Part shown: piece after piece, positions 1 to 64,000 of the stretch | Layout of the letters: the number at the start of each line of letters is the position of its first letter | Numbering within the stretch: position 1 is the first letter of the stretch | Assembly (NCBI GenBank): GCA_944383375.1 | Contig: CALWPG010000004.1 | Location: forward strand, 42,423 to 106,422 | Reading direction: 5' to 3' | Length of the DNA: 64,000 nucleotides | Origin: an uncultured Clostridia bacterium | GTDB lineage: Bacteria > Bacillota > Clostridia > Christensenellales > UBA1242 | The notes under the pieces: generated by a model | The model's database searches: none | What the model saw: only the letters and a program-made list of their open reading frames with translations | Told to the model about the DNA's origin: nothing | Program-made: the position numbers and the translations under genes

Positions 1-13
1 AATTAATATTTCT

Positions 14-250
14 TCACCCATAGACTACCACACATGCCGCCTCTAATGTTCTAAGTGTTACAAGCTGGTTTGCAATTTCTATTAATAATACTCCTTTTCT
101 TAGTGACTTGTTTATTATGGTCAGTGTCTGTCCTTGAAAGAACCCAAACTCCAAAAGTCTCGTTTTTGTCTTGATGTCTATATTATGACACAAATTCAAT
201 ATGGTGTAATTTTTATTAATCGCAGCATCACATAATAAAAAATTCTTCAT
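14..250 (-). CDS. FeoA-family small protein (ferrous iron transport protein A-like)
   Basis: 78-aa ORF. The pattern RLLEFGFFQGQTLTII...LRTLEAACVVV resembles the FeoA SH3-like domain. Confidence 0.55.
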   Translation of the reverse strand: MKNFLLCDAAINKNYTILNLCHNIDIKTKTRLLEFGFFQGQTLTIINKSLRKGVLLIEIANQLVTLRTLEAACVVVYG

Positions 251-285
251 ACTAATTAGTATGAAGAATAATTTTTAAATATGTT

Positions 286-723
286 TTATTCATTTTTTAA
301 AAAGTCTATAAAATTAGTGGCATCCGTAAATTGTCTATACACAGAAGCGAATCTTACGTATGAAATTTGATCCAATGGTTTAAGCATGTCCATTACCATT
401 TCGCCAATTTTAATTGATTCAATTTCATGGGTTGATTCTTTTATCTTTTTTTCAATATCGCTTGCGATTGTTTCTATTTGTATTAAACTAACTGGCCTTT
501 TTTCACAAGCTTTCAAGATGCCATTTATTATCTTATTTTTATCAAATGGTTGAATACTACCATTTTTCTTTATTACAAGTATTGGTGTGTTTTCAACGGT
601 TTCATAGGTTGTCCATCTTTTGCCACATTTTAGACATTCTCGTCTTCTCCTTATGGAATTGTCTCCCGTCGTTCTTGAATCAATAACCTTGCTTTCTAAA
701 TGTCCACAAAATAAACACTTCAT
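286..723 (-). CDS. nrdR: Transcriptional repressor NrdR
   Basis: N-terminal zinc ribbon MKCLFCGH...CLKCGKRWTTYE followed by an ATP-cone. Length is typical at 145 aa. Confidence 0.9.
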   Translation of the reverse strand: MKCLFCGHLESKVIDSRTTGDNSIRRRRECLKCGKRWTTYETVENTPILVIKKNGSIQPFDKNKIINGILKACEKRPVSLIQIETIASDIEKKIKESTHEIESIKIGEMVMDMLKPLDQISYVRFASVYRQFTDATNFIDFLKNE

Positions 724-788
724 TTAATTCTCCTATCGTTAAGCACTTGTAGTATACACTAAAAAAAATTATTTGTCTAGACCAAAGT

Positions 789-1082
789 TCATTTTTTATC
801 TTTTGATTGACTAAAAGTAATCGTATTTGAATTTCTCGGAGCTGCTGAATATAACTCTACTAGTATTGTGTCATCGCCAATTTTACATATTTGATTGTAC
901 GGAATAAATATTTCCCCTCCTGATTTAAATACATTCCAAATATTTTTGTCACCCGGCACAACAAGGCCAGAAATTACGCCCGTGGACAATTCAAACACGA
1001 TATCGACGATGTGTCCAAGACGTTTTCCGTCAACGACATTTACAACTTCTTTGCATCTAAGCTCCAAAAATGAACTTTCCAA
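789..1082 (-). CDS. YlmC/YmxH-family PRC-barrel sporulation protein
   Basis: LRCKEVVNVVDGKRLGHIVDIVFELSTGVISGLVVPG matches the YlmC/YmxH pattern. Confidence 0.7.
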   Translation of the reverse strand: MESSFLELRCKEVVNVVDGKRLGHIVDIVFELSTGVISGLVVPGDKNIWNVFKSGGEIFIPYNQICKIGDDTILVELYSAAPRNSNTITFSQSKDKK

Positions 1083-1128
1083 ATGTCCACTCCTCTAGTT
1101 ATATATATGCAAACTATGTTACAAAAAA

Positions 1129-2547
1129 TTACTCGTGAACATTCAATGGGAGTTTACCCAAGTTTTCGCTACTTTTATTGTAGTATACGTAACATGGCTT
1201 ATCGTCTTTTTCTTGTCTATAAACTTTTTCAAAAATTTTTTTGGCCTGGAGATAGTTCCCATTTTGAAATGCTCTTACTCCATTTTCGAACTCTAAATGA
1301 TGTTTTACCAATTTTTCTCGCTTCTGTCTTTCGTAAACTTCAAGGCATTCAAAAACAGATTGTGTTATCCCCTGAGCCTCAACTTCTCCAACATATCTAT
1401 ATGATAATTTAAAAGACGTAGGCAAGAAATTTAATGTATTTTTAGTTATCAACATATTTGTTCCAAATGCTTGATTGATTTTGTCTATCTCTGCCATAAT
1501 ATTTAAAGTATTTGTAACTAGTGTTGGTACTTTTCTTTCCTCATCTCCAACCACACCAAAAATAACTTCATCTGTATGAATAATTAATCCAACATCTAAA
1601 TTTGGCATATCTTGAGTCAAATTTTTTTGTTTAATTGCGCGAGAAATATTTATAGCACAAGTAATTGCACTTTGAGGAGTTGTAAACACTGACAAAATAC
1701 CATTTTCAAGATATTTATCAACAAATCCACCAAATTTGCGAATTATTGGAGAAACCACGTTTATATAAGAATTTACACAATTAAAATTTTCTTCTAAACT
1801 TAACGTTTTTGTTATAAAAGCACTACTTTTTATGTTGCAAAATAAAACAGTAGCCGTTTTTTTAACTTGACTGCCAAGTTCCAATTCCAAAACACTTTTT
1901 TTACCAAGAAATTTTATAAGTTTTTTAGGCACAAACTTTTCATACTGAGCATTAGTTTGTTTTATTACTTCATCTTTTATTTTGTAATTATCATTTATTT
2001 TTTTGAGTGAACTTTCAATTTCTTGAAACTGTTTTGTTCCACCTATGTTAATTTTATCCTTCACTTCTCCATATGCAAGTCTTTTTGTGACGGTCTCTAT
2101 TTTTTTAACAGGCCTTGTGACAACGGCGAATGTAACTGAAATCACTATAAGATATATTATTCCAACTAATATCATCCAATAATAGTTGTTATTATTTGTA
2201 GTAGATATGTTTAGAGCAGTTCTAACTATTATTGCTGACTGGTTTGTCAAATTGTTTATACTAAATAATCCAAACATAATAGCACCAAATACCAGTGTTA
2301 TGGGAACCGTTGATAAAAAAAGTACAGTATTTAATTTTCTCGTACGAAGAAATTTAAAAAACAGTACATTGCCACTCACAATATTTATCAAATTAAATAC
2401 CAAACTAACATAGGCTAAAGTTGAAAAATTTATCGATATAGTATTTCCAATTATTACAATACTAGAAAAAAGATATCTAGAAGTTAGCATACCTGCTACC
2501 AAAGATACCAAAAAAACCACAATCCAAATTTTTGTACCAGTTTTCAT
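1129..2547 (-). CDS. Membrane-anchored class III adenylate/guanylate cyclase
   Basis: N-terminal transmembrane segments and a HAMP-like linker, then a cyclase core (ATVLFCNIKSSAF...FGGFVDKYLENGILSVF...IHTDEVIFGVVGDEER). Confidence 0.7.
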   Translation of the reverse strand: MKTGTKIWIVVFLVSLVAGMLTSRYLFSSIVIIGNTISINFSTLAYVSLVFNLINIVSGNVLFFKFLRTRKLNTVLFLSTVPITLVFGAIMFGLFSINNLTNQSAIIVRTALNISTTNNNNYYWMILVGIIYLIVISVTFAVVTRPVKKIETVTKRLAYGEVKDKINIGGTKQFQEIESSLKKINDNYKIKDEVIKQTNAQYEKFVPKKLIKFLGKKSVLELELGSQVKKTATVLFCNIKSSAFITKTLSLEENFNCVNSYINVVSPIIRKFGGFVDKYLENGILSVFTTPQSAITCAINISRAIKQKNLTQDMPNLDVGLIIHTDEVIFGVVGDEERKVPTLVTNTLNIMAEIDKINQAFGTNMLITKNTLNFLPTSFKLSYRYVGEVEAQGITQSVFECLEVYERQKREKLVKHHLEFENGVRAFQNGNYLQAKKIFEKVYRQEKDDKPCYVYYNKSSENLGKLPLNVHE

Positions 2548-2632
2548 ATAAATTGTTTTGTAAAATATTAAAAAAAATATTCAATTTAATAAATTTGTGT
2601 TTTTTTAACATACTAAAAACAGGAGAAAAAAT

Positions 2633-3061
2633 ATGAACGAAAAATTTTTAAATGAAATTTACAAAAATACAAAAATGGCAGTGCAATCAATTGAAAATAT
2701 GTATCCAAAATTTAGAAGCACAAAATTAAAGCAATTTATGAAAAAGGCTCAAGAAAAATATTTGGATTTTATGCAGCAGTGTAAAAAAATAGCAAAACAA
2801 AAAAAACTGGAACTTAAAGATGCCAGTTTCTTTTCCAAAACCATGCTTAAAATGTCAATTGGAATGTCAACACTATTTGATAAGTCAAGTGAACATATTG
2901 CAGAGCTATTTTTAATGGGTACAGTGAGAGGCACATTGAGTTTATACAAAGAAATAAAAACATACAAAGATGCTGACAAAGACATAGTTGACCTTGCAAA
3001 AGATTTGAAGACATTTGAAGAGCAGAGTTTTGAAGAAATAAAAAACTTTTTACAAGAATAA
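2633..3061 (+). CDS. Hypothetical helical protein
   Basis: 142-aa ORF with AGGAG upstream. No motif recognised. Confidence 0.4.
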   Translation: MNEKFLNEIYKNTKMAVQSIENMYPKFRSTKLKQFMKKAQEKYLDFMQQCKKIAKQKKLELKDASFFSKTMLKMSIGMSTLFDKSSEHIAELFLMGTVRGTLSLYKEIKTYKDADKDIVDLAKDLKTFEEQSFEEIKNFLQE

Positions 3062-3062
3062 A

Positions 3063-3977
3063 TTATAGTTTTGATAAATAACTTGTAATAGATGTGGAAG
3101 CTATTGCCCCATCGCTGCATGCAGTAACAATTTGCCTTAGATTTGTGTCACTGACGTCACCCCCAGCGAACACACCTTCAATATTGGTGTGTTTTTTTTC
3201 ATCAACCTCTATATATTTTGATGAGTTTAATTTCACACCATCAAAAACATCAGTATCTGGTTCTCTTCCAATTGCCACAAACAATGCATCAACTTCAATT
3301 GAAGATATTTTATTATTAAGTTTGTTTAATATATTGATTGATCTTACTTTTTCATCTCCAGAAATCGCAACAACTTGACTATTTAAAATAAGTTCAAGTT
3401 TCCCAGATTTTTCAAATTGCTTTAACCTATCCACTAAAATTTTATCACCACGAAATTCATCACGTCTGTGAATTAAATAAACTTTTTTTGCAATGTTTGC
3501 AAGATATAAGCAATCTTCCAAACTCGTATTGCCACCTCCAACAACTGCAACGACACAATCTTTATACAATGCCCCATCACAAGTAGCACAATAACTTACT
3601 CCTTTGGACGTAAACTTCTTTTCACCCTCTATACCAAGAAGTCTACTGCTTGCACCCGTTGCAATGTATACGGTTTTGCCCTGGTAGGAATTTTTATCGG
3701 TGTTGACAACCTTCACTTTTCCTGTTAGGCTGCAAGAAATAACATCTTCAAAAACAACATCTACTCCCATATTTGTTATTTGTTCAAACATTTTATTTGA
3801 CAATGTTGCACCATCAATTTGTTCAATTCCGGGATAGTTCTGAATATTGTGCGTAAGCACCATTTGCCCACCTGGCATACTACGCTCAATTATCAAAACA
3901 CTTTTGCCTGCCCTTTTCAAATATAATGCACAGGTCATTCCACTTGGACCACATCCTATAATTATACAATCGTACAT
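3063..3977 (-). CDS. trxB: Thioredoxin-disulfide reductase
   Basis: GCGPSG FAD motif and CATCDG redox centre. Start moved to MYDCIIIGCGP (ATG at 3977), because the track start adds a hydrophobic non-homologous extension. Confidence 0.9.
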   Translation of the reverse strand: MYDCIIIGCGPSGMTCALYLKRAGKSVLIIERSMPGGQMVLTHNIQNYPGIEQIDGATLSNKMFEQITNMGVDVVFEDVISCSLTGKVKVVNTDKNSYQGKTVYIATGASSRLLGIEGEKKFTSKGVSYCATCDGALYKDCVVAVVGGGNTSLEDCLYLANIAKKVYLIHRRDEFRGDKILVDRLKQFEKSGKLELILNSQVVAISGDEKVRSINILNKLNNKISSIEVDALFVAIGREPDTDVFDGVKLNSSKYIEVDEKKHTNIEGVFAGGDVSDTNLRQIVTACSDGAIASTSITSYLSKL

Positions 3978-4087
3978 AGCAACCTCACTGATATTATTAT
4001 ACACAAATATTAAACAAATGAAAACAAAAAAGAAATGCTTATGCACCAACAAAAAAAGATAGTGCAAAATTCACTATCTTTTTTAAA

Positions 4088-4516
4088 TTATCTTTTACTA
4101 AACTGTGAAGCCTTACGAGCCTTTTTGAGACCATATTTCTTTCTTTCTTTCATCCTACTATCTCGAGTGAGGAAACCACCTTTTTTGAGAATTGACTTAA
4201 GTGATTCGTCAGCAAGTACAAGGGCTCTTGAAATGCCGTGGCTGATTGCTCCAGCTTGACCAGAAAGTCCACCACCAGTGACATTAACAATAATATCATA
4301 TTTGTTTAGTGTCTCTGTTGCTTCTAATGGTTGACGGACGATTAACTTTAAAGTGTCTAAGCCAAAGTATTTGTCGATGTCTACTTTGTTGATTGTGATA
4401 GCACCAGTGCCATTTGGTAACAATCTAACTCTTGCAATAGATTTTTTCCTTCTGCCTGTGCCAAGAAATTGAACAACTTTCTTGCTTGCAGCTTTGGTTG
4501 ATTTCTTCTCTGCCAT
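4088..4516 (-). CDS. rpsI: 30S ribosomal protein S9
   Basis: [14 protein letters not shown]...[23 protein letters not shown]. Sits directly downstream of rplM. Confidence 0.95.
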
Positions 4517-4959
4517 TAGTTTCTAACTCCTTTTAGTGCAACTTGCACAGGTTTTTGTGCTTCATGAGAATGGTTTGCATCCTTGTAAACTTTGAGTCTT
4601 GTGAACATCTTTCTTCCAAGTGAATTTTTAGGAAGCATACCTTTCACAGCATGTTCAACAGCAACATTTGACTTTGTTGCCATGACAGTTTTGTAATCCA
4701 TCTCCTTAAGTCCACCAGCATATCCTGAGTGGCTTCTGAGCATTTTTTGTGTTAATTTTTTACCAGTTAGTACCACTTTGTCTGAATTTATAACTATAAC
4801 GTGGTCACCAGAATCAACATGTGGTGTGTAAGTTGGTTTGTTTTTTCCACTAAGGATATCAGCAACTTGAGTTGCAAGTCTTCCAAGTGGCATGTTAGTA
4901 GCATCTACAATATACCATTTTCTTTCCACATTTTCTGGTTTTTCCATAAATGTTTTCAT
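4516..4959 (-). CDS. rplM: 50S ribosomal protein L13
   Basis: [20 protein letters not shown]..., with GGAGGAAAA just upstream of the ATG at 4959. Confidence 0.95.
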
Positions 4960-5141
4960 TTTTCCTCCAAATTGCGCTCTTAACATTGTTTAAGACAAAC
5001 TTTTTTGAAGGGGCTAACATTACAAAAAAATATGCCTTAAATTAAGACAGCATAAGTTTATTATACACACGGCAAAATGTCAAGCATATTTTTAAAAAAA
5101 TTATATTGAATATTTATGCAATATTTTGAATATTTATACAA

Positions 5142-5876
5142 CTAATATTTCACATCGTAAAGCATAAGTCCCTTTGCACAAACAGTGCGTCCACCAAACT
5201 TTCTATCGCCGGATTCAAACATTTTGGCAATATTTTCAATTGGAATTTTATTGTCTGCGATATCCAAAATAGTTCCAACAATTATGCGAACCATATTGTA
5301 TAAAAATCCATTTCCTGTAATTTTGAATAGTATTAAATCACATTTTTTTTCCACTTCAATACTCTCGACGGTGCGAACAAAATTATTAGCTGAACTTTTG
5401 GAAGCACAAAATGCTTTGAAATTATGAGTGCCCTCAATCAATTTTTTAATCTCATTGATTTTTTTGAGGTCATAATCATGTTTTTTCTCGCAAACATAAT
5501 CATATAATAGTGGATTTGTAATTTTTGAAGTGGATACAATATATAGGTATGTTTTTGATTTGACATTTTTTCTTGCATGAAAATCTTTGTCAACTTCAGT
5601 AGCTGACATAATTCGTATATCTGGCGGCAAATAAGTATTTAAAGCAGTCACAAAATTTTGTGTTAAAATTTTAGACAATGTGTCAAAATGAGCATACTGC
5701 TTTAAAGCATGAACACCGGCATCAGTCCTGCCACTTGGATAAATATTTATCTTTTGACATGTGACTTTTTCAAGTGCATTTTCAACTTGGCTTTGTATGG
5801 TATCGTGATTGGGCTGTTTTTGCAAACCGGAGTATCTTGTGCCTTTGTAAGCAAAACATATGCATATTCTTCTCAT
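5142..5876 (-). CDS. truA: tRNA pseudouridine(38-40) synthase TruA
   Basis: GRTDAGVHA catalytic Asp motif. Conserved rplM-rpsI-truA neighbourhood. Confidence 0.9.
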   Translation of the reverse strand: MRRICICFAYKGTRYSGLQKQPNHDTIQSQVENALEKVTCQKINIYPSGRTDAGVHALKQYAHFDTLSKILTQNFVTALNTYLPPDIRIMSATEVDKDFHARKNVKSKTYLYIVSTSKITNPLLYDYVCEKKHDYDLKKINEIKKLIEGTHNFKAFCASKSSANNFVRTVESIEVEKKCDLILFKITGNGFLYNMVRIIVGTILDIADNKIPIENIAKMFESGDRKFGGRTVCAKGLMLYDVKY

Positions 5877-5984
5877 GGTTCTAGTTTAAAACAAAATGTG
5901 TATGTTTGCAAATGATTTTACACAAACAATTTTATGTGTTAAACTCAAAATGTTTAAACATAATATACCTAAGGGAGCCTAATA

Positions 5985-8900
5985 GTGAGAAAAAGTTTAA
6001 TTATGGATGGTAATACTGCATGTGCAGATATGGCATATAACTTTACCGACGTTGCCGTTATTTATCCAATCACCCCATCCTCACCCATGGCCGAACTTGT
6101 CGATAAGTGGTCAAGTGAAGGCAAAAAAAATATATTCGATCAAGAAGTCATGGTAAAGCAAATGCAATCAGAAGCAGGTGCCAGTGGTGCACTTCATGGT
6201 CTCAGCCAAACGGGATCACTTGCCACAACTTTTACTTCAAGTCAGGGTTTGCTTTTGATGATACCAAACATGTATAAACTGGCTGGACAATGCTTACCCG
6301 CCGTAATTCACGTAGCCAGCAGAGCGCTTGCCACACATGCACTTAGTATATTTGGAGATCACAGCGATGTCATGGCAACAAGAAGTACTGGTTTTTGCAT
6401 GGTGACTTCAACAAATGTACAAGAATGCTATGATATGGCTCTTTTTGCTCATGTAATGGCGCTTAAAAGTAGTTTGCCTTTTATGCATTTTTTTGATGGA
6501 TTTAGAACAAGCCATGAAATGCAAAAAGTCGCAATTTTGTCACAAGAAGAAATAAAATCCATGTTTCCTTTTGAGAGTTATCAAAACTTTAAACAAAGAG
6601 CTCTTACTCCTTCTAGCCCTATCGCTCGTGGAACAGCGCAAAATCCTGATGTGTACTTTCAAAATAGAGAAAGGAATAATCAGCTTTATGACGATATTGA
6701 AAATTTAGCCACCCAAACTTTTGAACAGATTGAAAATCTTACAGGTAGAAAATATAGTGCCTTTGAATACTATGGTGCAAGTGATGCTGAAAATGTTGTA
6801 GTTATAATGTGTAGTGGCTATGAGACTATTAAAGAGTATGTCAAATATGCAAACAGCATGGGAGAAAAACTGGGTGTTGTCAATGTACGCCTTTTTAGGC
6901 CTTTCTTTTCAAAACAATTTGTTAATGTAATGCCAAAAACCACAAAAAAGATAGCAGTACTTGACCGAACAAAAGAATATGGAAGTGTTGGCGAACCACT
7001 TTACGAAGACGTAAGTTGCGCAGTAAATGAACACAAACTAAACATAGATATTTTGTCAGGAAGATATGGACTTGGCGGTAAAGAGTTTGACATATCTTGT
7101 GCAAAAGCAATCTTTGACAACCTAAAAAATAAACAAAGCAAAAATCACTTCACCGTGGGAATTGTCGATGATTTGTCCAACACGTCGCTTAAACTTGAAA
7201 ATTTACAATTAGATGAACGATGCTATGAGATGAAATTTTATGGACTAGGAAGCGATGGAACAGTAAGTGCAAATAAAAGCAGCATTAAAATTATTGGAGA
7301 GAACACAGACAAATATGTGCAAGCATTTTTTGAGTACGATTCAAAAAAGTCTGGGAGCCTAACCACATCGCATATCAGAGTGTCAGACAAGCCTATAAAC
7401 AAACCTTACAAGCCTAAAAGTTATGACCTTATTGCCATACACAACTTCACATATGTATCAAGATATAATTTAATTGACGATTTAAAAGATAACGGAATTG
7501 TGCTTTTAAACACGCGTTTTACAGACGAAGAACTAGAAAAAGTTTTGCCTCATGAATTTTTAGAAAACTTAAATAGACATCATGCAAAGTTATATGTTAT
7601 AGATGCACAAAAAATTGCAAATGAAAATGGCCTGGGCAGAAAGGTAAACACAATAATGCAAACTGCATTTTTTAAAATAGCTGGTATTGGAAATTTTGAG
7701 AAAATACTATCCCAAATAAAAGAAAACACAAAAACGGCATATCAAAAAAAGGGTGACGATGTTGTCGCTAAAAATTTCAAGTGCATAGACCTTGCAGTGG
7801 AAAGTGTCAAAGAAATTGACTATTCTAGATTTTCATACACAAAACTAAACACCATTAAAGCCAAAACGGGAAATGAATTTTTTGATAATGTCATATCCGT
7901 GATAGAAGACCTCAGTGGCGATAGTTTGCCTGTTTCCACATTTAACAAAGATGGAAGTATTCCAACCAAAACATCAAAATATTTAAAGCGAGGAATAGCC
8001 ATTAGCCTTCCTAAATGGATAAAAGAAAACTGCATACAATGTGGCAATTGCACGCTCGCCTGCCCTCATAGTGCCCTTAGAAGTTTGCTTGTAAAAGACA
8101 AAGATGCTGATGATAGTTTTGTCAATGCATTTGGCACGAAGGATCATAAATTTAAAATTCAATTAAGTCCATTAGATTGTACAGGATGTGGTGTATGTGC
8201 AAACACTTGCCCTGCGATAAAGAAAGCTCTTGAGATGGTTGACTTTGAAAAAATAGTAGAAAAAGAGCAAAAGAATTATGAAAATTCACAAAAAATTGAT
8301 AGATATGCATCAATTTTCAAAAAAGAAAGTTCAAAGGGTCTACAATTTTTTGATCCCTATTTTGAATTCAGTTATGCATGTGCGGGATGTGGCGAAACAC
8401 CTTACATTAAAATTTTAACACAACTTTTTGGTGATAAAATGCTGGTCGCAAATGCGACTGGATGCAGTAGCATATATGGTGGTTCTTACCCAGTTTGTCC
8501 TTACGCAAAGGACAAAAATGGACATGGTGTCGCTTGGGCGAACTCTTTGTTTGAAGACAATGCAGAATTTGGCTATGGCATGGCGCTTAGTCAAAAGCAA
8601 AATCAAAAAATGCTTTTCACACTTATCACAAAAATTTTGAATAAATGTGATGAAAATATTGCCAGTTTACTAAATAAATTCATTTCTGAAAAAACATTAA
8701 GCTATGACGAACAAAAGCAAATTATTGATTTTGCAAATACAAAAAGGGATGATGTGGACTTTAAATTTTTGCTTTCTCTTTCAGACAATTTAGTAAAAAA
8801 ATCAATATGGATTATAGGTGGAGATGGTTGGGCATATGACATTGGATATGGTGGCCTTGACCATGTCCTATCAAGTGGAGAAAATGTGAATATTCTCGTC

Positions 8901-9446
8901 CTTGATAGTGAGGTTTACAGCAATACAGGTGGGCAAGCTTCAAAATCAAGTCCAAGGTCTAGTGTAGAAAAATTTAGTGCTCAGGGTAAACGCACACAGA
9001 AAAAGGACCTTGGTGCAATATTTATGGCCAACAATAATTGTTATGTAGCGAGCGTAAGTCTTGGCGCAGATTTTAATCAAACAATAAAAGCACTGGCTGA
9101 AGCTGAAGCATATGATGGTCCAAGTATAGTAATTTGCTATGCTCCATGTATAAACCATGGTTTTGATATGTCAAAATCTAATGAGCACATGAAGTTGTGC
9201 GTTGAGAGTGGCTATTGGAACTTATATCGCTATAACCCAAATAATGAAAAACCACTATCTTTGGATAGTGGCGAACCTACAAAAGAGTATATAGATTTTC
9301 TAAACACTGAAACTCGCTTTACTTCACTGAAAAAAATTGATGAAAACAAAGCTGATGAATTGTTCAAGCAAAGTGCAAACGATGCAAGACAAAGACGTCT
9401 ACATTTACTAAACATGCTAAAAATTCAAGAAGAAAAAGATGAATAA
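5985..9446 (+). CDS. nifJ: Pyruvate:ferredoxin (flavodoxin) oxidoreductase, single-chain
   Basis: 1153 aa. Two ferredoxin CxxCxxCxxxCP motifs (CIQCGNCTLACP, CTGCGVCANTCP) and a TPP motif GGDGWAYDIGYGGLDH. GTG start with AAGGGAG upstream. Confidence 0.95.
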   Translation: MRKSLIMDGNTACADMAYNFTDVAVIYPITPSSPMAELVDKWSSEGKKNIFDQEVMVKQMQSEAGASGALHGLSQTGSLATTFTSSQGLLLMIPNMYKLAGQCLPAVIHVASRALATHALSIFGDHSDVMATRSTGFCMVTSTNVQECYDMALFAHVMALKSSLPFMHFFDGFRTSHEMQKVAILSQEEIKSMFPFESYQNFKQRALTPSSPIARGTAQNPDVYFQNRERNNQLYDDIENLATQTFEQIENLTGRKYSAFEYYGASDAENVVVIMCSGYETIKEYVKYANSMGEKLGVVNVRLFRPFFSKQFVNVMPKTTKKIAVLDRTKEYGSVGEPLYEDVSCAVNEHKLNIDILSGRYGLGGKEFDISCAKAIFDNLKNKQSKNHFTVGIVDDLSNTSLKLENLQLDERCYEMKFYGLGSDGTVSANKSSIKIIGENTDKYVQAFFEYDSKKSGSLTTSHIRVSDKPINKPYKPKSYDLIAIHNFTYVSRYNLIDDLKDNGIVLLNTRFTDEELEKVLPHEFLENLNRHHAKLYVIDAQKIANENGLGRKVNTIMQTAFFKIAGIGNFEKILSQIKENTKTAYQKKGDDVVAKNFKCIDLAVESVKEIDYSRFSYTKLNTIKAKTGNEFFDNVISVIEDLSGDSLPVSTFNKDGSIPTKTSKYLKRGIAISLPKWIKENCIQCGNCTLACPHSALRSLLVKDKDADDSFVNAFGTKDHKFKIQLSPLDCTGCGVCANTCPAIKKALEMVDFEKIVEKEQKNYENSQKIDRYASIFKKESSKGLQFFDPYFEFSYACAGCGETPYIKILTQLFGDKMLVANATGCSSIYGGSYPVCPYAKDKNGHGVAWANSLFEDNAEFGYGMALSQKQNQKMLFTLITKILNKCDENIASLLNKFISEKTLSYDEQKQIIDFANTKRDDVDFKFLLSLSDNLVKKSIWIIGGDGWAYDIGYGGLDHVLSSGENVNILVLDSEVYSNTGGQASKSSPRSSVEKFSAQGKRTQKKDLGAIFMANNNCYVASVSLGADFNQTIKALAEAEAYDGPSIVICYAPCINHGFDMSKSNEHMKLCVESGYWNLYRYNPNNEKPLSLDSGEPTKEYIDFLNTETRFTSLKKIDENKADELFKQSANDARQRRLHLLNMLKIQEEKDE

Positions 9447-9505
9447 AATTTTTTATCGGTAACATAATATATACGCGAACATAAAATAATTATGTTTTCG
9501 CAAAC

Positions 9506-9534
9506 ATAGTGGCATAAACTGCCACTATTTTTTT
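9506..9534 (+). terminator. Rho-independent terminator after PFOR
   Basis: ATAGTGGCA-taaac-TGCCACTAT followed by TTTTTT. Confidence 0.75.
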
Positions 9535-11953
9535 AACCATTTTTAAATGTCAATTCATCGTTTTCACAATCTATTATCACACTTCCCGTATTTTCAATTT
9601 GACCAAGAAGTATTTTTTCAGCAATTCTATCCTCTACTTCTTGTTGAATATAACGTTTTAGTGGTCTTGCACCAAACTGCAGATTTGTGCCTCTTTTAAC
9701 TATATAGTCAAGCGCTCTGGATGTAAGTTTCAACTCAAGTCCACTCCTGGATAGTCGTTTATTGATGTTTGAAATCATAATGGTTGCAATTTTAACAAGG
9801 TCGTTTTCATTTAGTGGTTTAAACACACAAATAACATCTATTCTGTTCAAAAATTCTGGTTTGAGTTTTCGTCTTAGTGCCTGCATATAAACTTCATTCA
9901 ATTCGTCGCCATCAAGTACACCGTTTTGTGAATTAAACCCAAGTTGCCTTTCATTGGCCTCTTGTGTACCAATGTTACTTGTCATTATTATTATGGTATT
10001 TTTAAAATTAATTGTCCTGCCCTGACTATCGGTAAGTCTGCCATCATCAAGGACTTGAAGCAACGCATTGAATATATCAGGATGAGCCTTCTCTATTTCA
10101 TCAAACAATACAACACTATAAGGCCTACGTCGAACTTGTTCAGTTAGTTGTCCACCCTCGTCAAAGCCCACATATCCCGGAGGTGCACCAATGAGTTTGG
10201 ATACGCTATGTGGCTCCATATATTCGCTCATGTCAATTCTAATGATATTGTTTTCATCGTCAAACATTGCTTCTGCTATAGCTTTACATAACTCCGTTTT
10301 ACCAACACCTGTTTGACCAAGAAACAAAAATGAACCAATTGGGCGTTTGTTGTCATGAAGCCCCACTCTTGACCTTCGAATTGCCTTTGCCACTGCATTC
10401 ACAGCTTCATCTTGCCCCACAACACGCATATGCAGTATGTTCTCGAGATTTATTAACTTTTCTCTCTCTGTCTCCGTGATCTTTGTTACAGGAATTCCTG
10501 TCCATTTAGAAACGACGGCTGCAATTTCGTTGGCGCCTATTGAATTTGAATTTGTGTTACTGGTTTTGTTGAAATTTTCATTTAAAACTTTAAGTTCATT
10601 TTCAAGATTGATTATTTGTGTCTGCAATTTCGCAGCTTTTTCATAATTTCTTTGGATACTCGCTTCATCTCTGTTTGCGGAAAGCTGTTTTATCTTTTCT
10701 TCCTTTTCTCTAATGGAACTTGGTTTTAAATTAAAATTAACTTTTGCTTTACTGCTAGCCTCATCGATAAGGTCAATGGCTTTGTCAGGCAAACTCCTGT
10801 CCATGATATACCTATCTGAAAGTGTGGCTGCCGCTTCAATTGCCTCATCAGTTATGGTAACATTATGAAATGCTTCATAACTATCTTTAATACCTTTTAA
10901 TATCTCAATAGTTTGTTCCACTGTTGGTGGATTGACCATGATAGGCTGAAATCTGCGTTCAAGTGCTTTATCGCTTTCAATAAATTTTGTGTACTCATCC
11001 GTGGTTGTCGCACCTATTGTTTGAAGTTCTCCACGAGCAAGATATGGTTTTAACATATCCTTTGGACTAGTTTCACCCTTTTCACTCCCGGCCTGTGCCA
11101 GTGTGTGGATTTCATCAATGAAAACAATTATATTCTTGCTGGCTATTATGGTTTCAATAGTGTCTTTTAACTTCTCTTCCATGCTTCCACGATACTTGGT
11201 TCCAGCCATGAGTCCGCCAATTTCAAGAGAGTATATTATCTTATCTTTCAAAAGTTCCGGAACATTTCCACTTGCAATAGCCAAAGCCAAGCCTTCAACA
11301 ACTGCTGTTTTACCAACTCCCGCTTCACCAATTAAAATTGGATTATTTTTTGTCTTTCTACATAATATTTCAATTATTCTTTCAATCTCTGTCTCGCGAC
11401 CAATAATTGGATCAATTTTACCCTGTTTAGCCTTCAAGGTGATGTCATAGCCCATGTCAAGCAATTTTTCTGGCAGCGTACTTTTTTGTGCGTCTTGCGT
11501 CATCTCCGATGAAAATTCGTTGTTACCTTGAAGTAACATAACCAATTTTGATTTTATCTCAGTCAAATTTGCACGAAAATATGACGTAATCAGTCTTACT
11601 GCAAAGCAATTCGGACTGGACAAAAGTGCAAACAAGAGGTGCTCAGGACCAACAAAATTGTGTCCCAGTTGCAAGGCCACTTGTTTTGCCATACTTATTA
11701 TCTCTTTACTTCTTGGAGTTAGTTCAACATCAACACCAACAAATACACCTTGTGAATTATCGTCAAAAATCTCAAGCAATGCTTCACTTGTTATGGCATA
11801 TTCTTTTAAAATTTTTGATGCCATACAGTCTTTAACACTGCATAGTCCATACAAGATATGTTCAGTTCCCACTTGGTTGCTACCATACTTTAGTGCAACT
11901 TTGCCTGCATTTTTTATAACTTTTTCCAAACTATCCGATGCTGGATTTTGCAT
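9533..11953 (-). CDS. clpC: ATP-dependent Clp protease ATP-binding subunit ClpC
   Basis: Two Walker A motifs (GEAGVGKT, GQTGVGKT) and N-terminal Clp repeats. Lies downstream of mcsA/mcsB. Confidence 0.95.
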   Translation of the reverse strand: MQNPASDSLEKVIKNAGKVALKYGSNQVGTEHILYGLCSVKDCMASKILKEYAITSEALLEIFDDNSQGVFVGVDVELTPRSKEIISMAKQVALQLGHNFVGPEHLLFALLSSPNCFAVRLITSYFRANLTEIKSKLVMLLQGNNEFSSEMTQDAQKSTLPEKLLDMGYDITLKAKQGKIDPIIGRETEIERIIEILCRKTKNNPILIGEAGVGKTAVVEGLALAIASGNVPELLKDKIIYSLEIGGLMAGTKYRGSMEEKLKDTIETIIASKNIIVFIDEIHTLAQAGSEKGETSPKDMLKPYLARGELQTIGATTTDEYTKFIESDKALERRFQPIMVNPPTVEQTIEILKGIKDSYEAFHNVTITDEAIEAAATLSDRYIMDRSLPDKAIDLIDEASSKAKVNFNLKPSSIREKEEKIKQLSANRDEASIQRNYEKAAKLQTQIINLENELKVLNENFNKTSNTNSNSIGANEIAAVVSKWTGIPVTKITETEREKLINLENILHMRVVGQDEAVNAVAKAIRRSRVGLHDNKRPIGSFLFLGQTGVGKTELCKAIAEAMFDDENNIIRIDMSEYMEPHSVSKLIGAPPGYVGFDEGGQLTEQVRRRPYSVVLFDEIEKAHPDIFNALLQVLDDGRLTDSQGRTINFKNTIIIMTSNIGTQEANERQLGFNSQNGVLDGDELNEVYMQALRRKLKPEFLNRIDVICVFKPLNENDLVKIATIMISNINKRLSRSGLELKLTSRALDYIVKRGTNLQFGARPLKRYIQQEVEDRIAEKILLGQIENTGSVIIDCENDELTFKNG

Positions 11954-11955
11954 AA

Positions 11956-12957
11956 CTAAACTCCTTTAATCAATTTATTTTCCAAATTTTCAGATAAAAA
12001 CTTCGCCCTGAATATGTTTTGCTCCATTGGATTTAAATCTAATGAATAATAGTCCATGAGATGTGCTGGCTGAATAGTTGTGTATAGCTCATCTATTATT
12101 TTTGGATTTTTGAATTTGAAAAGACCCAAAACCACTCCAAATCTAAGCTTTGACAATTGCATTATTGCCTCCTCAAGTGGCATGATATATGAATTGGTCA
12201 ATATCCCATATGCTCTATAACACATATCCAATATGACATTTTTGTTGACTTCTTTGAGTGTATTTCTGGATGAATTCTCCATCTCTATTATTTTTGACAC
12301 ATTTTTTGTTACTAAGTCAATTATTTCTTGTTCATTAAGCCCCAAGGTATATCTATTTGAAATTTGATAAAAATAGCCATCACATGCAGAGTCCTCGCCA
12401 AACAGTCCCCTCACCACAAGCCCATTTTGAGATAGAGTTTCAATTAGTTGCTTCATCACTCCATTAAAAGACAATGCTGGCAAAAAAAGCATAACAGAAG
12501 CACGCATGCCAGTGCCCACATTTGATGGGCATGATGTCAAAAATCCTAGTTCGCTAGAATATGCCATGTCGATCTTATCCAAAATTTTTTCATCAATTAT
12601 GTTCAACTTGTCATAACATTTTTTTAGGTCAAACTCATCTAATATACATTGAAGTCTAAGATGATCCTCTTCATTGATCATTATCGTTACAAGTCCATCA
12701 GGAGATAATGCATAACCTGAAATGTCCTTGCTATCAATCAACTCCTTGCTTATGGTGTGATTTTCAAGTAGCATCAAGCAAGCATTTGAATCCATATGCT
12801 TTAATCTTCTGAATTCATAATCGTCGCCAAGTATTGCAAAAATGGCTTTTGAAACACTGGTTGCTGACTCAAAATCACTAAGTTTATTTGGAAATGGCAA
12901 GTCATGAAAATTTCTTGCCAAACGAATTCTAGAAGAAATCACAATTGGATTAATCAT
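11956..12957 (-). CDS. mcsB: Protein arginine kinase McsB
   Basis: Guanido phosphotransferase signature CPSNVGTGMRASV. Confidence 0.9.
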   Translation of the reverse strand: MINPIVISSRIRLARNFHDLPFPNKLSDFESATSVSKAIFAILGDDYEFRRLKHMDSNACLMLLENHTISKELIDSKDISGYALSPDGLVTIMINEEDHLRLQCILDEFDLKKCYDKLNIIDEKILDKIDMAYSSELGFLTSCPSNVGTGMRASVMLFLPALSFNGVMKQLIETLSQNGLVVRGLFGEDSACDGYFYQISNRYTLGLNEQEIIDLVTKNVSKIIEMENSSRNTLKEVNKNVILDMCYRAYGILTNSYIMPLEEAIMQLSKLRFGVVLGLFKFKNPKIIDELYTTIQPAHLMDYYSLDLNPMEQNIFRAKFLSENLENKLIKGV

Positions 12958-13390
12958 GCTTTTCTCCTTTTAATTGTTTGAGTTTAAACGACAACCTGTT
13001 CACCTGCATAAGATCTGAATTTTCAATTGCTTGCTCCAGTAGCTTTTCTGTGTTTTCAATTTGTTGTTTAAGTTCAAACCTGTGAGGTACTTTTCCAGTG
13101 TTTGTCATGTCTTTTTGAATTCCATGAAGTGCTTGCTTTATTATTGGATAAAATTCAATATAACAATATTCGCACCCTACATAACCCGAAGCAATGAAAT
13201 CTTTAAGTGTTGTGCCACAATTGTGGCAATATTGATTTTTTATTTCAAATCTAGGATTGACGGACAATTCATCATTTCTAACAAGCAATGACCTGCATTG
13301 TTGACACAAATATTTTTGCACCATCTTGCCATCAAGCTCGATCTGGCAAAATGATGTTGCGTTCCGCTCCTGACAATTTTCACATAACAT
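12950..13390 (-). CDS. mcsA: McsA (UvrB/UvrC-motif zinc-finger activator of McsB)
   Basis: Paired CxxC zinc-finger motifs (CENCQ, CQQC, CHNC, CEYC), a C-terminal UVR-like helix, and position upstream of mcsB. Confidence 0.8.
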   Translation of the reverse strand: MLCENCQERNATSFCQIELDGKMVQKYLCQQCRSLLVRNDELSVNPRFEIKNQYCHNCGTTLKDFIASGYVGCEYCYIEFYPIIKQALHGIQKDMTNTGKVPHRFELKQQIENTEKLLEQAIENSDLMQVNRLSFKLKQLKGEKHD

Positions 13391-13444
13391 ATTTATAATT
13401 TTAGATTATAAAACAACCTATGTCAATTATTTGCAAAAAACTTG

Positions 13445-13473
13445 TTGCAAATATTGTTGGTTTGTGATAATAT
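13445..13473 (+). promoter_or_regulatory. Putative sigma-A promoter for tRNA-Leu
   Basis: TTGCAA, 17 nt, TAATAT (GATAAT is an alternative -10). Lies about 17 nt upstream of the tRNA 5' end. Confidence 0.5.
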
Positions 13474-13489
13474 ATCAAAGTCAACACCT

Positions 13490-13575
13490 GCTGGTGTGGC
13501 GAAATGGCAGACGCACGGGACTCAAAATCCCGCGAGGGCAACTTCATGTGGGTTCGACTCCCACCACCAGCACCA
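13490..13575 (+). tRNA. tRNA-Leu(CAA), CCA encoded
   Basis: Acceptor GCTGGTG/CACCAGC, anticodon arm CGGGA-CTCAAAA-TCCCG, long variable arm, T arm GTGGG-TTCGACT-CCCAC, then A-CCA. Confidence 0.9.
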
Positions 13576-13969
13576 CAATATTTTCATTTCTTTTTTTTTG
13601 CGGGATTTTGAGTCCCTACGGGACATCAACTCCTGTCGGAGCCAGACCGCACATCGCTTACGCGAATGTGCTCCCGGCTTTGGCTAAAAACAACCACACA
13701 AGGGTTGTTTTTTTAACGCGTCGCCCCCGCGAGGGCAACTTCATGTGGGTTCGACTCCCACCACCAGCACCACAATATTTTCATTTCTTTTTTTTTGCGG
13801 GATTTTGAGTCCCTACGGGACATCAACTCCTGTCGGAGCCAGACCGCACATCGCTTACGCGAATGTGCTCCCGGCTTTGGCTAAAAACAACCACACAAGG
13901 GTTGTTTTTTTAACGCGTCGCCCCCGCGAGGGCAACTTCATGTGGGTTCGACTCCCACCACCAGCACCA
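13529..13969 (+). repeat. Tandem direct repeat: two complete 197-bp units plus a 47-nt third copy, each starting with the tRNA-Leu 3' 47 nt
   Basis: Units 13529-13725 and 13726-13922 are identical by eye. The third partial copy, 13923-13969, ends exactly at the CCA. Confidence 0.9.
13600..13714 (+). ncRNA. Candidate structured RNA inside repeat unit 1 (an identical copy lies at 13797-13911)
   Basis: GCGGGATTTTGAGTCCC is the exact reverse complement of the tRNA-Leu anticodon arm. There is a long hairpin GGAGC..GCACATCGC-ttac-GCGaATGTGCTCC. It ends in the terminator AAACAACC-acacaag-GGTTGTTT plus a T-run. Confidence 0.3.
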
Positions 13970-14072
13970 GATAAAAATAATCCGAATCTAATAGATACGG
14001 AATTCGAATCAAAATAGATTTACTTTTTTGACATGGACAAATTAAATATAGAATAGTATGACATCTCTATTT

Positions 14073-14107
14073 AAAAAAATCTAAAACGTATGCGTTTTAG
14101 ATTTTTT
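14073..14107. terminator. Bidirectional hairpin terminator (serves trpS on the minus strand)
   Basis: AAAAAA-ATCTAAAACG-tatg-CGTTTTAGAT-TTTTT. Confidence 0.75.
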
Positions 14108-14112
14108 AATTT

Positions 14113-15111
14113 TTATTCAACTTCCACAACTCCTATTGCCTTACGAACATTTTTTATTGTTTGTTTTGCTAACTCTCGTGCCTTTTGCGCCCCATTTCTT
14201 AAAATTTCATCCACTATTTCTCTATGCTGTTGAAGATAGTTATATTTTTCTCGCATTGGTGAAAGGTATGCATTCATAAGATTAAAAAGTTCAGCTTTTG
14301 CCTCACCCCAAGATATACCCTTTTGCAGTTTTTGCGCAAACGCTTTTGCTTGTTCTTCTGTTCCAAAAAGTTTATAAAGTTTATAAATTGTGTTATCTAA
14401 ACTCTTTGGCTCGTCAGGTGCAGTACTATCTGTGACTATCCTATTTACCAATTTTTTTAGCTTTGCCTCGTCAGCAAAAATTGGTATTACATTTCCATAG
14501 CTTTTACTCATTTTTCTGCCATCAAGACCTACCAAAGCACCGACATTTTCAGAAATAAGTTCTTCTGGCAAGGAAAATGTGTTGCCATATTTTCTATTAA
14601 AATATGACGCAACGTCACGTGCAATTTCTATGTGCTGTTTTTGGTCTATTCCAACTGGCACAAAATCCGCACCAAGCAAAAGTATATCTGCCGTCATAAG
14701 TATTGGATAACAATACAGCCCCATATTGATGCCATAATCCTTATCCTCGCCTGCCTCTTCGTTTGCTTCCACCTTTGCCTTGTAAGCATGCGCTCTGTTC
14801 ATAAGGCCTTTTGGAGTAAAATTTGAAAGTATTGTTGAAAGTTCAAATGTTTGTGGAACATCTGACTGTTTATACAATACAACTTTGTTTGGATCAAGTC
14901 CGCACGCAAGCCAAGTACATGCGATGTGATATGTATATTCAAACAATTCTTCCTGATTTTGCACTGTCGTTAGTGCATGATAATCTGCTATGAAATAATA
15001 ACATTCATAATCTGAATTTTTGCTTAGTTCGATGGCTGGTTTAATTGCACCAAAATAATTTCCAAGATGTGCAATGCCCGTTGGTTTTACACCTGTTAGT
15101 ATTCTCTTCAT
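14113..15111 (-). CDS. trpS: Tryptophan--tRNA ligase
   Basis: Class I HIGH-type GIAHLGNY and KMSKS motifs. 332 aa. Confidence 0.95.
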   Translation of the reverse strand: MKRILTGVKPTGIAHLGNYFGAIKPAIELSKNSDYECYYFIADYHALTTVQNQEELFEYTYHIACTWLACGLDPNKVVLYKQSDVPQTFELSTILSNFTPKGLMNRAHAYKAKVEANEEAGEDKDYGINMGLYCYPILMTADILLLGADFVPVGIDQKQHIEIARDVASYFNRKYGNTFSLPEELISENVGALVGLDGRKMSKSYGNVIPIFADEAKLKKLVNRIVTDSTAPDEPKSLDNTIYKLYKLFGTEEQAKAFAQKLQKGISWGEAKAELFNLMNAYLSPMREKYNYLQQHREIVDEILRNGAQKARELAKQTIKNVRKAIGVVEVE

Positions 15112-15157
15112 TTTATCTCCTAGAAAGTGTATACCTTCCTATTTCAAAAAAGTCAAG

Positions 15158-16927
15158 TTATTCAACGGATTTAAGAGAAGCATTCATATCTGTTTTTGTA
15201 ATTTTTCTTCGAAGAAGCAGTGTTGAAATAAATGTGAAAAATATGGTCGCGATTGGAGCCAATACATAGGACCACCACTTTACAGTGGCCAAAGCCCCAA
15301 AAGAAATGTAGTTGAATAAGAAGTATAAAAAGCCCACACCAAAAGGAATTCCCAAGATTGCAGCGATTATGCTGATTATATATATCTCTCTAAAAATATA
15401 TCCCACGACTTCACTGTTGGTGTAACCCAATACCATTAAGGTCGCTATTTCTCTTCGGCGTTCACTGATGTTTATGTTTGAGAGATTGTATATCACAAGC
15501 GCACTCAATAGTGCCGCAAATATGATTAAAAATATAGAGATGTAAATTATGGATCCAAGTTGCCCCTCCGCAATTGCACAGTCGAGTAATCCAAGCCCCG
15601 CAAAAACTAAAACCGTGGCGCCTACTATGGATATAAGTGTCATAAAAAACCTACTTCGAAACAAAAAGACATTCCTAAAACTAGATTTGTACTTGAAGCT
15701 TAGCCTGTTCCAAATAAATGGAATTTTTTCTAGAATAGTTCGTCTTCCAACTGGTGGAGACTTTGGCAGCAAAAGTGTTGCAGGTTTGTTTTTTGTTATA
15801 TTGAGTCCAGTTGCAAGAGTAACCACAAATGTTGACACAATATAAAGTACGAGTATGAGAATATATCTTATGAATGTCACTTGTTCAACACTTGGTGGCA
15901 TCACAAACTGGATGTTAAATGTTGAATACAAAATATTTGTAAGTCCAGTTCCCACACCAAAGGCTAAAAGCCCACCAATAATGTTGGCAAGTAACACAAA
16001 TAACAAATATTTACCAAGTATGCGCATACTTGAATAACCCAAAGTTTTTAAACATGCAATTTGAGAGCGCTCCTCATCAAAAAGTCTTGTCATGGTAGAA
16101 AATACGACAAGTACGGTGACAAGCATAAAGAAAATGCTAAATATTATGCCTATATTTCCAACCTTGATAGCATATTCATTTAAAGAGTATAGTCCATAAT
16201 TTTGGTACAATGTGAGAAGAGTTATGTCTTGATTTTCAAGAAGCGATGTTTGTTCATCTATATAATTTTCGTATGCTCCATCATAATGATTGAACAAATT
16301 TCTGTCATTTATGCTGATGTAAATATCTGTATTAGGAAGTGGAAACAAATTGTGCTGTGAGATGTATACCACATAACCCAGCGACCTTCCTTGAATGTTG
16401 CTCGGCTCTTCATATTTGTTTATAAGTAGAGGATTTTGAACAATTCCACACACAGTAAACGTCTGCCCCATGAGTTGAACAGTGTCATTTATGCGATAAG
16501 TTTTTAAATTCTCTTTGCCTTGCTCCACCAAAATTTCATTGGCACTTTGTGGAAAACTTCCTGAAATTAATTGCAGTTTGTTGATATTGGAATTTTCCAG
16601 GTCATACTTATATATCCTATACACATCACCATCATTTTCCATATCAAGACTAAATAATGCCATTACATTATCTTCACCAAACTGCTCTTTATATGCCGTA
16701 ACATCACTTTGAGAAAAACCAATGGCATTATGATTTTTTAATATGAAATCTGGAATATTTTGAGTTTGATAGTATTGCGTGAGTGAGTTTTGAATTTTAC
16801 TTTGGCTCTCACCTATCCCCGTCATAAAACTTATACTGATAAACAGCATCAAAACCAAAGTCAAAAACCTGGTTATTTGACTTTTAAAAAGTCTAAGTGT
16901 AGTTTTATCATATTTTTTCATCACCAC
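15158..16927 (-). CDS. ABC transporter permease, FtsX/MacB-like
   Basis: 589 aa. Two FtsX-type 4-TM bundles separated by a large extracytoplasmic domain. Overlaps the upstream ATPase gene. Confidence 0.8.
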   Translation of the reverse strand: MVMKKYDKTTLRLFKSQITRFLTLVLMLFISISFMTGIGESQSKIQNSLTQYYQTQNIPDFILKNHNAIGFSQSDVTAYKEQFGEDNVMALFSLDMENDGDVYRIYKYDLENSNINKLQLISGSFPQSANEILVEQGKENLKTYRINDTVQLMGQTFTVCGIVQNPLLINKYEEPSNIQGRSLGYVVYISQHNLFPLPNTDIYISINDRNLFNHYDGAYENYIDEQTSLLENQDITLLTLYQNYGLYSLNEYAIKVGNIGIIFSIFFMLVTVLVVFSTMTRLFDEERSQIACLKTLGYSSMRILGKYLLFVLLANIIGGLLAFGVGTGLTNILYSTFNIQFVMPPSVEQVTFIRYILILVLYIVSTFVVTLATGLNITKNKPATLLLPKSPPVGRRTILEKIPFIWNRLSFKYKSSFRNVFLFRSRFFMTLISIVGATVLVFAGLGLLDCAIAEGQLGSIIYISIFLIIFAALLSALVIYNLSNINISERRREIATLMVLGYTNSEVVGYIFREIYIISIIAAILGIPFGVGFLYFLFNYISFGALATVKWWSYVLAPIATIFFTFISTLLLRRKITKTDMNASLKSVE

Positions 16928-17622
16928 TCAATCTCCATAATTGGTTTTGGGTTTTCATTTATGACAATACTTTCAATTTTTCCATTTTTTATGCTAATTA
17001 CCTCATCTGCCATATCTTTGAGTGCCTGGTTATGTGTTACGACTATCACAAGTTTATCTTGTTTTTTAGATACTTCATATAGTAGCTTTAAAACATTTTT
17101 TCCAGTGTTATAGTCCAGCGCTCCAGTGGGTTCATCACAAAGTAAAATTTGTGCATTTTTTGCAATTGCTCTTGCAATTGATACACGTTGCTGTTCACCA
17201 CCACTAAGCTGAGCTGGAAAATATTTCAATCTTTCGCCAAGCCCAACATCATTTAGTACACTTTTGGGATCAAGTGCGTCCTTACAAATTTCAGTCGCCA
17301 GTTCAACATTTTCTAGTGCTGTAAGATTTGGCATTAGATTGTAAAATTGAAAGACGAACCCAACATCTTTACGCCTGTACTGAGTAAGTTGTTTCTTGTC
17401 ATATCGTGCGATGTCCTTATCATCCACAAAAATATCACCACTTGTGACACTGTCCATGCCGCCAAGAAGGTTAAGTAGCGTCGTTTTGCCAGCGCCACTT
17501 GGTCCCAAAATTACGACAAATTTACCTTTTTCTAGCTCAAAATTAATGTCGTCAAGTGCAGTGTATTCACCAGCCTGAGAAACATAAACTTTTTTTACAT
17601 TTTCTAATTTTAAAAAACTCAT
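16921..17622 (-). CDS. ABC transporter ATP-binding protein (MacB/LolD family)
   Basis: Walker A GPSGAGKTT, signature LSGGEQQR, Walker B LLCDEPTGALD. Start set to MSFLKLENV (ATG 17622), preceded by AAAGGAGG. Confidence 0.9.
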   Translation of the reverse strand: MSFLKLENVKKVYVSQAGEYTALDDINFELEKGKFVVILGPSGAGKTTLLNLLGGMDSVTSGDIFVDDKDIARYDKKQLTQYRRKDVGFVFQFYNLMPNLTALENVELATEICKDALDPKSVLNDVGLGERLKYFPAQLSGGEQQRVSIARAIAKNAQILLCDEPTGALDYNTGKNVLKLLYEVSKKQDKLVIVVTHNQALKDMADEVISIKNGKIESIVINENPKPIMEIEW

Positions 17623-17760
17623 ATTAACCTCCTTTAATTGCAAATTATTTTATCTTATGATATTATAATTTATCAAACATTGGTCAAATAAACAACTACA
17701 GTTTAAAACTTGAGTTGATTTTCCAACTTTTTTTGTAAATAGTTGATAAAAGGAGACGGT

Positions 17761-18285
17761 ATGCAAGATTTAAGAACAAAAAAAACACTCATGGCCTTAG
17801 AAAAAGCATTTTATGAAATCAAAAAGAATAAGCAATTGGAACAGATAAAAGTCAAAGTTCTTTGTGAAAAGGCCATGATAAACAAAACTACATTTTACAA
17901 CTACTTCACAGATATTTATGCTTTTTCGGACTATATTGAAAACAAAATTATAGAAGAAAAATTTAAAATATTGCCAAAACACAGCAATGTACTTTTTAAC
18001 ATCAAACAACTAATATACGATGTTTATAATTCTTTCAATTGTAAGGAAATTATAATTTTGTTTGGTAATAGATATGATGTGCTTATTAAAAAATGTGAGA
18101 AAAAACTTTTTGATGAATATAAAAGCACCATAAACACAACAAAAAAACAGCTATACATCTCCTTTTTTATATATGGTGCCTCCCACATTCTTTTTGATAG
18201 CAAAGGTACTGAAAGTGAGAAACTTGAAATGTTAACTGAAATTTTAGACAATGATTTTTGTAACAAGATGGGGATAAATTTTTAA
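17761..18285 (+). CDS. TetR/AcrR-family transcriptional regulator
   Basis: N-terminal HTH (IKVKVLCEKAMINKTTFYNYF). Divergent from the ABC pair. Start ATG 17761 follows AAAGGAG. Confidence 0.75.
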   Translation: MQDLRTKKTLMALEKAFYEIKKNKQLEQIKVKVLCEKAMINKTTFYNYFTDIYAFSDYIENKIIEEKFKILPKHSNVLFNIKQLIYDVYNSFNCKEIIILFGNRYDVLIKKCEKKLFDEYKSTINTTKKQLYISFFIYGASHILFDSKGTESEKLEMLTEILDNDFCNKMGINF

Positions 18286-19094
18286 TAATCTTCCAAAAAA
18301 GTGTGCATATTTTCACCTTTCTTGTACCCTATGACCGTGTCAAGACATACACTGTGCAAACTTTTGAAGATATTGTTATCGACAGCCGGTATTGAATTTT
18401 TTAATGTTTTGATCAATTGTTTTATCTCCTTGCGCTTTGAACTCATCATGCCCTCATTAACTTTTTGTACAACAGCGCAAGCACAATTTAAAAATTTTAG
18501 GTTATTGTACTTCACCCAATGGATGATATCTTCTTCCCTGACCATGTAAAGTGGGCGTATGAGTTCCATGCCTTTGTGGCTTGTACTTTTGAGTTTTGGC
18601 ATCATTGTTTTAAATTGTCCACCATAAAACATGCTAAGGAGAGTTGTATCAATGGCATCATCAAAATGATGTCCAAGCGCTATTTTATTGCAACCTAGGC
18701 TTTGAGCAAATTCATATAGATATCCCCTACGCATTCTTGCACAAAGATAACAAGGAGATTTATCAATTTCATTTACAATGCCAAAAATGGGACTGGTGAA
18801 AATTTTTAAATCTATCCCCAGTTTTTTGGCATTTTCTTCTATCAGCTTTCTATTTTTTGGCAGATATCCTGGATCCATACAAATGTATTCGACGTCAAAA
18901 TCAACATTCCAATGAATTTTTAAAACCTCCATACACTTTGCAAGCAAAAAACTATCTTTGCCGCCAGAAATGCAAACTGCAATTTTATCACCTTCTTGAA
19001 TCAATTGATATTGATCAACAGCATGAATGAATCTTTTATATATTGTTTTTTTGAACTTTTTAGTTATGCTGTGTAAAATTTCATCCACTTTCAT
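18282..19094 (-). CDS. ttcA: tRNA 2-thiocytidine biosynthesis protein TtcA-like PP-loop ATPase
   Basis: PP-loop CISGGKDS plus conserved Cys pairs (CYLCARMRR, CACAV). Confidence 0.8.
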   Translation of the reverse strand: MKVDEILHSITKKFKKTIYKRFIHAVDQYQLIQEGDKIAVCISGGKDSFLLAKCMEVLKIHWNVDFDVEYICMDPGYLPKNRKLIEENAKKLGIDLKIFTSPIFGIVNEIDKSPCYLCARMRRGYLYEFAQSLGCNKIALGHHFDDAIDTTLLSMFYGGQFKTMMPKLKSTSHKGMELIRPLYMVREEDIIHWVKYNNLKFLNCACAVVQKVNEGMMSSKRKEIKQLIKTLKNSIPAVDNNIFKSLHSVCLDTVIGYKKGENMHTFLEDY

Positions 19095-19778
19095 TTATAA
19101 CCCCATTAATTTTTTAATAACAAAATTTGCAATCATCAGTCCTGCAACAGCTGGTACAAAGATCGCACTTTGTGGTCTTTTTTCAACTATATTGGCTTTT
19201 GGTGTTTCTTTGGAATAGAGTACATCCACCTCTTTGATTCCCTCTTGTCTTAGTAGCTTTCTTATGACTTTAGCCAAAGGACAAACACTTGTTTTTTCTA
19301 TGTCCACAATCTCCAAAGCTTTTATATCAAGTTTATTTCCAGTCCCCATGCAGGAAATGATATTCGCTCCACACTCTTTGGCCTTTTTTATTATTGCAAT
19401 TTTGCTAGTTACCATGTCTATAGCATCGATAACATAGTCAAATTTTTTAAAAACAATCTTATCAATATTCTTCGCATCAATTTTTTCGTTTATAGTCGTC
19501 ACTTGGCATTTGGGATTTATTTGTAACACACGTTGTTTCATGACCATAGTTTTACTTTCACCAACAGTACTTTCAAGAGCGATAATTTGTCGGTTGATGT
19601 TTGATGGTTCAACTACATCAAAATCTACTAGAGTGATACATCCGATACCACTTCTAACTAAACCCTCAACTACATATCCACCAACTCCACCCAAGCCAAA
19701 AACTATTACATTACTGTTTTTTAATTTATTGAATTTATCTTTACCAACAAGGTTAATTAGTTTTTCAAATCTTTCCAT
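19095..19778 (-). CDS. tcdA: tRNA threonylcarbamoyladenosine dehydratase (TcdA/CsdL, ThiF family)
   Basis: GLGGVGG nucleotide-binding loop, then VDFDVVEPSNINRQ. Confidence 0.8.
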   Translation of the reverse strand: MERFEKLINLVGKDKFNKLKNSNVIVFGLGGVGGYVVEGLVRSGIGCITLVDFDVVEPSNINRQIIALESTVGESKTMVMKQRVLQINPKCQVTTINEKIDAKNIDKIVFKKFDYVIDAIDMVTSKIAIIKKAKECGANIISCMGTGNKLDIKALEIVDIEKTSVCPLAKVIRKLLRQEGIKEVDVLYSKETPKANIVEKRPQSAIFVPAVAGLMIANFVIKKLMGL

Positions 19779-19923
19779 ACGTACTCCAATAAAAATGAAT
19801 AATTATGCATTAATTTGATTTTTTATTCACCAATCTTCATGATATCCTTTGCTCCAATCTTTGACATCATCATAAAAATTATAATAAGATTGCTTAAAAG
19901 TTTTAACATTATTTTTGCTACTT

Positions 19924-21165
19924 TTAGTCTTTTTCATTTATTTTCTCCAATAATACTAAAGTTTCAATATTGTTCGTTTGTGGAAACATATCATAAGGTT
20001 TTATATACTTTATTGAATAATTATTCATAAAGATGTTTAAATCCCGAGCTAGTGTATTAGAAGCGCAAGATATGTAGATTATCTTGTTTGGGCGAAGTGC
20101 TTTTATGTTATTTGCTGCTCTGGCTTTCATACCCCCACGAGGAGGATCAATGACTACACAATCAACGTCTTTAAGTTTTGTTATTTCTTCGTCTACATCA
20201 CCCAAAATAAATTTGATATTGCGCATTTCGTTTATTTGTGCAATTTGTACTGCGTCCAGATGTGAAGATTTATCTATTTCTATACCAAACACAAATTTTG
20301 CCTTCTGGGCTAGCCTACATGACAATTCTCCACGTCCAGAGTAGCAATCAACCACAATATCATCTTTTATCAAACCCAGAACATCATCGTACAAAATTTT
20401 TGCGACATCATCATTAACTTGTAAAAAGCTCTGAGGACGTACAATACATTTTAACCCAGAATTTTCATAACTGATATTTTTAATTCCATATGCATGTTTA
20501 AGATGCTTATCCTTAGTGTTATACACGAATATTCCATAAGAGTACATATTGGAAAGATCAGAAAGCAATAAATTACTATCAAATTTTTTTGCCGACTTAG
20601 TGTAAAATGTTATGAGTATTTGCTTTTGTATTGCCTTTATGTCAACTTTGTCAAAATCCATTTGTTGATTTCGCATAAAATTATTGATGGGTTCTATACA
20701 AGAATTTATCATTTCATTCGCGATATGGCAGTATGATATATTTTCTAATTCATTACTACTTTTTTTGTGAAGGCACAATGAATTGTTTTTTACAGAAAAA
20801 GTCATATGGTTACGATAATTTAGTTGCTTAACACTTTTTTGAATATCACTATCAATCATCGTCTTAGCATACTTAGCAATATTGCCATTTACTATTTGTT
20901 CTTTTATTTTCAATTGCTCATGGTAATTTGCATGCATAAGCTGACAACCACCACAACTATTAAAGTATGGACAAATGGGCTGTACTCTTTTGTCGCTTTT
21001 ACTTAATATTTTTTTAACTTTAGCAAAATCATATCTAGATTGTTGTTTAATTATCTGTACTTCAACTCTCTCACCCACCAGAGCACCATCTACAAAAATA
21101 ACTTTGCCCTGATTTTTTGATACGCCCTCTCCAAAACTCCCATATCTTTCAATATCTATAATCAT
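19924..21165 (-). CDS. 23S rRNA (uracil-C5)-methyltransferase, RumA/RlmD family
   Basis: TRAM-like N-terminus, Fe-S Cys cluster CPYFNSCGGCQ, and a C-terminal SAM fold with DPPRGG. Confidence 0.85.
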   Translation of the reverse strand: MIIDIERYGSFGEGVSKNQGKVIFVDGALVGERVEVQIIKQQSRYDFAKVKKILSKSDKRVQPICPYFNSCGGCQLMHANYHEQLKIKEQIVNGNIAKYAKTMIDSDIQKSVKQLNYRNHMTFSVKNNSLCLHKKSSNELENISYCHIANEMINSCIEPINNFMRNQQMDFDKVDIKAIQKQILITFYTKSAKKFDSNLLLSDLSNMYSYGIFVYNTKDKHLKHAYGIKNISYENSGLKCIVRPQSFLQVNDDVAKILYDDVLGLIKDDIVVDCYSGRGELSCRLAQKAKFVFGIEIDKSSHLDAVQIAQINEMRNIKFILGDVDEEITKLKDVDCVVIDPPRGGMKARAANNIKALRPNKIIYISCASNTLARDLNIFMNNYSIKYIKPYDMFPQTNNIETLVLLEKINEKD

Positions 21166-21202
21166 AAGTTTAATATATCACAAACCAACAAGATTTCGCA
21201 AT

Positions 21203-21226
21203 AAAAAACAGGCTTTCGCCTGTTTA
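21203..21226 (-). terminator. Rho-independent terminator after secG
   Basis: Minus-strand AACAGGC-gaaa-GCCTGTT followed by TTTTTT. Confidence 0.7.
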
Positions 21227-21248
21227 AAGCTTATGCAGTGTGCATATT

Positions 21249-21566
21249 TTAGCCTTGATAAATTATTAAGCTCACAAAATATAAAATGATACAAACAGCC
21301 ATAATTGAAATCAGCGCAATTGTAGCTCGAGAAAGCTTTACGTTTCTAGATTCACCTTTATTCTGCGCATAATAACTTTCTTGTCCAACGCTGCCACTTA
21401 GAGCATTGCTTCCATCTTCATTGGTGTTTGACTGCAAAAGTGTTGTAACGATCAACATGATAGCGCACAATGTGGTTATACAAATCAGCACAATTCTTGC
21501 AATCGGGAATGAAGCAACAACCCAATCAGGGGCCAGTGAAGTTAAAATTTGTGTTAAGTGTTTCAT
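21249..21566 (-). CDS. secG: Preprotein translocase subunit SecG-like membrane protein
   Basis: Two TM helices flank LLQSNTNEDGSNALSGS, a SecG-like loop. Start set to MKHLTQIL. Confidence 0.55.
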   Translation of the reverse strand: MKHLTQILTSLAPDWVVASFPIARIVLICITTLCAIMLIVTTLLQSNTNEDGSNALSGSVGQESYYAQNKGESRNVKLSRATIALISIMAVCIILYFVSLIIYQG

Positions 21567-21576
21567 TTTGTCTCCT

Positions 21577-21807
21577 TTAAAATCCATAAATGCTAAACAG
21601 TACAATAATACCCGAAATGATTATAAAAAGCAAAACATTTACAAACTTTATTTTAGGTTTATTGCTTTTATTTGAAATTGTTTTTATAAAAGATATCAAA
21701 AGCAAGATATCCAATATCGCTAAAAGTGCAATAATGGAAATTTTCAGATAATAATTCATTTGTGCGATGCCAGTTACGATATCATTAAAAAACTTTTCCA
21801 TAATCAT
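21577..21807 (-). CDS. Small membrane protein, unknown function
   Basis: 76-aa ORF with two hydrophobic helices. Confidence 0.4.
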   Translation of the reverse strand: MIMEKFFNDIVTGIAQMNYYLKISIIALLAILDILLLISFIKTISNKSNKPKIKFVNVLLFIIISGIIVLFSIYGF

Positions 21808-21874
21808 TCTCCCTACTGCTAGGTACCTAGGTTTAGGGTATCATAAAATCATGCTTTTGTCAATGATAAAAAGA

Positions 21875-22804
21875 TCAATGGTGATGATGGGGATCCACAG
21901 TAGGTATTGTTTGAACAATATGGCAATTCTCATCTTCACAATCCAAACTTTGGAAATCTATTTGAATTGTTAAATGCACTATGTTAAATTGCCTAGAATA
22001 TTGATTGATTTCATTTTTAATTTCACAAACCTTATCTTTTGGCTCACTGTCATCTACCACTACATGTAGTGTTGCCAGTAAACTTTCACCATCAAGTGTC
22101 CAAATGTGCAAATGATGAACAGATTTAACTCCATCAATTCTTTCCAGCCCACCTTTGTAAGTATCATACTCAAACCACTTTGGGGATTTTTCCAAAACAA
22201 TTGAAATTGCGTATACAAGATTTTTAATAGCATGATAAATAACATATATTGAAACCAAAATAGATAAAATTGGATCTAAAATGTACACATCCAGCGTCCA
22301 AACAAAAATGCTTCCAATCAGCACAACTACCCAACCAAGCACGTCTTCAAGCATGTGTAAGTTTATTGATTTTTCATTTATATTTCTGCTTTTGGCCGTT
22401 TCAAATACAGCAATTCCGTTAATCAAAACACCAAAAATGGCAATTATAAACATCCACATTCCGTCAATAGGCCTTGGTTCAATTATTCTTAAAACTGATG
22501 TGTAAATAACGACGGCACCACCCACAAGAAGTATTGCACTAGTTAACATGGCAGAGATAACCGAATATCTTCTATAGCCGAATGTATAAGTTTTGTCCAC
22601 GTTTTTATTTGATTTCTTTTCAAAAAAATATGCAACAAAGATGGATATGCAATCACCAAAATCATGAATACTATCTGAAAGGATCGCCACACTTCCAGTA
22701 AATATACCACCCACAACTTCAATTATAACAAAGAAAAAGTTTAACAAAAAAGCAGTCAAAATATTACGCGACGAATTTTTCTCGTTTTTCTTAGTCATTC
22801 TCAC
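21875..22804 (-). CDS. czcD: Cation diffusion facilitator (Zn/Co/Cd efflux) CzcD-like
   Basis: Six TM helices, the HDFGD motif, and a C-terminal His tail DPHHHH. Overlaps the arsR-family gene upstream. Confidence 0.85.
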   Translation of the reverse strand: MRMTKKNEKNSSRNILTAFLLNFFFVIIEVVGGIFTGSVAILSDSIHDFGDCISIFVAYFFEKKSNKNVDKTYTFGYRRYSVISAMLTSAILLVGGAVVIYTSVLRIIEPRPIDGMWMFIIAIFGVLINGIAVFETAKSRNINEKSINLHMLEDVLGWVVVLIGSIFVWTLDVYILDPILSILVSIYVIYHAIKNLVYAISIVLEKSPKWFEYDTYKGGLERIDGVKSVHHLHIWTLDGESLLATLHVVVDDSEPKDKVCEIKNEINQYSRQFNIVHLTIQIDFQSLDCEDENCHIVQTIPTVDPHHHH

Positions 22805-23159
22805 TCTCCATAATATGTGCTAGTGCAATTTCAAAAATATTTTTGACGTGATTGTCTAAAAACAAATAAAACACTTCTTTCCCTTTTTTTTCGCTTTTAA
22901 CTAATTTCGCATCTTTAAGCACCCTGAGTTGATGCGAAACTGCACTTTTAGTCATGTTTAAAATTGATGCTAAATCACTTACGCAAATTTCATTTTGATC
23001 AAGAACGCTTAAGATGCTAACACGAGTATTATCACTTAGAATATGAAAAAAATCTGCAAGCTTTAAAAGTAACTTGTTTTGAGTGACACCCTTTTTAAAC
23101 ATCTTTACCACATCTTCATGCAAAATATTGCAGTCACATCCATGCTCTGGCTTGCCCAT
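22791..23159 (-). CDS. ArsR/SmtB-family metal-sensing repressor
   Basis: wHTH VSDLASILNMTKSAVSHQLRVLKDAKLV and an N-terminal Cys/His patch HGCDCNILH. Confidence 0.85.
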   Translation of the reverse strand: MGKPEHGCDCNILHEDVVKMFKKGVTQNKLLLKLADFFHILSDNTRVSILSVLDQNEICVSDLASILNMTKSAVSHQLRVLKDAKLVKSEKKGKEVFYLFLDNHVKNIFEIALAHIMESEND

Positions 23160-23172
23160 ATAATTCCTCCTT

Positions 23173-23192
23173 GATTGAATAAATATTCAATC
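23173..23192. promoter_or_regulatory. Putative ArsR/SmtB operator, a perfect 9-2-9 palindrome
   Basis: GATTGAATA-aa-TATTCAATC lies between the -10 box and the RBS of the arsR-czcD operon. An extra TTGAATA half-site sits at 23202-23208. Confidence 0.6.
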
Positions 23193-23194
23193 GT

Positions 23195-23224
23195 ATTATA
23201 GTTGAATACCTTTGCACATGTCAA
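23195..23224 (-). promoter_or_regulatory. Sigma-A promoter of the arsR-czcD operon
   Basis: Minus-strand TTGACA (23219-23224), 18 nt, TATAAT (23195-23200). Confidence 0.6.
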
Positions 23225-23286
23225 CAAAAATTAATATGTATATAAAATTTTTTTTGTCACAAAATATTTTTGAAAGGAGAACAAAT

Positions 23287-23505
23287 ATGATAGTAGTCAA
23301 TTATATAGCCTTTATTCTTTTGGCAATTGGTGGGCTGAACTGGGGACTTATTGGTTTGTTTAATTTCAACTTAGTAAGTGCCATTTTCGGCTCAGAAAGA
23401 AACATTGGCAGTAGTATAATATATATTCTTGTCTTCTTGTCAATGTTGTGGTTAATATTTTCTATCATCTATAATAATGGCTATATTTTGTTTAGAAATA
23501 TTTAA
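23287..23505 (+). CDS. DUF378-family small membrane protein
   Basis: IAFILLAIGGLNWGLIGLFNFNLV matches the DUF378 signature. Start ATG 23287 follows AAAGGAG. Confidence 0.7.
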   Translation: MIVVNYIAFILLAIGGLNWGLIGLFNFNLVSAIFGSERNIGSSIIYILVFLSMLWLIFSIIYNNGYILFRNI

Positions 23506-23541
23506 AAAGCACAAAAAAATAGGCATTTTTGCCTATTTTTT

Positions 23542-24450
23542 TTACATTTCAATGTGATCGGTTTTTGGTTTTTCAAATAATAACAACTTTTGTATTAAAC
23601 AATCTAATTGGACAAGTGTGGCATTGGGTTTGGCTCCAAGTTTACATTTTTCTAATTTACTTATAATCTTTTCTCTACCTTCGCTGGTTTGCAACAATTT
23701 TTTAACATGTAATATTCCAGCATCCATATCCTCATGATTGGACATCCAATTTACAGAACTCTCTCTATCATAAACCCAAAGAAAACGGTTGATTACCTCT
23801 TCAATTGTTTTGCACTTTGCATTATATGATTCGTTTCTAATTTCCTTAATCTGTTTGTCATATAAAAGTTTCAATTTTGACAAATTTGGTGCAATTCCAG
23901 GCGCCTCACCAAATGCACTAATTTCAGCTTGTCTTAAAACATTATGATCAATGGCATTATAATCAATTTCAAATCCAGCTCTGTTTGCAAGTTCTGTGAG
24001 AAATATCATTTTAACTCTGCCATTACCTTCTCTAAAAGGATGAAGCACATTAAATTCATTTGAATAATAACTGAACAATTCAACAAATTCACGTCTAGTT
24101 AAATTTTTTAAATAATTATCTTTTCTTAAATTGTTGAAAATTTCTTCCATGCCATATAAAAGAAACTCAACATTATAGAACATACTATATCCTTTTTGTA
24201 TGTTCACAGTGCGATATTCGCCCGCCCATGGATATATATCTTGAAAAAGATATTTGTGAATGTAACAAAAAGTCTTCGCATTTAGTGGCAATTTATTTAG
24301 TTTCTCGCTATCAAAAAGCTCAAAAGCACGCAATGATGATAATTTTTGCTCCATTTTGATACATTTTTGCTCGTCTACTATGCCAAGTTTATTGTCAAGA
24401 TATGGCATAGTTTTTTGTTTTTCAGGGTCGGCCCTATCATAGTCTAGCAT
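23542..24450 (-). CDS. fic: Fic-family protein (putative AMPylating toxin)
   Basis: Fic motif HPFREGNGRVKM. Start set to ATG 24450, preceded by GGGAGGA. Confidence 0.85.
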   Translation of the reverse strand: MLDYDRADPEKQKTMPYLDNKLGIVDEQKCIKMEQKLSSLRAFELFDSEKLNKLPLNAKTFCYIHKYLFQDIYPWAGEYRTVNIQKGYSMFYNVEFLLYGMEEIFNNLRKDNYLKNLTRREFVELFSYYSNEFNVLHPFREGNGRVKMIFLTELANRAGFEIDYNAIDHNVLRQAEISAFGEAPGIAPNLSKLKLLYDKQIKEIRNESYNAKCKTIEEVINRFLWVYDRESSVNWMSNHEDMDAGILHVKKLLQTSEGREKIISKLEKCKLGAKPNATLVQLDCLIQKLLLFEKPKTDHIEM

Positions 24451-24626
24451 CAATCATCCTCCCTATTTATTATTTTATTAATTTCAATATCTGCGTCTTT
24501 TGACTTGGCAATTCTCTCCATAGCTTCCTCGTCTTCTTTTGTCAATTCGTAGCCATCAATAGACCAAATATTGCGTATGTTTTCAATATATTTTTTTTGC
24601 TTTTGAGTCAATTTACAATCATCCAT
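24450..24626 (-). CDS. VbhA-like small antitoxin candidate (58 aa, not in the ORF track)
   Basis: MDDCKLTQKQKKYIENIRNIWSIDGYELTKEDEEAMERIAKSKDADIEINKIINREDD. GAGGAG RBS. Its TGA overlaps the fic ATG (TGATG). Confidence 0.6.
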   Translation of the reverse strand: MDDCKLTQKQKKYIENIRNIWSIDGYELTKEDEEAMERIAKSKDADIEINKIINREDD

Positions 24627-24730
24627 AACTCACTCCTCTTAAAATATAGCATATACCCTATTGTGCCGTCAATACTTAGCTCGCTGATAAAAAAATTATA
24701 TAAACTAATTTTTTACACAATATAAAGTAT

Positions 24731-25291
24731 ATGAAAAAGATTTTACTATTTCTTAGTGCATTTGTCCCACTCTATATCCTTGTAGTCATCAAAATTTTAA
24801 TTGATATAGTATTTTTAAACCTTTCTTTTAACTTTTTAAATACATTCTCAATAATATTATTTTCAATTTTAATTTGTTTGGGTATTTATGGCGCAAATTT
24901 AGCAATTAAACATGAAAGCACACCTATCTCAAATATAAAAATTGTAACTGCCACAAATATTACTGAAAAATATTTTTTAGGTTATTTTTCACTATTCGTC
25001 TTGTTTGCACTAAGTTATGAACTTGAAAAAGTCAGTATGTTTGTCGTATTTATATTGGTAATATTTTTTATTGGAATTGTATACGTTAAAAATGATTTAT
25101 TTTATATCAACCCCTTCCTAAATATTTTGGGATACAATTTTTATGACATCACCTTTATCAATTTAGATGAAAACAAGGGAGAACAAAAAGCCAAATTTTT
25201 TTATAAAGGTAATTTAGAACGGCATGATAAACCTTTTGTGGCCTATCTTAGCCATGAGAATTTTAGTATGCTTGATCATAAAAAAAATTAG
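24731..25291 (+). CDS. Membrane protein, unknown function
   Basis: 186-aa ORF with four or five hydrophobic helices. Confidence 0.45.
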   Translation: MKKILLFLSAFVPLYILVVIKILIDIVFLNLSFNFLNTFSIILFSILICLGIYGANLAIKHESTPISNIKIVTATNITEKYFLGYFSLFVLFALSYELEKVSMFVVFILVIFFIGIVYVKNDLFYINPFLNILGYNFYDITFINLDENKGEQKAKFFYKGNLERHDKPFVAYLSHENFSMLDHKKN

Positions 25292-25342
25292 ATATTGAAA
25301 ACAACAAAGTTATATGGTATCATAAACTTAAGGTAGGTTACC

Positions 25343-27436
25343 ATGGATGTCAAAAATAAAGTTTATGAACAATTGGTTGTTCAAAAATTGTTTGGAAAAA
25401 ATTATTTTTCGGCATTCAATAAGGTATCAAAATCTTTAAATTTAAATAGCACAGTTATCTTACAAGCTTTCAACGAACTATTAAAGGAAAAAATCATAAA
25501 GCTTAATAAAAAACACTATACAAACAACCTTCAGCCAACGCAAGGCATAATATGTGGAAAAGGCAATAATTTATATTTAGAAACTTCCAACAATATTTTA
25601 ATACCTATAACTAATAAAAATGACGCCAATATAGGCGACACTGTAAGCGCATATGCTTTAAATAACAAACAAAAACAAATCGCAATCGTAGAGAAGGTGC
25701 TAGAAAGAAAAGAGGAATTTATTTATGGTAGAGTTATAAAATTAAACTCCGGAGCAATTGTATTGGTATGCGATGACAATAAAGATAAAATACTTTTAGC
25801 ATATGACGAACATTCCATAAATAGTATTGGGAAAAAAGTTTGTGTTAAATTGGATAAAATTTCAAATAACATAACACAAATTCGCACTGGAAGTATAGTT
25901 AAAGTATTTGGTTTTGCTAATGATCCTATCGTAGAAAATGTTGTTATAGCAGCCAAGCATGGCTTTGTTAAACAATTCAATAATAAAGTAGAATCCGAAC
26001 TTGACAATATTTTGGATTATGTAACAAAAGATGAAATTGAAAATAGAATTGATTTAAGAAAATTAAAGTTTGTTACAATTGATCCCAGCACATGCAAAGA
26101 TATGGACGATGCTGTTTATGTTGAAAGAACAAAAAACGGATATAAAATTTTAACTGCTATTGCAGATGTGGGACACTATGTCGCACTAAATAGTGAAATA
26201 GATAAAGAAGCATACAAAAGAGGTACAAGTTGTTATCTTGGTGACGGAGTATATCCTATGTTGCCTGAAAAATTATCCAATGGAATTTGTTCACTAAATG
26301 AAAATGTTGATAGACTCGCAATTGTCACTGCCATTGATATTGATAAAGATGGAAATCTTATAAGATATTCAATAAAACCAGCAGTTATCAACAGCAAACA
26401 CAAACTTAGCTACGAAGTAGCCGATAAAATCCATCTTGGAGATGATAATTTAGGTCAAAAATTTTCAGACATAAAACCTCAAATTGACATGATGTTTGAA
26501 ATTTCGGATATTTTAGTGAATCAAAGACGAAATCGTGGCGCTTTATTTGTAAATTCAAATGAGGCAGATTTTAAACTAGATGAAACAAAAACAATAGTGA
26601 CAGAGATAGAAAATCACTCAAATCTTTTATCTACCAAAATTATTGAATCTTTTATGCTTTTGACAAATGAAGCCATTGGAGATTTCTTCACCAAAAATAA
26701 CCTTTATACATTATTTAGAGTTCATTTGGCTCCAAATATCGCTCAAATCGATGAATTGAATGAGATATTGCAACAGTTTAATTTGCCAAAAGTTGATTTT
26801 AGTGTAAGAAGTTATCAACGCATTTGCGATTTGGTAAAGGGTGAAAATTACGAGGAATACATAACTATTCAATTGCTAAAAAGCTTGCAAAAAGCGACTT
26901 ATTCACCATTAAATCAGGGCCATTTTGGCTTGGCATCTAAAGATTACATTCAATTTACCTCGCCTATTAGAAGATACCCCGATCTTGTTGCTCACAGAAT
27001 TTTGAGTAGTTATTTGAGCAATAAAAATTATCTTCCATCATCAGAAAGGCTGATGCTGATGGGCTTACATTTAAGCAAAAGAGAACAAGATGCAAAAGAT
27101 GCTGAACAAGAAAGCAATGCACTAATGAACACAATCTGGGCTGAACAACATATTGGCGACAAATTTGTAGCCAAAATTTATGACATCACCCACAACAAGA
27201 TCATAGCAAAATGTGGTTTGGTCAGTTTCGTTATCCCTATGCATGATATTAATAAATATGGTTATAAATTTGATGGAAAAACAAGATATCTAAAAAAATT
27301 TCCAGACAAATATTTAAGAATTGCCGACCAGCTGCCTATAGTTATTACGAAGGCTGACAGAACAAATAAAGAAATAACAGCGCATTGTGATTTTGTGCAG
27401 ACAAATCAAAATGTGATGGATGCCAAATGCTTATAA
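25343..27436 (+). CDS. rnr: Ribonuclease R / RNase II-family 3'-5' exoribonuclease
   Basis: RNB motifs DPSTCKDMDDAVYVE and FTSPIRRYPDLVAHR, plus a C-terminal S1-like region. Confidence 0.9.
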   Translation: MDVKNKVYEQLVVQKLFGKNYFSAFNKVSKSLNLNSTVILQAFNELLKEKIIKLNKKHYTNNLQPTQGIICGKGNNLYLETSNNILIPITNKNDANIGDTVSAYALNNKQKQIAIVEKVLERKEEFIYGRVIKLNSGAIVLVCDDNKDKILLAYDEHSINSIGKKVCVKLDKISNNITQIRTGSIVKVFGFANDPIVENVVIAAKHGFVKQFNNKVESELDNILDYVTKDEIENRIDLRKLKFVTIDPSTCKDMDDAVYVERTKNGYKILTAIADVGHYVALNSEIDKEAYKRGTSCYLGDGVYPMLPEKLSNGICSLNENVDRLAIVTAIDIDKDGNLIRYSIKPAVINSKHKLSYEVADKIHLGDDNLGQKFSDIKPQIDMMFEISDILVNQRRNRGALFVNSNEADFKLDETKTIVTEIENHSNLLSTKIIESFMLLTNEAIGDFFTKNNLYTLFRVHLAPNIAQIDELNEILQQFNLPKVDFSVRSYQRICDLVKGENYEEYITIQLLKSLQKATYSPLNQGHFGLASKDYIQFTSPIRRYPDLVAHRILSSYLSNKNYLPSSERLMLMGLHLSKREQDAKDAEQESNALMNTIWAEQHIGDKFVAKIYDITHNKIIAKCGLVSFVIPMHDINKYGYKFDGKTRYLKKFPDKYLRIADQLPIVITKADRTNKEITAHCDFVQTNQNVMDAKCL

Positions 27437-27505
27437 ATGTTTTGATATAAAATAATTTTGGTGTATACTTAGCATATAAAATTTTTTAAAGGAAATATTA
27501 TAAGT

Positions 27506-28711
27506 ATGTTTGATATATCACCATTAACCGTTTCTGGTAAAATTGCAACAATTTCATTGCTGTTAAAGATATTGTTACCGATATTTTTTGTTGCTCTTAG
27601 TGTAGGACTTTACTTTGCACTTTGTGCTCGTTCAGACAAAGGCAAAAAAATAACTAAAATAGTTTTGGCAAGTACAATATGCGTTTTGTATGCTTTTAGA
27701 TTTTTCTTTTGGCTTGCAAGAGCAATCGTGACAAGTGGAAGTTTTTCATTTTCATATTTTTTGTTGGCATTGGGCTTAAATGGGAATTATGCTGTAACCT
27801 CTTTGCTTATGATAATTTGTGCCGTAGCATTATTCATTAGTGCTTTTGCAAAACAAGAAAACATGACATTATCTTTTTGTAAATACACACTTTTGGGAGT
27901 AGGTTTTCCATTTGCTATAATACAGTTATTTAGAGTTGACATGATAATCAACACCATTGACAATGTTTATCATATACTCAATTTAATTTCCATGATGTTT
28001 ACCATATTGATGCTTGTAGTTCCTATTTATTTCATCAAAATTTATGAACTTAGACCAAAACTATCTAAATTTTGGTATGCAATAGCTGGCTATACATCAA
28101 TTGCTTCAATTTGCATGACTTTATCTCTGGTTACAACAAGTGGCAATATTGCAGAAATGACGTATGCGACATCACTCAGACAACTTGGAATTAGTGTCAA
28201 TTTCCCTTGGCATCTTCTCATTTCAATTCCAGCCTTTTTGATTATTTGCTTTGTTGTCTATTACCTTATTACACTTATATACAAAAAGATAACCCATGAT
28301 CCGGTAACACTTGAATACAAACATAGAAATGAATTTTTTGAATTATATTCTTTTGCAACAAAATCTCTTTGCTGTATGCAAGGATTACTGATATTGATAA
28401 TACTCGCAACAATCATTCGCAATCCTTTAGGTTCGCTGTGGGGGCTTTTCTGCTTGGTTCCACTTATAATGACAATATTTTGTGTCTACGCAGCTTTGGA
28501 AATGGAAGAACAAGCCAAAATTGACGATGAAAAAGTATTTGAAAAAGGAAATCGTGAGGCAAAAAAAATTATCACACTTTCAATAATAGGCAATGTAATT
28601 TTTGGACTTGTGATTGCAAAACAAATAAAAAATGAACGTGAGAATATAATTGATAGAAAACAACGTGAAGAAAAACGAAAAATGCGTGAAAAAACAAAGA
28701 CTTTGGATTAA
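27506..28711 (+). CDS. Polytopic membrane protein, unknown function
   Basis: 401 aa, about 10 hydrophobic helices, and a charged C-terminal tail (KQREEKRKMREK). Confidence 0.45.
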   Translation: MFDISPLTVSGKIATISLLLKILLPIFFVALSVGLYFALCARSDKGKKITKIVLASTICVLYAFRFFFWLARAIVTSGSFSFSYFLLALGLNGNYAVTSLLMIICAVALFISAFAKQENMTLSFCKYTLLGVGFPFAIIQLFRVDMIINTIDNVYHILNLISMMFTILMLVVPIYFIKIYELRPKLSKFWYAIAGYTSIASICMTLSLVTTSGNIAEMTYATSLRQLGISVNFPWHLLISIPAFLIICFVVYYLITLIYKKITHDPVTLEYKHRNEFFELYSFATKSLCCMQGLLILIILATIIRNPLGSLWGLFCLVPLIMTIFCVYAALEMEEQAKIDDEKVFEKGNREAKKIITLSIIGNVIFGLVIAKQIKNERENIIDRKQREEKRKMREKTKTLD

Positions 28712-28721
28712 ACAAAGTCTT

Positions 28722-29846
28722 TTATTTTAAAACCGGATATCCCATACCTTCAAGATTTCTATTGTGAGTTATGCCCTTTGAACATTGAAGCAAAATTTTT
28801 TTCAATTGATCTGGCCTTAGTTGTGGGTATTTTTGCAGAATTATTGCACAAATTCCTGCAATCATTGGTGCAGATACGCTGGTACCACTCAATGTCACAT
28901 AATCGATGTGCCTTCCACAAGACACTATGTCCACACTTGGTGCCACAACATCTGGCTTTATCCTAGAAAATGCGGGACCTCTTGATGAAAATGGTGCAAT
29001 TTCAAAGAAATTTTCATTGAATGTGTCACCTATTCTGTTATCATTAAAACCACCGACTGTAATTATTTTTGATGAAATACCTGGACTTTTTATAGTGTTA
29101 TAATTAGGTCCACTATTTCCAGCTGCGGCCACAACAGTAATGCCACAATTCCAAAGCTTTTCTGCACCTCGCATGATTGGATCATTATGCCCTAACGGCT
29201 CACTGCCAAAACTCATGCAAACAACTTTTATATCATATTTTTTGTAATTTTTGTATATCCATTCAACAGCATCCAAGATAGTTGTTGCAGTTGCCTCACC
29301 GTTTTTATCCAAAGCTTTTATGGAGATTATGTTTGCATCACTTGCAAAACCGCTATATTTGCCGAATGACATAAGTCCGTTTCCACACAAAACACCTGCC
29401 ACAAAAGTTCCATGCCCGTTATCATCATAAGGAAGTGACTTATCATTAACCAAATCCACGAACTTTATAATTCGATTTTTTCTTAATGTAAAATCAAGGT
29501 GTGGAGATATCCCAGTATCAATTATTGCAACACAAATACCTTTGCCATTGTAGTCAATACCATCCACACCCATTATTTTGCGTGCAACATTGCATAATGA
29601 TTGAACTTTGCTTGAGTGTGCTATATATTTGACAAACGGCATTTTAGCACAATCATACACATCATTTTTTGTTGCATCTATGCAAAAAAGATTTAAAAAT
29701 CTGTATTCTTTTAAAATTTTTATATTTCTATGATCTAAGTATTTTCTTGCTCTTTTGTAGTCAAAAACCTCTACTAAGCATACTTGTTTTGGGTTTGTTT
29801 TAGATAACATAAATACATTTTCCAAATGTGAATCTATTTTTCTCAT
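28722..29846 (-). CDS. Subtilisin-like serine peptidase (S8 family)
   Basis: Catalytic triad contexts AIIDTGI, HGTFVAG and SGTSVSAPMIAG. Confidence 0.85.
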   Translation of the reverse strand: MRKIDSHLENVFMLSKTNPKQVCLVEVFDYKRARKYLDHRNIKILKEYRFLNLFCIDATKNDVYDCAKMPFVKYIAHSSKVQSLCNVARKIMGVDGIDYNGKGICVAIIDTGISPHLDFTLRKNRIIKFVDLVNDKSLPYDDNGHGTFVAGVLCGNGLMSFGKYSGFASDANIISIKALDKNGEATATTILDAVEWIYKNYKKYDIKVVCMSFGSEPLGHNDPIMRGAEKLWNCGITVVAAAGNSGPNYNTIKSPGISSKIITVGGFNDNRIGDTFNENFFEIAPFSSRGPAFSRIKPDVVAPSVDIVSCGRHIDYVTLSGTSVSAPMIAGICAIILQKYPQLRPDQLKKILLQCSKGITHNRNLEGMGYPVLK

Positions 29847-29854
29847 ATATCATT

Positions 29855-30133
29855 TTATTTAAGTTGTTGTAAAATTGTCATTAAATATTTTTGTTGGTCA
29901 AGAGTAAGATACGGTAAAATCTGATTTATTTGTATTCTTAGTTTTTCAAAGTCGAAATTTCCGTCACTCTTTTGCTTATCTACATTTTTTAATAGTTCTT
30001 GCATTAAACTATTTTGATCCATATCTTTGTACTTCTCATAAAGATTTTTCACGTCAGTACTTTCATTTATTTTTTCTTTTTCCTGCTTTTCAGTTTGTTT
30101 TTTTCCCTTTGATTTGAATTCACTTAACTTCAT
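29855..30133 (-). CDS. Small charged hypothetical protein
   Basis: 92-aa ORF immediately upstream of the S8 peptidase on the same strand. Confidence 0.4.
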   Translation of the reverse strand: MKLSEFKSKGKKQTEKQEKEKINESTDVKNLYEKYKDMDQNSLMQELLKNVDKQKSDGNFDFEKLRIQINQILPYLTLDQQKYLMTILQQLK

Positions 30134-30184
30134 TTTTTTACACCTTTCACTAAAACATTATATGCTTGCATATAATATTTAGTG

Positions 30185-30457
30185 ATGGAAAATGAATTTA
30201 ATATATATCCAAATACAAATTTAAACAATCAAAACAATGAGCAGTCAAATTCTCCAAGCAATAGTTCCATTTTGCAAAAGATTTTGCCCATGCTTGTATC
30301 TGGCAAAACGCTGACGGATATATTACCTTCAATTACAAACTTAAATGGAATAAATCCAATGCTTGCCAGTGTTTTGAGTACCACTCCCACAAAAAAGGAT
30401 GATAAAAAAATAGAGAGTGATACGATAGACATATCACATCTCACTAAAATTGAATAG
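30185..30457 (+). CDS. Small Asn/Ser-rich hypothetical protein
   Basis: About 90-aa ORF. No clear RBS. A TATAAT box sits about 11 nt upstream of the ATG. Confidence 0.3.
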   Translation: MENEFNIYPNTNLNNQNNEQSNSPSNSSILQKILPMLVSGKTLTDILPSITNLNGINPMLASVLSTTPTKKDDKKIESDTIDISHLTKIE

Positions 30458-30485
30458 ATACATATAATGGTGTGGAGGAAAACAT

Positions 30486-30734
30486 ATGACAAGAGATTTT
30501 AGATTATACCAAGAACATCCACACTTCGATTTAAGACCAGGCTGTGGCTGCAATCCATGTGGTCCAAGTCCTTGTTTGCCTAACTTCCCTATAATGCCAG
30601 ATTTTTGCAATCGACCTTCATGTCCGCCATCTTGTCCACCAACATGTCCACCACAACTTAAAAGACGAGGTTGTAACGAAGATTTAATGTGGCTATTAGT
30701 TGGCATAGGAATAGGTCAAATATTAGATAAGTGA
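30486..30734 (+). CDS. Cys/Pro-rich small protein with a C-terminal hydrophobic segment
   Basis: GGAGGAAAACAT-ATG RBS. 82 aa with 10 Cys in CGCNPCGPSPC...SCPPSCPPTCPP. C-terminal LMWLLVGIGIGQIL. Locally GC-rich. Confidence 0.55.
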   Translation: MTRDFRLYQEHPHFDLRPGCGCNPCGPSPCLPNFPIMPDFCNRPSCPPSCPPTCPPQLKRRGCNEDLMWLLVGIGIGQILDK

Positions 30735-32498
30735 TTCATAAATTTTAAGTAAATTGCTCATTTCGGCAAATACATAGTCGAAAGTATTCTTTTGCATTAA
30801 ATCTACACCTGCAACTTTCAAAAGTGAAACAGGATCCATTGACGAGCCCAATGTCAAAAATTTGCGATATCCATTTAACACTTCTGCATCACCTTCAAAT
30901 ATCTTGTTCGCAATGTAAAATGCCGATATTAGTCCAGTTGCATACTTGTAAACATAAAATGAGGAATAAAAGTGTGGTATACGTGACCATTCATATTTGA
31001 TTTCCTCACAAAGTTCCACATTTTCACCAAAATATCTTTTATTTAGATTATAATAAAAATCGTTAAGTGCCTTGGCAGTTGTCTCTTCACCAGATTCATA
31101 AGCCCTATGAGCATACTCTTCAAACTCAGCAAACAAAGTTTGTCGGAAAATTGTGGAGTAGAACATTTTAAATAGGTAATCAAGATAGTATAACTTTTCT
31201 TCTTTGGTTTCGGACTTGCTTAAAAAGTAATTTAAAAGCAACATTTCATTAACCGTTGATGCAACTTCAGCAACAAAAATTTCATATCCGGCCTTTTGCT
31301 CAACCTGGATTTTATTTGAAAAATAGGTATGCATGCTGTGACCAAGCTCATGCGCAAGTGTAAATATATCATTTAGTGTACTCTCATAATTTAAAAGTAC
31401 AACTGGATGTTTCCCATATGCGCCCCATGAAAATGCACCAGTGTCCTTGCCGTCATTTGTAAAAACATCTATCCATCTTTCATCAACTGCACGATGCAAA
31501 ATGTCGACATAGTCATCTTTTAATACCTTTAGTGCATCAAAAACAATGTTTGTTGCTTCTTCATAGGTATAATTTTTCTCTAAACTGGAGCAAGATGGTG
31601 CTCGCATATCATAGACTGCAATCTTGTCTAATTTTAAAATACGCCTTTTCAAATCAAAGTAATCATGAAAAACCGAGAGGTTGTCATTAACGCATTTTAA
31701 AACTGTATTGTAAACCTTAATATCCACATCCTCTGAAAACATTGCCGCTTCAAGTGGCGAAGAAAAACGTCGTACATTACTGTAAAAACTATCAGCTTTT
31801 ACATTTCCAATATATATCTCTGTAATGGTTTGATTGAGTTTTCCATATGCACCATTCATGGATTTATATGAACTTTCTCTGAGTTTTCTATCTGTGGATT
31901 GGCTATACCTATTGTAGACAGAATTATTCATTTGATATTTTTTGCCGTTACTATCAACTGCATCATCGAAGGTAATTTCTGCTGTGTCAATTTTATCAAA
32001 AATTGAAGAAAATTGTCCCGAAAATAAACCCGTTTTTGCCAACAATTTTTCTTCATTTTTTGATAGCATATGTTTTTTAAATTTAATGATATCTAAAAAA
32101 TACAAATCATAATCTTTAAAATCTTCATCATTTGATAATTGTTTTAAAAATTCGTCACTTAATTGGTTTAATTCGCTGTCAATGAACGAATATGCTTCAT
32201 TAATTTCAACCGATAATTTTTCAATTTTATTTAACATATTTTGATGCACAGCATTTGTTGAATTTTCCTTTACTTTAAGGCTTGCATAAACATATAAAAG
32301 AGACATTTTTGATGAAACTTCCTGTTCATTTTTAAGACAAAGCAAAATATCTTTTTTATTATTTAATTTATTTTCAAATTCAAGGACTTTTTTATAGTTA
32401 TTTTTAACAAATAAAAAAGTATTTTCCCATTCATTTAAATCTTTAAAATATTCACTTAAATCCCACTTATATTTTTCTGCAATTTTTTCTCTTTCCAT
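30723..32498 (-). CDS. pepF: Oligoendopeptidase F (M3B)
   Basis: HELGHSMH zinc motif. 591 aa. Confidence 0.9.
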   Translation of the reverse strand: MEREKIAEKYKWDLSEYFKDLNEWENTFLFVKNNYKKVLEFENKLNNKKDILLCLKNEQEVSSKMSLLYVYASLKVKENSTNAVHQNMLNKIEKLSVEINEAYSFIDSELNQLSDEFLKQLSNDEDFKDYDLYFLDIIKFKKHMLSKNEEKLLAKTGLFSGQFSSIFDKIDTAEITFDDAVDSNGKKYQMNNSVYNRYSQSTDRKLRESSYKSMNGAYGKLNQTITEIYIGNVKADSFYSNVRRFSSPLEAAMFSEDVDIKVYNTVLKCVNDNLSVFHDYFDLKRRILKLDKIAVYDMRAPSCSSLEKNYTYEEATNIVFDALKVLKDDYVDILHRAVDERWIDVFTNDGKDTGAFSWGAYGKHPVVLLNYESTLNDIFTLAHELGHSMHTYFSNKIQVEQKAGYEIFVAEVASTVNEMLLLNYFLSKSETKEEKLYYLDYLFKMFYSTIFRQTLFAEFEEYAHRAYESGEETTAKALNDFYYNLNKRYFGENVELCEEIKYEWSRIPHFYSSFYVYKYATGLISAFYIANKIFEGDAEVLNGYRKFLTLGSSMDPVSLLKVAGVDLMQKNTFDYVFAEMSNLLKIYESLI

Positions 32499-32507
32499 AT
32501 TATACCT

Positions 32508-33188
32508 TTATTTTATATTATTAATTTCTTTATTAAAAAAATTCCAAGGATTTTCAATTGGTGGCAAAAATATATATGTTTGCTTTTCATTTTTTGTTGG
32601 ATGGTAAAAAGACAATTTGTAAGCCCAAAGTGCCAGATTTCCACTTTTGGCAAAGCCATAGCGATGATCGCCATATATTGGTGCATTGACCCCTCTTAAT
32701 TGCACTCTAATTTGATGGCTCCTTCCGGTGTGCAAATTAATTTTAAGCAAACTTAGACCGTCTTTTTCTGATATCACCTCGTAATCCAATTTCGCTTCTT
32801 TGGCAAGTGGTGTTGTTTTTGATACCAACGAAACCATATTAGTGAAATTGTCTTTTTTTAAGTAATTGACCAGTGTGCCTTTTTTCTGCTTCAAAATACC
32901 ATTTGTAACTGCTAGATATGACTTTTTAAACTCACCGGACTTTATTTGTTCGCTTAACCTTTTTGCCGCCTTTGAGGTCTTGGCAAAAACCATAAGTCCA
33001 CCAGTGACTCTATCCAGCCTATGCACTATGCCCACAAAAACATTACCTGGCTTTTGATATTTTTCTTTGAGATATTCTTTGATCTCGGTTTGCATATCCA
33101 TATCGCCACTTTCATCTTTTTGCGTGGGAATATTTTGTGGTTTAACGCAAACCAATATGTGATTATCTTCATATATTATGTTCACCAT
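32508..33188 (-). CDS. RluA-family pseudouridine synthase
   Basis: HRLDRVTGGLMVFAK catalytic motif. Start set to MVNIIYEDNHILV. Confidence 0.85.
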   Translation of the reverse strand: MVNIIYEDNHILVCVKPQNIPTQKDESGDMDMQTEIKEYLKEKYQKPGNVFVGIVHRLDRVTGGLMVFAKTSKAAKRLSEQIKSGEFKKSYLAVTNGILKQKKGTLVNYLKKDNFTNMVSLVSKTTPLAKEAKLDYEVISEKDGLSLLKINLHTGRSHQIRVQLRGVNAPIYGDHRYGFAKSGNLALWAYKLSFYHPTKNEKQTYIFLPPIENPWNFFNKEINNIK

Positions 33189-34030
33189 ATTTTCACCCCA
33201 CTTGCACCACATGGAAGTATAAGACCATCACTGCACTTTATACCCACTTCATACGACGAAATGTTTCCATCACCAAACACAATTTTTAGTATGTTATTTA
33301 ATACCAGTGGTTGAAGCCCTGTTGTATATGAATTTATTAGCACAAACAATGGATTGTCTGAGAGAACATTTCTACAAAGTTTGACAAAATCAAAAAGGTT
33401 ATCTTCAAGCTTCCACATCTCTCCACCAGGACCTCTACCATAACTTGGTGGATCCATTATTATGGCATCATATTTGTTGCCTCTTCTTATCTCACGTTCA
33501 ACAAACTTTTTGCAGTCATCCACAATATATCTTATTGGCTTGTCATTTAGTTGCGATAGTGCAATGTTTTGTTTACATCTTTCAACCATATTTTTGCTTG
33601 CATCTACATGAGTGACAACTGCACCTGCACTTGTACAAGCCACAGTTGCACCTCCAGTGTATCCAAAGAGATTTAACACTTTAATTTCTCGCTTCGCATT
33701 TTTGATAAGTGAAATCATCATGTCCCAATTTGTCGCCTGCTCTGGAAAAAGACCGGTGTGCTTAAAGCCCATCGGCTTTATCAAAAAGTTTAAATTTCTC
33801 CACGACACTATCCAGTCATCTGGTATTTTTTTTAGATACTCCCAACTTCCACCCCCAGAGCTACTTCTATGGTAATGTGCACAAAGGTTTGGTATTTTTA
33901 ATGATTTGCCAGTATCCCAAATGACTTGTGGATCTGGACGAAGTAGGTATACTTCACCCCATCGTTCCAACTTTTCGCCTTTTGAAGATGAAATAACTTC
34001 AAAATCTTTCCACTCTTCGTTATATCTCAT
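33182..34030 (-). CDS. Class I SAM-dependent methyltransferase (RlmI/COG1092-like, no PUA domain)
   Basis: NLFGYTGGATVA SAM motif I and IIMDPPSYGRG. Confidence 0.7.
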   Translation of the reverse strand: MRYNEEWKDFEVISSSKGEKLERWGEVYLLRPDPQVIWDTGKSLKIPNLCAHYHRSSSGGGSWEYLKKIPDDWIVSWRNLNFLIKPMGFKHTGLFPEQATNWDMMISLIKNAKREIKVLNLFGYTGGATVACTSAGAVVTHVDASKNMVERCKQNIALSQLNDKPIRYIVDDCKKFVEREIRRGNKYDAIIMDPPSYGRGPGGEMWKLEDNLFDFVKLCRNVLSDNPLFVLINSYTTGLQPLVLNNILKIVFGDGNISSYEVGIKCSDGLILPCGASGVKIW

Positions 34031-34032
34031 AA

Positions 34033-37000
34033 TCAGCCCTTAATTTTAATAACTACATCCTCACCACCAATATTGACAGTTTGAACAATATTGGCATCTT
34101 CAATGTCACCATATTTTGTTACTAATGCCTCTGACTTTATTTTGTCTAGATAGTTTACCACAACTTTATTGATACTTTCGTCATTTGATACTATTTCAAG
34201 TTCAATTCTTTGTTCAATCCTAAGATCACTCTCTTTACGAATAACTTGTATAGCACGAATAAGTTCACGAAGCAAACCTTCAAGCATCAAATTCTCATCA
34301 AGTGTAATGTCAAGAACGACGGTTATATTGTTTTCACTTGCTATCACATAGTCCTTCTTTGGTTTCAAACATAGTTCGAATAACTCACTTGAAAGGGTTT
34401 GTCCCAAAAGATTGATACTACCGTTTTTATACTGACTGACAAGTTCTGCCATCTTTGTATCTGAAGCATTTAATAGTTCGGTTTTTGCTTTTTGAACATC
34501 GCCTTTAAGTATCGCTCCAGCCTTCTTAAAATTGACTTGAAGATATTCGACATTAAAGTTTGTTGCATCATGTTCAAAGACAATATTTTTGATGTTTAAT
34601 TCATCTTTTATGATATTTTCATACGCAAGTATTGCACTTTTTGCCTTATTGTCACATGTGATGTACATGGTTTTTAGTGGCTGTTTGATCTTTAATTGGT
34701 TTTCATTTCTAAGTCTTTGTGCAAGGTTTATAACATTTCTTGCAATTTGAGTGTTGTACAATACATCCTCATCGTTTATATCAAAACTCACGTCAGCAAA
34801 ACCATCCATAAAAATTGAAAGTTTGGCATTATTTTCTACCGACCTTACCAAATTTTGATAGATATGTTCACACATAAATGGTATTATTGGAGCCATGACC
34901 TTGGTGATGTTTTTCAGTGCATAATAGAGTGAAGCATATGCGCAAAGCTTATCATCGCCTCCACTTTTCCAAAATCTTCTACGGCTTGTTCTGATGTACC
35001 AATTTGACACATCATCAATCAAACTTTCAAAATCTTTGATAACATTGAAGTATCTTTGATTTTCATAATTCTCTTGGCTGTCACGAATAAATTTATTTGT
35101 TGAAACTATCAGCCATTTATCTACCACATCAAATTTGTCAGGTTTGAAACTTAAAATATTTGGATTATCCAAAACATAATACGTGTTAAAGAATACATAC
35201 GCATTCCAAAGTCCCAAAATTTTTCTACGCGTTTCATCACAAATGCCAAAACCAAAACGAGTATCATTTTGCATGTTATTGGAGGCAAAGATATACCTAA
35301 GTACATCTGCACCATATTTATCTACAACTTCATCAAAACTTATGTTGTTTGGCCCTGATTTACTAAACTTCGAACCGTCTTCAGCAACAAGCATTGCAAA
35401 GCCTATAACTTTTTTGTAAGGGGCACGATGTTCAAGTGCCACGCTCATAAACAAAAGTGAATAGAACCAAAGCCTTATTTGCTCTTTCATTTCAATAACG
35501 CATTCTGCTGGAAAATCTTTTTCCCAATGCTCTCTGTTTGTAAAATACTGTTTTGTACTAAACGGTGTAATACCAGCATCTAGCCAACAGTCACCAACTT
35601 CGCTGACGCGTTTGACCTTATGGTGACATTTTGGGCAAGTTATTTCAATTTTGTCTATATAAGGCCTGTGAAGATGAGGAAGGTTTTCAACCTCTTCACT
35701 GCTCGACAATCTTTTAAGTTCGTCAAGTGAACCCACAACTGTGAGTTCTCCACAATTTTCACATCTGTAGAATGGAAGTGGTAAGCCGTAAAAGCGCTTA
35801 CGAGAAATGTTCCAATCGCCCATATTGGTGAGCCAATCAAGCATACGCTTTTTAGTAAAAGCAGGTTGCCATTCAACAGTGTCTATTGCCTTAATTAGTT
35901 CTGGACGAATTTCATCGGCACTTAAATACCATTCCTTACTTAACCTGAATATCAATGGATTTTTACATCTCCAGCATATTGGATAGCGATGCTTATGCTT
36001 ATGAGTATAATAAAGTTTATCTTGCTTTTTTAATTCATCAAAAACAAGGTCTACAACTTCTGTCGTCTTTTTCCCAGCCAAAAATCCAAAATCAGAGTAA
36101 AATACTCCATTTTCATCAACTGGACAAACTTTTTCAAGACCCAATTTTTCGCCAAGCTCAAAGTCCTCTTGCCCACATCCAGGTGCGATATGGACAGCAC
36201 CAGAACCTTCAGTTGCGTCAACCATATCCCATGCAACAATTTTGTGCACAAAATTTTGTTGCTTAAGCTCAGGGAAACACGTCTCATATTCAAGTCCGAC
36301 GAGCTCACTTCCCTTGATAGTTTTCTCAATACTCACAAGATCATCTTTTAAGCATTTTTTTGCATCGCTACATACAATGAGTTTCCTGTTTGTACTTTTT
36401 ACATTGCATACGATATAGTCAAGTTCAGGATTTACAGCAACTGCAACATTTGAAGAAAGTGTCCAAGGTGTTGTTGTCCAAACAACGATGGACATATCAC
36501 TATCTTTTATTGGCAACTTGAAAAATACTGCCAAGTGCTCCATATCTTGATAGTTATCTGCAACTTCGTGCTCGCTGAGCGAAGTACCACAGTGACTACA
36601 CCATGGCATTGGCCTGTGCTTTTCAATAAGCCAACCTTTCTCATGACATTTTTTGAGGAAATACCATATTGATGTAATGTTTTCATCGGTATTTGTAAAG
36701 TATGAATGCTCCCAATCCATCCACTGACCAAGTCGTGTTGATTGGCGTGTGATTATTGATGAATAGTGATTTACTCTTTCAATGCATTTTTCAACAAAAT
36801 TGTCCATTCCATACGACAAAATATCTCGCTTGTCCTTTAGTCCAAGCTCTTTTTCAACATTGACCTCAACCCAAAGGCCTTGAGCATCAAAACCATTTTG
36901 AAAGCAACTATCATAGCCCTGCATGCTCTTGTAACGAAGCATAATGTCCTTGAGTGCTCTATTCCAAACATGGTGAAGCTTCATTTCATTGTTTGCTGTT

Positions 37001-37143
37001 ATTGGCCCATCCAAAAATGGATACCATTTGCCTGTCTTTGAATTTTGCTCACGCATCTTTTTAAAACAGTTTTCATCTTCCCAAAATTTTAATATATCTT
37101 TTTCTAATTTAACAAAATCTGGCATACCTTGTTCTTTTTTCAT
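34033..37143 (-). CDS. ileS: Isoleucine--tRNA ligase, long type-2 form
   Basis: Class I synthetase with KFSKSG and Zn-ribbon Cys pairs. 1036 aa from ATG 37143, preceded by AAAGGA. Confidence 0.95.
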   Translation of the reverse strand: MKKEQGMPDFVKLEKDILKFWEDENCFKKMREQNSKTGKWYPFLDGPITANNEMKLHHVWNRALKDIMLRYKSMQGYDSCFQNGFDAQGLWVEVNVEKELGLKDKRDILSYGMDNFVEKCIERVNHYSSIITRQSTRLGQWMDWEHSYFTNTDENITSIWYFLKKCHEKGWLIEKHRPMPWCSHCGTSLSEHEVADNYQDMEHLAVFFKLPIKDSDMSIVVWTTTPWTLSSNVAVAVNPELDYIVCNVKSTNRKLIVCSDAKKCLKDDLVSIEKTIKGSELVGLEYETCFPELKQQNFVHKIVAWDMVDATEGSGAVHIAPGCGQEDFELGEKLGLEKVCPVDENGVFYSDFGFLAGKKTTEVVDLVFDELKKQDKLYYTHKHKHRYPICWRCKNPLIFRLSKEWYLSADEIRPELIKAIDTVEWQPAFTKKRMLDWLTNMGDWNISRKRFYGLPLPFYRCENCGELTVVGSLDELKRLSSSEEVENLPHLHRPYIDKIEITCPKCHHKVKRVSEVGDCWLDAGITPFSTKQYFTNREHWEKDFPAECVIEMKEQIRLWFYSLLFMSVALEHRAPYKKVIGFAMLVAEDGSKFSKSGPNNISFDEVVDKYGADVLRYIFASNNMQNDTRFGFGICDETRRKILGLWNAYVFFNTYYVLDNPNILSFKPDKFDVVDKWLIVSTNKFIRDSQENYENQRYFNVIKDFESLIDDVSNWYIRTSRRRFWKSGGDDKLCAYASLYYALKNITKVMAPIIPFMCEHIYQNLVRSVENNAKLSIFMDGFADVSFDINDEDVLYNTQIARNVINLAQRLRNENQLKIKQPLKTMYITCDNKAKSAILAYENIIKDELNIKNIVFEHDATNFNVEYLQVNFKKAGAILKGDVQKAKTELLNASDTKMAELVSQYKNGSINLLGQTLSSELFELCLKPKKDYVIASENNITVVLDITLDENLMLEGLLRELIRAIQVIRKESDLRIEQRIELEIVSNDESINKVVVNYLDKIKSEALVTKYGDIEDANIVQTVNIGGEDVVIKIKG

Positions 37144-37217
37144 AATCTTGTCCTTTTTAACAATAGAGTGTAACATAATCATTATAATAATGTCAAACTT
37201 ATGAAGTGTTGGAAGCG

Positions 37218-38348
37218 TTAATCTCTACTTTTTTTCTTTGGTGCCACAATAATTACAAAAAGTATGCACTCTATACCAAGCACAACATACCACCACTCAA
37301 CATAAAAGTTGAAAACCACACCTTTTATAGTTGTAATTTGGATTACACCTCTTCCCGCAGTTAAATCATCGGCATCAACACCAAAGACAATACTACCCAT
37401 TGTATCTGTACGAAATACATTTTGAGCACCAACTAAATTTTCAACACGAGCGAGCACCTCTTCATTTGGATGTTCATAACTATTGCCTTCGCCCACAGAA
37501 ATCACTGCATAATTTGGATGAGTCGCAAGTAAAAACTCTTGTGACGTGGAAGTATTGCTACCGTGATGACCAAGTTTTAATATGTCACAACTTATGTCTA
37601 TGTAATCATCAAGCACTTCTTCTTCAACTTCTATTTCAGCATCGCCAGTAAGCAGTATTTTTCTGTATTTATATTCAATCATAATCAGTGGTGAATAATT
37701 GTTGGCATCGGTGTATTTTTGTTGTGTCGGAGATAAAAATTCAACAGTATAATCACATTCAGAATCTAAAAATAGTGGGTTGTTCATGCGTTCGGTTACA
37801 AATACCATACAATCCTCTGCATCTGCTTTGTCTATCATTGCTGTGTAACACTTTGTATTACAAGTGTTTACTTGATCAGTTGACCACCCGTTCTCTTTCA
37901 TTTCTTCATCAGTGTAAACATTTGGTCTATAAAAACTACGGATATTAAAGTTATCAAATACGACATCGGCTCCACCCACATGATCTTCGTCTTGATGAGT
38001 TGCGATAAAATAATCAATATCACGATCATCTCTTGAAGAAAACACACCATTCAAATATGAAAGCAAATCATCCTCACTTGAACCTGGACCAGCATCTACA
38101 AGCATTATCTTGTCATCTGGAAGTTCAATCAATATGCTATCGCCCTGACCGACATCAATAAAATGAACTTTTAATTCACAATTTTCTACATCTTCTGTAA
38201 GTGGCGGATTGATTAGTTCATTTACCCAAACTTCTAGTTTGTCATTAAAAAAGAAAGTAGAGCAAATTATTAATGATAGCACAAAAAATATCGCTAGTCT
38301 CACTTTCATATTTCTCTTTTGATTATTTTTAGATTTTGTTTTAGCCAT
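37218..38348 (-). CDS. Membrane-anchored MBL-fold hydrolase (ComEC C-terminal-domain-like)
   Basis: HFIDVGQGDS, HQDEDHVGG and LGHHGSNTS metallo-beta-lactamase motifs, with N- and C-terminal TM helices. Confidence 0.75.
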   Translation of the reverse strand: MAKTKSKNNQKRNMKVRLAIFFVLSLIICSTFFFNDKLEVWVNELINPPLTEDVENCELKVHFIDVGQGDSILIELPDDKIMLVDAGPGSSEDDLLSYLNGVFSSRDDRDIDYFIATHQDEDHVGGADVVFDNFNIRSFYRPNVYTDEEMKENGWSTDQVNTCNTKCYTAMIDKADAEDCMVFVTERMNNPLFLDSECDYTVEFLSPTQQKYTDANNYSPLIMIEYKYRKILLTGDAEIEVEEEVLDDYIDISCDILKLGHHGSNTSTSQEFLLATHPNYAVISVGEGNSYEHPNEEVLARVENLVGAQNVFRTDTMGSIVFGVDADDLTAGRGVIQITTIKGVVFNFYVEWWYVVLGIECILFVIIVAPKKKSRD

Positions 38349-39210
38349 GTATTTGTGGTTCCTCGCGATAATAATCTTCTTTTGTCTTGTTTTTATTAGG
38401 CTTTCTGCTCAAAAGCGCTAAGATTTGTGGCATTTTGTCTATGGTTTCTTTGTATCCTTCGTCCACCATATCCATCATTCCTTCAGTTTTGGAAGCTGAA
38501 AATCTCTTTGTTTCTGGTCCAACCATCACATCAGCACTAAGATATCCACGAAGTGCAGTATTTTCCATTAAAACTCTTATGGAACACGATACAACATCCA
38601 CTAATTTCAAACTATCAGTGCCGTAAGTTCTATGCTTATTTACATCAATCCCAATCACATAGTCACAACCAAATCTTTTTGGCACACTTGTTGGAATGGT
38701 GTTTTTAAGCCCACCGTCACAAAGGTGATAATTTTCAAATACAACGGGCACAAAAACGCCAGGAACACAGCAACTTCCTGCTACAGCTTTTGCCAAATTG
38801 CCTTTACGCAAAATGATCTCTTTTGTGGTCTTTATATCACAGGCGACACAAGCAAACGGAAGTGGCAAATCTTCTATATTTATATCACCAAGTTGAGCTG
38901 ATATAAGGTCAACAATTCCATCGGTTTTTGATGGCATAAACGGAATTTTATTGGTACGGATGTCGTCTTCTTTGATGTTTTTTGCAATTTTCATCATCTG
39001 ACTGAAAGTATAGCCAGCAGCATAAAATGCACCGATTATGCTCCCTGCACTCGTACCACAAATGAAGGCAAAATCAGTTGGCTTTATACCATATTCTTCA
39101 AATGCTTTAATAACGCCAAGATGAGCAAATCCCCTTGCTCCTCCACCACCAAACGCTATTCCGATTTTGGCTTTTCTCTTGGAAAATATCTTGTTTAAAT
39201 CAAATTTCAT
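38341..39210 (-). CDS. Patatin-like phospholipase
   Basis: GGGGARG oxyanion loop, GTSAGS nucleophile elbow, and a DGG catalytic Asp. Confidence 0.85.
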   Translation of the reverse strand: MKFDLNKIFSKRKAKIGIAFGGGGARGFAHLGVIKAFEEYGIKPTDFAFICGTSAGSIIGAFYAAGYTFSQMMKIAKNIKEDDIRTNKIPFMPSKTDGIVDLISAQLGDINIEDLPLPFACVACDIKTTKEIILRKGNLAKAVAGSCCVPGVFVPVVFENYHLCDGGLKNTIPTSVPKRFGCDYVIGIDVNKHRTYGTDSLKLVDVVSCSIRVLMENTALRGYLSADVMVGPETKRFSASKTEGMMDMVDEGYKETIDKMPQILALLSRKPNKNKTKEDYYREEPQIHG

Positions 39211-39268
39211 ATTTCACTCTCTATTAGTTAATATATTAGCATAATACTTCAAAAAAACCAATATATAA

Positions 39269-39300
39269 TAAAAAAAACTCCACAAATTGTTTTGTGGAGT
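39269..39300 (-). terminator. Rho-independent terminator after alaS
   Basis: Minus-strand ACTCCACAAA-acaa-TTTGTGGAGT followed by TTTTTTTT. Confidence 0.8.
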
Positions 39301-39349
39301 AATATTGACTTGAAAATTTCCATAAATGCAAGTCTTGATTTATATATGT

Positions 39350-41134
39350 TTATTCAAGAATGGCCTTTATTCTTCTAATTCCAGCGCTACAAGATTGTTC
39401 TTTTACAATTTTAAAGTGACCAAGCTCGCCCGTGGAGTTGGCATGTGGACCTCCACAAATTTCTTTTGAAAACTCGCCAATCCTATATGTTTTTACTTTA
39501 TCACCATATTTATTTGTGAATAACCCTATAAAACCCTGATTTTTGGCTTCTTCAACTGTCATTTCCTGCATTACAACAGGAATGTTTTGCTTTATAACAT
39601 CGTTGACCATATCTTCGACTTTTTGTAGTTCCTCTTTTGTGCAAGGTCTGTCAAGATTGAAATCAAAACGAAGTCTTTCTGCTGTTATGTTGCTACCCTT
39701 TTGATTTACATCAGGTGAAATGACCTTTTTAAGAGCAGCATGCAAAAGGTGGGTTGCTGTGTGAAGATGTGTTGTTGCCTCTTGATTGTCTGCAAGCCCA
39801 CATGCAAATTTTTGCTCACTGCCTGCACGAGAGATCTCTTGATGTTTTTTGAATGCTTCTTTATAGCCGTCCACATCCACCTTAAGATTTTGTTCTTTTG
39901 CAAGTTCGACAGTCATTTCAAGTGGAAAGCCAAAGGTATCAAAAAGGTGGAATGCAGTTACACCGTCTATGGTATCACCATCGAGTTTTCTGACGGTGCG
40001 TTCAAACTCTTTTAGTCCACCCTCTAGTGTCCTCATAAATTTGTTATATTCTTTTGTTATCTCTTCATCAATTTTTGCTTTGTTTTGTTCAAGTTCGGGA
40101 TAAACATCTTTGTATTTCTCAATGTACTGCTTTGCTATTTCGTTTAGTCCACCTTCTTTAAGACCAACTGTTCGAGCATGACGAATTGCTCCACGAAGTA
40201 TCCTACGCAAAATATATCCTTGGTCAACATTGCTTGGAACAATGCCATTTTGGTCACCAAGCATAAAAACAGCAGTGCGAATATGGTCCAAGATTACACG
40301 AAATGCCTTTGTTGTCCTCTCGTCTTCACCATACTTTATGCCAGTAAGTTCCTCAAGTTTTTTTCTGGCATTTTCAAACAAATCGGTATCATAAACTGAT
40401 TGTTCGTTATTCAAAACACATAATGTCCTTTCAAGCCCCATACCAGTATCAACATTTTTTTGCTTTAGTGGTGAATAAGTGCCATCGGCATTTTTGTTAT
40501 ATGCCATAAAAACATCATTCCATATTTCCAAAAATGCGCCACATGAACATGCTGGAGAACAGTTTTCACTACATTTTTCTTTTACTTTTATGAACATTTC
40601 TGTATCAGTTCCACATGGGCCAGTGGTTCCAGCAGGTCCCCAAAAATTGTGTTCTCTTGAAAGAAAATATATATCATCTTTATTTATTCCTGCTCTTTCC
40701 CAATACATTGCACTTTCCTCATCACGAGGCATTTCTTCATCGCCAGCGAAAACTGAAACAGCAATTTTATTTTTGTCTATTCCAAGATACTCTGGACTTG
40801 TCAAAAATTCATAACTCCAAGCAATCATTTGCTCTTTAAAATAGTCGCCAAGGCTCCAGTTTCCAAGCATTTCAAAAAAAGTACAGTGAGAGGAATCACC
40901 TACTTCATCTATATCCCCTGTCCTTATGCATTTTTGATAGTCAGTTAGTCTGTTGCCCGCTGGATGTTTTTCCCCAAGAAGATATGGGACAAGTGGGTGC
41001 ATTCCCGCTGTGGTAAAAAGTACCGTTGGATCATTTTCTGGAATTACAGATGCTGATGGAATTTGTTTGTGTCCACGATCTGTAAAAAACTTAATATACA
41101 TTGTTCTTAATTGTTCACTAGTTAATTTTTTCAT
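39350..41134 (-). CDS. alaS: Alanine--tRNA ligase, short form (594 aa) lacking the C-Ala domain
   Basis: Class II catalytic core (FTTAGM, FFEMLGNWS) joined directly to editing-core motifs HTATHLLH and CGGPH. The ORF ends right after SAGIRRIKAILE. Confidence 0.85.
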   Translation of the reverse strand: MKKLTSEQLRTMYIKFFTDRGHKQIPSASVIPENDPTVLFTTAGMHPLVPYLLGEKHPAGNRLTDYQKCIRTGDIDEVGDSSHCTFFEMLGNWSLGDYFKEQMIAWSYEFLTSPEYLGIDKNKIAVSVFAGDEEMPRDEESAMYWERAGINKDDIYFLSREHNFWGPAGTTGPCGTDTEMFIKVKEKCSENCSPACSCGAFLEIWNDVFMAYNKNADGTYSPLKQKNVDTGMGLERTLCVLNNEQSVYDTDLFENARKKLEELTGIKYGEDERTTKAFRVILDHIRTAVFMLGDQNGIVPSNVDQGYILRRILRGAIRHARTVGLKEGGLNEIAKQYIEKYKDVYPELEQNKAKIDEEITKEYNKFMRTLEGGLKEFERTVRKLDGDTIDGVTAFHLFDTFGFPLEMTVELAKEQNLKVDVDGYKEAFKKHQEISRAGSEQKFACGLADNQEATTHLHTATHLLHAALKKVISPDVNQKGSNITAERLRFDFNLDRPCTKEELQKVEDMVNDVIKQNIPVVMQEMTVEEAKNQGFIGLFTNKYGDKVKTYRIGEFSKEICGGPHANSTGELGHFKIVKEQSCSAGIRRIKAILE

Positions 41135-41202
41135 AATTTTTATACTACTACACCTTAATAATTTTATCAAATATATTTAATAGTTTTTATGCTTTTGAGA
41201 TA

Positions 41203-42627
41203 TCAATACTGAATACCCCAAACCACCATATGCTTTGCCTTTTCTTTGCAAACGACACATTTGTCGCCGTCAGATACAGGTTCATCGGTGATACATCTAG
41301 ATTTTATTCCACCGATCTCTTTCATTTTAAGCTCACATTCTTGCTTGCCGCACCAATGTGAATAGATAAAGCCTGGTTTTGTTTTTATAATTTTTTCCAC
41401 CTGAGAGATATCATCAGTTCTGTACGTTAACTCATCTCTTCTTTTTAATGCTCTATCATACAAATTTTGTTGTATAGATTTCATCAAATTGAGAACTTCA
41501 TTGACTATGTCGCAGTCCACCTTTACATTCATCTTTTCTCTAGTATCACGCCTTGCAAGAGTAATTTCGCCGTTTGCAAGGTCCCTTGCGCCAATTTCAA
41601 TTCTGACAGGAATACCATTTACTTCATGTTCTGCAAATTTAAATCCCGGTGAGCGATCTGAATCATCACAGAAAACTGATATATTTGCCTCTGATAAAAT
41701 TTTCAAATATTTATCAGCAAGTGCCTTGACTTCGGCACTTTCCCCTATTGGTACAATCACCACTTGCCTTGGAGCTATGTTTGGTGGAAGTACAAGACCG
41801 TTGTCATCACTGTGAACCATAATGAGTGCACCAATCATGCGAGTTGAGCAGCCCCACGAGGTTTGGTATGCATACTGCCATTCGTTATTTTTATTTAAAA
41901 ATTTTATGTCATATGCTTTTGCAAATTTTTGCCCAAAATAATGTGAAGTTGCACTTTGCAAGCTTACACCATTGTACATAAGTGCTTCAACAGTGTATGT
42001 GTAATCAGCGCCTGCAAATTTTTCCTTTTCTGTTTTCTTGCCACAAACCGCAGGAATTGCAAGATATTTCTCGAAGAAATCTTTGTAAACGTTGAGCATT
42101 TTAAGTGTTTCTGCTTCAGCTTCCTCTTTTGTGGCATGAACTGTGTGACCCTCTTGCCACAAAAATTCACGCGTTCGAAGAAATGGTCTTGTTTCCTTTT
42201 CCCAGCGCATAACATTGCACCATTGGTTGTAGAGTTTTGGAAGATCGCGATATGACTTAACTTTCAAACTATAATAATCCGAAAAAAGTGTTTCGCTTGT
42301 TGGTCGAATGGCAAGTCTTTCATCCAAAATGTTTTGTCCTCCAACTGTAACCCAAGCGCACTCAGGTGCAAAACCTTCAACAAGTTCACTTTCTTTTTTC
42401 AAAAGATTTTCAGGAATAAGCATAGGCATAGAAACATTTTGATGACCAGTTTGTTTAAAAATTTTATCCAAAACACTTTGCATCTTTTCCCAAATAGCAT
42501 AGCCATTTGGCTCTAAAATAACACATCCCTTGGTGTTTGAATATTCAGCAAGATTTGCGCATCTGACAATATCAGTATACCACTTTGCAAAATCTTCATC
42601 ACGTGAAGTTATTGCTTTGTTTTTCAT
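41203..42627 (-). CDS. proS: Proline--tRNA ligase, archaeal/eukaryote-like type
   Basis: 474 aa. No INS editing domain. C-terminal Zn-binding tail CVVCKEKAKHMVVWGIQY. Confidence 0.9.
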   Translation of the reverse strand: MKNKAITSRDEDFAKWYTDIVRCANLAEYSNTKGCVILEPNGYAIWEKMQSVLDKIFKQTGHQNVSMPMLIPENLLKKESELVEGFAPECAWVTVGGQNILDERLAIRPTSETLFSDYYSLKVKSYRDLPKLYNQWCNVMRWEKETRPFLRTREFLWQEGHTVHATKEEAEAETLKMLNVYKDFFEKYLAIPAVCGKKTEKEKFAGADYTYTVEALMYNGVSLQSATSHYFGQKFAKAYDIKFLNKNNEWQYAYQTSWGCSTRMIGALIMVHSDDNGLVLPPNIAPRQVVIVPIGESAEVKALADKYLKILSEANISVFCDDSDRSPGFKFAEHEVNGIPVRIEIGARDLANGEITLARRDTREKMNVKVDCDIVNEVLNLMKSIQQNLYDRALKRRDELTYRTDDISQVEKIIKTKPGFIYSHWCGKQECELKMKEIGGIKSRCITDEPVSDGDKCVVCKEKAKHMVVWGIQY

Positions 42628-42698
42628 GATTTTCTCCTATTTTATATCTAGTTTTCTTTTTACTATAGCACTTTTAAAGCAATAAGTAAACATAAAAT

Positions 42699-42732
42699 AA
42701 AAAAATACTCGCATTGCTGCGAGTACTTTTTT
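42699..42732. terminator. Bidirectional hairpin terminator (ends the collagen-like gene)
   Basis: A-run, TACTCGCA-ttgc-TGCGAGTA, T-run. Confidence 0.75.
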
Positions 42733-42741
42733 GAGTTGTTG

Positions 42742-43536
42742 TTATGGTCCAGTTGGCCCTGTTGGTCCGGTTGGTCCCGTCGCACCAGTTGGTCCCGTTG
42801 GACCAGTTGCACCTGTCGCTCCTGCCGGGCCAGTTGGTCCTGTTGCGCCTGTGGCTCCTGCCGGACCGGTTGGTCCCGTTGCCCCTGCTGTGCCTGCTGC
42901 TCCAGTTGGGCCCGTAGGGCCTGTGGCTCCAGTTGTTCCTACAGTTCCTGCTGGTCCGGTAGCTCCTGTGGCACCGGTTGGACCTGTTGTGCCTTGTGGA
43001 ATGGTTAGGTTCAAGAAAAAGTTTGGCGCAGTTCCCGTTATAGTGGCTGCTGCTGTAGTTCCTGGCGCTCCCGTTGTTACGGTACCAATGGCAAATATTG
43101 GTGTAACACCAGTTGCTCCAGTAGCTCCAGTCGCACCAGTTGGACCCGTTGCACCAGTCGCTCCCGTTGGACCTGTTGGTCCCGTTGCCCCTGCTGGACC
43201 GGTAGCTCCAGTCGCACCAGTAGCGCCGGTTGGACCTGTTGCGCCTGTGGCACCAGTTGTACCTTGTGGCCCTTGTATTCCCGCAAAACCTTGAATACCT
43301 TGAATTCCTTGAGGTCCCTGAGCACCAGTTGGTCCAGTTGCTCCTGTAGGACCTGTAGCACCGGTAGGTCCGGTTGCACCTGTTGGTCCTGTCGCACCTG
43401 TGGAAGGACCAGTTGGGCCTGTTGGACCGGTTGGACCTTGTGGACCACGTTGACCAGTTCTCACCGTATTTGTTACAAAAATGCTTTCGCAACAAGGTGG
43501 TGGTGTATTATTACAATTACATGGCATCGTGTTCAT
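42742..43536 (-). CDS. Collagen-like triple-helix-repeat (GXT) protein, BclA-like
   Basis: Frame gives GPT/GAT triplets. N-terminus is [16 protein letters not shown]. The likely true start is ATG 43527 (MPCNC), 9 nt after AAGGAG. The five other long ORFs over this span are repeat shadows. Confidence 0.8.
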
Positions 43537-43619
43537 CTCCTTTTATTAGTGTATTCATTTCATTGTATGTTTGATAATTCAATATTGTTAAATTATTTGA
43601 ATTATTTAAATTTTGTGTT

Positions 43620-44120
43620 ATGATTATAAACATGAAAGTAAAAACAAAACAATGTAATAGTAAGATGTGCATAGTTTGTGGCTTGGAAAACCCAAACAGT
43701 TTAAAAGCACCTTTTTACGAAATGGAAGATGGCAGTGTGATAAGCATATTTGAATTTAAGGAAACTCATCAAAGTTACCCAGAACGCACTCATGGTGGTT
43801 TAATTACCGCGATGCTGGATGAACTTGGACTTAGGTGCATATGGCCAATTGAGAATACTTTTGGTGTGACAATGGAAATAACTACAAAATTTAGAAAACC
43901 AGTTCCTTACAACCAAAAACTCAAAGGTATTGGCAAAGTAATTTCAAACACACCAAGATTTATTCAAAGCCATGCAGAAATTCTAGATTTGCAAGATAAC
44001 ATTTTGGCAGAGGCAAATATTAAGTACTTAAAATTTCTTACAGATAAAATTGTTTTAAGTAATGTAAACGCAGAAGAACATAATATTTTTGTACCTGATG
44101 ATGTGAAAGAAATAAATTAG
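43620..44120 (+). CDS. PaaI/hotdog-fold thioesterase
   Basis: N-terminal CxxC, then HGGLITAMLDELG, typical of the PaaI family. The start is uncertain (43620 or 43632). Confidence 0.65.
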   Translation: MIINMKVKTKQCNSKMCIVCGLENPNSLKAPFYEMEDGSVISIFEFKETHQSYPERTHGGLITAMLDELGLRCIWPIENTFGVTMEITTKFRKPVPYNQKLKGIGKVISNTPRFIQSHAEILDLQDNILAEANIKYLKFLTDKIVLSNVNAEEHNIFVPDDVKEIN

Positions 44121-44162
44121 ATATTTACATTGATGAAATTTGAGTGTATAATAGGAGTACAA

Positions 44163-44609
44163 ATGAAAGTTGTAAAGTTTGTAAAAATTAATCAAGATGC
44201 AATAATACCAGATTATGCTCATGAGGGTGATGCTGGAATGGACCTGTACAGTGTCGAAGACACAGTCATTGAACCTAACACTTTAAAGAAAGTTAATACT
44301 GGGCTCGTGATTGAACTTCCTAAAAACACAGAAGCGCAAGTTAGAAGCAAGAGCGGTATTGCACTTAAAAGCCAAGTGTTCGTTCTCAACTCACCTGGCA
44401 CTATCGATGAAAATTATCGTGGTGAAATTGCTGTATTATTGTACAATTTGGGAAAACAAGCCTACGAAGTAAAGAAAGGTCAAAAAATTGCACAACTTGT
44501 AATAAATGAAATTTGCTATGTAAAAACAAAAGTTGTTGAAAATGTATCTCAAACTACACGTGGCGAAGGTGGATTTGGCTCAACGGGGTTAAAAAGGAAC
44601 AAACAATGA
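44163..44609 (+). CDS. dut: dUTP diphosphatase
   Basis: GDAGMDLY, NSPGTIDENYRGEI and RGEGGFGSTG motifs. Start set to MKVVKF. Confidence 0.9.
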   Translation: MKVVKFVKINQDAIIPDYAHEGDAGMDLYSVEDTVIEPNTLKKVNTGLVIELPKNTEAQVRSKSGIALKSQVFVLNSPGTIDENYRGEIAVLLYNLGKQAYEVKKGQKIAQLVINEICYVKTKVVENVSQTTRGEGGFGSTGLKRNKQ

Positions 44610-46369
44610 ATTTTGCAAAATTAAATGATAAATATTACGTTTTATTTTCTTTTCCATACAAAAATGAAGAAGTTTTTGTTTGCAGAGACAAAGTCAATCT
44701 TTTGTACTCTTTTTTTAAATTTGTTGACGATGACTTTATTAAAATCAAATCACCAACTCTTGACAAAATATTCAAACCGAACACAGACCCAATAGTTTAT
44801 AGCGTATCAAAATATCCGGCAAATTTTTCAAAAATTAACTTTGAACAACTCAAATCAACAGCAATTGATTTGATAAAAGATATGACCAATAATTTTTCTG
44901 CATACATACAAAATATTATAGAAAATAATTTAAAAAATGTTGTGATAAGGGTAAAAAAAATTGGAAGGACAAATGTTTCAGCTGAGTACGATGGCGAAAC
45001 GAATACTATAACCATAGATGAAATTGAAATTAACAAAATGTCAGATAAACTGTTATTGCACACTTTTTTCCATGAGATGCTTCATTGTGCATCGGCAAGT
45101 TTTTATGCTTCAAAATCTGGTTTTAGGAGTAACAACGTCATAAGCTTTAAGAGTGGAATAATTTTTAATCAATATGAAAACACATATTTTAATGAAGCTT
45201 ACACAGAACTTATGGCACATAAATACTATCCTGTTAAACCACGAAGTTATGCTCTTGTCACATCTATGCTTGACACAATTTTAAAATTTTGTGATCAGGA
45301 TAAAGTTAAAGAATACTACTTTACAAACGATAATCAAAATTTGGTTAAACATTTACAAGAGGTCTTTCATCAACCACAGAGCGAAATACGAAAGTTACTT
45401 CTTTTATTTGACGTCTGTGATGAGACTTTTAACAAAACTGTAAGAGACGAGCGCTTTAATCTACGTGAGATTATCTTATCAAGTTACTCAACACTTGTAA
45501 ACTTAGTCTCAAAAATGATCATTGACAAATACAGAGCTGAAAATAAAGATTTAAAACAATTAAATTTTTACTCAATATTTGTCAATAGATTGAACTCAGA
45601 GTTACCAAGTGATGTTAAAAATGCAGTAAATTATTGTCTCGATAAATCACAGAGATTTTTTGAATATTACTTAAACAATAACTTTGAGAACAAAACTGAC
45701 CAAATTGACTATGTGATGTTCCCTTACTATAAAAAAATTTTTATTGAAACTTTCGCTCAAGGAATTCCCCTCCCCCCTTCTTTCCCTGAAAGATACAAAT
45801 GTTTTGAAATTTATCAGCAGGTACTTTCAAATAATACAGAAATCGGAAACAAAAAGGGATGGTACACAAAAGAGTCGGTATTTAAAAATTTATTTGACGA
45901 AAGATTCAACTATTTACCAAAAGATGAAGACAGGCGCCTGCATGTCATTTACCAATATTTGACCATAATGAATGATTTTAAATTTGATATAACCAAGTAT
46001 TTAAACAAAGACCAGGTTATTGCAGTTTTAAAAAAGAGCCCAAACATTTTTAGATCCTTGTGTGCTAGTAATATTTACTATATGCTTGACATACAAAAAG
46101 ATTTACCTTCTCAAATGCAGGCGTCAGAATATTTTTATGTAGGTATTATAAAACAATTGTTAAAAGAAAAAAATCAAAATTCATTGGAAATATTATCAAA
46201 TTATTTTAATAAAATAGATGTAAAAACCCAAAATAAAATGCTATATTCAAGTAACTTTTTAGCAATACTGGAAAAAAGTAAGCTTTTAGATGGTGAAAAT
46301 TTAGAAAAATTTATATATAACGCAAAATTGACAGCTAGCCAAAACTTTACTGATGAATTCACTATATAA
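44606..46369 (+). CDS. Large hypothetical protein with an HExxH motif (putative Zn-metallopeptidase-like)
   Basis: 587 aa. FFHEMLHCA appears at about residue 155. Its start overlaps the dut stop (ATGA). Confidence 0.5.
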   Translation: MNFAKLNDKYYVLFSFPYKNEEVFVCRDKVNLLYSFFKFVDDDFIKIKSPTLDKIFKPNTDPIVYSVSKYPANFSKINFEQLKSTAIDLIKDMTNNFSAYIQNIIENNLKNVVIRVKKIGRTNVSAEYDGETNTITIDEIEINKMSDKLLLHTFFHEMLHCASASFYASKSGFRSNNVISFKSGIIFNQYENTYFNEAYTELMAHKYYPVKPRSYALVTSMLDTILKFCDQDKVKEYYFTNDNQNLVKHLQEVFHQPQSEIRKLLLLFDVCDETFNKTVRDERFNLREIILSSYSTLVNLVSKMIIDKYRAENKDLKQLNFYSIFVNRLNSELPSDVKNAVNYCLDKSQRFFEYYLNNNFENKTDQIDYVMFPYYKKIFIETFAQGIPLPPSFPERYKCFEIYQQVLSNNTEIGNKKGWYTKESVFKNLFDERFNYLPKDEDRRLHVIYQYLTIMNDFKFDITKYLNKDQVIAVLKKSPNIFRSLCASNIYYMLDIQKDLPSQMQASEYFYVGIIKQLLKEKNQNSLEILSNYFNKIDVKTQNKMLYSSNFLAILEKSKLLDGENLEKFIYNAKLTASQNFTDEFTI

Positions 46370-46433
46370 AACCCCTAATTCAACAAGTCAACTTGCAAAC
46401 AATTTTATTTTGTTTGGCTCGTTGACAAAACTT

Positions 46434-46508
46434 GCGTCCATGGTGAAATGGATATCACATAAGTCTTCGGAACTTAGATTTCGGGTTCGAGCCCTGATGG
46501 ACGCACCA
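46434..46508 (+). tRNA. tRNA-Arg(TCG), CCA encoded
   Basis: Acceptor GCGTCCA/TGGACGC, anticodon arm TAAGT-CTTCGGA-ACTTA, T arm TCGGG-TTCGAGC-CCTGA. Confidence 0.85.
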
Positions 46509-46540
46509 AAAAATTAAGCAAGTCCTATTTTGACTTGCTT
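46509..46540 (-). terminator. Terminator of the RiPP operon (hairpin shared with the tRNA-Arg 3' flank)
   Basis: Minus-strand AAGCAAGTC-aaaatag-GACTTGCTT followed by AATTTTTT. It begins 1 nt after the rSAM stop codon. Confidence 0.7.
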
Positions 46541-46541
46541 A

Positions 46542-48281
46542 TTATTTTAACAGTTTTTGAAGATATTGCTGAACTTTATCTCTTGTCAATTTATACTGGC
46601 TAGATTTTTCTGATGACGAAACGCATTCTCCTCCCAAATGCGTAAAAGTTTTTTTGCTCATTTGGTTTTGATTATTTATATTAAAATAAATCTCATTAAA
46701 TTGCTGATAAGATGGATAATAAAATATATATTTTATAATTTCCAAGATGAGTCTTGTATTTTTAACTTGTTTAGATAGTTGGACTTCATTAATAAATACC
46801 TTTTCTCCTTTTTCAATAATAACAAAGCCACAAATCTTGCCATTATTATATATTATTATAAAGTCATTGTTTTCATTTTGGGCATTTGTATATACATTAT
46901 TTTTCCAAATTTTACCATCATTTTCGGTTACATTATAACCAAGTTCGATCATATTGTCTTTTATTATCTCAAAGCACAAGTCCAATTGATATTCTGATAA
47001 AAATTTTTCATGATGAAATTTAAAGCCTTTTACAAATTTATTGTAGATTTCTACTCCCAGTTCACAATAAAAATTTGAAGGTATTTCATAAGATCCTGTT
47101 GATAAATAAAATTTTGCAGGACAATATCTGCACAGAGAGATATAGGGACAATTTCTGCATTTTGCTTTTTTAGAATACAATCTAGTTTTTATCTTTTGAA
47201 GATTGTATACGCATTCCAATAAATTTCCTTTTTTGTAAACCTGATATTCATTTTGTAGACAAACACACATACAAACATGCAAAGAAGAATCTATAAATAG
47301 TGAATCATCATTTTGTTTACACTTAAAAATGCGATCATTCTGTTTTGTCTGGCTGAAAATTTTTAAAAATTTTTTTCCAGCATTATTTTGCTTTGACAAA
47401 TAACTTATAATTTCGGGTACGGATATTTGTTGGGGATTTATTTTTTGACACTTGCCCATTTGGGGAAAAATTAAATAATCTGATCTAAAACTATTATTAA
47501 ATTTTTTAGAATATGCTTTAATTTTGTCAAAATATGACTTATTTAAATTCGAAATTATACTCTTTGTTTTAACATCAATACCTTTATTAATTAACATTTC
47601 AATATTTTTATCAACAGTACAAAACGAATTTTTTATTCCAGTAAATTCACTATAAGAGGTTTCATCATATCCGTATAATGATACTTCTATAGAATATGGT
47701 TTATATTTGCTCAAGCAATCAAGAATTTGTTTAGTTAAATTATATCCATTTGTATTTAAATTGATAACAAAGCCCTGTTTATATAAATACTTATATATTT
47801 TTATAAAATCTTTATGAATAAAAATTTCACCACCAGTCAAGGTTATAAAATTACATTTAGCTCTTTTTAATTCTTTTGCTAAACTGACTATATTTTCATA
47901 AGTTATATATTTGATTTTATTTTTATCCACATAACAATGAGAACATCTAAAATTACATACATTAATAATTTCTATCAGACAACTTTTTACATATAAAAAA
48001 GAATTTTTATAATTAATTTTTGTCTTTGACTTCACAAAGCCACCTTTAATCAATAAATACAAAACACTATTTCTGATTTTAAGACTTTCAATTTTACCAC
48101 AATGAAAGTATTCTTGTATGCATTTTATAACCTTAGTCATTGATAAACCCTGAAGAATCAAATTTGCTACAACGGCATTCTTCTCATCAAAAATTATATA
48201 ATTACCGTTACGATTATCATAAACTTCAAAACCTTTATCGTGATTTTTAATACATACATCATCGTTGATTTGATATTCCAT
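46542..48281 (-). CDS. Radical SAM/SPASM peptide maturase with an N-terminal PqqD-like RRE and a C-terminal GNAT-like domain
   Basis: CNFRCSHC (CxxxCxxC), SPASM CRNCPYISLCRYC, and an N-terminal ~90 aa wHTH-like region (NAVVANLILQGLSMTKVIKCIQEYF). Start reset to MEYQINDD (ATG 48281, AGGAG RBS). The track start overlaps the intergenic hairpin. Confidence 0.85.
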   Translation of the reverse strand: MEYQINDDVCIKNHDKGFEVYDNRNGNYIIFDEKNAVVANLILQGLSMTKVIKCIQEYFHCGKIESLKIRNSVLYLLIKGGFVKSKTKINYKNSFLYVKSCLIEIINVCNFRCSHCYVDKNKIKYITYENIVSLAKELKRAKCNFITLTGGEIFIHKDFIKIYKYLYKQGFVINLNTNGYNLTKQILDCLSKYKPYSIEVSLYGYDETSYSEFTGIKNSFCTVDKNIEMLINKGIDVKTKSIISNLNKSYFDKIKAYSKKFNNSFRSDYLIFPQMGKCQKINPQQISVPEIISYLSKQNNAGKKFLKIFSQTKQNDRIFKCKQNDDSLFIDSSLHVCMCVCLQNEYQVYKKGNLLECVYNLQKIKTRLYSKKAKCRNCPYISLCRYCPAKFYLSTGSYEIPSNFYCELGVEIYNKFVKGFKFHHEKFLSEYQLDLCFEIIKDNMIELGYNVTENDGKIWKNNVYTNAQNENNDFIIIYNNGKICGFVIIEKGEKVFINEVQLSKQVKNTRLILEIIKYIFYYPSYQQFNEIYFNINNQNQMSKKTFTHLGGECVSSSEKSSQYKLTRDKVQQYLQKLLK

Positions 48282-48295
48282 AAAAACTCCTGCAT

Positions 48296-48323
48296 AAGAA
48301 AAAGAAGTGGTATGCCCACTTCT
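48296..48323 (-). terminator. Intra-operon hairpin attenuator between precursor and maturase
   Basis: Minus-strand AGAAGTGG-gcata-CCACTTCT followed by TTTTCTT. Confidence 0.45.
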
Positions 48324-48328
48324 AAATA

Positions 48329-48406
48329 CTAACAAGCATCTTGTCCATTTGCTACTTGCCAGCAACCATCATCAAAACTTTCTGAATTGTTAATGTTAAT
48401 AACCAT
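48329..48406 (-). CDS. Candidate RiPP precursor peptide, 25 aa (not in the ORF track)
   Basis: MVININNSESFDDGCWQVANGQDAC. AAGGAGG lies 6 nt upstream. An in-frame ATG at 48412 would give 27 aa. Sits 47 nt upstream of the rSAM gene. Confidence 0.65.
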   Translation of the reverse strand: MVININNSESFDDGCWQVANGQDAC

Positions 48407-48424
48407 ATGCATCCTCCTTTTATT

Positions 48425-48453
48425 AGTATAGCAAACTTAAATAAAAATGTCAA
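48425..48453 (-). promoter_or_regulatory. Near-consensus sigma-A promoter of the RiPP operon
   Basis: Minus-strand TTGACA (48448-48453), 17 nt, TATACT (48425-48430). Confidence 0.65.
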
Positions 48454-48491
48454 CTATTATAAATAAAGGAATGAGCTAAGTCGCCAAATAC

Positions 48492-49001
48492 CTAAATAAT
48501 AAACCTATTGTTATTCAAAATTTCCATATATGATTGCTCTATAGTCAGGTGGCTCGTATCTAAAATATTATCGTCGCTAAAATTCTCATCCTTCATCTCT
48601 TGCAATAAAATTAATGACCTTTCTCCCATTTGACAATCAATTGGTCTTAATTTGTCTCTTTGAACAATAGTTGCTTCGTCGACCATCGAACAAACAAATT
48701 TAATTTCACAAAAGGGAAAATTTTGTTTTATATCTTTAATTTGTTCCTTATCTAAGACATAATTAAAGACCACATCAAAACCTTCTTTGATTGAATTTTC
48801 AATTATGCTTTTACAATTATTCCAAAACAATCTCAGATGATTGCCTTGCTTCCAGGGACTGACATAACCACCCACAACAAGGTTGTATATTTCGTCACCT
48901 TCAATCAATATACTTTTTTCTAAATTTTCTGCAATTTTTTTTGAAATTGTGCTTTTCCCAATGCCTGCAGTACCTGTTATTAAAAATAGGGATATTGCCA
49001 T
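48492..49001 (-). CDS. P-loop NTPase/kinase-like protein
   Basis: Walker A GTAGIGKST. Small kinase-size protein of 169 aa from MAISLFLITG. Confidence 0.6.
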   Translation of the reverse strand: MAISLFLITGTAGIGKSTISKKIAENLEKSILIEGDEIYNLVVGGYVSPWKQGNHLRLFWNNCKSIIENSIKEGFDVVFNYVLDKEQIKDIKQNFPFCEIKFVCSMVDEATIVQRDKLRPIDCQMGERSLILLQEMKDENFSDDNILDTSHLTIEQSYMEILNNNRFII

Positions 49002-49015
49002 CTTCAGTTGGAGCG

Positions 49016-49222
49016 CTATTTGTGACTGAAAGTTAGACAATCTATTTGGCTTTCTCCTCGTTCTATGCCTCCCCCGACCATAGATATTTCATTTTTTTTA
49101 TTATTTTTTATTAATAAAATTTTTCCATTTCTTTCACATATTCCAAAACATGTCTCTCTAAAATCGAATTTTTGGTTATCAAATTTTTCGCCTATTGTTA
49201 TTACTTCCATATATCCATCCAA
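49016..49222 (-). pseudogene. Truncated NUDIX hydrolase remnant
   Basis: The 68-aa ORF contains only the start of a Nudix box (GGGIERGES), then a stop. The REXXEE part is missing, and the remnant abuts the P-loop gene. Confidence 0.5.
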
Positions 49223-49300
49223 GTTATTTATACCACATTAAATCGCAAACAGGCAAATATGTTTTAAAAAAATCGAGCACCAGAAAGCACCCGATAATTG

Positions 49301-49918
49301 TTATTTAATTAATTCTTCATTAAATTTAATTGAGTCTTTATAAATATTTTTTTCAATTTCTTTTGCATATTTGTCTTTAAGCTTAGGTTTTGAAAGTGTT
49401 TCGTATAGTTTTTCAAGTGAATTGATAAGATCTTGAGGCACATTATCACGTTTTGTATCAATGATATATGAGCCCACTTTATTGTGATTAACATGTTGCT
49501 GACGAGGACAATAGTACTCATCCCAATAAGGATCAAAATTTTCATCATAGTACATATCAATGTAAGTGATATCACCCAAATAATCTTCAATGATTCCTGC
49601 AAAAATTTTGTTATACTTGTCTTCTTTGTTTACCTTGATAAGGCGTGCTAACAATTTTACAAGCTTTGAATATGATTCTAATCTATCTTGTTCTTTTCTA
49701 TACAATTTTTCATATTCTTTTTTTCTTTCCAAAGTATTTACTAATTGACATTTAACACCATATTCAAGTCTTTCTTTGATAACTGCTTCCTCAAATAGAT
49801 AAACCAAGTCTTCTTTTGATAAATCTTTAAATTTAACTTTGCCTGTTTCTCTTAATAAATTGTCCTCATCTTTGAACATTTTTACGTCGTATAAATATTG
49901 CTTGTTAAACTTTCTCAT
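49301..49918 (-). CDS. Hypothetical protein
   Basis: 205 aa from MRKFNKQ (AGGAG RBS). Charged and helical. No motif recognised. Confidence 0.45.
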   Translation of the reverse strand: MRKFNKQYLYDVKMFKDEDNLLRETGKVKFKDLSKEDLVYLFEEAVIKERLEYGVKCQLVNTLERKKEYEKLYRKEQDRLESYSKLVKLLARLIKVNKEDKYNKIFAGIIEDYLGDITYIDMYYDENFDPYWDEYYCPRQQHVNHNKVGSYIIDTKRDNVPQDLINSLEKLYETLSKPKLKDKYAKEIEKNIYKDSIKFNEELIK

Positions 49919-49982
49919 CAATAATCTCCTATCATTAACAATATGATTTAAATGTATCATAGTTTACACTCAAAGTCAATAC

Positions 49983-50462
49983 TCAACTGTCAATTTCATG
50001 AAAGTCATGGCTTAGCATATTCATATTATTGTCAAAAGCAACTTTCCCCACAAAGTGCTTTCCTTCAAGCGCCATAGGTAGCCACAAAAGATCATCGGCA
50101 AGCATTTTTTCATATGGTATTTTATCTATATCGTACCACCTTGGAAACATTTCCTCGGTTTCCACAATTTCACCATCAAACTTTGTACAAGTGTAGATAT
50201 GCATGTACATATTCACATGCTCACCCTTGTACCATACGTCAAAATGAATTTTGCCTATCAGGGCATAATCTACAGGAGTTGCACCAATTTCCTCTTGGCA
50301 TTCTCTTACCATTGCCTGGTCAATGGTTTCACATTCGTCCTGCTTGCCTCCTATGCCATTTAATGTGCCTTTTGCAAAACCCCTTTTCTTTTCGCCAAGT
50401 AAAATCTGATTGTCTTTAAAAAATAATGTAAGTGTTGTGTTTATTGTTCTTAATTCTTCCAT
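49983..50462 (-). CDS. NUDIX hydrolase (MutT-like)
   Basis: Complete Nudix box GIGGKQDECETIDQAMVRECQEEIG. Confidence 0.85.
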   Translation of the reverse strand: MEELRTINTTLTLFFKDNQILLGEKKRGFAKGTLNGIGGKQDECETIDQAMVRECQEEIGATPVDYALIGKIHFDVWYKGEHVNMYMHIYTCTKFDGEIVETEEMFPRWYDIDKIPYEKMLADDLLWLPMALEGKHFVGKVAFDNNMNMLSHDFHEIDS

Positions 50463-50663
50463 ATATTCCTCCTAAAAAAAATGTTTTTTGCTGTTGAATT
50501 TACCTCCTTTTTTTTCTACGACAATTTTAACAGCAAATAAATTGCGTATCAAGATTGCCATTCTTAGAATATAAATTCTCACAAAAAACGCAAATTGGAA
50601 TGGTCGAATAAAATGCATTATTATGCTATCATTTTTTGACAATTTTGTCAATAACAATAATAT

Positions 50664-50702
50664 TAAAAAAGTACTCGATAAAGTTTAACTTTTACGAGTA
50701 CT
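50664..50702 (-). terminator. Rho-independent terminator after ppdK
   Basis: Minus-strand AGTACTCG, 17-nt loop, CGAGTACT, followed by TTTTTT. Confidence 0.6.
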
Positions 50703-50722
50703 TCTGAAATCATAAAACAATA

Positions 50723-53344
50723 TTATTTGTTCCTAATTGCCGCTTGCGCTGCTGCGAGGCGTGCAATTGGCACTCTGTATGGTGAACATGAGACATAGGT
50801 TAGTCCAACTCTGTGGAAGAAATCGATTGATTGAGGATCTCCACCATGTTCGCCACAGACACCAAGTTTAATGTCAGGACGTGTGGATTTGCCAAGTTTA
50901 ACAGCCATGTCAACAAGTTTGCCAACCCCTTTTTCATCAACGTGAGCAAATGGATCGTTATCAAAAAGTTTTTTGTCATAATAAGCATCCAAGAACTTAC
51001 CAGCATCGTCACGGCTAAAGCCAAATGTCATTTGAGTTAAGTCATTTGTTCCAAATGAGAAGAACTCTGCAGTCTTGGCAATTTCGTCAGCTGTGAGTGC
51101 TGCACGAGGAATTTCAATCATGGTACCAATCTTATAGTCTAGTTTTTCACCACTAGCCTTGATTACCTCATCTGCAGTTTGTGCCACAATGTCACGAACA
51201 TAATTGAATTCTTTTGATTCACAAGTGAGTGGAATCATTATCTCTGGATGGATGTCATAACCATCTTCTCTTTTTACTGTGAGCGCTGCCTCGATCACTG
51301 CACGAGTTTGCATTCTTGCAATCTCAGGATATGTCACAGCAAGTCTAAGTCCACGATGACCCATCATTGGGTTAAATTCATGCAAACTTTCAACAGTATG
51401 TTTGAGTTTTTCAAAAGTCAAGCCCATATCCTTTGCAAGATCACGAATTTCATCATCTGTGTGAGGTAAAAACTCATGTAGAGGTGGATCCAAAAATCTT
51501 ATCGTTACTGGTTTACCTTTCATTGCTTTGTATAGACCTATGAAATCTTTTCTCTGCATAGGAAGAAGCTTACTAAGTGCCTTTTCTCTCTCTTCTACGG
51601 TGGAGGAAACAATCATCTCTCTAACTGCTGGGATACGATCTGCTTCAAAGAACATATGCTCTGTTCTGCACAGGCCTATTCCCTCTGCACCAAAGTTATA
51701 GGCTACTTCTGCATCACGAGGATTGTCTGCATTTGTGCGCACTTGTAATCTACGTGCATTATCTGCCCACTCCATGATGGTGGCAAAGTCTCCAGAAACT
51801 TCGGCTGGTTTTGTGTTTATTTTTCTGCCATAAACATTTCCTGTGGAACCATCAAAGGCAATTTCATCACCTTCGTGATATGTCTTTCCTGAAATTGTAC
51901 ATATCTTATTTTCTTCATCCACCGAAAGGCTGCCACATCCAGCAACACAAGCAGTTCCCATCCCACGAGCGACAACTGCCGCATGCGATGTCATACCGCC
52001 ACGAGCAGTCAAAACTCCTTGGCTAACTGCCATGCCCTCGATATCTTCTGGTGAAGTTTCAAGACGAACAAGAACGACTTTCTCTTTATTACTGCTGAGC
52101 TCTTTTGCCCTCTCTGCTGTGAAAACAATTTTGCCAGTTGCTGCGCCTGGTGAAGCTGGAAGGCCATGTGCGATGACTTCTGCATTTTTTAGGTCGGCTT
52201 CATCAAAAGTTGGATGAAGCAATGCATCAAGTTGTTTTGGGTCAAGCATGAGCAATGCTTGATCTTTGTTTATTCTGCCCTCATTTACAAGATCAACAGC
52301 AATTTTAAGGGCAGCTTTGGCTGTACGTTTACCATTTCTTGTTTGAAGCATATAAAGTTTACCCTTTTCAATTGTAAACTCCATATCTTGCATATCGTTG
52401 TAGTGATTTTCCAAAATTTCACAAATTTCAGTAAATTGTTTGTAAATCTCTGGATTTTGTTGCTCAAGGGTTGAGATAGGATTTGGTGTTCTTATACCAG
52501 CCACAACATCTTCACCCTGTGCATTCATAAGATATTCGCCAAACAACTTCTTTTCGCCAGTTGCAGGATTACGTGTGAACGCAACACCTGTTCCACTGGT
52601 TTCGCCCATATTTCCAAAAACCATGGTTTGAACATTTACAGCAGTACCCCAACTTGATGGGATATCATTCATACGGCGATAGACATTGGCTCTTGGATTA
52701 TCCCATGATCTAAACACGGCTTTAACAGCCTCAATAAGTTGTGTCTTTGGATCTGTAGGAAAGTCGCAATTCATTTCTTTTTTGTAAAATTCTTTAAACT
52801 TTGCAACCATTTCTTTTAGATCTTCGGCAGAAAATTCAATGTCAAGCTTGATGCCACGAGCTTCTTTCATTTCGTCAATAATTCTTTCAAATCTTGACTT
52901 GTCAAGTCCCATGACGACATCACTAAACATCTGAATAAATCTTCTGTAACTATCATAAGCAAAACGTTCATTGCCAGTAAGTTCGCTTAGTCCAACAACA
53001 ACTTCATCATTTATACCAAGATTGAGTATTGTATCCATCATGCCAGGCATGGATGCTCTTGCGCCCGAACGTACAGAAACAAGAAGTGGATTTTTTTTGT
53101 CGCCGAACTTTTTGCCGGTGATCTCTTCTAGTTTTTTAAGTCCCTCTTGAACCTGTGCAATCACTTCGTCACTCAATTTTTTGCCATCATCATAATACTT
53201 TGTGCAGGCTTCTGTCGTGACAGTGAATCCCTGTGGCACTGGAAGTCCAATATTGGTCATTTCTGCAAGGTTTGCACCTTTGCCACCAAGAAGGTTACGC
53301 ATCGATGCGTTTCCCTCACTAAAAAGATAAACGTATTTTGTCAT
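50723..53344 (-). CDS. ppdK: Pyruvate, phosphate dikinase
   Basis: Phosphohistidine motif GGMTSHAAVVARG and PEP-utilising C-terminus GVCGEHGGDP. Start set to MTKYVYLF. Confidence 0.95.
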   Translation of the reverse strand: MTKYVYLFSEGNASMRNLLGGKGANLAEMTNIGLPVPQGFTVTTEACTKYYDDGKKLSDEVIAQVQEGLKKLEEITGKKFGDKKNPLLVSVRSGARASMPGMMDTILNLGINDEVVVGLSELTGNERFAYDSYRRFIQMFSDVVMGLDKSRFERIIDEMKEARGIKLDIEFSAEDLKEMVAKFKEFYKKEMNCDFPTDPKTQLIEAVKAVFRSWDNPRANVYRRMNDIPSSWGTAVNVQTMVFGNMGETSGTGVAFTRNPATGEKKLFGEYLMNAQGEDVVAGIRTPNPISTLEQQNPEIYKQFTEICEILENHYNDMQDMEFTIEKGKLYMLQTRNGKRTAKAALKIAVDLVNEGRINKDQALLMLDPKQLDALLHPTFDEADLKNAEVIAHGLPASPGAATGKIVFTAERAKELSSNKEKVVLVRLETSPEDIEGMAVSQGVLTARGGMTSHAAVVARGMGTACVAGCGSLSVDEENKICTISGKTYHEGDEIAFDGSTGNVYGRKINTKPAEVSGDFATIMEWADNARRLQVRTNADNPRDAEVAYNFGAEGIGLCRTEHMFFEADRIPAVREMIVSSTVEEREKALSKLLPMQRKDFIGLYKAMKGKPVTIRFLDPPLHEFLPHTDDEIRDLAKDMGLTFEKLKHTVESLHEFNPMMGHRGLRLAVTYPEIARMQTRAVIEAALTVKREDGYDIHPEIMIPLTCESKEFNYVRDIVAQTADEVIKASGEKLDYKIGTMIEIPRAALTADEIAKTAEFFSFGTNDLTQMTFGFSRDDAGKFLDAYYDKKLFDNDPFAHVDEKGVGKLVDMAVKLGKSTRPDIKLGVCGEHGGDPQSIDFFHRVGLTYVSCSPYRVPIARLAAAQAAIRNK

Positions 53345-53416
53345 TTTTCCTCCATTTTTCAAACTTAGATAGTTTAAAACATTAAAAAAAAATAAGCAAA
53401 TAAATTATGCTTATTT

Positions 53417-54127
53417 TTATAGTAACTTCAATTTTTTGTTAAATCGCCTATCAAAATTGATATTTAAAATGTTCAGCACTTCATCCTCGCTGCCTTTGGC
53501 AAGTTTTAGTGTGGATAATTTTTTATAATCTGTGGTATTTAGAAGTTTAAGCGCAGTGCCTACCCTTGACGATACCTCAATGCAATTTGCCGCTTTGCAG
53601 CCCAGGCAAACAATTTCTCCAAAGTCTAGATTAAGATATCTTTTTCCAGAAAATTTTTCTCCACAGACAGAGCATGCGTCCATCGCCAAACGATACCCCA
53701 TGGCAGAAAAAATTGAAAGCAAATATTTTATCAAAACATACTTGTCGTTGACATTGCCATAGGCTATTGTTCCAAGCGCTTTTAATGTCTCTAAAAACAA
53801 GGGTGTATTCTCCACGCCTTCTCCAGCGACGGTGTTTACTACCTCCAAAATGGCACAGGCGATGTAATATTTGTCGATGTCCTGGCTGAGTTCAAAAAAA
53901 TTGTTTTGAACATCAACTCCAGTGATGACATTGGAAGGTGTTTCAATAAAAAAATCACCAAAGCAAAATAACTCTTTGGCAAATTTTAACTTGGCTTTTG
54001 GTGATTTGACTGAACGCAATACACCATAAATTTTGCCCTTTTCAAGCGAAAATAAAGTTACACGCTTGTCCTTTTCCTTATAGTCACTACTGCCAATTAC
54101 GATGGCTTTGACTTTTATACTACCCAC
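53417..54127 (-). CDS. recO: DNA repair protein RecO
   Basis: OB-fold N-terminus, Zn-finger CSVCG...CLGC, and position after era-yqzL. Confidence 0.85.
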   Translation of the reverse strand: MGSIKVKAIVIGSSDYKEKDKRVTLFSLEKGKIYGVLRSVKSPKAKLKFAKELFCFGDFFIETPSNVITGVDVQNNFFELSQDIDKYYIACAILEVVNTVAGEGVENTPLFLETLKALGTIAYGNVNDKYVLIKYLLSIFSAMGYRLAMDACSVCGEKFSGKRYLNLDFGEIVCLGCKAANCIEVSSRVGTALKLLNTTDYKKLSTLKLAKGSEDEVLNILNINFDRRFNKKLKLL

Positions 54128-54291
54128 TATAATTCCATTCCCTGATCTTGCAACTGTTCGTTTGCGTAAAAGTCCAATACCTTCTCATCACTATGTTGAA
54201 CAGCAAAATACAAAAGATATACATTCACATTTCCAGTACTTGAAAATATATCCCAAAGTTTTTTTGCATTGTCCGAAACAAATTTTTCCAT
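54127..54291 (-). CDS. YqzL-like small protein (54 aa, not in the ORF track)
   Basis: MEKFVSDNAKKLWDIFSSTGNVNVYLLYFAVQ... AAAGGTG RBS. Occupies the conserved era-yqzL-recO slot. Confidence 0.6.
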   Translation of the reverse strand: MEKFVSDNAKKLWDIFSSTGNVNVYLLYFAVQHSDEKVLDFYANEQLQDQGMEL

Positions 54292-54362
54292 AGTTCACCT
54301 TTTTGTATGTCGACTTTACATCTTCATTATACTATTACTATATGCAAAAACAAAGAAAAAAT

Positions 54363-55268
54363 TTACAAATCTTCATTTTTGTATCCAAATTCCGTCAAAA
54401 AATTTAAGTTTTCTCGCCAATCCTTCTTCACTTTTACAAAAAGTTTCAAAAGGACTTGGGTTTGAGTGATGTCCTCAATGTCTTTCCTTGCGCTCTCACC
54501 TATTTTTTTTATCATACTACCTTTTTTGCCGATAATGATGCTTTTGTGGCTGTCTCTTTCGCAAATTATGTCAGCCTCAACTACGCATAAATTTGGTTTT
54601 TGAGTGAAATTTGTGATGTTGACACTTATTCCATGAGGTATTTCATCGTTGAGATAATATAATGCCTTTTCTCTCACAATCTCGCTTATGATAAACTTAA
54701 GAGATTTGTCGGTGTAATAATCTTCGTCATAGGCAAAGTTTTTTTGTTCACTTTCTGGAAGAAAATCAAGAAGAAGGTTTAAGAGTTTTTCTGTATTCTC
54801 TCCCTGCTTGGCACTGATTGGCAAAATTTCATCCACAGAGCATGACTGTGCCAAAACTGATATCATTGGCAAAAGGTTTTCCTTTTTGAAAATGTCCACC
54901 TTATTTAAAACCACGACCACAGGCACATCAAATTTTTGTTTTAAGTTTTTTATATAGTCAATTTCCTCTTGCCCTATTTTTTTTGTCGCATCAATGACGT
55001 ATACAATAATATCTGCGCCGCTTTGAGCACTGCGAATGTTTTTGTTCATGAACTTGTCCAGTGCATTTTTAGATTTATGCACACCAGGGGTGTCAATAAA
55101 CACAAGTTGGTAAGTTTGCGTTGTCAAAATGCCAAGGATGTTATTTCTTGTGGTTTGAGCTTTTGGAGAGACAATCGCAACCTTGTTTTTGGTCAAAAAA
55201 TTGACCAACGTGCTTTTACCTGCATTTGGTTTGCCAACTACTGCAATGTACCCAAATTTATACTTCAT
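54363..55268 (-). CDS. era: GTPase Era
   Basis: G1 GKPNAGKST, G3 DTPG, G4 NKVD, and a C-terminal KH domain. Confidence 0.95.
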   Translation of the reverse strand: MKYKFGYIAVVGKPNAGKSTLVNFLTKNKVAIVSPKAQTTRNNILGILTTQTYQLVFIDTPGVHKSKNALDKFMNKNIRSAQSGADIIVYVIDATKKIGQEEIDYIKNLKQKFDVPVVVVLNKVDIFKKENLLPMISVLAQSCSVDEILPISAKQGENTEKLLNLLLDFLPESEQKNFAYDEDYYTDKSLKFIISEIVREKALYYLNDEIPHGISVNITNFTQKPNLCVVEADIICERDSHKSIIIGKKGSMIKKIGESARKDIEDITQTQVLLKLFVKVKKDWRENLNFLTEFGYKNEDL

Positions 55269-55729
55269 CTGTTGACTTTCGCCTCTTTTAAAATTTTATC
55301 TGAAAGCGTGAACATGACTTTCTCTTCTTCACTTGTCATGTGATCGTAACCTAAAAGATGCAACAAACCATGCAAACTCAAAAAGCAGATCTCGCGCAAT
55401 ATGGAATGTCCAAAATTTGTCGCCTGCTCTTTTGCACGCACTTTGCAAATAACTATGTCACCTATGTCGCTTTGCGTGCCTTCGTCCAGCATCTCGCCGA
55501 CTTTCAACTCATCACTTTCAAAAAGTGGAAAAGAAAGTACATCAGTGACCTTGTCAACACCTCTAAACTCATTGTTTAGGCGTTTTATCTCTCTTTGAGA
55601 GACAAAAGTGATGTTGACGGAGATGTTTTTCTTTGTGTGCGTCTTTTTTAATGCGATTTCAAAAATTTTTGAGATGTTTTGTGTCAACTCTTTGTCTTTT
55701 AAGCCGTTAAAGTTAATTTTCATGTTCAC
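55265..55729 (-). CDS. ybeY: rRNA maturation endoribonuclease YbeY
   Basis: HGLLHLLGYDH metal-binding motif. Confidence 0.9.
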   Translation of the reverse strand: MNMKINFNGLKDKELTQNISKIFEIALKKTHTKKNISVNITFVSQREIKRLNNEFRGVDKVTDVLSFPLFESDELKVGEMLDEGTQSDIGDIVICKVRAKEQATNFGHSILREICFLSLHGLLHLLGYDHMTSEEEKVMFTLSDKILKEAKVNR

Positions 55730-55730
55730 C

Positions 55731-56837
55731 CTATGCTATTTTTTTGCTAGCCGTGATTGTGAATTCAATGACGTGATAGCCATCAAAATCACGCACAACA
55801 TAGCTTTCATTTTTAATTATGTCATAATTTTTCACATTTAGCAAGGCAATTTCACGTGTTTGCATGGCATAGATTTGTTCATTTTCAGCAAAGTTGGTGT
55901 CAATGTAGCTTTCCGTGTACTCGTGGTATTCGTCATATTTTATTTTAATTGGAAGAAGCGTGTCAGAAATGTAGACCTCTTTACTTTCAACATCATAATG
56001 CTCATAGCTTACTTCATTTTCAACACTGTAAAGTGGCAAGCCTAAAAATGAAATTTGGTAGTTTTTGATGACGTTTCCCGTGTAGCTTTTTTCAATCCTT
56101 TGGTCGTACACCGTCAAAGAGGAAGTGATATACACATCTGCCACGACATCTGCAAGTGGCTGAACGCTTCGAGTGTCGCCATTGCTGTCGGTGGAATATG
56201 GATAGACGAGTATGTCGCCGACCTTCACAATATCCCCCACACCAACGGCCAAGGTACCTTGAATGAGCTTTATGGAAGTTATCATGCCATCGTATACGGA
56301 TACAAGTGGTGCAAAATTTCCTGAATTGACTATTTCAGAGTTGGTGAGTTGCTCCCTCACATTTATTATGAGTGCATTGCCCCGTATGACAATGCTAACG
56401 TAACTGACATAATCTATGCTTTCGATGGCGTTTTCAAGCTTTTTTATGTCCACACTGGACTTAAACATAAGGTTTTGAATATTGTTTTGCTTGAGTGTTT
56501 CATAAATCTTCTGCTCTGTGAAATCGATGTCACCCATGACTATCACATCGGTTATAAAAAAACTTGATACTATCCAAAGCACAGCACTCACCACAAGCCC
56601 AAGCACTATGCCCACACTGCAAAAGGGTTTGAAAATCCCAGTCATTTTGACCGCTTTGTATGCCGTTTTGTCGAGCCCCATGAATTTGAGAGTTTTGAGT
56701 ATGTTCTTCCTGTCCTTGTCATGACAACAAAATGTCACCTTTTCCTCTGATTTTGTGACATCAAAAATGGTATATTTAGTTGAGAGTTTACTTATGACCC
56801 TTTCAGTGTTTCTGGGAGAAATTTCAAATTTATACAT
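55731..56837 (-). CDS. yqfD: Sporulation protein YqfD
   Basis: 368 aa with a single central TM helix. Follows yqfC, as in Bacilli and Clostridia. Confidence 0.7.
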   Translation of the reverse strand: MYKFEISPRNTERVISKLSTKYTIFDVTKSEEKVTFCCHDKDRKNILKTLKFMGLDKTAYKAVKMTGIFKPFCSVGIVLGLVVSAVLWIVSSFFITDVIVMGDIDFTEQKIYETLKQNNIQNLMFKSSVDIKKLENAIESIDYVSYVSIVIRGNALIINVREQLTNSEIVNSGNFAPLVSVYDGMITSIKLIQGTLAVGVGDIVKVGDILVYPYSTDSNGDTRSVQPLADVVADVYITSSLTVYDQRIEKSYTGNVIKNYQISFLGLPLYSVENEVSYEHYDVESKEVYISDTLLPIKIKYDEYHEYTESYIDTNFAENEQIYAMQTREIALLNVKNYDIIKNESYVVRDFDGYHVIEFTITASKKIA

Positions 56838-57109
56838 TATTTACTCTCTATGCTCTCGATTTTTCCAACAATGCAAACAGTGCTTCCACTTATTTTTTTC
56901 AGCTTCAGATTTTGTCCAAGCACCTCCACTAGCCCACCCTTTATGCGAATGGACATGCTTTCACTGGATATTTTGACCACGCCTTTTTGCCCCTCGATGT
57001 AGACGAGTTTGTTGGACATATTGATGATGTTGAAACTACTCACACCATCAATTTCAAGACCATAATCTGCAATAAGTTCACTAAAAAAATTAAACACCGT
57101 TTGCCTCAA
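56837..57109 (-). CDS. yqfC: Sporulation protein YqfC
   Basis: 90 aa. YabP/YqfC-like repeat pattern (LVYIEGQKGVVKISSESMSIRIKGG). Lies upstream of yqfD. Confidence 0.65.
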   Translation of the reverse strand: MRQTVFNFFSELIADYGLEIDGVSSFNIINMSNKLVYIEGQKGVVKISSESMSIRIKGGLVEVLGQNLKLKKISGSTVCIVGKIESIESK

Positions 57110-57194
57110 AATAAGATATGTATTCCATTATGTACATATGCCAAAAAGCCTTGACAAAAAAATGCCATGATTATATCATATTGTGAGGTTAATT

Positions 57195-58670
57195 ATGGAA
57201 GTTAGAACACGTTTTGCACCAAGCCCAACGGGCTATATGCACATAGGAAATTTACGCACTGCACTGTTTGCTTATCTTTTTGCAAAGCACAACGGTGGCA
57301 AGTTTATTTTAAGAATTGAGGACACCGACCAAAAACGTTATGTTGAGGGCGCGACAAAAGTCATATATGACACACTCAAAATCGCCAACTTAAAGCACGA
57401 TGAAGGCCCTGATGTTGGTGGAGAGTATGGCCCTTATGTTCAAAGTGAAAGAAAAGAGATTTATGCTAAATACGCACATATGCTTTTGGAGAGTGGACAT
57501 GCGTACTATTGTTTTTGCGATGAAGATGAAAAGGAAGAGCAAGGCTTTGGCTACAACAGACATTGCAGGAATTTGAGTCTGGAGGAAATCCAAAAAAACC
57601 TTGACGAGAAAAAGCCATATGTCATAAGACAAAAAGTTCCACTAACAGGCACCACCACCTTCCATGACGAAGTGTATGGCACCATAACTGTGGAAAATGA
57701 CAGCCTTGATGACCAAGTGCTGCTCAAACGTGACGGTATGCCTACATACAACTTTGCAAATGTGGTGGACGATCACCTTATGAATATCACCCACGTCATC
57801 CGTGGCAAGGAATATATCTCTTCAACACCAAAATACCAACTTTTGTATGAAGCTTTTGGGTGGCAACCACCAAAGACCATTCACCTTTCCACTATCATGG
57901 GCAGAAACGAAGATGGCAGTGTCAGCAAACTCAGCAAACGTCACGGCTCTGTGAGTTTCAACAATTTGCTTGAAGAAGGCTATTTAAGCGAGGCAATCGT
58001 CAACTACATCTCACTTCTTGGCTGGAACCCAAAGAGCGAGCAAGAACTCTTCTCTCTTGACGAACTCATCCAGCATTTTGATATCGACGGCATTGTCAAA
58101 AGCGATGCAATTTTTGACTACAAAAAATTGGACTGGTTCAATGCTCAGTACATCCAAAAGTTGGACCACAAAAGCTTTGTTGAAAAAAGTTTGCCTTACA
58201 CCAAAAATTTGCCAAAATTCATACAACAAAAATGGGAGTTTGCCTCCACCTTGGCACAGTCACGTATAAACAAATTTAGTGATATTCAACCACTGTTTGA
58301 ATTTTTGGACAATTTTAAAATCGACACAAATCTTTTTGAAAATAAGAAAAATAAACTTGATAAGCAAACATCACTGGATATTTTGAAAGATATGTTCCCA
58401 CTTCTTGCCAGCGCAGATTTTGAGGTTGAAAAATTAAACCACTTGCTTGCAAAATATGCCACCGACCACGAGATGAAAATTGGCAAACTCATGTGGCCTG
58501 TCCGCATTGCAGTGACTGCAAACACGGTGACCCCAGGTGGTGCTGGTGAAATGCTGTATCTACTTGGAAAAGAAGAGTCAATTTTGCGCCTTAAAGCCAG
58601 CATACAACGTTTGACAAGATCACGACGCAAACCAAGAATAAATACTGATGAAACAAAGGCTGGCAAATAA
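57195..58670 (+). CDS. gltX: Glutamate--tRNA ligase
   Basis: HIGH-type PTGYMHIGNLRTA and KLSKR motifs. Start ATG 57195. Confidence 0.95.
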   Translation: MEVRTRFAPSPTGYMHIGNLRTALFAYLFAKHNGGKFILRIEDTDQKRYVEGATKVIYDTLKIANLKHDEGPDVGGEYGPYVQSERKEIYAKYAHMLLESGHAYYCFCDEDEKEEQGFGYNRHCRNLSLEEIQKNLDEKKPYVIRQKVPLTGTTTFHDEVYGTITVENDSLDDQVLLKRDGMPTYNFANVVDDHLMNITHVIRGKEYISSTPKYQLLYEAFGWQPPKTIHLSTIMGRNEDGSVSKLSKRHGSVSFNNLLEEGYLSEAIVNYISLLGWNPKSEQELFSLDELIQHFDIDGIVKSDAIFDYKKLDWFNAQYIQKLDHKSFVEKSLPYTKNLPKFIQQKWEFASTLAQSRINKFSDIQPLFEFLDNFKIDTNLFENKKNKLDKQTSLDILKDMFPLLASADFEVEKLNHLLAKYATDHEMKIGKLMWPVRIAVTANTVTPGGAGEMLYLLGKEESILRLKASIQRLTRSRRKPRINTDETKAGK

Positions 58671-58688
58671 GACAACACATTGTCATGT

Positions 58689-58759
58689 GTCACTCCGAGC
58701 CTTGCTTACAGAGACGGACAAGCGAGGAGTCCCTGAGATTTCTCAGTGCGAGGAATCTC
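58689..58759 (+). repeat. Hairpin-repeat family: one full copy plus fragments upstream of the RT
   Basis: GTC-ACTCC-GA-G...C-GA-GGAGT, then fragments GAGATTTCTC and CGAGGAATCTC. Same family as the 60208-60575 field. Confidence 0.7.
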
Positions 58760-58806
58760 AATCTGACAAAAAGTGAAATTTTTCAACATTTTTTGCAAAT
58801 AGTTTG

Positions 58807-58833
58807 TTGAAACCTGCTTTAGTATGTTAAAAT
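58807..58833 (+). promoter_or_regulatory. Putative extended -10 promoter of the RT gene
   Basis: TTGAAA, 15 nt, TGtTAAAAT. Leaves a ~20-nt leader with an AGGAG RBS. Confidence 0.35.
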
Positions 58834-58859
58834 TTAATATACTACAACAGGAGAAAATT

Positions 58860-60071
58860 ATGAATTTGGATTTTATTGGTCAAGTTGCTTTTTTCAAGAA
58901 AAAAACTGGCAACGATGTACGCAAACTTTGCAAATTTAAAAACAAATCAAGTATTGAATACAATGCATCTCTGAGCATAAAACAGATTTTAGAGCCACTT
59001 GTTGAAAAGGAAATGAGAGACATCAATGGCATGACAGAAAAATTTATGCGAAGATTAATGGCGAACAGAATGGGGCTTTTCACAATTGTCAAGTTTGATT
59101 TTAAGGACTTTTTCCCTTCCATTTCACTTCGCTATGCCTATGAATTTTTTATTAAAGACAAGATTAATGAAAAATACCACCCACTGTTTGAAAACTATGT
59201 GGAGAGTGTGAAATACAATCTTCAAGGTTTGCCGCCAAGCAGTAACTTTGCTGCAGTTATGGCAAAAGCCATGAAAGAGGGGATTTTTGCTTTCTTTAAA
59301 ATTGACGGACTTACAGATTGTTTTTATTATGATGATACTTTTGTCATGTTATTTAAAAAGCGCGTCAATCATATCTATATAAAATTTGGCATTGAAGAGT
59401 GTGTAAAAAATGTGTTTAACAAGAAAAATAGCTTTAAATACCAAAACAAAGTAAAAGTGAATAACGACAACGAAAAATATGTATATTTGAATGATGAAAA
59501 ACTTCCCTGCTCATTCAGCTGGCTTGGATATAAATTTGGAATAACCTATGGTTGGCAAGGCATTGGTATGACAATTGACATCGCAGATGAGATGATAGAA
59601 CATCTTCGCCAAAAGATTTTTGAAGCAGTAAGGTTAAACTATCCTGACACAGAAAAATTGCGACTAATGCTGTACTCCAGCACAAGAAACGTCGTCACAA
59701 AGATTGAAAAGCAAGGTCAGGACAACAGAAATGTCAGCATAACGCCATTCAAGTTCTATAAAAACTTGGTCAAATATAAAGAACTCATTGGAGAAAATAC
59801 AGTTCGCTTTTTGCAAGGTGTTGTAATTGATGCGTTCAGACAACAGACAATCGCGCTGCCATATTATCTATACGACCAAAAAATTGAAAGTGGCTACAAC
59901 ATTTGGCACAATCTTTTCTCACATAGAGCGATTGTTCTCAACAAAAAATTTGGATGGTCGTATCCAAAACTTTACAATATCCTAAAGAAACATACAAATT
60001 TGGACTTACATAACAAGCCATACAGTGAACTCGCAAAAATTTATATAGATAATTTTGTAATAAAATACTAA
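58860..60071 (+). CDS. Stand-alone reverse transcriptase (403 aa), unclassified Abi/UG-like
   Basis: RT motifs VKFDFKDFFPSI (motif 2), LQGLPPSSNFAAV (motif 3), CFYYDDTFVML (YxDD, motif 5) and SWLGYKF (motif 7). Start ATG 58860 follows AGGAG. Confidence 0.8.
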   Translation: MNLDFIGQVAFFKKKTGNDVRKLCKFKNKSSIEYNASLSIKQILEPLVEKEMRDINGMTEKFMRRLMANRMGLFTIVKFDFKDFFPSISLRYAYEFFIKDKINEKYHPLFENYVESVKYNLQGLPPSSNFAAVMAKAMKEGIFAFFKIDGLTDCFYYDDTFVMLFKKRVNHIYIKFGIEECVKNVFNKKNSFKYQNKVKVNNDNEKYVYLNDEKLPCSFSWLGYKFGITYGWQGIGMTIDIADEMIEHLRQKIFEAVRLNYPDTEKLRLMLYSSTRNVVTKIEKQGQDNRNVSITPFKFYKNLVKYKELIGENTVRFLQGVVIDAFRQQTIALPYYLYDQKIESGYNIWHNLFSHRAIVLNKKFGWSYPKLYNILKKHTNLDLHNKPYSELAKIYIDNFVIKY

Positions 60072-60078
60072 AATCGTT

Positions 60079-60106
60079 TTGAAATAGTTAAAAACTGTGA
60101 TATCAT
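60079..60106 (+). promoter_or_regulatory. Putative extended -10 promoter just after the RT stop
   Basis: TTGAAA (60079-60084), 16 nt, TGaTATCAT (-10 at 60101-60106). Confidence 0.4.
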
Positions 60107-60112
60107 GTTGTC

Positions 60113-60200
60113 AAGGCTGCGAGAGCGGCTGAATTAAGAATTCGAAACAAAGTCACTGACGTTGTTTCATTCAGATGTTGCTTCGGCGACATCTTTTTTT
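60113..60200 (+). ncRNA. Candidate ~90-nt structured small RNA adjacent to the RT
   Basis: Hairpin 1 is GGCTGC-GAGA-GCGGCT (GNRA loop). Hairpin 2 is TGAAT..GAAACAA-11 nt-TTGTTTC-ATTCA. Hairpin 3 is GATGTTGC-TTCG-GCGACATC (UUCG loop) plus T7. Confidence 0.45.
60174..60200 (+). terminator. Rho-independent terminator (RT / small RNA unit)
   Basis: GATGTTGC-ttcg-GCGACATC followed by TTTTTTT. Confidence 0.8.
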
Positions 60201-60207
60201 ATGTAAT

Positions 60208-60575
60208 GAGATTCCTCGTCGTAAACTCCTCGGAATGACAGGAGTAGTGTCATGTCGAATTCCATTTTGTCATCCCGAATGTAGTGAGAGATCACAACCT
60301 TTTGTCATTTCGAGCGAAGCGAGAAATCTCAGCCTCATGTCATCCTGAGGAGCGACAGCGACGTGAGGATCTCGTGTACGCGCCCTGTGGGCGAGACTCC
60401 TCGCTTTTGGCTCGGAGTGACACGCTACTTCGCTTTTGTCATTTCGAAGTGCGTAGCACTGAGAAATCTCAGAGATTCCTCGTGGCAGAGCCACTCGGAA
60501 TGGCAATAGGTTGTACTGCCTCGGAACGACAGGATGAGTGCACTTTCAGAATGACTGTGGTGCCTAGAATGACAA
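60208..60575. repeat. Field of at least 7 hairpin repeats in both orientations (consensus GTC-AYYYC-GA-[variable stem-loop]-GA-GRRRT-CTC)
   Basis: Copies at 60208-60240 (rev), 60269-60293 (degenerate), 60304-60330, 60339-60373, 60393-60421 (rev), 60438-60470 and 60472-60504 (rev), with fragments to about 60575. Visibly GC-richer than the flanks. Confidence 0.8.
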
Positions 60576-60582
60576 TTGCAAG

Positions 60583-60613
60583 AAAAAATGTGGAATAAAT
60601 TCCACATTTTTTT
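60583..60613. terminator. Bidirectional terminator (ends the giant minus-strand gene)
   Basis: AAAAA-ATGTGGA-ataaat-TCCACAT-TTTTTT. Confidence 0.75.
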
Positions 60614-60626
60614 ACTTTAAATATTA

Positions 60627-63600
60627 TCAAATCCATCTTAAGGCACTCGTTGTGGCGTCTCCACGTACAAAACTCAAGCTACCGGTTGAGACTCTAAAGT
60701 AAGAAGAATAACTAGTTTGCATTGATGTTGGTATCATTGCTATCCAACCACGAGTAGATGCTCCAGTTAATGTTAAGGTCACTGATTTAGTATAACTAAT
60801 AATATTTAATCCATAATTTTGAACCATTTCTGGAGTAGACGATGATGAGGTATAAACATACAACGTACCAGTTATTGTTGGAAGACCATCTATGGTAATT
60901 TTCCCTTGATATGGAGAATTAATACTATATTGAGAACCTGTAATGTATGGAGAACCTTCAATATCCAAAGTTGTATTTGCTGACTTATTAATCGCTATAT
61001 TCGTATAATCTTCACCAACATTAGCACTACCAGATACGCTGATTGCAATACCTTTTGTTGAAGTGTTTGTAGAAGCAAAAATTGCTGTTGCTCCACCAAT
61101 AGTTCCACCACTAACATTTAAAGTCCCACCTATAGTATAAATACCATAAGTACTTCCCTTTGAGCCTATAATTGTAGGAACTGACGCACTTGATTGACTT
61201 ATTGTAATGGTTCCCACATTTGACGTGGAATTTCCATTATGTATAGCATAAGGACCATCAATGTACCCACCTTGAATAACTATAGTGCCATCACCATAGT
61301 TGAATATACCTTTCATTCTTGTTGGCATGGAGTATCCACATTGTATTGTACCACCAGTGATCATTACTGTGCCGTTGCTAGCATTGTACAATCCATATGC
61401 AGTGTTTGAATTTCCAATTGTACCACCATTAATAGTCACAGCATGAGCACCATTAGCTCCATTATAAACTCCAGTACCTGCCAAAATCACAGTTGGTGTT
61501 TGGTCTGAAGTTTGGTCTATGGTAATAGTACCAGAACTAGTTGATCCATGGCCATTTCGAATTCCAGTAGATGATGCATTAATAGTACCACCATTAAAGT
61601 TCACGGAGCCGTTGCCATAATTGTATATACCATTTCCTGAGGAGCCGGCTGTCAATGTTCCACCATTTACAGTGATATTTCCGGTTGAATTGTTGTAAAT
61701 AGCATTTCCACAAGCAGAACCACCAATGTCACCATCTGTTACTGTGACTTTACCAGTGGAGTTATTAAATACTCCATAAGATGCTGTTCCATTTCCGATT
61801 GTTCCACCCGAAATTGTGACAGCATTTGTTCTTGTGGAATTGTTATAAATTGCACTCTCAACCCCGTCAATATTCGCAGAATCAGAAACTGTAAGCATGC
61901 TATTGCTATTATTTAAAACAACGCCTCTGTAGCCATCTATGTGCCCTCCTGATATTGTAATACCACCAGGAGCATCACTATATACTCCAGCAAAACCATC
62001 AGTTTCAGCACCCGTAACTTGGCCTCCACTCACTACCACAGCTCCCACAAGTGTTGAGTAGTTATAAATTCCATAATTACCACTAATTGAGGCTGTACTA
62101 GAAACAGTGATTACACCATCAGCATTTAGAATTCCATAGTAACCATTAGCCTCACCTGCTGAGATAGTTACATTTCCCGATACGTTGTATATTGCACTAC
62201 AATCTGCTGAAGTAGAACTTTGTATTAATCCACCTAAAATTAAAATTTCTCCAGTTGAATCATTATAAACACCATAAGTGCTTGACGTGGAACCGATTGT
62301 TCCGCCTGAGATTGTGACTGCATATTGACTACCTGTTGGTGATGAGTAATTTTCTATTGCATTGTCAACAGCATTAATAACAGTTGGATAGGTACTACTT
62401 GCTTGGCTAATCGTTACTGTGCCAGTAGTTGTTGAAGCAGTACTACCATTCACAATGGCTCGTGAACCAGTAATTGTCCCTCCAGTTATTTCAACTGAAC
62501 CATTTCCATAGTTCACCACAGCAATACCTTTAACATCACCAGTCGGATCATTTGCAGCTGTTATCGTTGATGAGCCTGAAATAGTTACAGTTCCACTCTC
62601 ATTTTGAATTGTCTCCATAGGAGCACTTACTTGCGAATTATTAATTTTTAAAATTCCGTTGTTTGTATTTGTAATCGCACTAGTAAGACAAATTATAGTA
62701 TTGTTATCAATGAAATTCAATTCTCCATTATCGTTCGTTATAGGCAGCATTGATGTTATTTCTGAGTCAGCAAATTCCATGTATCCACTATTATTAACAA
62801 AAGCAGGACCTAGAGGTGATTCTAAAGTAGAGCCAGAAACTGTAACGGTCCCTTGATTGTTAGTAATAGCACCTAACCTTACACTTGTAGTAGGTACATC
62901 TATGTAACAATTAATAACATTCAGAGTGCTGCTAGTGACAGTAATGGCACCATCAATACTTAACTGAGCACTTCCGCCACCCAAGGTGAGGGTGCTTGCT
63001 GTTTGAGTTATGTTTCCTGTCACGGTGACTGCTGAATTACTTATTATTGTAAGAGGTATGCCGACAAGAGCAGTGTCAGTTGTGTGATTACGTTGAACAA
63101 TTAAAATATCGTTATTTTCAGCAAACTTTGTTGCATCGGCTAATTGTGCGTATGAAATAGATCTTGTTTGGTTGCGCACATTTGCAACTCCAAGGCAAAG
63201 GTCACTTGTGCCATTTAGGTACAATGACTCAGAAACTATTCCCAGTCTGAAATGATAGCCCCAATCTAGTGCTGTGTCGGTATTTTCATAATATGCAAGA
63301 TATGTTCCATCTGTTTGAGCGCTTTCAGTAATTTCAATATCTCTCGTAGTAAAAGTTCCTTCAATAACCACACCAAAATTGTTGCTTGTTGTGTTTGAAA
63401 ATGAAGTTGTACTTGACCTTGCTCTGATGCTTGAAATTGTAGGTGAACCTGTAAGTCTCAACCAACCACCATCATTCATGTCTATGCTATAGTAACCGCT
63501 AATTGATCCACCACTAACAGTTACTGTTCCGTTTGAACTATCAATACCAGAATAACTGGATGAAGAACTACCTGTAATTGTTCCGCCCTGTACATCTATT

Positions 63601-64000
63601 GCATTTTCACTAGTGCCTTGATTAATAATTCCGTATCTTGTTCCTGTGATTTGTGTTGATGTTCCACTTATAGTTACAGTGGCATTACTTCCCTGATTAA
63701 ATATACCCGAATTTCCACTAATGGTTCCACCAGTGATTGTTAAATCACCAGAATTATTAATTGCATAAGCGCCATAAGCTGTTCCACTTTGAATTGTACC
63801 ATTTTGAATTTGGACTACTGCTGATGATGAAACATTCCATATTCCTATATTGGTTCCAGTAATTGATGTATTTGCACCTGAAATCATAACTTCAGCAGTT
63901 GAAGTATCAGAACCATCTCCATTTTGGATTCCTCGATAACCTGTCAATGTACCACCAGTTATGGATACTGCTCCATCAAAATTAACCAAAGCAGTAAACG
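60627..64000 (-). CDS. Very large secreted/surface protein with beta-helix-type Gly/Thr/Ser/Asn repeats (C-terminal part; N-terminus lies beyond the window)
   Basis: The frame stays open to the window edge. Dozens of ~30-aa repeats of the form (V/I)T(I/V)SGGTIxGxxxGIxNxxxGxV. Confidence 0.8.
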   Translation of the reverse strand, partial: FTALVNFDGAVSITGGTLTGYRGIQNGDGSDTSTAEVMISGANTSITGTNIGIWNVSSSAVVQIQNGTIQSGTAYGAYAINNSGDLTITGGTISGNSGIFNQGSNATVTISGTSTQITGTRYGIINQGTSENAIDVQGGTITGSSSSSYSGIDSSNGTVTVSGGSISGYYSIDMNDGGWLRLTGSPTISSIRARSSTTSFSNTTSNNFGVVIEGTFTTRDIEITESAQTDGTYLAYYENTDTALDWGYHFRLGIVSESLYLNGTSDLCLGVANVRNQTRSISYAQLADATKFAENNDILIVQRNHTTDTALVGIPLTIISNSAVTVTGNITQTASTLTLGGGSAQLSIDGAITVTSSTLNVINCYIDVPTTSVRLGAITNNQGTVTVSGSTLESPLGPAFVNNSGYMEFADSEITSMLPITNDNGELNFIDNNTIICLTSAITNTNNGILKINNSQVSAPMETIQNESGTVTISGSSTITAANDPTGDVKGIAVVNYGNGSVEITGGTITGSRAIVNGSTASTTTGTVTISQASSTYPTVINAVDNAIENYSSPTGSQYAVTISGGTIGSTSSTYGVYNDSTGEILILGGLIQSSTSADCSAIYNVSGNVTISAGEANGYYGILNADGVITVSSTASISGNYGIYNYSTLVGAVVVSGGQVTGAETDGFAGVYSDAPGGITISGGHIDGYRGVVLNNSNSMLTVSDSANIDGVESAIYNNSTRTNAVTISGGTIGNGTASYGVFNNSTGKVTVTDGDIGGSACGNAIYNNSTGNITVNGGTLTAGSSGNGIYNYGNGSVNFNGGTINASSTGIRNGHGSTSSGTITIDQTSDQTPTVILAGTGVYNGANGAHAVTINGGTIGNSNTAYGLYNASNGTVMITGGTIQCGYSMPTRMKGIFNYGDGTIVIQGGYIDGPYAIHNGNSTSNVGTITISQSSASVPTIIGSKGSTYGIYTIGGTLNVSGGTIGGATAIFASTNTSTKGIAISVSGSANVGEDYTNIAINKSANTTLDIEGSPYITGSQYSINSPYQGKITIDGLPTITGTLYVYTSSSSTPEMVQNYGLNIISYTKSVTLTLTGASTRGWIAMIPTSMQTSYSSYFRVSTGSLSFVRGDATTSALRWI

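Follow-up and report, generated by a model that had tools for sequence, protein, structure and literature searches.

Judged by sequence comparison, the 150-nt insert that occurs twice behind tRNA-Leu(CAA) in the window (the whole 64,000-nt stretch of DNA analysed here, from an uncultured Clostridia bacterium) is a member of a so far undescribed family of protein-less miniature insertion elements, copies of which were found at more than 170 places. Literature searches by concept and by sequence string returned no description of such a family. Taking the several parts of the reading jointly, we consider it on balance probable that the insert is a non-autonomous, site-directed mini-element that is moved in trans, has its site selected by a target-matched arm, and was doubled at this locus.

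A doubled unit behind tRNA-Leu(CAA)

As the initial annotation had described, the 47-nt 3' block of tRNA-Leu(CAA) is present three times with two identical 150-nt inserts between the copies. This layout proved exact to the base: TRF reported a period of 197 nt over 13529-13969 (2.2 copies, 100% identity), and a repeat search recovered three copies of the 47-nt block and two of the 197-nt unit, each set 100% identical (Table 1). The 17 nt antisense to the anticodon stem-loop that had been noted in each insert were equally exact, the 17-mer GCGGGATTTTGAGTCCC lying at 13600 and 13797 on the plus strand and, on the minus strand, at the anticodon arm (13517-13533); across 100 shuffles of the window no chance match is expected. 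Compared with shuffled sequences, the fold of the 150-nt insert had a z-score of -4.97 on the plus and -4.22 on the minus strand.

The surrounding genes are housekeeping genes (clpC, mcsB and mcsA upstream, trpS downstream), and a near-perfect palindrome, TATTTGCAAAAA/TTGTTGCAAATA, lies at 13428-13453 between the divergent mcsA and tRNA-Leu promoters. No further copy of the 150-nt insert was found in its own genome, a 99%-complete MAG of 0.99 Mb.

Table 1. Features of the tRNA-Leu(CAA) locus in the window, and tyrosine integrases abutting tRNA genes in the same genome (positions prefixed by contig).
Feature	Position	Strand	Basis	Remarks
tRNA-Leu(CAA)	13490-13575	+	ARAGORN and Rfam	intact
Insertion site AAAAT^CC	13528/13529	+		in tRNA-Leu(CAA)
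47-nt tRNA 3' piece, copy 1 (piece A)	13529-13575	+	repeat search
A/T-rich spacer	13576-13599	+		ends in T9; without hairpin terminator
Target-matched arm	13600-13616	+		exact inverted anticodon arm 13517-13533; crosses cut by 5 nt
Hairpin H1	13608-13629	+	fold	3' part of arm pairs with sense copy GGGAC(A)TCAA
Hairpin H2	13630-13641	+		CTCC-TGTC-GGAG; loop TGTC invariant, stem covarying in family
Hairpin H3	13649-13671	+	fold, comparison	TTAC cap; variable, compensated in family
Near-invariant right module	13676-13725	+	R1 match	GGCTTTGGCT, AAAAA, H4, AACGCGTCGCC
Terminator-like hairpin H4	13686-13714	+
47-nt tRNA 3' piece, copy 2	13726-13772	+	repeat search
Second 150-nt insert	13773-13922	+	TRF, repeat search, R1 match	identical to first; sub-features shifted by +197
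47-nt tRNA 3' piece, copy 3	13923-13969	+		followed by flank towards trpS
trpS	14113-15111	-		downstream neighbour
Tyrosine integrase abutting tRNA-Ile(GAT)	C12:19522-21300			arm-type direct repeats AATAGGCACAGGA
Tyrosine integrase abutting tRNA-Lys(CTT)	C18:6193-7127			arm-type direct repeats AAGTGTCTAAAAA
Tyrosine integrase abutting tRNA-Leu(TAA)	C11:488-1267
Tyrosine integrase abutting tRNA-Tyr	C1:491-1223

Architecture of the element

The element proper measures ~95-110 nt and reads, along its own strand, inverted arm, sense copy, H2, CCAGACCG, H3, CTCCC, GGCTTTGGCTAAAAA, H4, TTTTCTTAACGCGTCGCC and target copy. H1 is formed between the arm and the sense copy, a short stretch that repeats the left flank of the target; in the window, this sense copy comprises the 5' anticodon stem and the loop and ends 3 nt ahead of the cut. 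Of the features listed in the initial annotation, the insert has the T9 run, the GTCCC-TAC-GGGAC hairpin and the terminator-like hairpin. The TTAC-capped hairpin (H3) is present as well, but the ~14 bp ascribed to it had to be revised to 9 pairs with one bulge, or ~18 pairs when counting the outer pairing of GUCGGAGCC (13637-13645) with GGCUUUGGC (13676-13684) that encloses it.

Across the family, H2, H3 and H4 are helices kept by compensatory change. H4 was 95.1% paired, with a covariation score of 0.529 vs. 0.114 for shuffled data (a value reached by none of 500 shuffles), while counts of G-U vs. A-C in H4 were uninformative on strand. The 3-5 bp stem of H2 around TGTC came in 21 different compensated versions, with a mean stem of 3.48 vs. 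2.36 when partners were shuffled. For H3, we counted at least eight compensated stems across the family; automatic segmentation of this hairpin was poor. The right module (GGCTTTGGCTAAAAA, the covarying hairpin and TTTTCTTAACGCGTCGCC) is near-invariant in the family; the element closes with the invariant end ACGCGTCGCC, joined to a target piece that starts with CC, and in the window likewise directly precedes the CC of the duplicated tRNA piece.

In the minimum-energy fold computed for RNA, UUGCGGG (13598-13604) pairs with CCCGCGA (13726-13732) and closes the whole element (z = -4.66). With DNA parameters, H2 forms and this helix between the arm and the next tRNA piece does not. Since it would have only 2-4 pairs in most T-loop copies, we treat the predicted closing helix, in which the 5' end of the arm would meet the next tRNA piece, as suggestive.

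No promoter-like site was found inside the 197-nt units, so that any transcript would originate from the tRNA promoter, with H4 as its probable end. Read-through from that promoter probably stops at H4 as well. When the region was scanned against Rfam 15 (E-values up to 10), only the tRNA itself matched, every other match having an E-value above 0.6 and falling far below the gathering scores.

A family spread among uncultured gut Clostridia

The initial annotation had allowed for an insert lacking homologues; a search of related genomes showed otherwise, with inserts 75-94% identical in nine genomes of the same genus and homologues in many others. The same-genus copies that were examined follow tRNA-Leu(CAA), usually as a single unit, and in other genera the homologous core adjoins tRNA-Leu(TAA), tRNA-Thr, tRNA-Leu(AAG), tmRNA and others. 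The exact right-end pattern was recovered in 99 stretches among 185,579 species genomes, all of them uncultured Clostridia or Christensenella-like gut MAGs, and in 35 more in metagenomes. A covariance model, a tool the initial annotation had also proposed, was built on the right module (R1). It had matches in 78 of the 401 genomes sampled from the order, in 39 of its 174 genera, and as many as 19 in a single genome; in the window it matched at 13672-13727 and 13869-13924. The conserved right module had no match in IMG/VR, phages or plasmids.

Clustering of the neighbouring proteins at the 99 loci revealed no recurrent family beside the copies, the most widely shared one being a housekeeping family at 6 of the 99. 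In the high-copy genomes (G150, which is complete and has 14 copies, G413 and G271), the same clustering returned only housekeeping genes or spurious frames across the repeats.

Target sites and junctions

Among 72 non-redundant copies, 22 tRNA/orientation classes were distinguished, with sites in anticodon, T and D loops. Sites in the first two lie at the 3' edge of the loop. The duplicated right piece begins with CC in 43 of 45 copies, and in 32 of 39 a gap of 2-3 nt is left between the end of the sense copy and the cut. Identity to the tRNA starts only at this CC after the loop, the overlap region not being shared with the element. Direct repeats bracket the element in most of 107 copies, with a duplicated target piece that ranges from 12 nt to more than 100 nt depending on the target, and an intact copy of the tRNA is kept alongside the element. 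In some genomes, the right module is located in non-tRNA repeats.

A fixed distance of 41-63 nt separates the arm from the right module. The longest exact inverted match of the arm to the resident tRNA averaged 11.6 nt, vs. 6.9 nt for non-cognate tRNAs, and in 46 of the 72 copies an arm matching exactly over 9 nt or more extends across the cut by 1-7 nt. Two observations count against guidance by the arm: much of it is sequestered in H1, and copies of the tRNA-Ile type have an inverted arm that matches not the cut site but the beginning of a longer sense piece. In the inverted class (tRNA-Lys, His, Gly and Thr), the site is the D loop, the 5' tRNA piece is the one duplicated, and the element is turned around, so the matched arm has the tRNA's own sense; this links the arm to the DNA site in the element's orientation. 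An origin of the inverted arm as snap-back cDNA was ruled out, as the arm copies the intact target and not the adjacent interrupted copy.

The D-loop class also bears on whether the insert is a host small-RNA gene, i.e., a 3' external transcribed spacer product of the tRNA operon whose antisense segment pairs with tRNA-Leu(CAA), as the initial annotation had considered. In favour of such a gene, the insert follows the tRNA promoter directly, without an intervening hairpin terminator, has a structured fold ending in a terminator-like hairpin, and holds a 17-nt exact complement of the anticodon arm. This pairing does not hold in general, however: an arm with tRNA sense cannot pair with its tRNA, and elements in inverse orientation are not co-transcribed with it. 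Arms target T and D arms besides anticodon arms, many copies are preceded by a tRNA with a terminator of its own, no Rfam family matches, and presence or absence in close species together with as many as 19 copies per genome are unlike a housekeeping RNA. We thus hold a host small-RNA gene to be very improbable. A T-box reading was ruled out, with no T-box elements found and arms that also target T and D arms.

At two loci, L119 and L070, the distal piece derives from a foreign tRNA allele. The distal piece of L119 has a compensated T stem (GTGGG/CCCAC), and its acceptor strand CACCAGC finds no pairing partner in the resident 5' half, GCCGAAG; in L070, the pieces on either side of the core are both foreign. 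These alleles suggest that left piece, core and right piece can travel together as a block, a pattern that later homologous exchange could also give. Comparison of the terminators at L064 and L116 fits either repeat being element-borne.

Mobility and tandem arrays

Copies are present or absent among species and multiply within genomes. Six same-genus genomes have empty sites, with tRNA-Leu(CAA) followed directly by a terminator; the anticodon stems of these species are without CC, but they form a separate group, so this link is confounded. In one genome, the same rare H4 variant recurs in copies at three different tRNA-Leu genes, and class D copies have proliferated in one genome. We infer that the family is mobile, and its loop sites and usually target-matched arms point to an undescribed kind of site-directed mobile DNA. 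The suggestion in the initial annotation of a miniature element mobilised in trans stands as far as the element itself is concerned (gene-less, present or absent in close relatives and recurrently tandem), with movement in trans being plausible.

Tandem arrays occur in at least 8 of the 99 stretches, and at many R1 model matches besides. Those with identical units comprise this window and an independent identical doublet (L221); those with diverged units comprise L036, L056, L098, L116 and G363, the last with three units. The doubling in the window, or indeed the whole A-B-A-B-A layout, might alternatively be an artefact of assembling a MAG from short reads, with a single unit at the real locus. 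Two units that are 100% identical over 197 nt are the type of repeat that short-read assemblers resolve poorly. An exact search of metagenome contigs for this species' variant gave no match, so that the doublet was not recovered from a second assembly. A layout with one unit (tRNA, insert, 3' piece) nevertheless recurs independently in many genomes, and the diverged-unit arrays in other assemblies indicate that arrays are real for the family, which makes an artefact improbable in our judgement. The doubling in the window is plausibly a very recent duplication.

Search for a candidate trans-acting enzyme

The IS110 DEDD recombinase (PF01548) was found in none of 37 genomes of the bacterial family, the element's own genome included, in a search whose positive controls worked. 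The Y1 HUH transposase (PF01797) was absent from the own genome and patchy in relatives, uncorrelated with presence of the element; reverse transcriptase was likewise absent from the own genome and showed no link with the element in relatives. Serine recombinase was absent from the own genome. What this genome does encode is six tyrosine recombinases, four of them beside tRNA genes other than tRNA-Leu(CAA) (Table 1), and those at tRNA-Leu(TAA) and tRNA-Tyr are near-identical paralogues at contig ends. The tyrosine recombinases are the only candidates in hand; because the genome is a MAG, the enzyme may also sit on an unbinned replicon.

Elsewhere in the family, comparison of L026 with L064 showed that the intact tRNA-Asn upstream of the mini-element is replaced in L026 by the 3' end of a gene for a 588-aa large serine recombinase. 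The junction falls within the acceptor strand, between TTGGG and GAGCCA, which suggests that a serine-recombinase element integrated into the same tRNA-Asn.

The tyrosine recombinases are central to an account of the insert as a CIME-like remnant or satellite, an att-bounded mini-circle recombined by tRNA-specific tyrosine integrases encoded elsewhere and brought into tandem by accretion. Anticodon and T loops (7-nt loops with 5-bp inverted repeats) are said to be the preferred sublocations of tyrosine integrases, a view that Williams reportedly put forward in 2002, and the sites in these loops fit that preference. Six such enzymes are at hand, the one at tRNA-Ile with typical arm repeats, and the searches for IS110, Y1 transposase, reverse transcriptase and serine recombinase in the own genome were all empty. 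Both CIMEs and tandem accretion also have documented precedent (PMC5704250).

The junctions nonetheless depart from the classic tyrosine-integrase footprint as which the initial annotation had read the repeated 3' blocks. Direct repeats of the tRNA 3' part (attL/attR) are there, in the form of the 47-nt block, but identity across the crossover region in the loop is absent, the element side reading ACGCGTCGCC, and from the end of the sense copy to the cut the element lacks 2-3 nt of the target. A single invariant end is found at all 22 classes, inverse D loops included, and at non-tRNA repeats; specificity read by protein would then need many integrases or a single very relaxed one. As to the cognate integrase that the initial annotation had envisaged, no neighbouring protein recurs, and a tyrosine recombinase lies within 8 kb at only 3 of the 99 loci. 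The module occurs in no full-length relative, nor in IMG/VR, phages or plasmids. In the classical product, the proximal 3' part would be element-derived and the distal copy the displaced host part; the foreign distal piece in L119 and L070 would be the opposite, a pattern that homologous exchange after insertion could also leave. On this evidence, we regard a CIME-like origin as unlikely.

Related layouts near tRNA genes

Several layouts resembling or adjoining those of the family were observed. In the own genome (C14:15160-15360), tRNA-Met(CAT) is followed by a terminator, AAGATTTGAACTTAT (an inverted T arm), a 19-nt hairpin, a T-loop-to-CCA copy and a second terminator, i.e., the layout of a mini-element with almost no core. 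At C2:121236-121516, tRNA-Arg(ACG) has its 5' portion as far as the anticodon loop, together with the upstream AACTCAATAT, duplicated ~200 nt upstream of the intact gene; the copies are separated by a different structured insert of ~160 nt with CCTTTGGTTCC, the inverted bases just after the break.

In a genome of the same genus (G018; L147, ~1640-1860, reverse), tRNA-Leu(CAA) is associated with an unrelated core of ~95 nt, flanked by GGGACTTGAAC (an inverted T arm) and a T-loop-to-CCA copy. Going by this arrangement, the core represents a second family of elements built on the same logic. A distinct ~90-nt palindromic repeat (AGAGAAAAAACTGCGC...GTTTTTTCTCT) directly follows tRNA-Leu(CAA) in L139 (G001), and interrupts the second mini-element units at different positions in L010 (G016) and L011 (G003). 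In L142 (G012), the displaced 5' half of another tRNA-Leu(CAA) allele lies ~30 nt upstream of the intact gene and ends in the anticodon loop, followed by AACGCGTTTAC.

A possible mechanism and its implications

In the site-directed mini-element that we favour, the variable arm would select the site by base pairing with the target, either as RNA or as folded single-stranded DNA, and a recombinase supplied in trans would recognise the invariant parts. The element in the window would have inserted at AAAAT^CC of tRNA-Leu(CAA), a single unit there being the common state among relatives that carry the insert. Its doubling would be recent, through unequal recombination or slippage between 47-nt repeats or through a second insertion into the regenerated site; that the flanking 47-nt repeats allowed it is the most likely account.

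It is tempting to go further and speculate on a programmable insertion system of a new type, in which a ~100-nt element carries its own guide arm and pairs with a hairpin-loop site, a stronger reading for which we would give only a minor chance. A trans-acting enzyme would here read the TGTC loop, the GGCTTTGGCT box and the ACGCGTCGCC end and join the element before CC. That enzyme would not be of the IS110 type, and Y1, reverse transcriptase and serine recombinase are those absent from the own genome. Retargeting would need a change of the arm only, which would account for the 22 tRNA/orientation classes and for the non-tRNA sites.

If the arm truly chooses the site, the family would offer an instance from nature, and a very small one, of base pairing directing DNA insertion, with a built-in means of sparing essential tRNA genes. 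On a conservative reading, it is an unannotated repeat family carried by about one-fifth of the genomes sampled from a major order of gut Clostridia, one that alters the layout of tRNA loci, gives rise to pseudo-tRNA fragments and tandem arrays, causes assemblies to break, and can lead the annotation of tRNAs and genomic islands astray.

Comparison with known systems

Like tRNA-integrating islands and CIMEs, the mini-elements use anticodon and T loop sites, are bracketed by a duplicated tRNA piece and leave the tRNA intact; with CIMEs they further share the lack of a recombinase of their own and the formation of tandem arrays. They differ in being 10-100 times smaller and in having a conserved structured core, an inverted target-matched arm, no overlap identity, and one end at 22 targets. 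A cis integrase or an integrase-bearing autonomous parent, as expected for classical tRNA integration or CIMEs, was not found.

The bridge RNA (seekRNA) of IS110/IS1111 offers a likeness of another kind, in that a constant structured non-coding scaffold is combined with variable target-matching segments and a fixed junction dinucleotide. Insertion into hairpin-like repeats and the existence of RNA-only copies are further points in common; stand-alone RNA modules of IS110/IS1111 include ssr9 of ISPpu9 (PMC12288879). Unlike in these systems, the DEDD recombinase is missing (0/37 genomes of the bacterial family), the tRNA piece is duplicated, and there is no sequence or Rfam similarity. IS110 bridge RNA has target- and donor-binding internal loops, whereas the mini-element has the predicted hairpins H1-H4 and an arm that pairs with the sense piece.

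IS200/IS605 and PATE resemble the mini-elements in their hairpin-rich ends and in the existence of gene-less derivatives. In IS200/IS605 the cleavage site is read by bases 5' of the foot of a hairpin, and in the mini-element the unpaired 5' extension of H1 complements the cut site. The differences are that the Y1 transposase is missing in the mini-element host, that pairing extends over 9-20 nt vs. 4-5 nt, and that a target piece is duplicated. A retroelement would require an available reverse transcriptase, which the own genome lacks.

The IMEX (CTX phage, TLC), which use host Xer and a folded single-stranded attP, have no integrase either, and their inverted target copies, once folded, give a duplex that imitates the target site, whose regeneration allows tandem arrays to form. 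They are, however, kilobase phage genomes that target dif, whereas the mini-elements measure ~100-200 nt and use tRNA loops, and a single-stranded stage would apply to the latter only by analogy.

Finally, bacterial MITEs (REP/BIME-targeting, RUP, Correia) are likewise small, protein-less, multi-copy and structured, and in some genomes nested in other repeats. The ends of the mini-elements (CYCC TGTCGG ... ACGCGTCGCC) differ from those of MITEs in not being inverted repeats, and there is no short target-site duplication of fixed length; unlike in MITEs, each mini-element copy carries an arm matched to its own target.

Follow-up and report, generated by a model that had tools for sequence, protein, structure and literature searches.

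The analysis of the window (the whole 64,000-nucleotide stretch of DNA that was analysed) confirmed a real, coupled two-gene RiPP cassette, in which a small precursor peptide gene is followed by the gene of a maturase that unites an RRE, a radical SAM (rSAM) core, a SPASM domain and a GNAT domain in one polypeptide, a combination without a described counterpart. The family is undescribed, rare, found in uncultured gut bacteria and without a curated model. Indeed, NCBIfam gave no model above its cut-off for the family enzymes, no fusion of this kind was encountered in NCBIfam or in the Pfam architectures inspected, and no paper on such a family or on an rSAM-SPASM-GNAT fusion was found in the literature searched, which fits an earlier, sequence-only reading of this DNA that had called the architecture undescribed. 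As judged by homology, the SkfA/SkfB system of Bacillus subtilis, source of the sactipeptide SKF (sporulation killing factor), is the closest characterized relative found, a relationship that the sequence-only reading had not seen and that favours a thioether among the cross-links it had left as options. The refuting conditions of that reading that concern the adjacent small ORF, the RRE and the GNAT fold each yielded a result that supports it. Our preferred reading, to which we give somewhat better than even chances, is that the cassette would make a thioether RiPP distantly similar to SKF and tailored in cis by the GNAT domain.

Organization of the cassette

The features of the cassette and its borders are the following (window positions):

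48425-48453, minus strand: sigma-70-type promoter, TTGACA, 17-nt spacer, (TGc)TATACT; 11/12 match, with TG extension
48413-48419, minus strand: Shine-Dalgarno AAGGAGG of the precursor gene, 6 nt before ATG 48406
48329-48406, minus strand: precursor peptide gene, 25 aa + stop, MVININNSESFDDGCWQVANGQDAC; from ORF and conservation
48293-48323, minus strand: intergenic stem-loop and T-run, putative leaky terminator/attenuator, directly 3' of the peptide stop
48287-48291, minus strand: Shine-Dalgarno AGGAG of the maturase, 5 nt before ATG 48281
46542-48281, minus strand: maturase gene, 579 aa + stop, four domains; stop codon 46542-46544
48009-48281, minus strand: domain 1, residues 1-91, RRE (PqqD-like winged helix); from profile and model
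47382-47990, minus strand: domain 2, residues ~98-300, radical SAM core; C109-x3-C113-x2-C116
47022-47327, minus strand: domain 3, residues ~319-420, SPASM-type auxiliary-cluster domain; seven invariant Cys
46545-47009, minus strand: domain 4, residues 425-579, GNAT fold with non-canonical motif A; from profile, Foldseek and Pfam in relatives
46515-46541, both strands: bidirectional intrinsic terminator, 10-bp stem, ending the operon directly after the maturase stop
46434-46508, plus strand: tRNA-Arg(tcg), neighbour of the cassette

Each sequence feature named by the sequence-only reading was present where it had been placed, including the near-consensus TTGACA-17-TATACT promoter, the hidden 25-aa ORF on the minus strand with AAGGAGG 6 nt upstream, the terminator right behind the maturase stop (46541-46515) and the adjacent tRNA-Arg. 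The promoter elements (TTGACA at 48453-48448 and TATACT at 48430-48425, minus strand) form the top-scoring site of a promoter scan within 46300-48700. The terminator also trails the convergent tRNA-Arg. The peptide and enzyme genes are separated by a spacer of 47 nt, in which a GC-rich hairpin of 8 bp (48323-48303) is followed by a T-run, and four terminator-like sites were seen in the region vs 0.5 expected. When 20 spacers of the family were folded, most carried a hairpin and T-run after the peptide stop, with the structure kept and the sequence not, which fits the leaky attenuator that had been proposed.

The precursor peptide and its conservation

The precursor gene of the window had never been called in annotation before. 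ATG 48406 is preferred as start over the in-frame ATG 48412 because the latter abuts the Shine-Dalgarno sequence; in agreement with this, orthologous peptides begin with M-[VI]-I-N, and GGAGG-type sites likewise precede the peptide ATG at orthologous loci. The leader covers approximately residues 1-13 and the core reads G-C15-W16-Q-V-A-N-G-Q-D23-A-C25, so that the two Cys (one of them C-terminal) and the single Trp previously claimed correspond to C15, C25 and W16. Since the peptide contains no Lys, its N-terminus is the sole amine.

The sequence-only reading had proposed to look for a conserved small ORF next to homologues of the enzyme. A co-oriented small ORF with Cys-Trp and a final Cys adjoins the enzyme in 22/22 testable intact loci, all from gut MAGs of Clostridia, Bacilli and Mycoplasmatota, and this pairing persists down to ~30% enzyme identity. 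To estimate chance occurrence, the pattern [GAS]CW-x6-13-C-stop was searched in the six-frame translation of 271 kb of related loci; it gave 25 matches, and all 25 were on the enzyme strand and adjacent to the enzyme. Relative to orthologues at 73% enzyme identity, the window differs in its core codons by two synonymous changes and one conservative change, and in its leader by 3-4 replacements.

Among the family peptides, which usually contain two Cys in total, three residues never vary, namely the donor-motif Cys, the Trp after it and the Cys at the C-terminus. Relative to the donor-motif Cys, position -2 is Met in 10/21 peptides, position -1 is Gly or Ala (Gly in 19/21), and the last Cys falls at +9 to +13. 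Position +8 is N/D/E in 18/21 peptides and Tyr or Ala in the other three; note that many of the 21 peptides are closely related, and this count corresponds to ~7/9 independent lineages. Between the Cys-Trp pair and the final Cys lies a loop of variable length, rich in Gly/Asn/Asp, and the core as a whole is acidic and thiol-bearing.

The maturase and its RRE, radical SAM and SPASM modules

The maturase is 100% identical to the metagenome protein P0001, and its AF2 model has a pLDDT of 91.4. The re-set of its start to ATG 48281, giving 579 aa, was confirmed, as Met1 is invariant in 23 homologues. The other modules that had been claimed for the enzyme were also recovered, with one reservation for SPASM. 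Thus, the profile of residues 1-91 matches the lasso-peptide RREs TfuB1 (1.9e-6) and TbiB1 (1.6e-5), the model shows a beta3-alpha3 topology for this domain, and in three loci (L022, L032 and L033) the RRE is a stand-alone PqqD gene. The radical SAM motif CNFRCSHC occupies residues 109-116, its CX3CX2C triad (C109, C113, C116) is invariant in the family, and Pfam PF04055 matches the window maturase at 1.2e-20 and 23/23 family members. A SPASM domain is defined by C..C, then CX2CX5CX3C, then C, with two auxiliary [4Fe-4S] clusters. Seven SPASM-type Cys (321, 339, 375, 378, 384, 387 and 406) are invariant, and the motif CRNCPYISLCRYC (residues 375-387) has the spacing CX2CX5CX2C, one residue below the canonical one. 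The fold matches SuiB, CteB and anSME across ~440 columns in Foldseek. The claim of a SPASM domain therefore stands on its seven Cys and its fold and fails at the HMM level, as Pfam PF13186 gave no match to the window protein at E <= 1 and matches 1/23 family members, at 0.0045. By analogy with anSME and CteB, C321, C339 and C387 would be the Aux I ligands; since Aux I maps to three Cys, one of its sites may be open, as it is in CteB, a sactisynthase (PMC6231123).

By sequence, the best solved relative is the sactisynthase SkfB, with 9.3e-10 from the single sequence and 1.4e-21 from the profile, the next match being MoaA at 4e-11. The profile alignment extends over the RRE and the core (query positions 23-262).

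The GNAT-fold domain

The C-terminal GNAT-like module claimed earlier was borne out by several approaches. The profile of residues 425-579 matches 30+ GNAT structures (best 2.5e-5), of which the best are N-alpha-acetyltransferases (Naa40-like, RimI, Naa50), and the whole model retrieves GNAT 8osp_A in Foldseek (E 1.6e-7, TM 0.64). In addition, the GNAT is a separate gene in four loci (L011, L012, L013 and L032). Pfam GNAT models gave no match to the window protein at E <= 1 and match 3-4 divergent family members, with 4.1e-7 as the best value. The GNAT motif A (Q/R-x-x-G-x-G/A, the pyrophosphate-binding loop) was not found in the window domain, where K-N-T-R-L-I aligns to Q-R-K-G-V-A of RimI and both Gly positions are replaced. 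Both glycines are also missing from the K-[GN]-[ST]-[RK]-x-[IL] of the other class A members and from the Q-G-x-x-x-[IT] of P0022-P0024. Several polar residues are invariant, namely E499 (beta4), N539, S542 and H548 (motif B) and Y563, and the conservation of E499, N539, H548 and Y563 argues for a maintained active site in a predicted acyltransferase.

It is possible, if doubtful, that this domain is no acyltransferase and serves as a docking, folding or oligomerisation module, or uses a donor other than acyl-CoA. The lack of the signature glycines in every member and the position of the window domain under every Pfam GNAT threshold would agree with this, as would a subfamily of ~500 aa in which the peptide is retained and the GNAT is reduced to an N-terminal stub, because of which acylation cannot be essential for the core chemistry. 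Moreover, ORFs with the core deleted (SPASM tail + GNAT) have stayed intact, at 40-50% identity, in the absence of a working rSAM, and their persistence may point to a function apart from the peptide chemistry. However, the invariant residues lie at GNAT catalytic-type positions, the divergent members do pass the Pfam models (4e-7), the unfused domain is kept as an adjacent gene in four loci, as is typical of a pathway enzyme, and an atypical motif A is known from active N-alpha-acetyltransferases (e.g., 4ua3, with R-G-R-N-V-G).

Distribution and decay of the family

The cassette is patchy and rare, in a low-GC accessory context, and its hosts are uncultured low-GC gut bacteria (Christensenellales-like Clostridia, RF39-like Bacilli and Mycoplasmatota), whose secondary metabolism is, to our knowledge, almost unknown. 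Peptide and enzyme form the sole conserved gene pair among the neighbourhoods compared. Across the 26 neighbourhoods, conserved genes for a protease, an exporter or immunity are lacking throughout, so that the absence noted before for the window holds family-wide. Directly upstream of the window cassette lies a gene for a P-loop protein, a neighbour conserved in no other locus. Natural split versions, with a separate PqqD in L022, a separate GNAT in L011, L012 and L013, and peptide, PqqD, rSAM-SPASM and GNAT as four genes in L032, show that the modules belong together. Repeated decay was also seen, as the loci with a deleted rSAM core have a degenerate peptide (L014) or have lost it (L015, L018 and L019).

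These results add a previously unannotated RiPP family. With its two genes in ~1.9 kb and a 25-residue substrate carrying a single amine, the cassette offers a compact model of the handover from an rSAM enzyme to a tailoring domain, and if the GNAT is active, rSAM–GNAT fusions would become a new handle for genome mining.

Proposed mechanism and alternative readings

From the observed genes, signals, domains, co-conservation and homology we infer the following regulation and chemistry. A single promoter would drive the precursor gene, and the hairpin with its T-run would probably let part of the transcripts into the maturase, leading to an excess of peptide over enzyme. The leader, with its alternating-hydrophobic and strand-prone N-terminus, would dock on the N-terminal RRE, and the radical SAM cluster together with the SPASM auxiliary clusters would cross-link the core. 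On the model of SkfB/SkfA, the 5'-dA radical would abstract H at the +8 residue (Asp23 in the window), and a C-S bond would then form between a carbon of this residue and the sulfur of the G-C-W Cys, giving a nine-residue thioether macrocycle with the ring size of Cys4-Met12 in SKF. The thioether could go to C-alpha (sactionine) or to C-beta (ranthionine, as for Asp/Asn in PapB-/NxxC-type systems), and the C-terminal Cys may be a second donor or a free thiol. The fused GNAT would then probably transfer an acyl group to the peptide, for which the N-terminus is the only amine, and maturation, export and the biological role would rely on functions encoded outside the cassette.

Several observations count against the Skf-like reading. 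The SkfB alignment ends at maturase residue 262, the NCBIfam model TIGR04403 (rSAM_skfB) scores 43.5 bits vs a cut-off of 300, three peptides have Tyr or Ala at +8, and a single thioether from Cys to +8 leaves the invariance of the Trp and of the terminal Cys unexplained. In addition, the top structural match, SuiB, is a Lys-Trp C-C cross-linker and no sactisynthase. Such a match would suit a Trp-centred cross-link, i.e., a C-C cyclophane of the streptide/WGK/triceptide kind or a Cys-Trp link with the other Cys secondary; in the Cys-Trp variant, the C-terminal Cys would be joined to the indole and close a variable loop of 9-13 residues. The invariant Trp beside an invariant Cys, the C-terminal Cys that is always the last residue, the length-variable Gly/Asn/Asp-rich loop, well suited as a flexible tether between reacting ends, and the presence of WgkB among the partial NCBIfam matches all point the same way. 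Nevertheless, we consider a Trp-centred bond unlikely: the peptides conserve neither Lys nor Arg nor any other of the usual sp3 partners, the third residue of the W-x-x triceptide register is Gly, without C-beta, in class D peptides, and SuiB is undetected by sequence at E <= 1e-3 while SkfB reaches 1e-21. Furthermore, the searchable literature yielded no Cys-Trp link made by an rSAM enzyme, and SkfA itself has a C-W pair whose Trp is not cross-linked (PMC8172795).

Other readings concern the fate of the product or the nature of the locus. A peptide-derived cofactor or signal, or a molecule with a redox or metal-binding function, acting within the cell (as PQQ, mycofactocin or SCIFF) in place of a secreted bacteriocin would be compatible with either chemistry, and would agree with the 0/26 neighbourhoods that conserve an exporter, protease or immunity gene, with a minimal pair resembling SCIFF systems, with partial MftC and PqqE matches covering core and SPASM, and with the acidic, thiol-carrying, Gly/Asn/Asp-rich core. 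The invariant very last residue also recalls mycofactocin, whose precursor has an invariant C-terminal Tyr. We find such a product improbable, since the MftC model scores 58.5 bits vs a cut-off of 265, no partner oxidoreductase or cofactor-pathway gene is conserved, the patchy, rare, low-GC and decaying cassette is more typical of a dispensable accessory trait, and SKF, the nearest homologue, is a toxin that its producer exports (PMC8172795). A small ORF arising by chance next to a non-RiPP rSAM enzyme, either a pVip with a P-loop kinase neighbour or an enzyme of the heme/molybdopterin type, is extremely improbable. It would account for the match of PADLOC pVip models to residues 104-249 (1.9e-15), for the upstream P-loop gene and for AhbD and MoaA as best partial NCBIfam matches; however, the pVip, AhbD and MoaA matches are limited to the generic rSAM core and far under the family cut-offs, and viperins are not known to have an RRE, a seven-Cys SPASM or a GNAT. 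The identity as chance ORF or viperin is refuted by the conservation of the peptide at all 22 testable loci and by the lack of conservation of the P-loop neighbour. Finally, we see a small chance of a RiPP chemistry not yet described, combining a bond that needs both Cys-Trp and a free C-terminal Cys, in-cis acylation by a non-canonical GNAT, and an intracellular product. The bond may then be, for example, a Cys-Trp link of the tryptathionine type or a ring that depends on the C-terminal Cys, and the product would act inside uncultured gut Firmicutes (as cofactor, thiol/metal ligand or signal), because exporter and protease are never linked to the cassette.

Comparison with known systems

N-terminal acetyltransferases of RiPP clusters include GodH and MdnD. 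The RiPP GNATs, such as the fatty-acyl GNATs of selidamides and PasC of a daropeptide cluster, are coupled to a RiPP pathway, as here, and one case of a GNAT beside an rSAM maturase in a RiPP cluster is known (PMC10849128). In contrast to these separate proteins, the new GNAT is fused to the rSAM/SPASM C-terminus in most members, and its motif A for CoA binding is non-canonical. SuiB (Foldseek E 3.5e-15), like StrB, has the same RRE, rSAM and SPASM build as the new maturase, and its substrate likewise has an invariant Trp. However, SuiB gave no sequence-profile match to the maturase at E <= 1e-3, SuiB/StrB are without GNAT, and no Lys of a KxxxW-type or KGDGW-type core is conserved in the new peptides, that of the window being Lys-free.

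Ranthipeptide systems likewise act with an rSAM/SPASM maturase on a small Cys-containing peptide, and their Asp/Asn acceptors, which in PapB/freyrasin (Cys-Asp) and NxxC (Cys-Asn) are joined via C-beta as a rule, resemble the conserved +8 Asp/Asn/Glu of the new family. They differ by their spacing (C-x3-D in the PapB type vs C-x7-[DNE]), by many Cys instead of one CW-type donor and a terminal Cys, and by having no GNAT; the PapB model was absent among the 25 NCBIfam families listed for the window enzyme and matches ~350-aa relatives weakly. SCIFF cassettes are minimal peptide and maturase pairs in Clostridia without exporter, and in this respect the new cassette is alike.

The SKF system differs in several respects. 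It has the SkfC protease/cyclase, the SkfEF exporter and the SkfH thioredoxin, which the new cassette is without, and none of the skf partners SkfC, SkfE/F, SkfG and SkfH was found among the conserved neighbours. The SkfB Twitch domain carries one auxiliary cluster (PMC6231123) whereas the new enzyme has a full seven-Cys SPASM, with the GNAT as an extra domain. SkfA has a Cys at -3 that forms the SKF disulfide and the new peptides have none; they also stop at the last Cys, leaving no tail for an SKF-like head-to-tail cyclisation. The hosts are Bacillus for SKF and uncultured gut Clostridia, Bacilli and Mycoplasmatota for the new family. A preference of SkfB for hydrophobic acceptors has been reported; the new +8 residues are, in contrast, acidic or amide ones. 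On the other hand, the order of RRE, rSAM and auxiliary-cluster domain is common to SkfB and the maturase. In SKF the thioether is Cys4-Met12(C-alpha), and SkfB is strict in its donor requirement (PMC8172795, PMC6231123). The SkfA sequence, checked exactly, has M-G-C4-W, with Met12 as the +8 residue and another Cys at +12. The same M-G-C-W motif that forms the donor context of SkfA Cys4 occurs in new-family cores, with a conserved polar or acidic residue (Asn/Asp/Glu) at +8, where SkfA has its acceptor, and a later Cys at +9 to +13. This donor motif and the +8 register tie the family to SKF and lead to a precise cross-link hypothesis.

Operon layout

All operon elements noted in the sequence-only reading were found on the minus strand at the positions it gave, including the terminator that closes the unit:

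48453–48425, minus: promoter TTGACA (48453–48448), 17 nt, TATACT (48430–48425), with TG before the −10 (11/12, top site in the region)
48419–48413, minus: SD AAGGAGG, 6 nt ahead of ATG 48406
48329–48406, minus: precursor ORF (sequence and translation), 78 nt, product MVININNSESFDDGCWQVANGQDAC
48323–48303, minus: GC-rich 8-bp stem-loop, then a T-run, directly after the peptide stop
48281–46542, minus: maturase ORF, 579 aa, ATG 48281, starting 47 nt past the peptide stop and preceded by AGGAG
46541–46515: terminator (10-bp stem) directly after the maturase, also serving the convergent tRNA-Arg(tcg)
46434–46508: tRNA-Arg(tcg), convergent to the operon

Mechanical ORF prediction also gives a 27-aa peptide form (MHM... 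start) and a 607-aa enzyme form (TTG start), which are less likely since the second in-frame ATG, two codons upstream (48407–48412, MHMVIN...), directly abuts the SD, and since Met1 of the 579-aa form is invariant in the alignment of 23 homologues. The upstream ATG, which would add Met-His to the leader, is thus an unlikely peptide start, and the re-setting of the enzyme start to ATG 48281 was borne out. A hairpin with a T-run right after the peptide stop was found in most of the 20 folded spacers, and its recurrence with unrelated sequences supports a putative conserved attenuator or terminator between the precursor and enzyme genes, in line with the leaky attenuator that had been proposed.

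The precursor peptide gene and its homologues

Homologous loci were collected by fetching the contigs of close homologues and scanning species-representative genomes. A set of 5.8 billion clustered proteins contains 24 close homologues of the window enzyme, all metagenomic, and a co-oriented small ORF with Cys-Trp and a terminal Cys was present in all 22 distinct loci where an intact enzyme and flanking DNA were available. Six-frame translation of 271 kb yields 25 matches to [GAS]CW-x6-13-C-stop, every one adjoining the enzyme and on its strand. Example peptides come from class A with a short leader (MIINITNTERFDDGCWQVANGEDAC; MVKFYGEVQESMSDGCWQIGGGSDC; ...SGCWGVGGNDESSC; ...DGCWNVGGQDYDC; ...SACWQIGGNTEC), class D (...MACWNGGNDDNAGPTC; ...SGCWNGSGDNAGPNC) and class B with a long leader (...KKIYMGCWKQSYAENDGDGC and relatives). 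Compared to orthologues with a 73%-identical enzyme, residues 11–20 of the window peptide show no difference even in their DNA, the remaining core differs by two synonymous changes and Q22E, and the leader carries 3–4 replacements. The hidden 25-aa ORF is therefore a genuine gene, as the sequence-only reading had held. It is absent from a 15-billion-protein collection, so it had never been called as a gene; one class B peptide is already deposited, named only "hypothetical protein", and the peptides match nothing in NCBIfam or Pfam.

Locus L020, assigned to Ca. Enterousia and considered as a peptide-less counter-example, is an invalid test: at ~3900, GC-rich alphaproteobacterial DNA (with a ribosomal protein L27 gene) switches abruptly to AT-rich DNA ~40 nt ahead of a frameshifted maturase start, so that the assembly is probably chimeric or truncated.

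Domains of the maturase

Among the four domains claimed for the enzyme, only the Radical_SAM core was recognised by Pfam and NCBIfam in the window protein, where NCBIfam matches were otherwise partial and sub-threshold; the SPASM, PqqD and GNAT (acetyltransferase) models made no call, no family passing the cut-off. These domain claims were therefore tested by family profiles and structure, under which all three stood. The RRE (residues 1–91) matches the lasso-peptide RREs TfuB1 (1.9e-6) and TbiB1 (1.6e-5), and the GNAT domain (residues 425–579) matches over 30 GNAT structures, led by N-alpha-acetyltransferases (Naa40-like 4ua3, 2.5e-5; RimI, 2.3e-4). The AlphaFold2 model built from the family alignment (mean pLDDT 91.4, pTM 0.85) has as top PDB matches SuiB, CteB and SkfB, then anSME, and the same search also returns a GNAT (E 1.6e-7, TM 0.64). 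SuiB, CteB and SkfB are RRE-rSAM-SPASM/Twitch peptide maturases. In the family alignment, the CX3CX2C triad is joined by seven more invariant Cys (321, 339, 375, 378, 384, 387 and 406) with the SPASM spacing CX2CX5CX2C; by analogy with anSME and CteB, only three of the seven would map to auxiliary cluster I, which might then have one coordination position free, as the sactisynthase CteB does (PMC6231123).

Split, reduced and core-deleted versions

Natural split arrangements show that the peptide, RRE, rSAM-SPASM and GNAT modules belong together. Two loci (L022/L023) encode an enzyme that lacks its N-terminal domain, and between it and the peptide gene, directly upstream of the enzyme, lies a PqqD gene of 88 aa; three others (L011, L012, L013) carry the GNAT as a separate adjacent ORF, and L032 has four genes in the order peptide, PqqD, rSAM-SPASM (350 aa) and GNAT (169 aa). 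In a ~500-aa subfamily the GNAT is reduced to a stub and the peptide is kept. The fused architecture is rare, since a profile search run exhaustively over 1.84 billion representatives found only ~20 clusters in which it is largely or fully present. Relatives at E <= 1e-30 number roughly 2,400. Beyond the fused clusters lie many rSAM-SPASM-only relatives of ~350 aa, none of which matches a named or curated family; the nearest are split versions of the window-type system.

Several variants were observed alongside. The L032 peptide (47–247) has a third core Cys (MGCWQGCNEDNGGDGC), and its N-terminus MKKRNQ resembles SkfA MKRNQ. Intact ORFs of 221–260 aa (L014 3875–4657, L015 4016–4681, L018 3920–4654, L019 3920–4630, and the proteins P0053 and P0103) have lost the RRE and rSAM core but retain the last SPASM part (CxxCx5CxxC...C) and a complete GNAT; they share only 40–50% identity among themselves, and therefore seem maintained rather than freshly decayed, which suggests a possible independent function of the GNAT module. 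L014 retains a degenerate peptide (MVIEIKINKKLFTVSSYCWNFGRSEESSC, Tyr at −1 of the Cys-Trp pair), and L015, L018 and L019 have none. At L029/L030, where the maturase has only a GNAT stub, a chloramphenicol-acetyltransferase-family gene (PF00302, 7756–8409) lies next downstream on the same strand; it may stand there by chance or encode a replacement acyltransferase. The representative search also brought up P0110 (842 aa), which contains two stretches matching the rSAM-SPASM core, with strong double matches to several rSAM/SPASM maturase models, and looks like a tandem double-rSAM fusion.

Genomic context and hosts

The hosts are recorded as uncultured gut MAGs of Clostridia/Christensenellales, Bacilli and Mycoplasmatota. 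When neighbouring ORFs were clustered over 26 loci, nothing besides enzyme and peptide was conserved and no protease, exporter or immunity gene was found, which extends to the family what had been remarked for the window. No other 1.9-kb stretch of the window is as poor in GC as the operon (25.3% vs 34.5 ± 3.7%), which sits in a ~6-kb low-GC stretch beside a tRNA gene. This fits an accessory islet; the sequence-only reading had spoken of an islet next to tRNA-Arg.

This stretch (~43600–50500, GC 24–32% vs ~36–42% in the flanks) also encodes a 4HBT thioesterase, a dUTPase, a 587-aa ORF with the HExxH motif FFHEMLHC and a weak SprT-like match, a 182-aa P-loop kinase-like protein, a 219-aa family-less ORF and a NUDIX protein matching the PADLOC candidate PDC-S07 at 1.2e-11; none of these neighbours is conserved beside the cassette at other loci. 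The convergent 587-aa protein was considered as the missing leader peptidase and rejected on that ground. In 4 of ~22 loci the maturase is followed within ~35–350 nt by a convergent tRNA gene, each time a different one (window 46434–46508 Arg, L004 3024–3100 Met, L007 5942–6017 Lys, L014 4853–4940 Ser) with all other neighbours differing; this may point to insertion of the cassette near tRNA genes, and no integrase was seen. A BclA-like collagen-like G-x-T repeat protein (window 42742–43536, minus; Pfam Collagen 1.2e-28) lies in a local GC peak of 51.6%, and its repeats give rise to lengthy spurious ORFs on the opposite strand as well as in the other frames; a collagen-repeat gene also lies ~2 kb from the L002 cassette.

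Proposed mechanism and alternative readings

Our results make it almost certain that this is a real RiPP cassette with an RRE-rSAM-SPASM-GNAT architecture. The opposite view, in which the ORF arose by chance and the enzyme is a viperin or another non-RiPP rSAM, is scarcely credible: pVip matches span residues 104–249 only and the kinase-like neighbour recurs at no other locus, which also rules out a defence role of pVip plus kinase. In the proposed mechanism, the RRE would bind the leader, the rSAM/SPASM domains would join the Cys15 sulfur to Asp23 at C-alpha or C-beta, and the GNAT domain would probably acylate the peptide. A distant Skf-like thioether system is thus the preferred reading, and the chances of the specific Cys-to-+8 thioether appear evenly balanced. 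Against this reading, the thioether does not explain the invariance of Trp and the terminal Cys, the auxiliary domain is SPASM instead of Twitch, and the top structural match is SuiB, a Lys-Trp cross-linker. A Trp-centred or Cys-Trp cross-link is unlikely, and the triceptide (aromatic-x-x) form is ruled out, as class D peptides have Gly at the third position. Less likely still is an intracellular cofactor- or SCIFF-like role of the product, which would be compatible with either chemistry.

As for the GNAT domain, we lean slightly towards an active acyltransferase. The only amine of the window peptide is its N-terminus, which fits the N-alpha-acetyltransferase matches. However, motif A lacks both glycines (K-N-T-R-L-I aligned to RimI Q-R-K-G-V-A) and one subfamily can do without the GNAT, both of which speak against acylation as part of the Skf-like reading; a non-catalytic domain, itself compatible with Skf-like chemistry, is a less likely alternative.

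Comparison with known systems

SkfB is the closest solved protein by sequence (9.3e-10 with the single sequence; 1.4e-21 with the family profile, over RRE and core), followed in the profile search by MoaA (4e-11); CteB, SuiB, PqqE and anSME did not reach 1e-3 in that search of solved proteins. SKF carries a thioether from Cys4-S to Met12-C-alpha and a Cys1-Cys16 disulfide, and SkfB, which abstracts hydrogen at the acceptor C-alpha, strictly requires the donor Cys4 and tolerates varied acceptors (PMC8172795, PMC6231123). An exact sequence look-up (SKFA_BACSU) confirmed MGCW in the SkfA core (C1-M-G-C4-W-A-S-K-S-I-A-M12-T-R-V-C16...). When the family peptides are aligned with the Cys of the invariant Cys-Trp pair as position 0 (Trp at +1), −2 is Met (10), Asp (7) or Ser (4), −1 is Gly (19) or Ala (2), +8 is Asn (10), Asp (6), Glu (2), Tyr (2) or Ala (1), and the last residue is Cys at +9 to +13, SkfA Cys16 being at +12. 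Position +8 is chemically the most uniform interior one, with N/D/E in ~7 of 9 independent lineages. This positional profile supports a register that would be common to SkfA and the new family, with the donor Cys in GCW and the acceptor at +8. The two enzymes differ in their auxiliary domain, which is Twitch in SkfB and SPASM in the window enzyme.

The fusion, flagged as undescribed from the sequence, is covered by no family in NCBIfam, Pfam or PADLOC, where the peptide is likewise missing, and a full-text search of openly readable papers found no rSAM-GNAT fusion, GCW-type precursor or rSAM-made Cys-Trp link; the terms GNAT and acetyl are both missing from a compendium of ~15,000 RiPP rSAMs (PMC10288494). 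The building blocks and likely chemistry are of known kinds, and we therefore do not rate the cassette as categorically new. In contrast to the GNATs of RiPP clusters, which are reviewed only as separate enzymes (selidamide GNATs and PasC; PMC10849128), the GNAT domain in the window is fused to an rSAM/SPASM maturase.

Follow-up and report, generated by a model that had tools for sequence, protein, structure and literature searches.

The locus analysed here raises the question of why a family of short hairpins should crowd both sides of a reverse transcriptase (RT) gene in an uncultured member of the Clostridia, and whether the two have anything to do with each other. A preliminary description of the whole 64-kb stretch of DNA (the window) had proposed that the hairpins act as RNA or as single-stranded DNA (ssDNA) and that their concentration around the RT may mark a cassette boundary, a target or a product of the enzyme, or simply a repeat sink. 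Our analysis points elsewhere. With a probability of roughly 80%, we regard the repeats as genome-wide, intergenic, REP/MITE-like DNA hairpins of the (C/T)GTC-tagged REP/SRM superfamily that have the Ssn nuclease as their partner, the copies in this genome (G000) being orphans and the RT a bystander.

Within the window, units were found solely beside the RT, at 58688-58768 and 60208-60573, where eight full and about six partial units share the frame TGTCA-YYYY-GA-[inner hairpin]-GA-RRRR-TCTC (Table 1). A stringent form of this pattern matched the window twice, against 0.02 matches expected. Each hairpin unit previously listed, in either orientation, was recovered in its place, and the peptides earlier called spurious, SFRAKREIS (60305-60331), CHPEERQRREDL (60338-60373) and RFLVAEPLGM (60473-60502), are indeed translated units; genome-wide, the open reading frames that overlap units are all short (71-124 aa). 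Several of the copies have close counterparts elsewhere. The long 45-nt type recurs at C3:53711 and C14:15418 and in the relatives G009 and G005, and near-identical copies of the unit at 60208 lie at C5:88232 and C14:15569. The sequence of the unit at 60303 is the second commonest in the genome, with seven identical copies, and the inner module corresponds to the GCGNAGC “mini-hairpin DNA” motif (PMC13037366). The subtype at 60338 also flanks the ssn gene in the relatives G009 and G023, and the tail-to-tail dimer at 60437 is a gene-less version of the hairpin-ssn-hairpin arrangement found there.

Table 1. Hairpin units around the RT (window coordinates) and the bracketed nuclease gene of a relative (contig coordinates).
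Position	Strand	Feature	Stem, inner module and remarks
58688..58733	+	Full unit, long 45-nt type, TGTCA-CTCC-GA-GCCTTGCTTACAGAGACGGACAAGC-GA-GGAG-TCCC	Outer stem ACTCC/GGAGT; lies between gltX stop and RT promoter
58735..58768		Truncated/fused pieces	GAGATTTCTCAGTGC (- unit tail half), GAGGAATCTC (+ unit tail), AATCTGACA (head remnant)
60208..60240	-	Full unit	Outer stem ATTCC/GGAAT; inner GGAG-TTTA-CGAC, possibly a second tandem G·A
60249..60295	+	Degenerate head GTCATGTCGAATTCC (60249-60263), then degenerate unit GTCATCCCGAATGTAGTGAGAGATCAC (60269-60295)	Single C·A mismatch in outer stem of the degenerate unit
60303..60330	+	Full unit, TGTCATTTC-GA-GCGAAGC-GA-GAAATCTC	ATTTC stem; inner GCGAAGC
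60338..60373	+	Full unit, GAGGAG...CGACGTG subtype	Outer stem ATCCT/AGGAT
60393..60422	-	Full unit	Outer stem ACTCC/GGAGT; inner GC-CAAAA-GC
60437..60504	+ and -	Tail-to-tail dimer, 1-nt gap (A)	+ unit 60437-60470, ATTTC stem, inner AGTGC-GTA-GCACT; - unit 60472-60504, ATTCC stem, inner GTGGC-TCT-GCCAC
60519..60573	-	Three head-only remnants (60519-60530, 60545-60555, 60564-60573)	CCTCGGAACGAC, TTCAGAATGAC, CTAGAATGAC
CALWDZ010000003.1, 90868-91158		G009-type ssn gene	

The search was extended to the complete 0.99-Mb assembly, which holds 60 intact units and about 150 heads, gathered in about 45 intergenic clusters on 16 of the 18 contigs. A frame search that did not require complementarity returned 58-60 units genome-wide, against none for a reversed-pattern control. 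Units are 27-45 nt long with a variable inner hairpin of 7-25 nt, and their outer stems, of five types, are fully complementary in 57 of the 60 and begin with AT in 56 and with AC in 4. The tag is highly constrained, GTCA being invariant and preceded by T in 58 of 59 units. The C that follows ...RRRT (column 28) is likewise invariant in 30 of 30 distinct frames, an observation that is partly circular since both search patterns required C there. The stem covariation first noticed in a handful of copies held on this larger set and beat 500 of 500 shuffles: among the 30 distinct frames, six of the eight pairs vary on both sides, 94.6% of cells pair (83.8% when shuffled) and the covariation score is 0.41 (0.21 when shuffled), with no shuffle reaching either value, while a slid-partner control gave 8-65% pairing.

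The conserved GA/GA dinucleotides were confirmed in a set of units for which GTCA, CTC and 5 bp of complementary outer stem were the sole requirements. They are present on both sides in 62 of these 82 units (control, 9 units), and thus are not an artefact of the pattern. In 22 of the 60 units, the inner module is GCGNAGC or GCGNNAGC, a DNA mini-hairpin of extraordinary stability (PMC13037366). Nearest-neighbour DNA folding with ViennaRNA, a model that credits neither sheared G·A pairs nor mini-hairpins, gave modest energies of -2 to -7 kcal/mol, with z-scores of about -2 for the longer units and no significance for the short ones. The tagged strand and its complement were not separated by this folding (differences of 0.2 kcal/mol), and as the model has no sheared G·A terms, the comparison is uninformative on the choice of strand.

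All units are intergenic, and their clusters mostly lie between housekeeping genes, such as in the frr-tsf and hrcA-eno spacers and beside rplA. Convergent spacers are enriched, holding 18 of 60 units while making up 14% of spacers, and divergent spacers are almost empty (1 of 60); in co-directional spacers, 21 units have the same sense as transcription and 11 the opposite. Dimers in the assembly comprise eight tail-to-tail, three head-to-head and three head-to-tail pairs. Seven tail-to-tail dimers have a 1-nt gap, and the outer stems of the two partners differ in 7/7. Four genes, including the RT, carry full units in both flanking spacers. Read by eye, the sequences of the other three resemble a PAP2-like membrane protein, an aminopeptidase and a lipoprotein, and none is nuclease-like. 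The tsf-frr spacer measures 406 nt and contains 5-6 units in G000, against 121-157 nt in 11 congeners; the short, empty form includes a congener whose EF-Ts is 98% identical. This cluster is a clear lineage-specific gain. Many contig ends of the assembly coincide with repeats.

A candidate partner gene was found in the relatives. In G009, the repeat cluster that follows the RT orthologue contains a gene for a 96-aa GIY-YIG protein (Table 1); a plus-strand unit ends 44 nt 5′ of its ATG and a minus-strand unit starts at its stop codon, and the same arrangement is present in G023. An ungapped alignment over 90 aa gives this protein 49% identity (E = 8e-30) to the 94-aa N. gonorrhoeae orthologue of SsnA, and Y5, Y16 and E63 of the G009 protein align with Y6, Y17 and E64 of SsnA. 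In the N. gonorrhoeae chromosomes from which the Neisseria comparison was drawn, the ssnA orthologue has 16 NTS repeats around it within 2.7 kb. The G009-type protein is only distantly related to UPF0213/BH0048 (E = 0.008).

The association of such genes with the hairpin frame extends well beyond these two genomes. At least 568 homologues, 57-70% identical, were present in a collection of genome contigs; they come from Cyanobacteria, Chloroflexota, Planctomycetota, Nitrospirota, Patescibacteria, Clostridia and other groups. Among 80 homologue loci from many phyla, units were present within 1.5 kb in at least 64 (210 units, compared with 2 in the control). The bracketed gene encodes a single-domain GIY-YIG protein of 91-98 aa, and the inverted units point their tails towards it; in 22 of the 80 loci a unit directly adjoins the stop codon, in the inverted orientation every time. 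Most of the remaining loci of this sample have variant-tailed or NTS-like hairpins, and the commonest hairpin near the Ssn homologues is GTCATTGC-GA.... Across 399 Clostridia genomes, units were associated with the close ssn clade, whether genomes with at least 10 units (Fisher p = 2.7e-6) or with any unit (p = 2.9e-11) were considered, and 6 of the 12 unit-rich genomes in the sample are without ssn. G000 belongs to this last kind: neither an ssn gene nor a remnant was found in its assembly, tblastn matching UvrC only, and for this reason we infer that its copies are orphans. Its contigs break at repeats, and an ssn copy could sit in an assembly gap.

SsnA, a nuclease specific for ssDNA, binds NTS/SRM hairpins (Chenal et al., 2025, Nat Commun 16:2388, PMC11893778). 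It binds NTS solely as ssDNA, neither as dsDNA nor as RNA, and cuts upstream of the hairpin, just 5′ of the GTC tag; the tag and the C after the palindrome are its critical bases, that C being the most critical for binding, and the SRM-ssn-SRM architecture is widespread (PMC11893778). The repeats described here resemble this system in being oriented, intergenic, clustered hairpins with a 5′ (C/T)GTC tag, a palindrome beginning with A-T and a C after it, in a copy number of tens to hundreds, and in bracketing, in relatives, a single-domain GIY-YIG gene of about 95 aa that shares the catalytic Y, Y and E. They differ in having a conserved 2x2 tandem G·A loop that divides the stem and an inner hairpin that varies, in a CTC rather than CYRG tail, and in their host, a Clostridia lineage of Gram-positive type whose genome measures 1 Mb and whose assembly lacks ssn. 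Orientation also differs, since the heads of the NTS nearest ssnA face the gene, whereas the tails of G·A-type units do so. By analogy with NTS, the G·A-type units would be recognised by Ssn, the binding to ssDNA only and the cleavage 5′ of the tag being carried over from the published work. In that work, changing the sequence of the stem while keeping its structure abolished SsnA activity (Chenal et al., PMC11893778), and therefore it is not assured that one enzyme recognises five coexisting stem types.

The published SRM motif, HGTCWYN(0-2)YYVSBRHN(0-5)WNVSBRGN(0-2)RNCYNB, matched 0 of the 60 units, whose G·A loop disrupts its V-S-B-R positions; in G000 it had three matches, none corresponding to a unit, compared with 0-1 for Markov controls. 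This motif is an operational search string and not a mechanistic definition. A second body of work bears on the assignment. CGTC-tagged REPs also occur with a TGTC tag and stems that begin with AT (Di Nocera, De Gregorio & Rocco, 2013, PMC3733652), in a CGTC/TGTC-tagged superfamily to which Neisseria dRS3 and Rickettsia RPE-4 and RPE-6 belong (PMC3733652). Our units share with these the terminal TGTC tag variant, the A-T stem start, a short unpaired tail, several subfamilies per genome, a location in co-directional and convergent spacers and the lack of a dedicated transposase. In those REPs the stem is continuous over 8-9 bp, the loop spans 4-5 nt, the tail is CCA and dimers are mostly head-to-head; the units here have a two-part stem with G·A, an inner module that varies, a CTC tail and a majority of tail-to-tail dimers. 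The G000 repeats are a Clostridial branch of the (C/T)GTC-tagged REP/SRM superfamily in which the stem is split by tandem G·A. No description of a G·A-type hairpin-ssn element was found in the literature on the repeat sequence or on the GIY-YIG family. A more remote likeness is to the integron attC sites, which fold as ssDNA, carry the boxes RYYYAAC/GTTRRRY and stand in cassette arrays beside a tyrosine recombinase. Structure conserved above sequence, short conserved base boxes and a variable terminal structure are common to both; the attC boxes differ from the unit frame, and no cassette-array setting was seen here.

Other explanations were weighed against this assignment. The hairpins might serve the adjacent RT as templates or targets, arise as its products or delimit its cassette, in the manner of a retron or a DGR. 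Units do occur on both sides of the RT in G000 and also in G009, the largest cluster of the genome is the one downstream of the RT, and a rare pair of the ACTCC type brackets the gene in inverted orientation, although the matching units around the G009 RT are direct. The specific tie to the RT failed once the whole genome was searched, as the units proved to be spread over intergenic regions, their roughly 45 clusters adjoining housekeeping genes elsewhere and three further genes being doubly flanked. Co-occurrence also breaks down at orthologous loci and across genomes: no unit lies within 1.5 kb of the RT orthologues of three congeners (G015, G006 and G004), G004 keeps the RT in the same gltX-RT arrangement with zero units genome-wide, and G005 has 67 units and no RT. 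(Alignment of the gltX-RT spacers of G000 and the repeat-free G004 was too diverged to reveal an empty site.) Moreover, the RT has its own conserved candidate ncRNA directly 3′ of the gene, and of the readings considered this one seems to us the least credible; we propose that the RT is a bystander, both of whose flanking spacers were colonised by units. The candidate ncRNA is a 95-nt element. Rfam, at gathering and E-value thresholds, had no match to it or to the units, and the RT itself had no match in Pfam and weak matches to retron/UG-type RTs in PADLOC (E ~3e-5). A role at the RNA level, with the hairpins serving as terminators, mRNA 3′-end stabilisers or protein-binding sites and the tandem G·A as an RNA motif, is unlikely but deserves more weight. 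RNA often contains tandem sheared G·A pairs, and the units lie mainly 3′ of genes, enriched in convergent spacers and almost absent from the divergent ones that hold promoters. Yet their orientation to transcription is not fixed, many form inverted dimers, and on the opposite strand G·A turns into C·T; the absence of an Rfam family also counts against this role. The units have no T-run and real terminators, such as those of tsf and the RT, adjoin them; the GCGNAGC modules are a DNA-specific stable fold, and the RNA version of NTS is not bound by SsnA (PMC11893778). Of the view that structure is conserved for action as a single-stranded nucleic acid, the single-stranded part fits the known biology of the family, where the strand is DNA, and the RNA part falls away. 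Secondary effects of the units on mRNA are possible.

The two other alternatives concern the agent of spread. Classical REP/REPIN elements mobilised by a RAYT, an IS200/IS605-like Y1 HUH transposase, look much the same, being short, GC-rich, imperfect intergenic palindromes that occur as dispersed singlets and inverted doublets, are patchy among relatives and flank, as inverted copies, a small nuclease-type gene (Nunvar, 2010; Bertels & Rainey, 2011, PMC3116915). Their tag is GTAG, whereas the tag here is TGTC, and Y1_Tnp (PF01797) is absent from the genome, although the same search detected the family in six control genomes. With a GIY-YIG nuclease as the gene bracketed elsewhere, mobilisation by a RAYT appears very improbable. 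Alternatively, ssn could behave as a free-standing homing endonuclease-like gene that inserts into pre-existing tail-to-tail dimers, the hairpins themselves being spread by a host-driven process. The seven gene-less dimers with a 1-nt gap in G000 would be ready targets, ssn always lies between two tails, and unit-rich genomes without ssn are common. We nevertheless find this improbable, if a little less so than a RAYT: no alternative spreading mechanism is known, units and ssn are strongly associated across Clostridia, and the nicks predicted for Ssn, outside the composite, suit mobilisation of the whole unit. The observations are nonetheless compatible with both this view and the preferred one.

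Under the preferred assignment to the Ssn-partnered hairpins, a working scheme can be proposed. The tagged strand would fold when it becomes single-stranded, during replication, repair or DNA uptake, into three layers, namely the 5-bp outer stem starting with A-T, the 2x2 tandem G·A loop and the variable inner hairpin, the innermost part often being a very stable GCGNAGC or GCGNNAGC DNA mini-hairpin. Ssn would bind this fold together with the C after it and nick a few nucleotides 5′ of the GTC tag. With ssn placed between two inverted units whose tails point inwards, the predicted nicks would fall just outside the composite hairpin-ssn-hairpin, which we infer to be mobile. Solo units, gene-less tail-to-tail dimers and head-only fragments may then be dispersed, non-autonomous derivatives of the composite, and the roughly 60 units of G000 would be orphans whose source element was lost or sits in an assembly gap. 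To our knowledge, mobility has never been demonstrated for any Ssn element. More tentatively, and with some doubt on our part, the hairpin-ssn-hairpin of about 400 bp may be an autonomous mobile element in which the sole protein, an ssDNA-specific nickase, serves as transposase or homing enzyme; dimers, solo units and head-only arrays would be its MITE-like progeny and footprints, and the element would move between phyla, seed dozens of copies and then be lost.

These results remove a false lead, that of an RT-linked structured repeat, and place the conspicuous repeats of a Clostridia lineage that is uncultured and has a reduced genome within the recently described Ssn/SRM system. In practical terms, the units break MAG assemblies, and the spurious open reading frames they create, of the “SFRAKREIS / CHPEERQRREDL” kind, pollute protein databases. 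Since both the GTCATTGC-GA... type and the G000 type fall outside the SRM motif, the spread of the Ssn system is probably underestimated, especially in Gram-positive bacteria and candidate phyla. The G·A-split stems, mini-hairpin cores and coexisting stem types are natural test substrates for how a 95-aa enzyme reads the sequence and shape of ssDNA, which bears on the proposed use of Ssn proteins as programmable ssDNA cutters. If the ssn element is indeed mobile, it would represent a form of transposition or homing that none of the recognised transposase classes covers, and it would account for the “orphan” CGTC/TGTC REPs generally.

The 0.99-Mb genome under study (34% GC, 18 contigs, estimated 99% complete) was searched with the frame pattern TGTCA-YYYY-GA-[inner hairpin]-GA-RRRR-TC(T/C)C, complementarity not being demanded. 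This genome-wide search, called for in a preliminary description of the locus, returned 58–60 units against none with a reversed control. Strict heads (the TGTCAYYYYGA side) numbered 142 and strict tails (the RRRR-TCTC side) 95, with about 22 expected for each, and TGTCAYYYYRA heads totalled about 150. A perfectly complementary 5-bp outer stem was found in 57 of 60 units, with five types, ATTTC (27), ATTCC (18), ATCCC (5), ATTCT (4) and ACTCC (3). Across 30 distinct frames, both sides vary in six of the eight pairs; pairing holds in 94.6% of cells compared with 83.8% after shuffling, and the covariation score is 0.41 compared with 0.21, neither observed value being reached in 500 shuffles. With slid partners, pairing falls to 8–65%. 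With a definition that asked for no more than GTCA, CTC and a complementary outer stem, GA stood on both sides in 62 of 82 units (the control gave 9 units), indicating that the GA/GA loop was not created by the search pattern. Hence both the stem covariation and the conserved tandem GA proposed from the sequence hold across the genome. Identical copies are numerous, with eight of GTCATTTCGAGCGATAGCGAGAAATCTC and seven of the GCGAAGC version.

Within the window, the units listed in the preliminary description were all recovered, the region matching its account exactly, and the peptides it had dismissed as spurious are indeed conceptual translations of units. Genome-wide, ORFs overlapping units are all short (71–124 aa).

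Hairpin repeat units and fragments around the reverse transcriptase gene (window positions)
Feature	Position	Strand	Remark
Full unit	58689-58733	+	TGTCA-YYYY-GA-[inner hairpin]-GA-RRRR-TC(T/C)C frame
Full unit	60304-60330	+	same TGTCA...TC(T/C)C frame
Full unit	60339-60373	+	same TGTCA...TC(T/C)C frame
Full unit	60438-60470	+	same TGTCA...TC(T/C)C frame
Full unit	60208-60239	-	same TGTCA...TC(T/C)C frame
Full unit	60393-60421	-	same TGTCA...TC(T/C)C frame
Full unit	60472-60504	-	same TGTCA...TC(T/C)C frame
Degenerate unit	60269-60295	+	
Truncated or head-only pieces	58735-58768, 60249-60263, 60519-60530, 60545-60555, 60564-60573		

Head-only arrays, consisting of one to three heads (TGTCAYYYYGA, with or without the first inner-stem bases), each with an 8–12 nt pyrimidine-rich spacer (period ~19–23 nt), are found invariably 5' of a full unit, oriented as it is. 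The present genome has about 23 of these heads (contig positions C3:74423-74568, C1:140048-140234, C7:25636-25806, C5:38912-39029 and others); further arrays are seen in genomes G009 and G431 and at compared loci L027, L060, L065 and L082, and the pattern recurs in other phyla. Slippage at the hairpin or insertion footprints are possible origins.

The units of the 64-kb window lie solely beside the reverse transcriptase (RT) gene, which accounts for the earlier impression that the repeats belong with it. Close orthologues of the RT (56–71% identity) are present in five congeners; units flank the gene on both sides in G009, and two lie about 1 kb away in G017, but there are none within 1.5 kb in G015, G006 or G004. 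G004 keeps the gltX–RT arrangement with no unit in the entire genome; G005 lacks the RT and carries 67 units. In the genome under study, about 45 clusters are spread over 16 of 18 contigs, several contig ends falling within repeats; others lie in the frr–tsf and hrcA–eno spacers and beside rplA, and full units occupy the spacers on both sides of four genes, the RT among them. A tie to the RT is therefore rejected, and of the earlier interpretation there stands a structured repeat acting as single-stranded nucleic acid. All 60 full units are intergenic, with convergent spacers over-represented (18 of 60 units, against 14% of spacers) and divergent spacers nearly empty (1 of 60), which is a REP-like pattern.

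The RT locus has features of its own. The RT is divergent, with a YYDD motif, weak PADLOC matches to retron/UG types and no Pfam match. Just 3' of its ORF (58824/58860-60071) lies an element of ~95 nt (60108-60200, plus strand) that is conserved behind the RT in each of the six genus orthologues. The element comprises a promoter-like TTG-N17-TGTGTTATAtT of its own, a terminator and two hairpins, GGYTGC-GAGA-GCGRCT and GAAACAA-GTCACTGAC-TTGTTTC. Both sides vary in 13 of its 25 predicted pairs, and Rfam gave no match; the element is a candidate for an ncRNA partner of the RT. The gltX–RT adjacency is kept in the genus (57183-60071, compared with L002, L005 and L006), the orientation of the RT segment towards gltX in G009 and G006 being the reverse of that in G004 and the present genome. 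The RT's other neighbour, a large surface-type protein, switches side accordingly. Directly beyond the repeat cluster, an ORF of 1120 aa (60627-63989, minus strand) contains internal repeats, matches no Pfam family and probably encodes a surface protein; a similar repeat protein in G009 is on the opposite side of the RT.

Several observations point to units acting as DNA rather than RNA. Their orientation relative to transcription is not fixed (21 same sense, 11 opposite) and inverted dimers are frequent. The inner module is GCGNAGC or GCGNNAGC in 22 of 60 units, both forms of the 'extraordinarily stable mini-hairpin DNA' motif (PMC13037366). Furthermore, ViennaRNA with DNA parameters recovered the bipartite hairpin, with modest energies that do not separate the two strands in a model giving sheared G·A pairs no credit, and the Ssn enzyme family, discussed below, acts on ssDNA only (PMC11893778). 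The units may have an added effect on mRNA ends.

G009 (CALWDZ01, 'uncultured Clostridia bacterium') carries 96 units, and within its cluster downstream of the RT sits a GIY-YIG gene encoding 96 aa; 44 nt separate the end of a plus unit from the ATG of this gene, and a minus unit begins on the stop codon. The same hairpin-gene-hairpin arrangement was found in G023, of another genus. When each species was represented by one genome, at least 568 homologues were found, the best 80 being 57–70% identical, from Cyanobacteria, Chloroflexota, Planctomycetota, Nitrospirota, Patescibacteria, Omnitrophota, Ignavibacteria, Deltaproteobacteria, Clostridia and others. Of these 80 loci, 64 have GTCA-stem-...-stem-CTC units within 1.5 kb (210 units in all, the control giving 2); at 22 the stop codon is directly adjoined by a unit, which in every case is inverted and points its tail at the gene, and a plus unit typically ends 0–60 nt before the start codon. 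Most loci that the strict finder missed have units with variant tails, or else perfect-stem hairpins resembling the Neisseria NTS repeat. Perfect-stem hairpins near-identical to NTS adjoin same-clade homologues (L066 801, L025 2365/2392, flanks of L057 and L086), such as TGTCATTCCCGCGAAAGCGGGAATCCAG from a Planctomycetota MAG, and sometimes share a locus with G·A-type units, so the two types can coexist.

In each N. gonorrhoeae chromosome the G009 protein had one match (records of ~2.17 Mb labelled as plasmids of this species in the plasmid collection are whole chromosomes), a 94-aa ORF among 16 NTS copies in 2.7 kb (L097, NZ_CP119140.1, 1881087-1883756), with 49% identity over 90 gap-free residues (E = 8e-30). 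Its Y5, Y16 and E63 align with the published catalytic Y6, Y17 and E64 of N. meningitidis SsnA, a 94-aa single-domain GIY-YIG protein (cd10448; Chenal et al. 2025, PMC11893778). SsnA binds its NTS repeat, CGTCATTCCCGCGMAVGCGGGAATCYRG, only when this is ssDNA, and not as dsDNA or RNA, and cleaves a few nucleotides upstream of it; the GTC tag determines cleavage, and the C that follows the palindrome determines binding. Homologues in other bacteria have 'Ssn-related motifs' (SRM) on their flanks, and SRM-ssn-SRM was likened to an insertion sequence (PMC11893778).

The units are of the Ssn/SRM or TGTC-tagged REP family, with variant features. Like NTS, the frame has a (C/T)GTC tag, an AT-starting palindrome and a following C, and it fits the 'CGTC/TGTC-tagged REP' superfamily, described without a dedicated transposase (Di Nocera et al. 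2013). In contrast to these families, a tandem G·A loop interrupts the stem, the inner module varies (7–25 nt), the tail is CTC, and tail-to-tail dimers with a 1-nt gap predominate, their two units always differing in outer stem. The published degenerate SRM motif matches none of the 60 units. In N. gonorrhoeae, the NTS nearest ssnA point their heads at the gene (minus unit upstream, plus unit downstream), the opposite of the tails-inward clade studied here.

Among 399 Clostridia genomes, 12 have at least 10 units, and six of these carry a close ssn homologue; of those with fewer, 12 have the gene and 375 lack it (Fisher's exact test, p = 2.7e-6; for any unit, p = 2.9e-11). We consider it likely (about 0.8) that the units are SRM-type ssDNA hairpin sites; this association, the ssn homology and the hairpin-ssn-hairpin architecture are direct results of the present comparisons. 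The autonomous form would be an ssn gene between two inverted units, with one predicted nick site on each strand, 5' of the tag and immediately beyond the end of the hairpin-ssn-hairpin unit, if the enzymology of the Neisseria and Wolbachia homologues carries over; gene-less tail-to-tail dimers and solo units would be non-autonomous derivatives. Recognition of the G·A-type hairpin and mobility are inferred.

Neither an ssn gene, an ssn remnant nor a Y1 transposase is present in the assembly under study, hence its units appear to be orphans there. A repeat-flanked ssn gene of ~300 bp could have been lost from the MAG, since contigs break at repeats: at least six contig ends fall inside them, so it is the repeats that fragment it. 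The end of contig C1 (144468-144568) and the start of C7 (1-101) are reverse complements across a tail-to-tail dimer, where the two probably join.

Unit counts range from 0 to 96 within the genus. The tsf–frr spacer of the present genome is 406 nt long, its 5–6 units following the tsf terminator and preceding the conserved frr promoter, as against 121–157 nt and no units in 11 congeners, G009 among them, whose EF-Ts is 98% identical. One filled against eleven empty sites implies, from the sequence comparison, that this cluster was gained in the lineage, by whatever route. The units find their place among Ssn/SRM or TGTC-tagged REP repeats, and the RT is unrelated to them.
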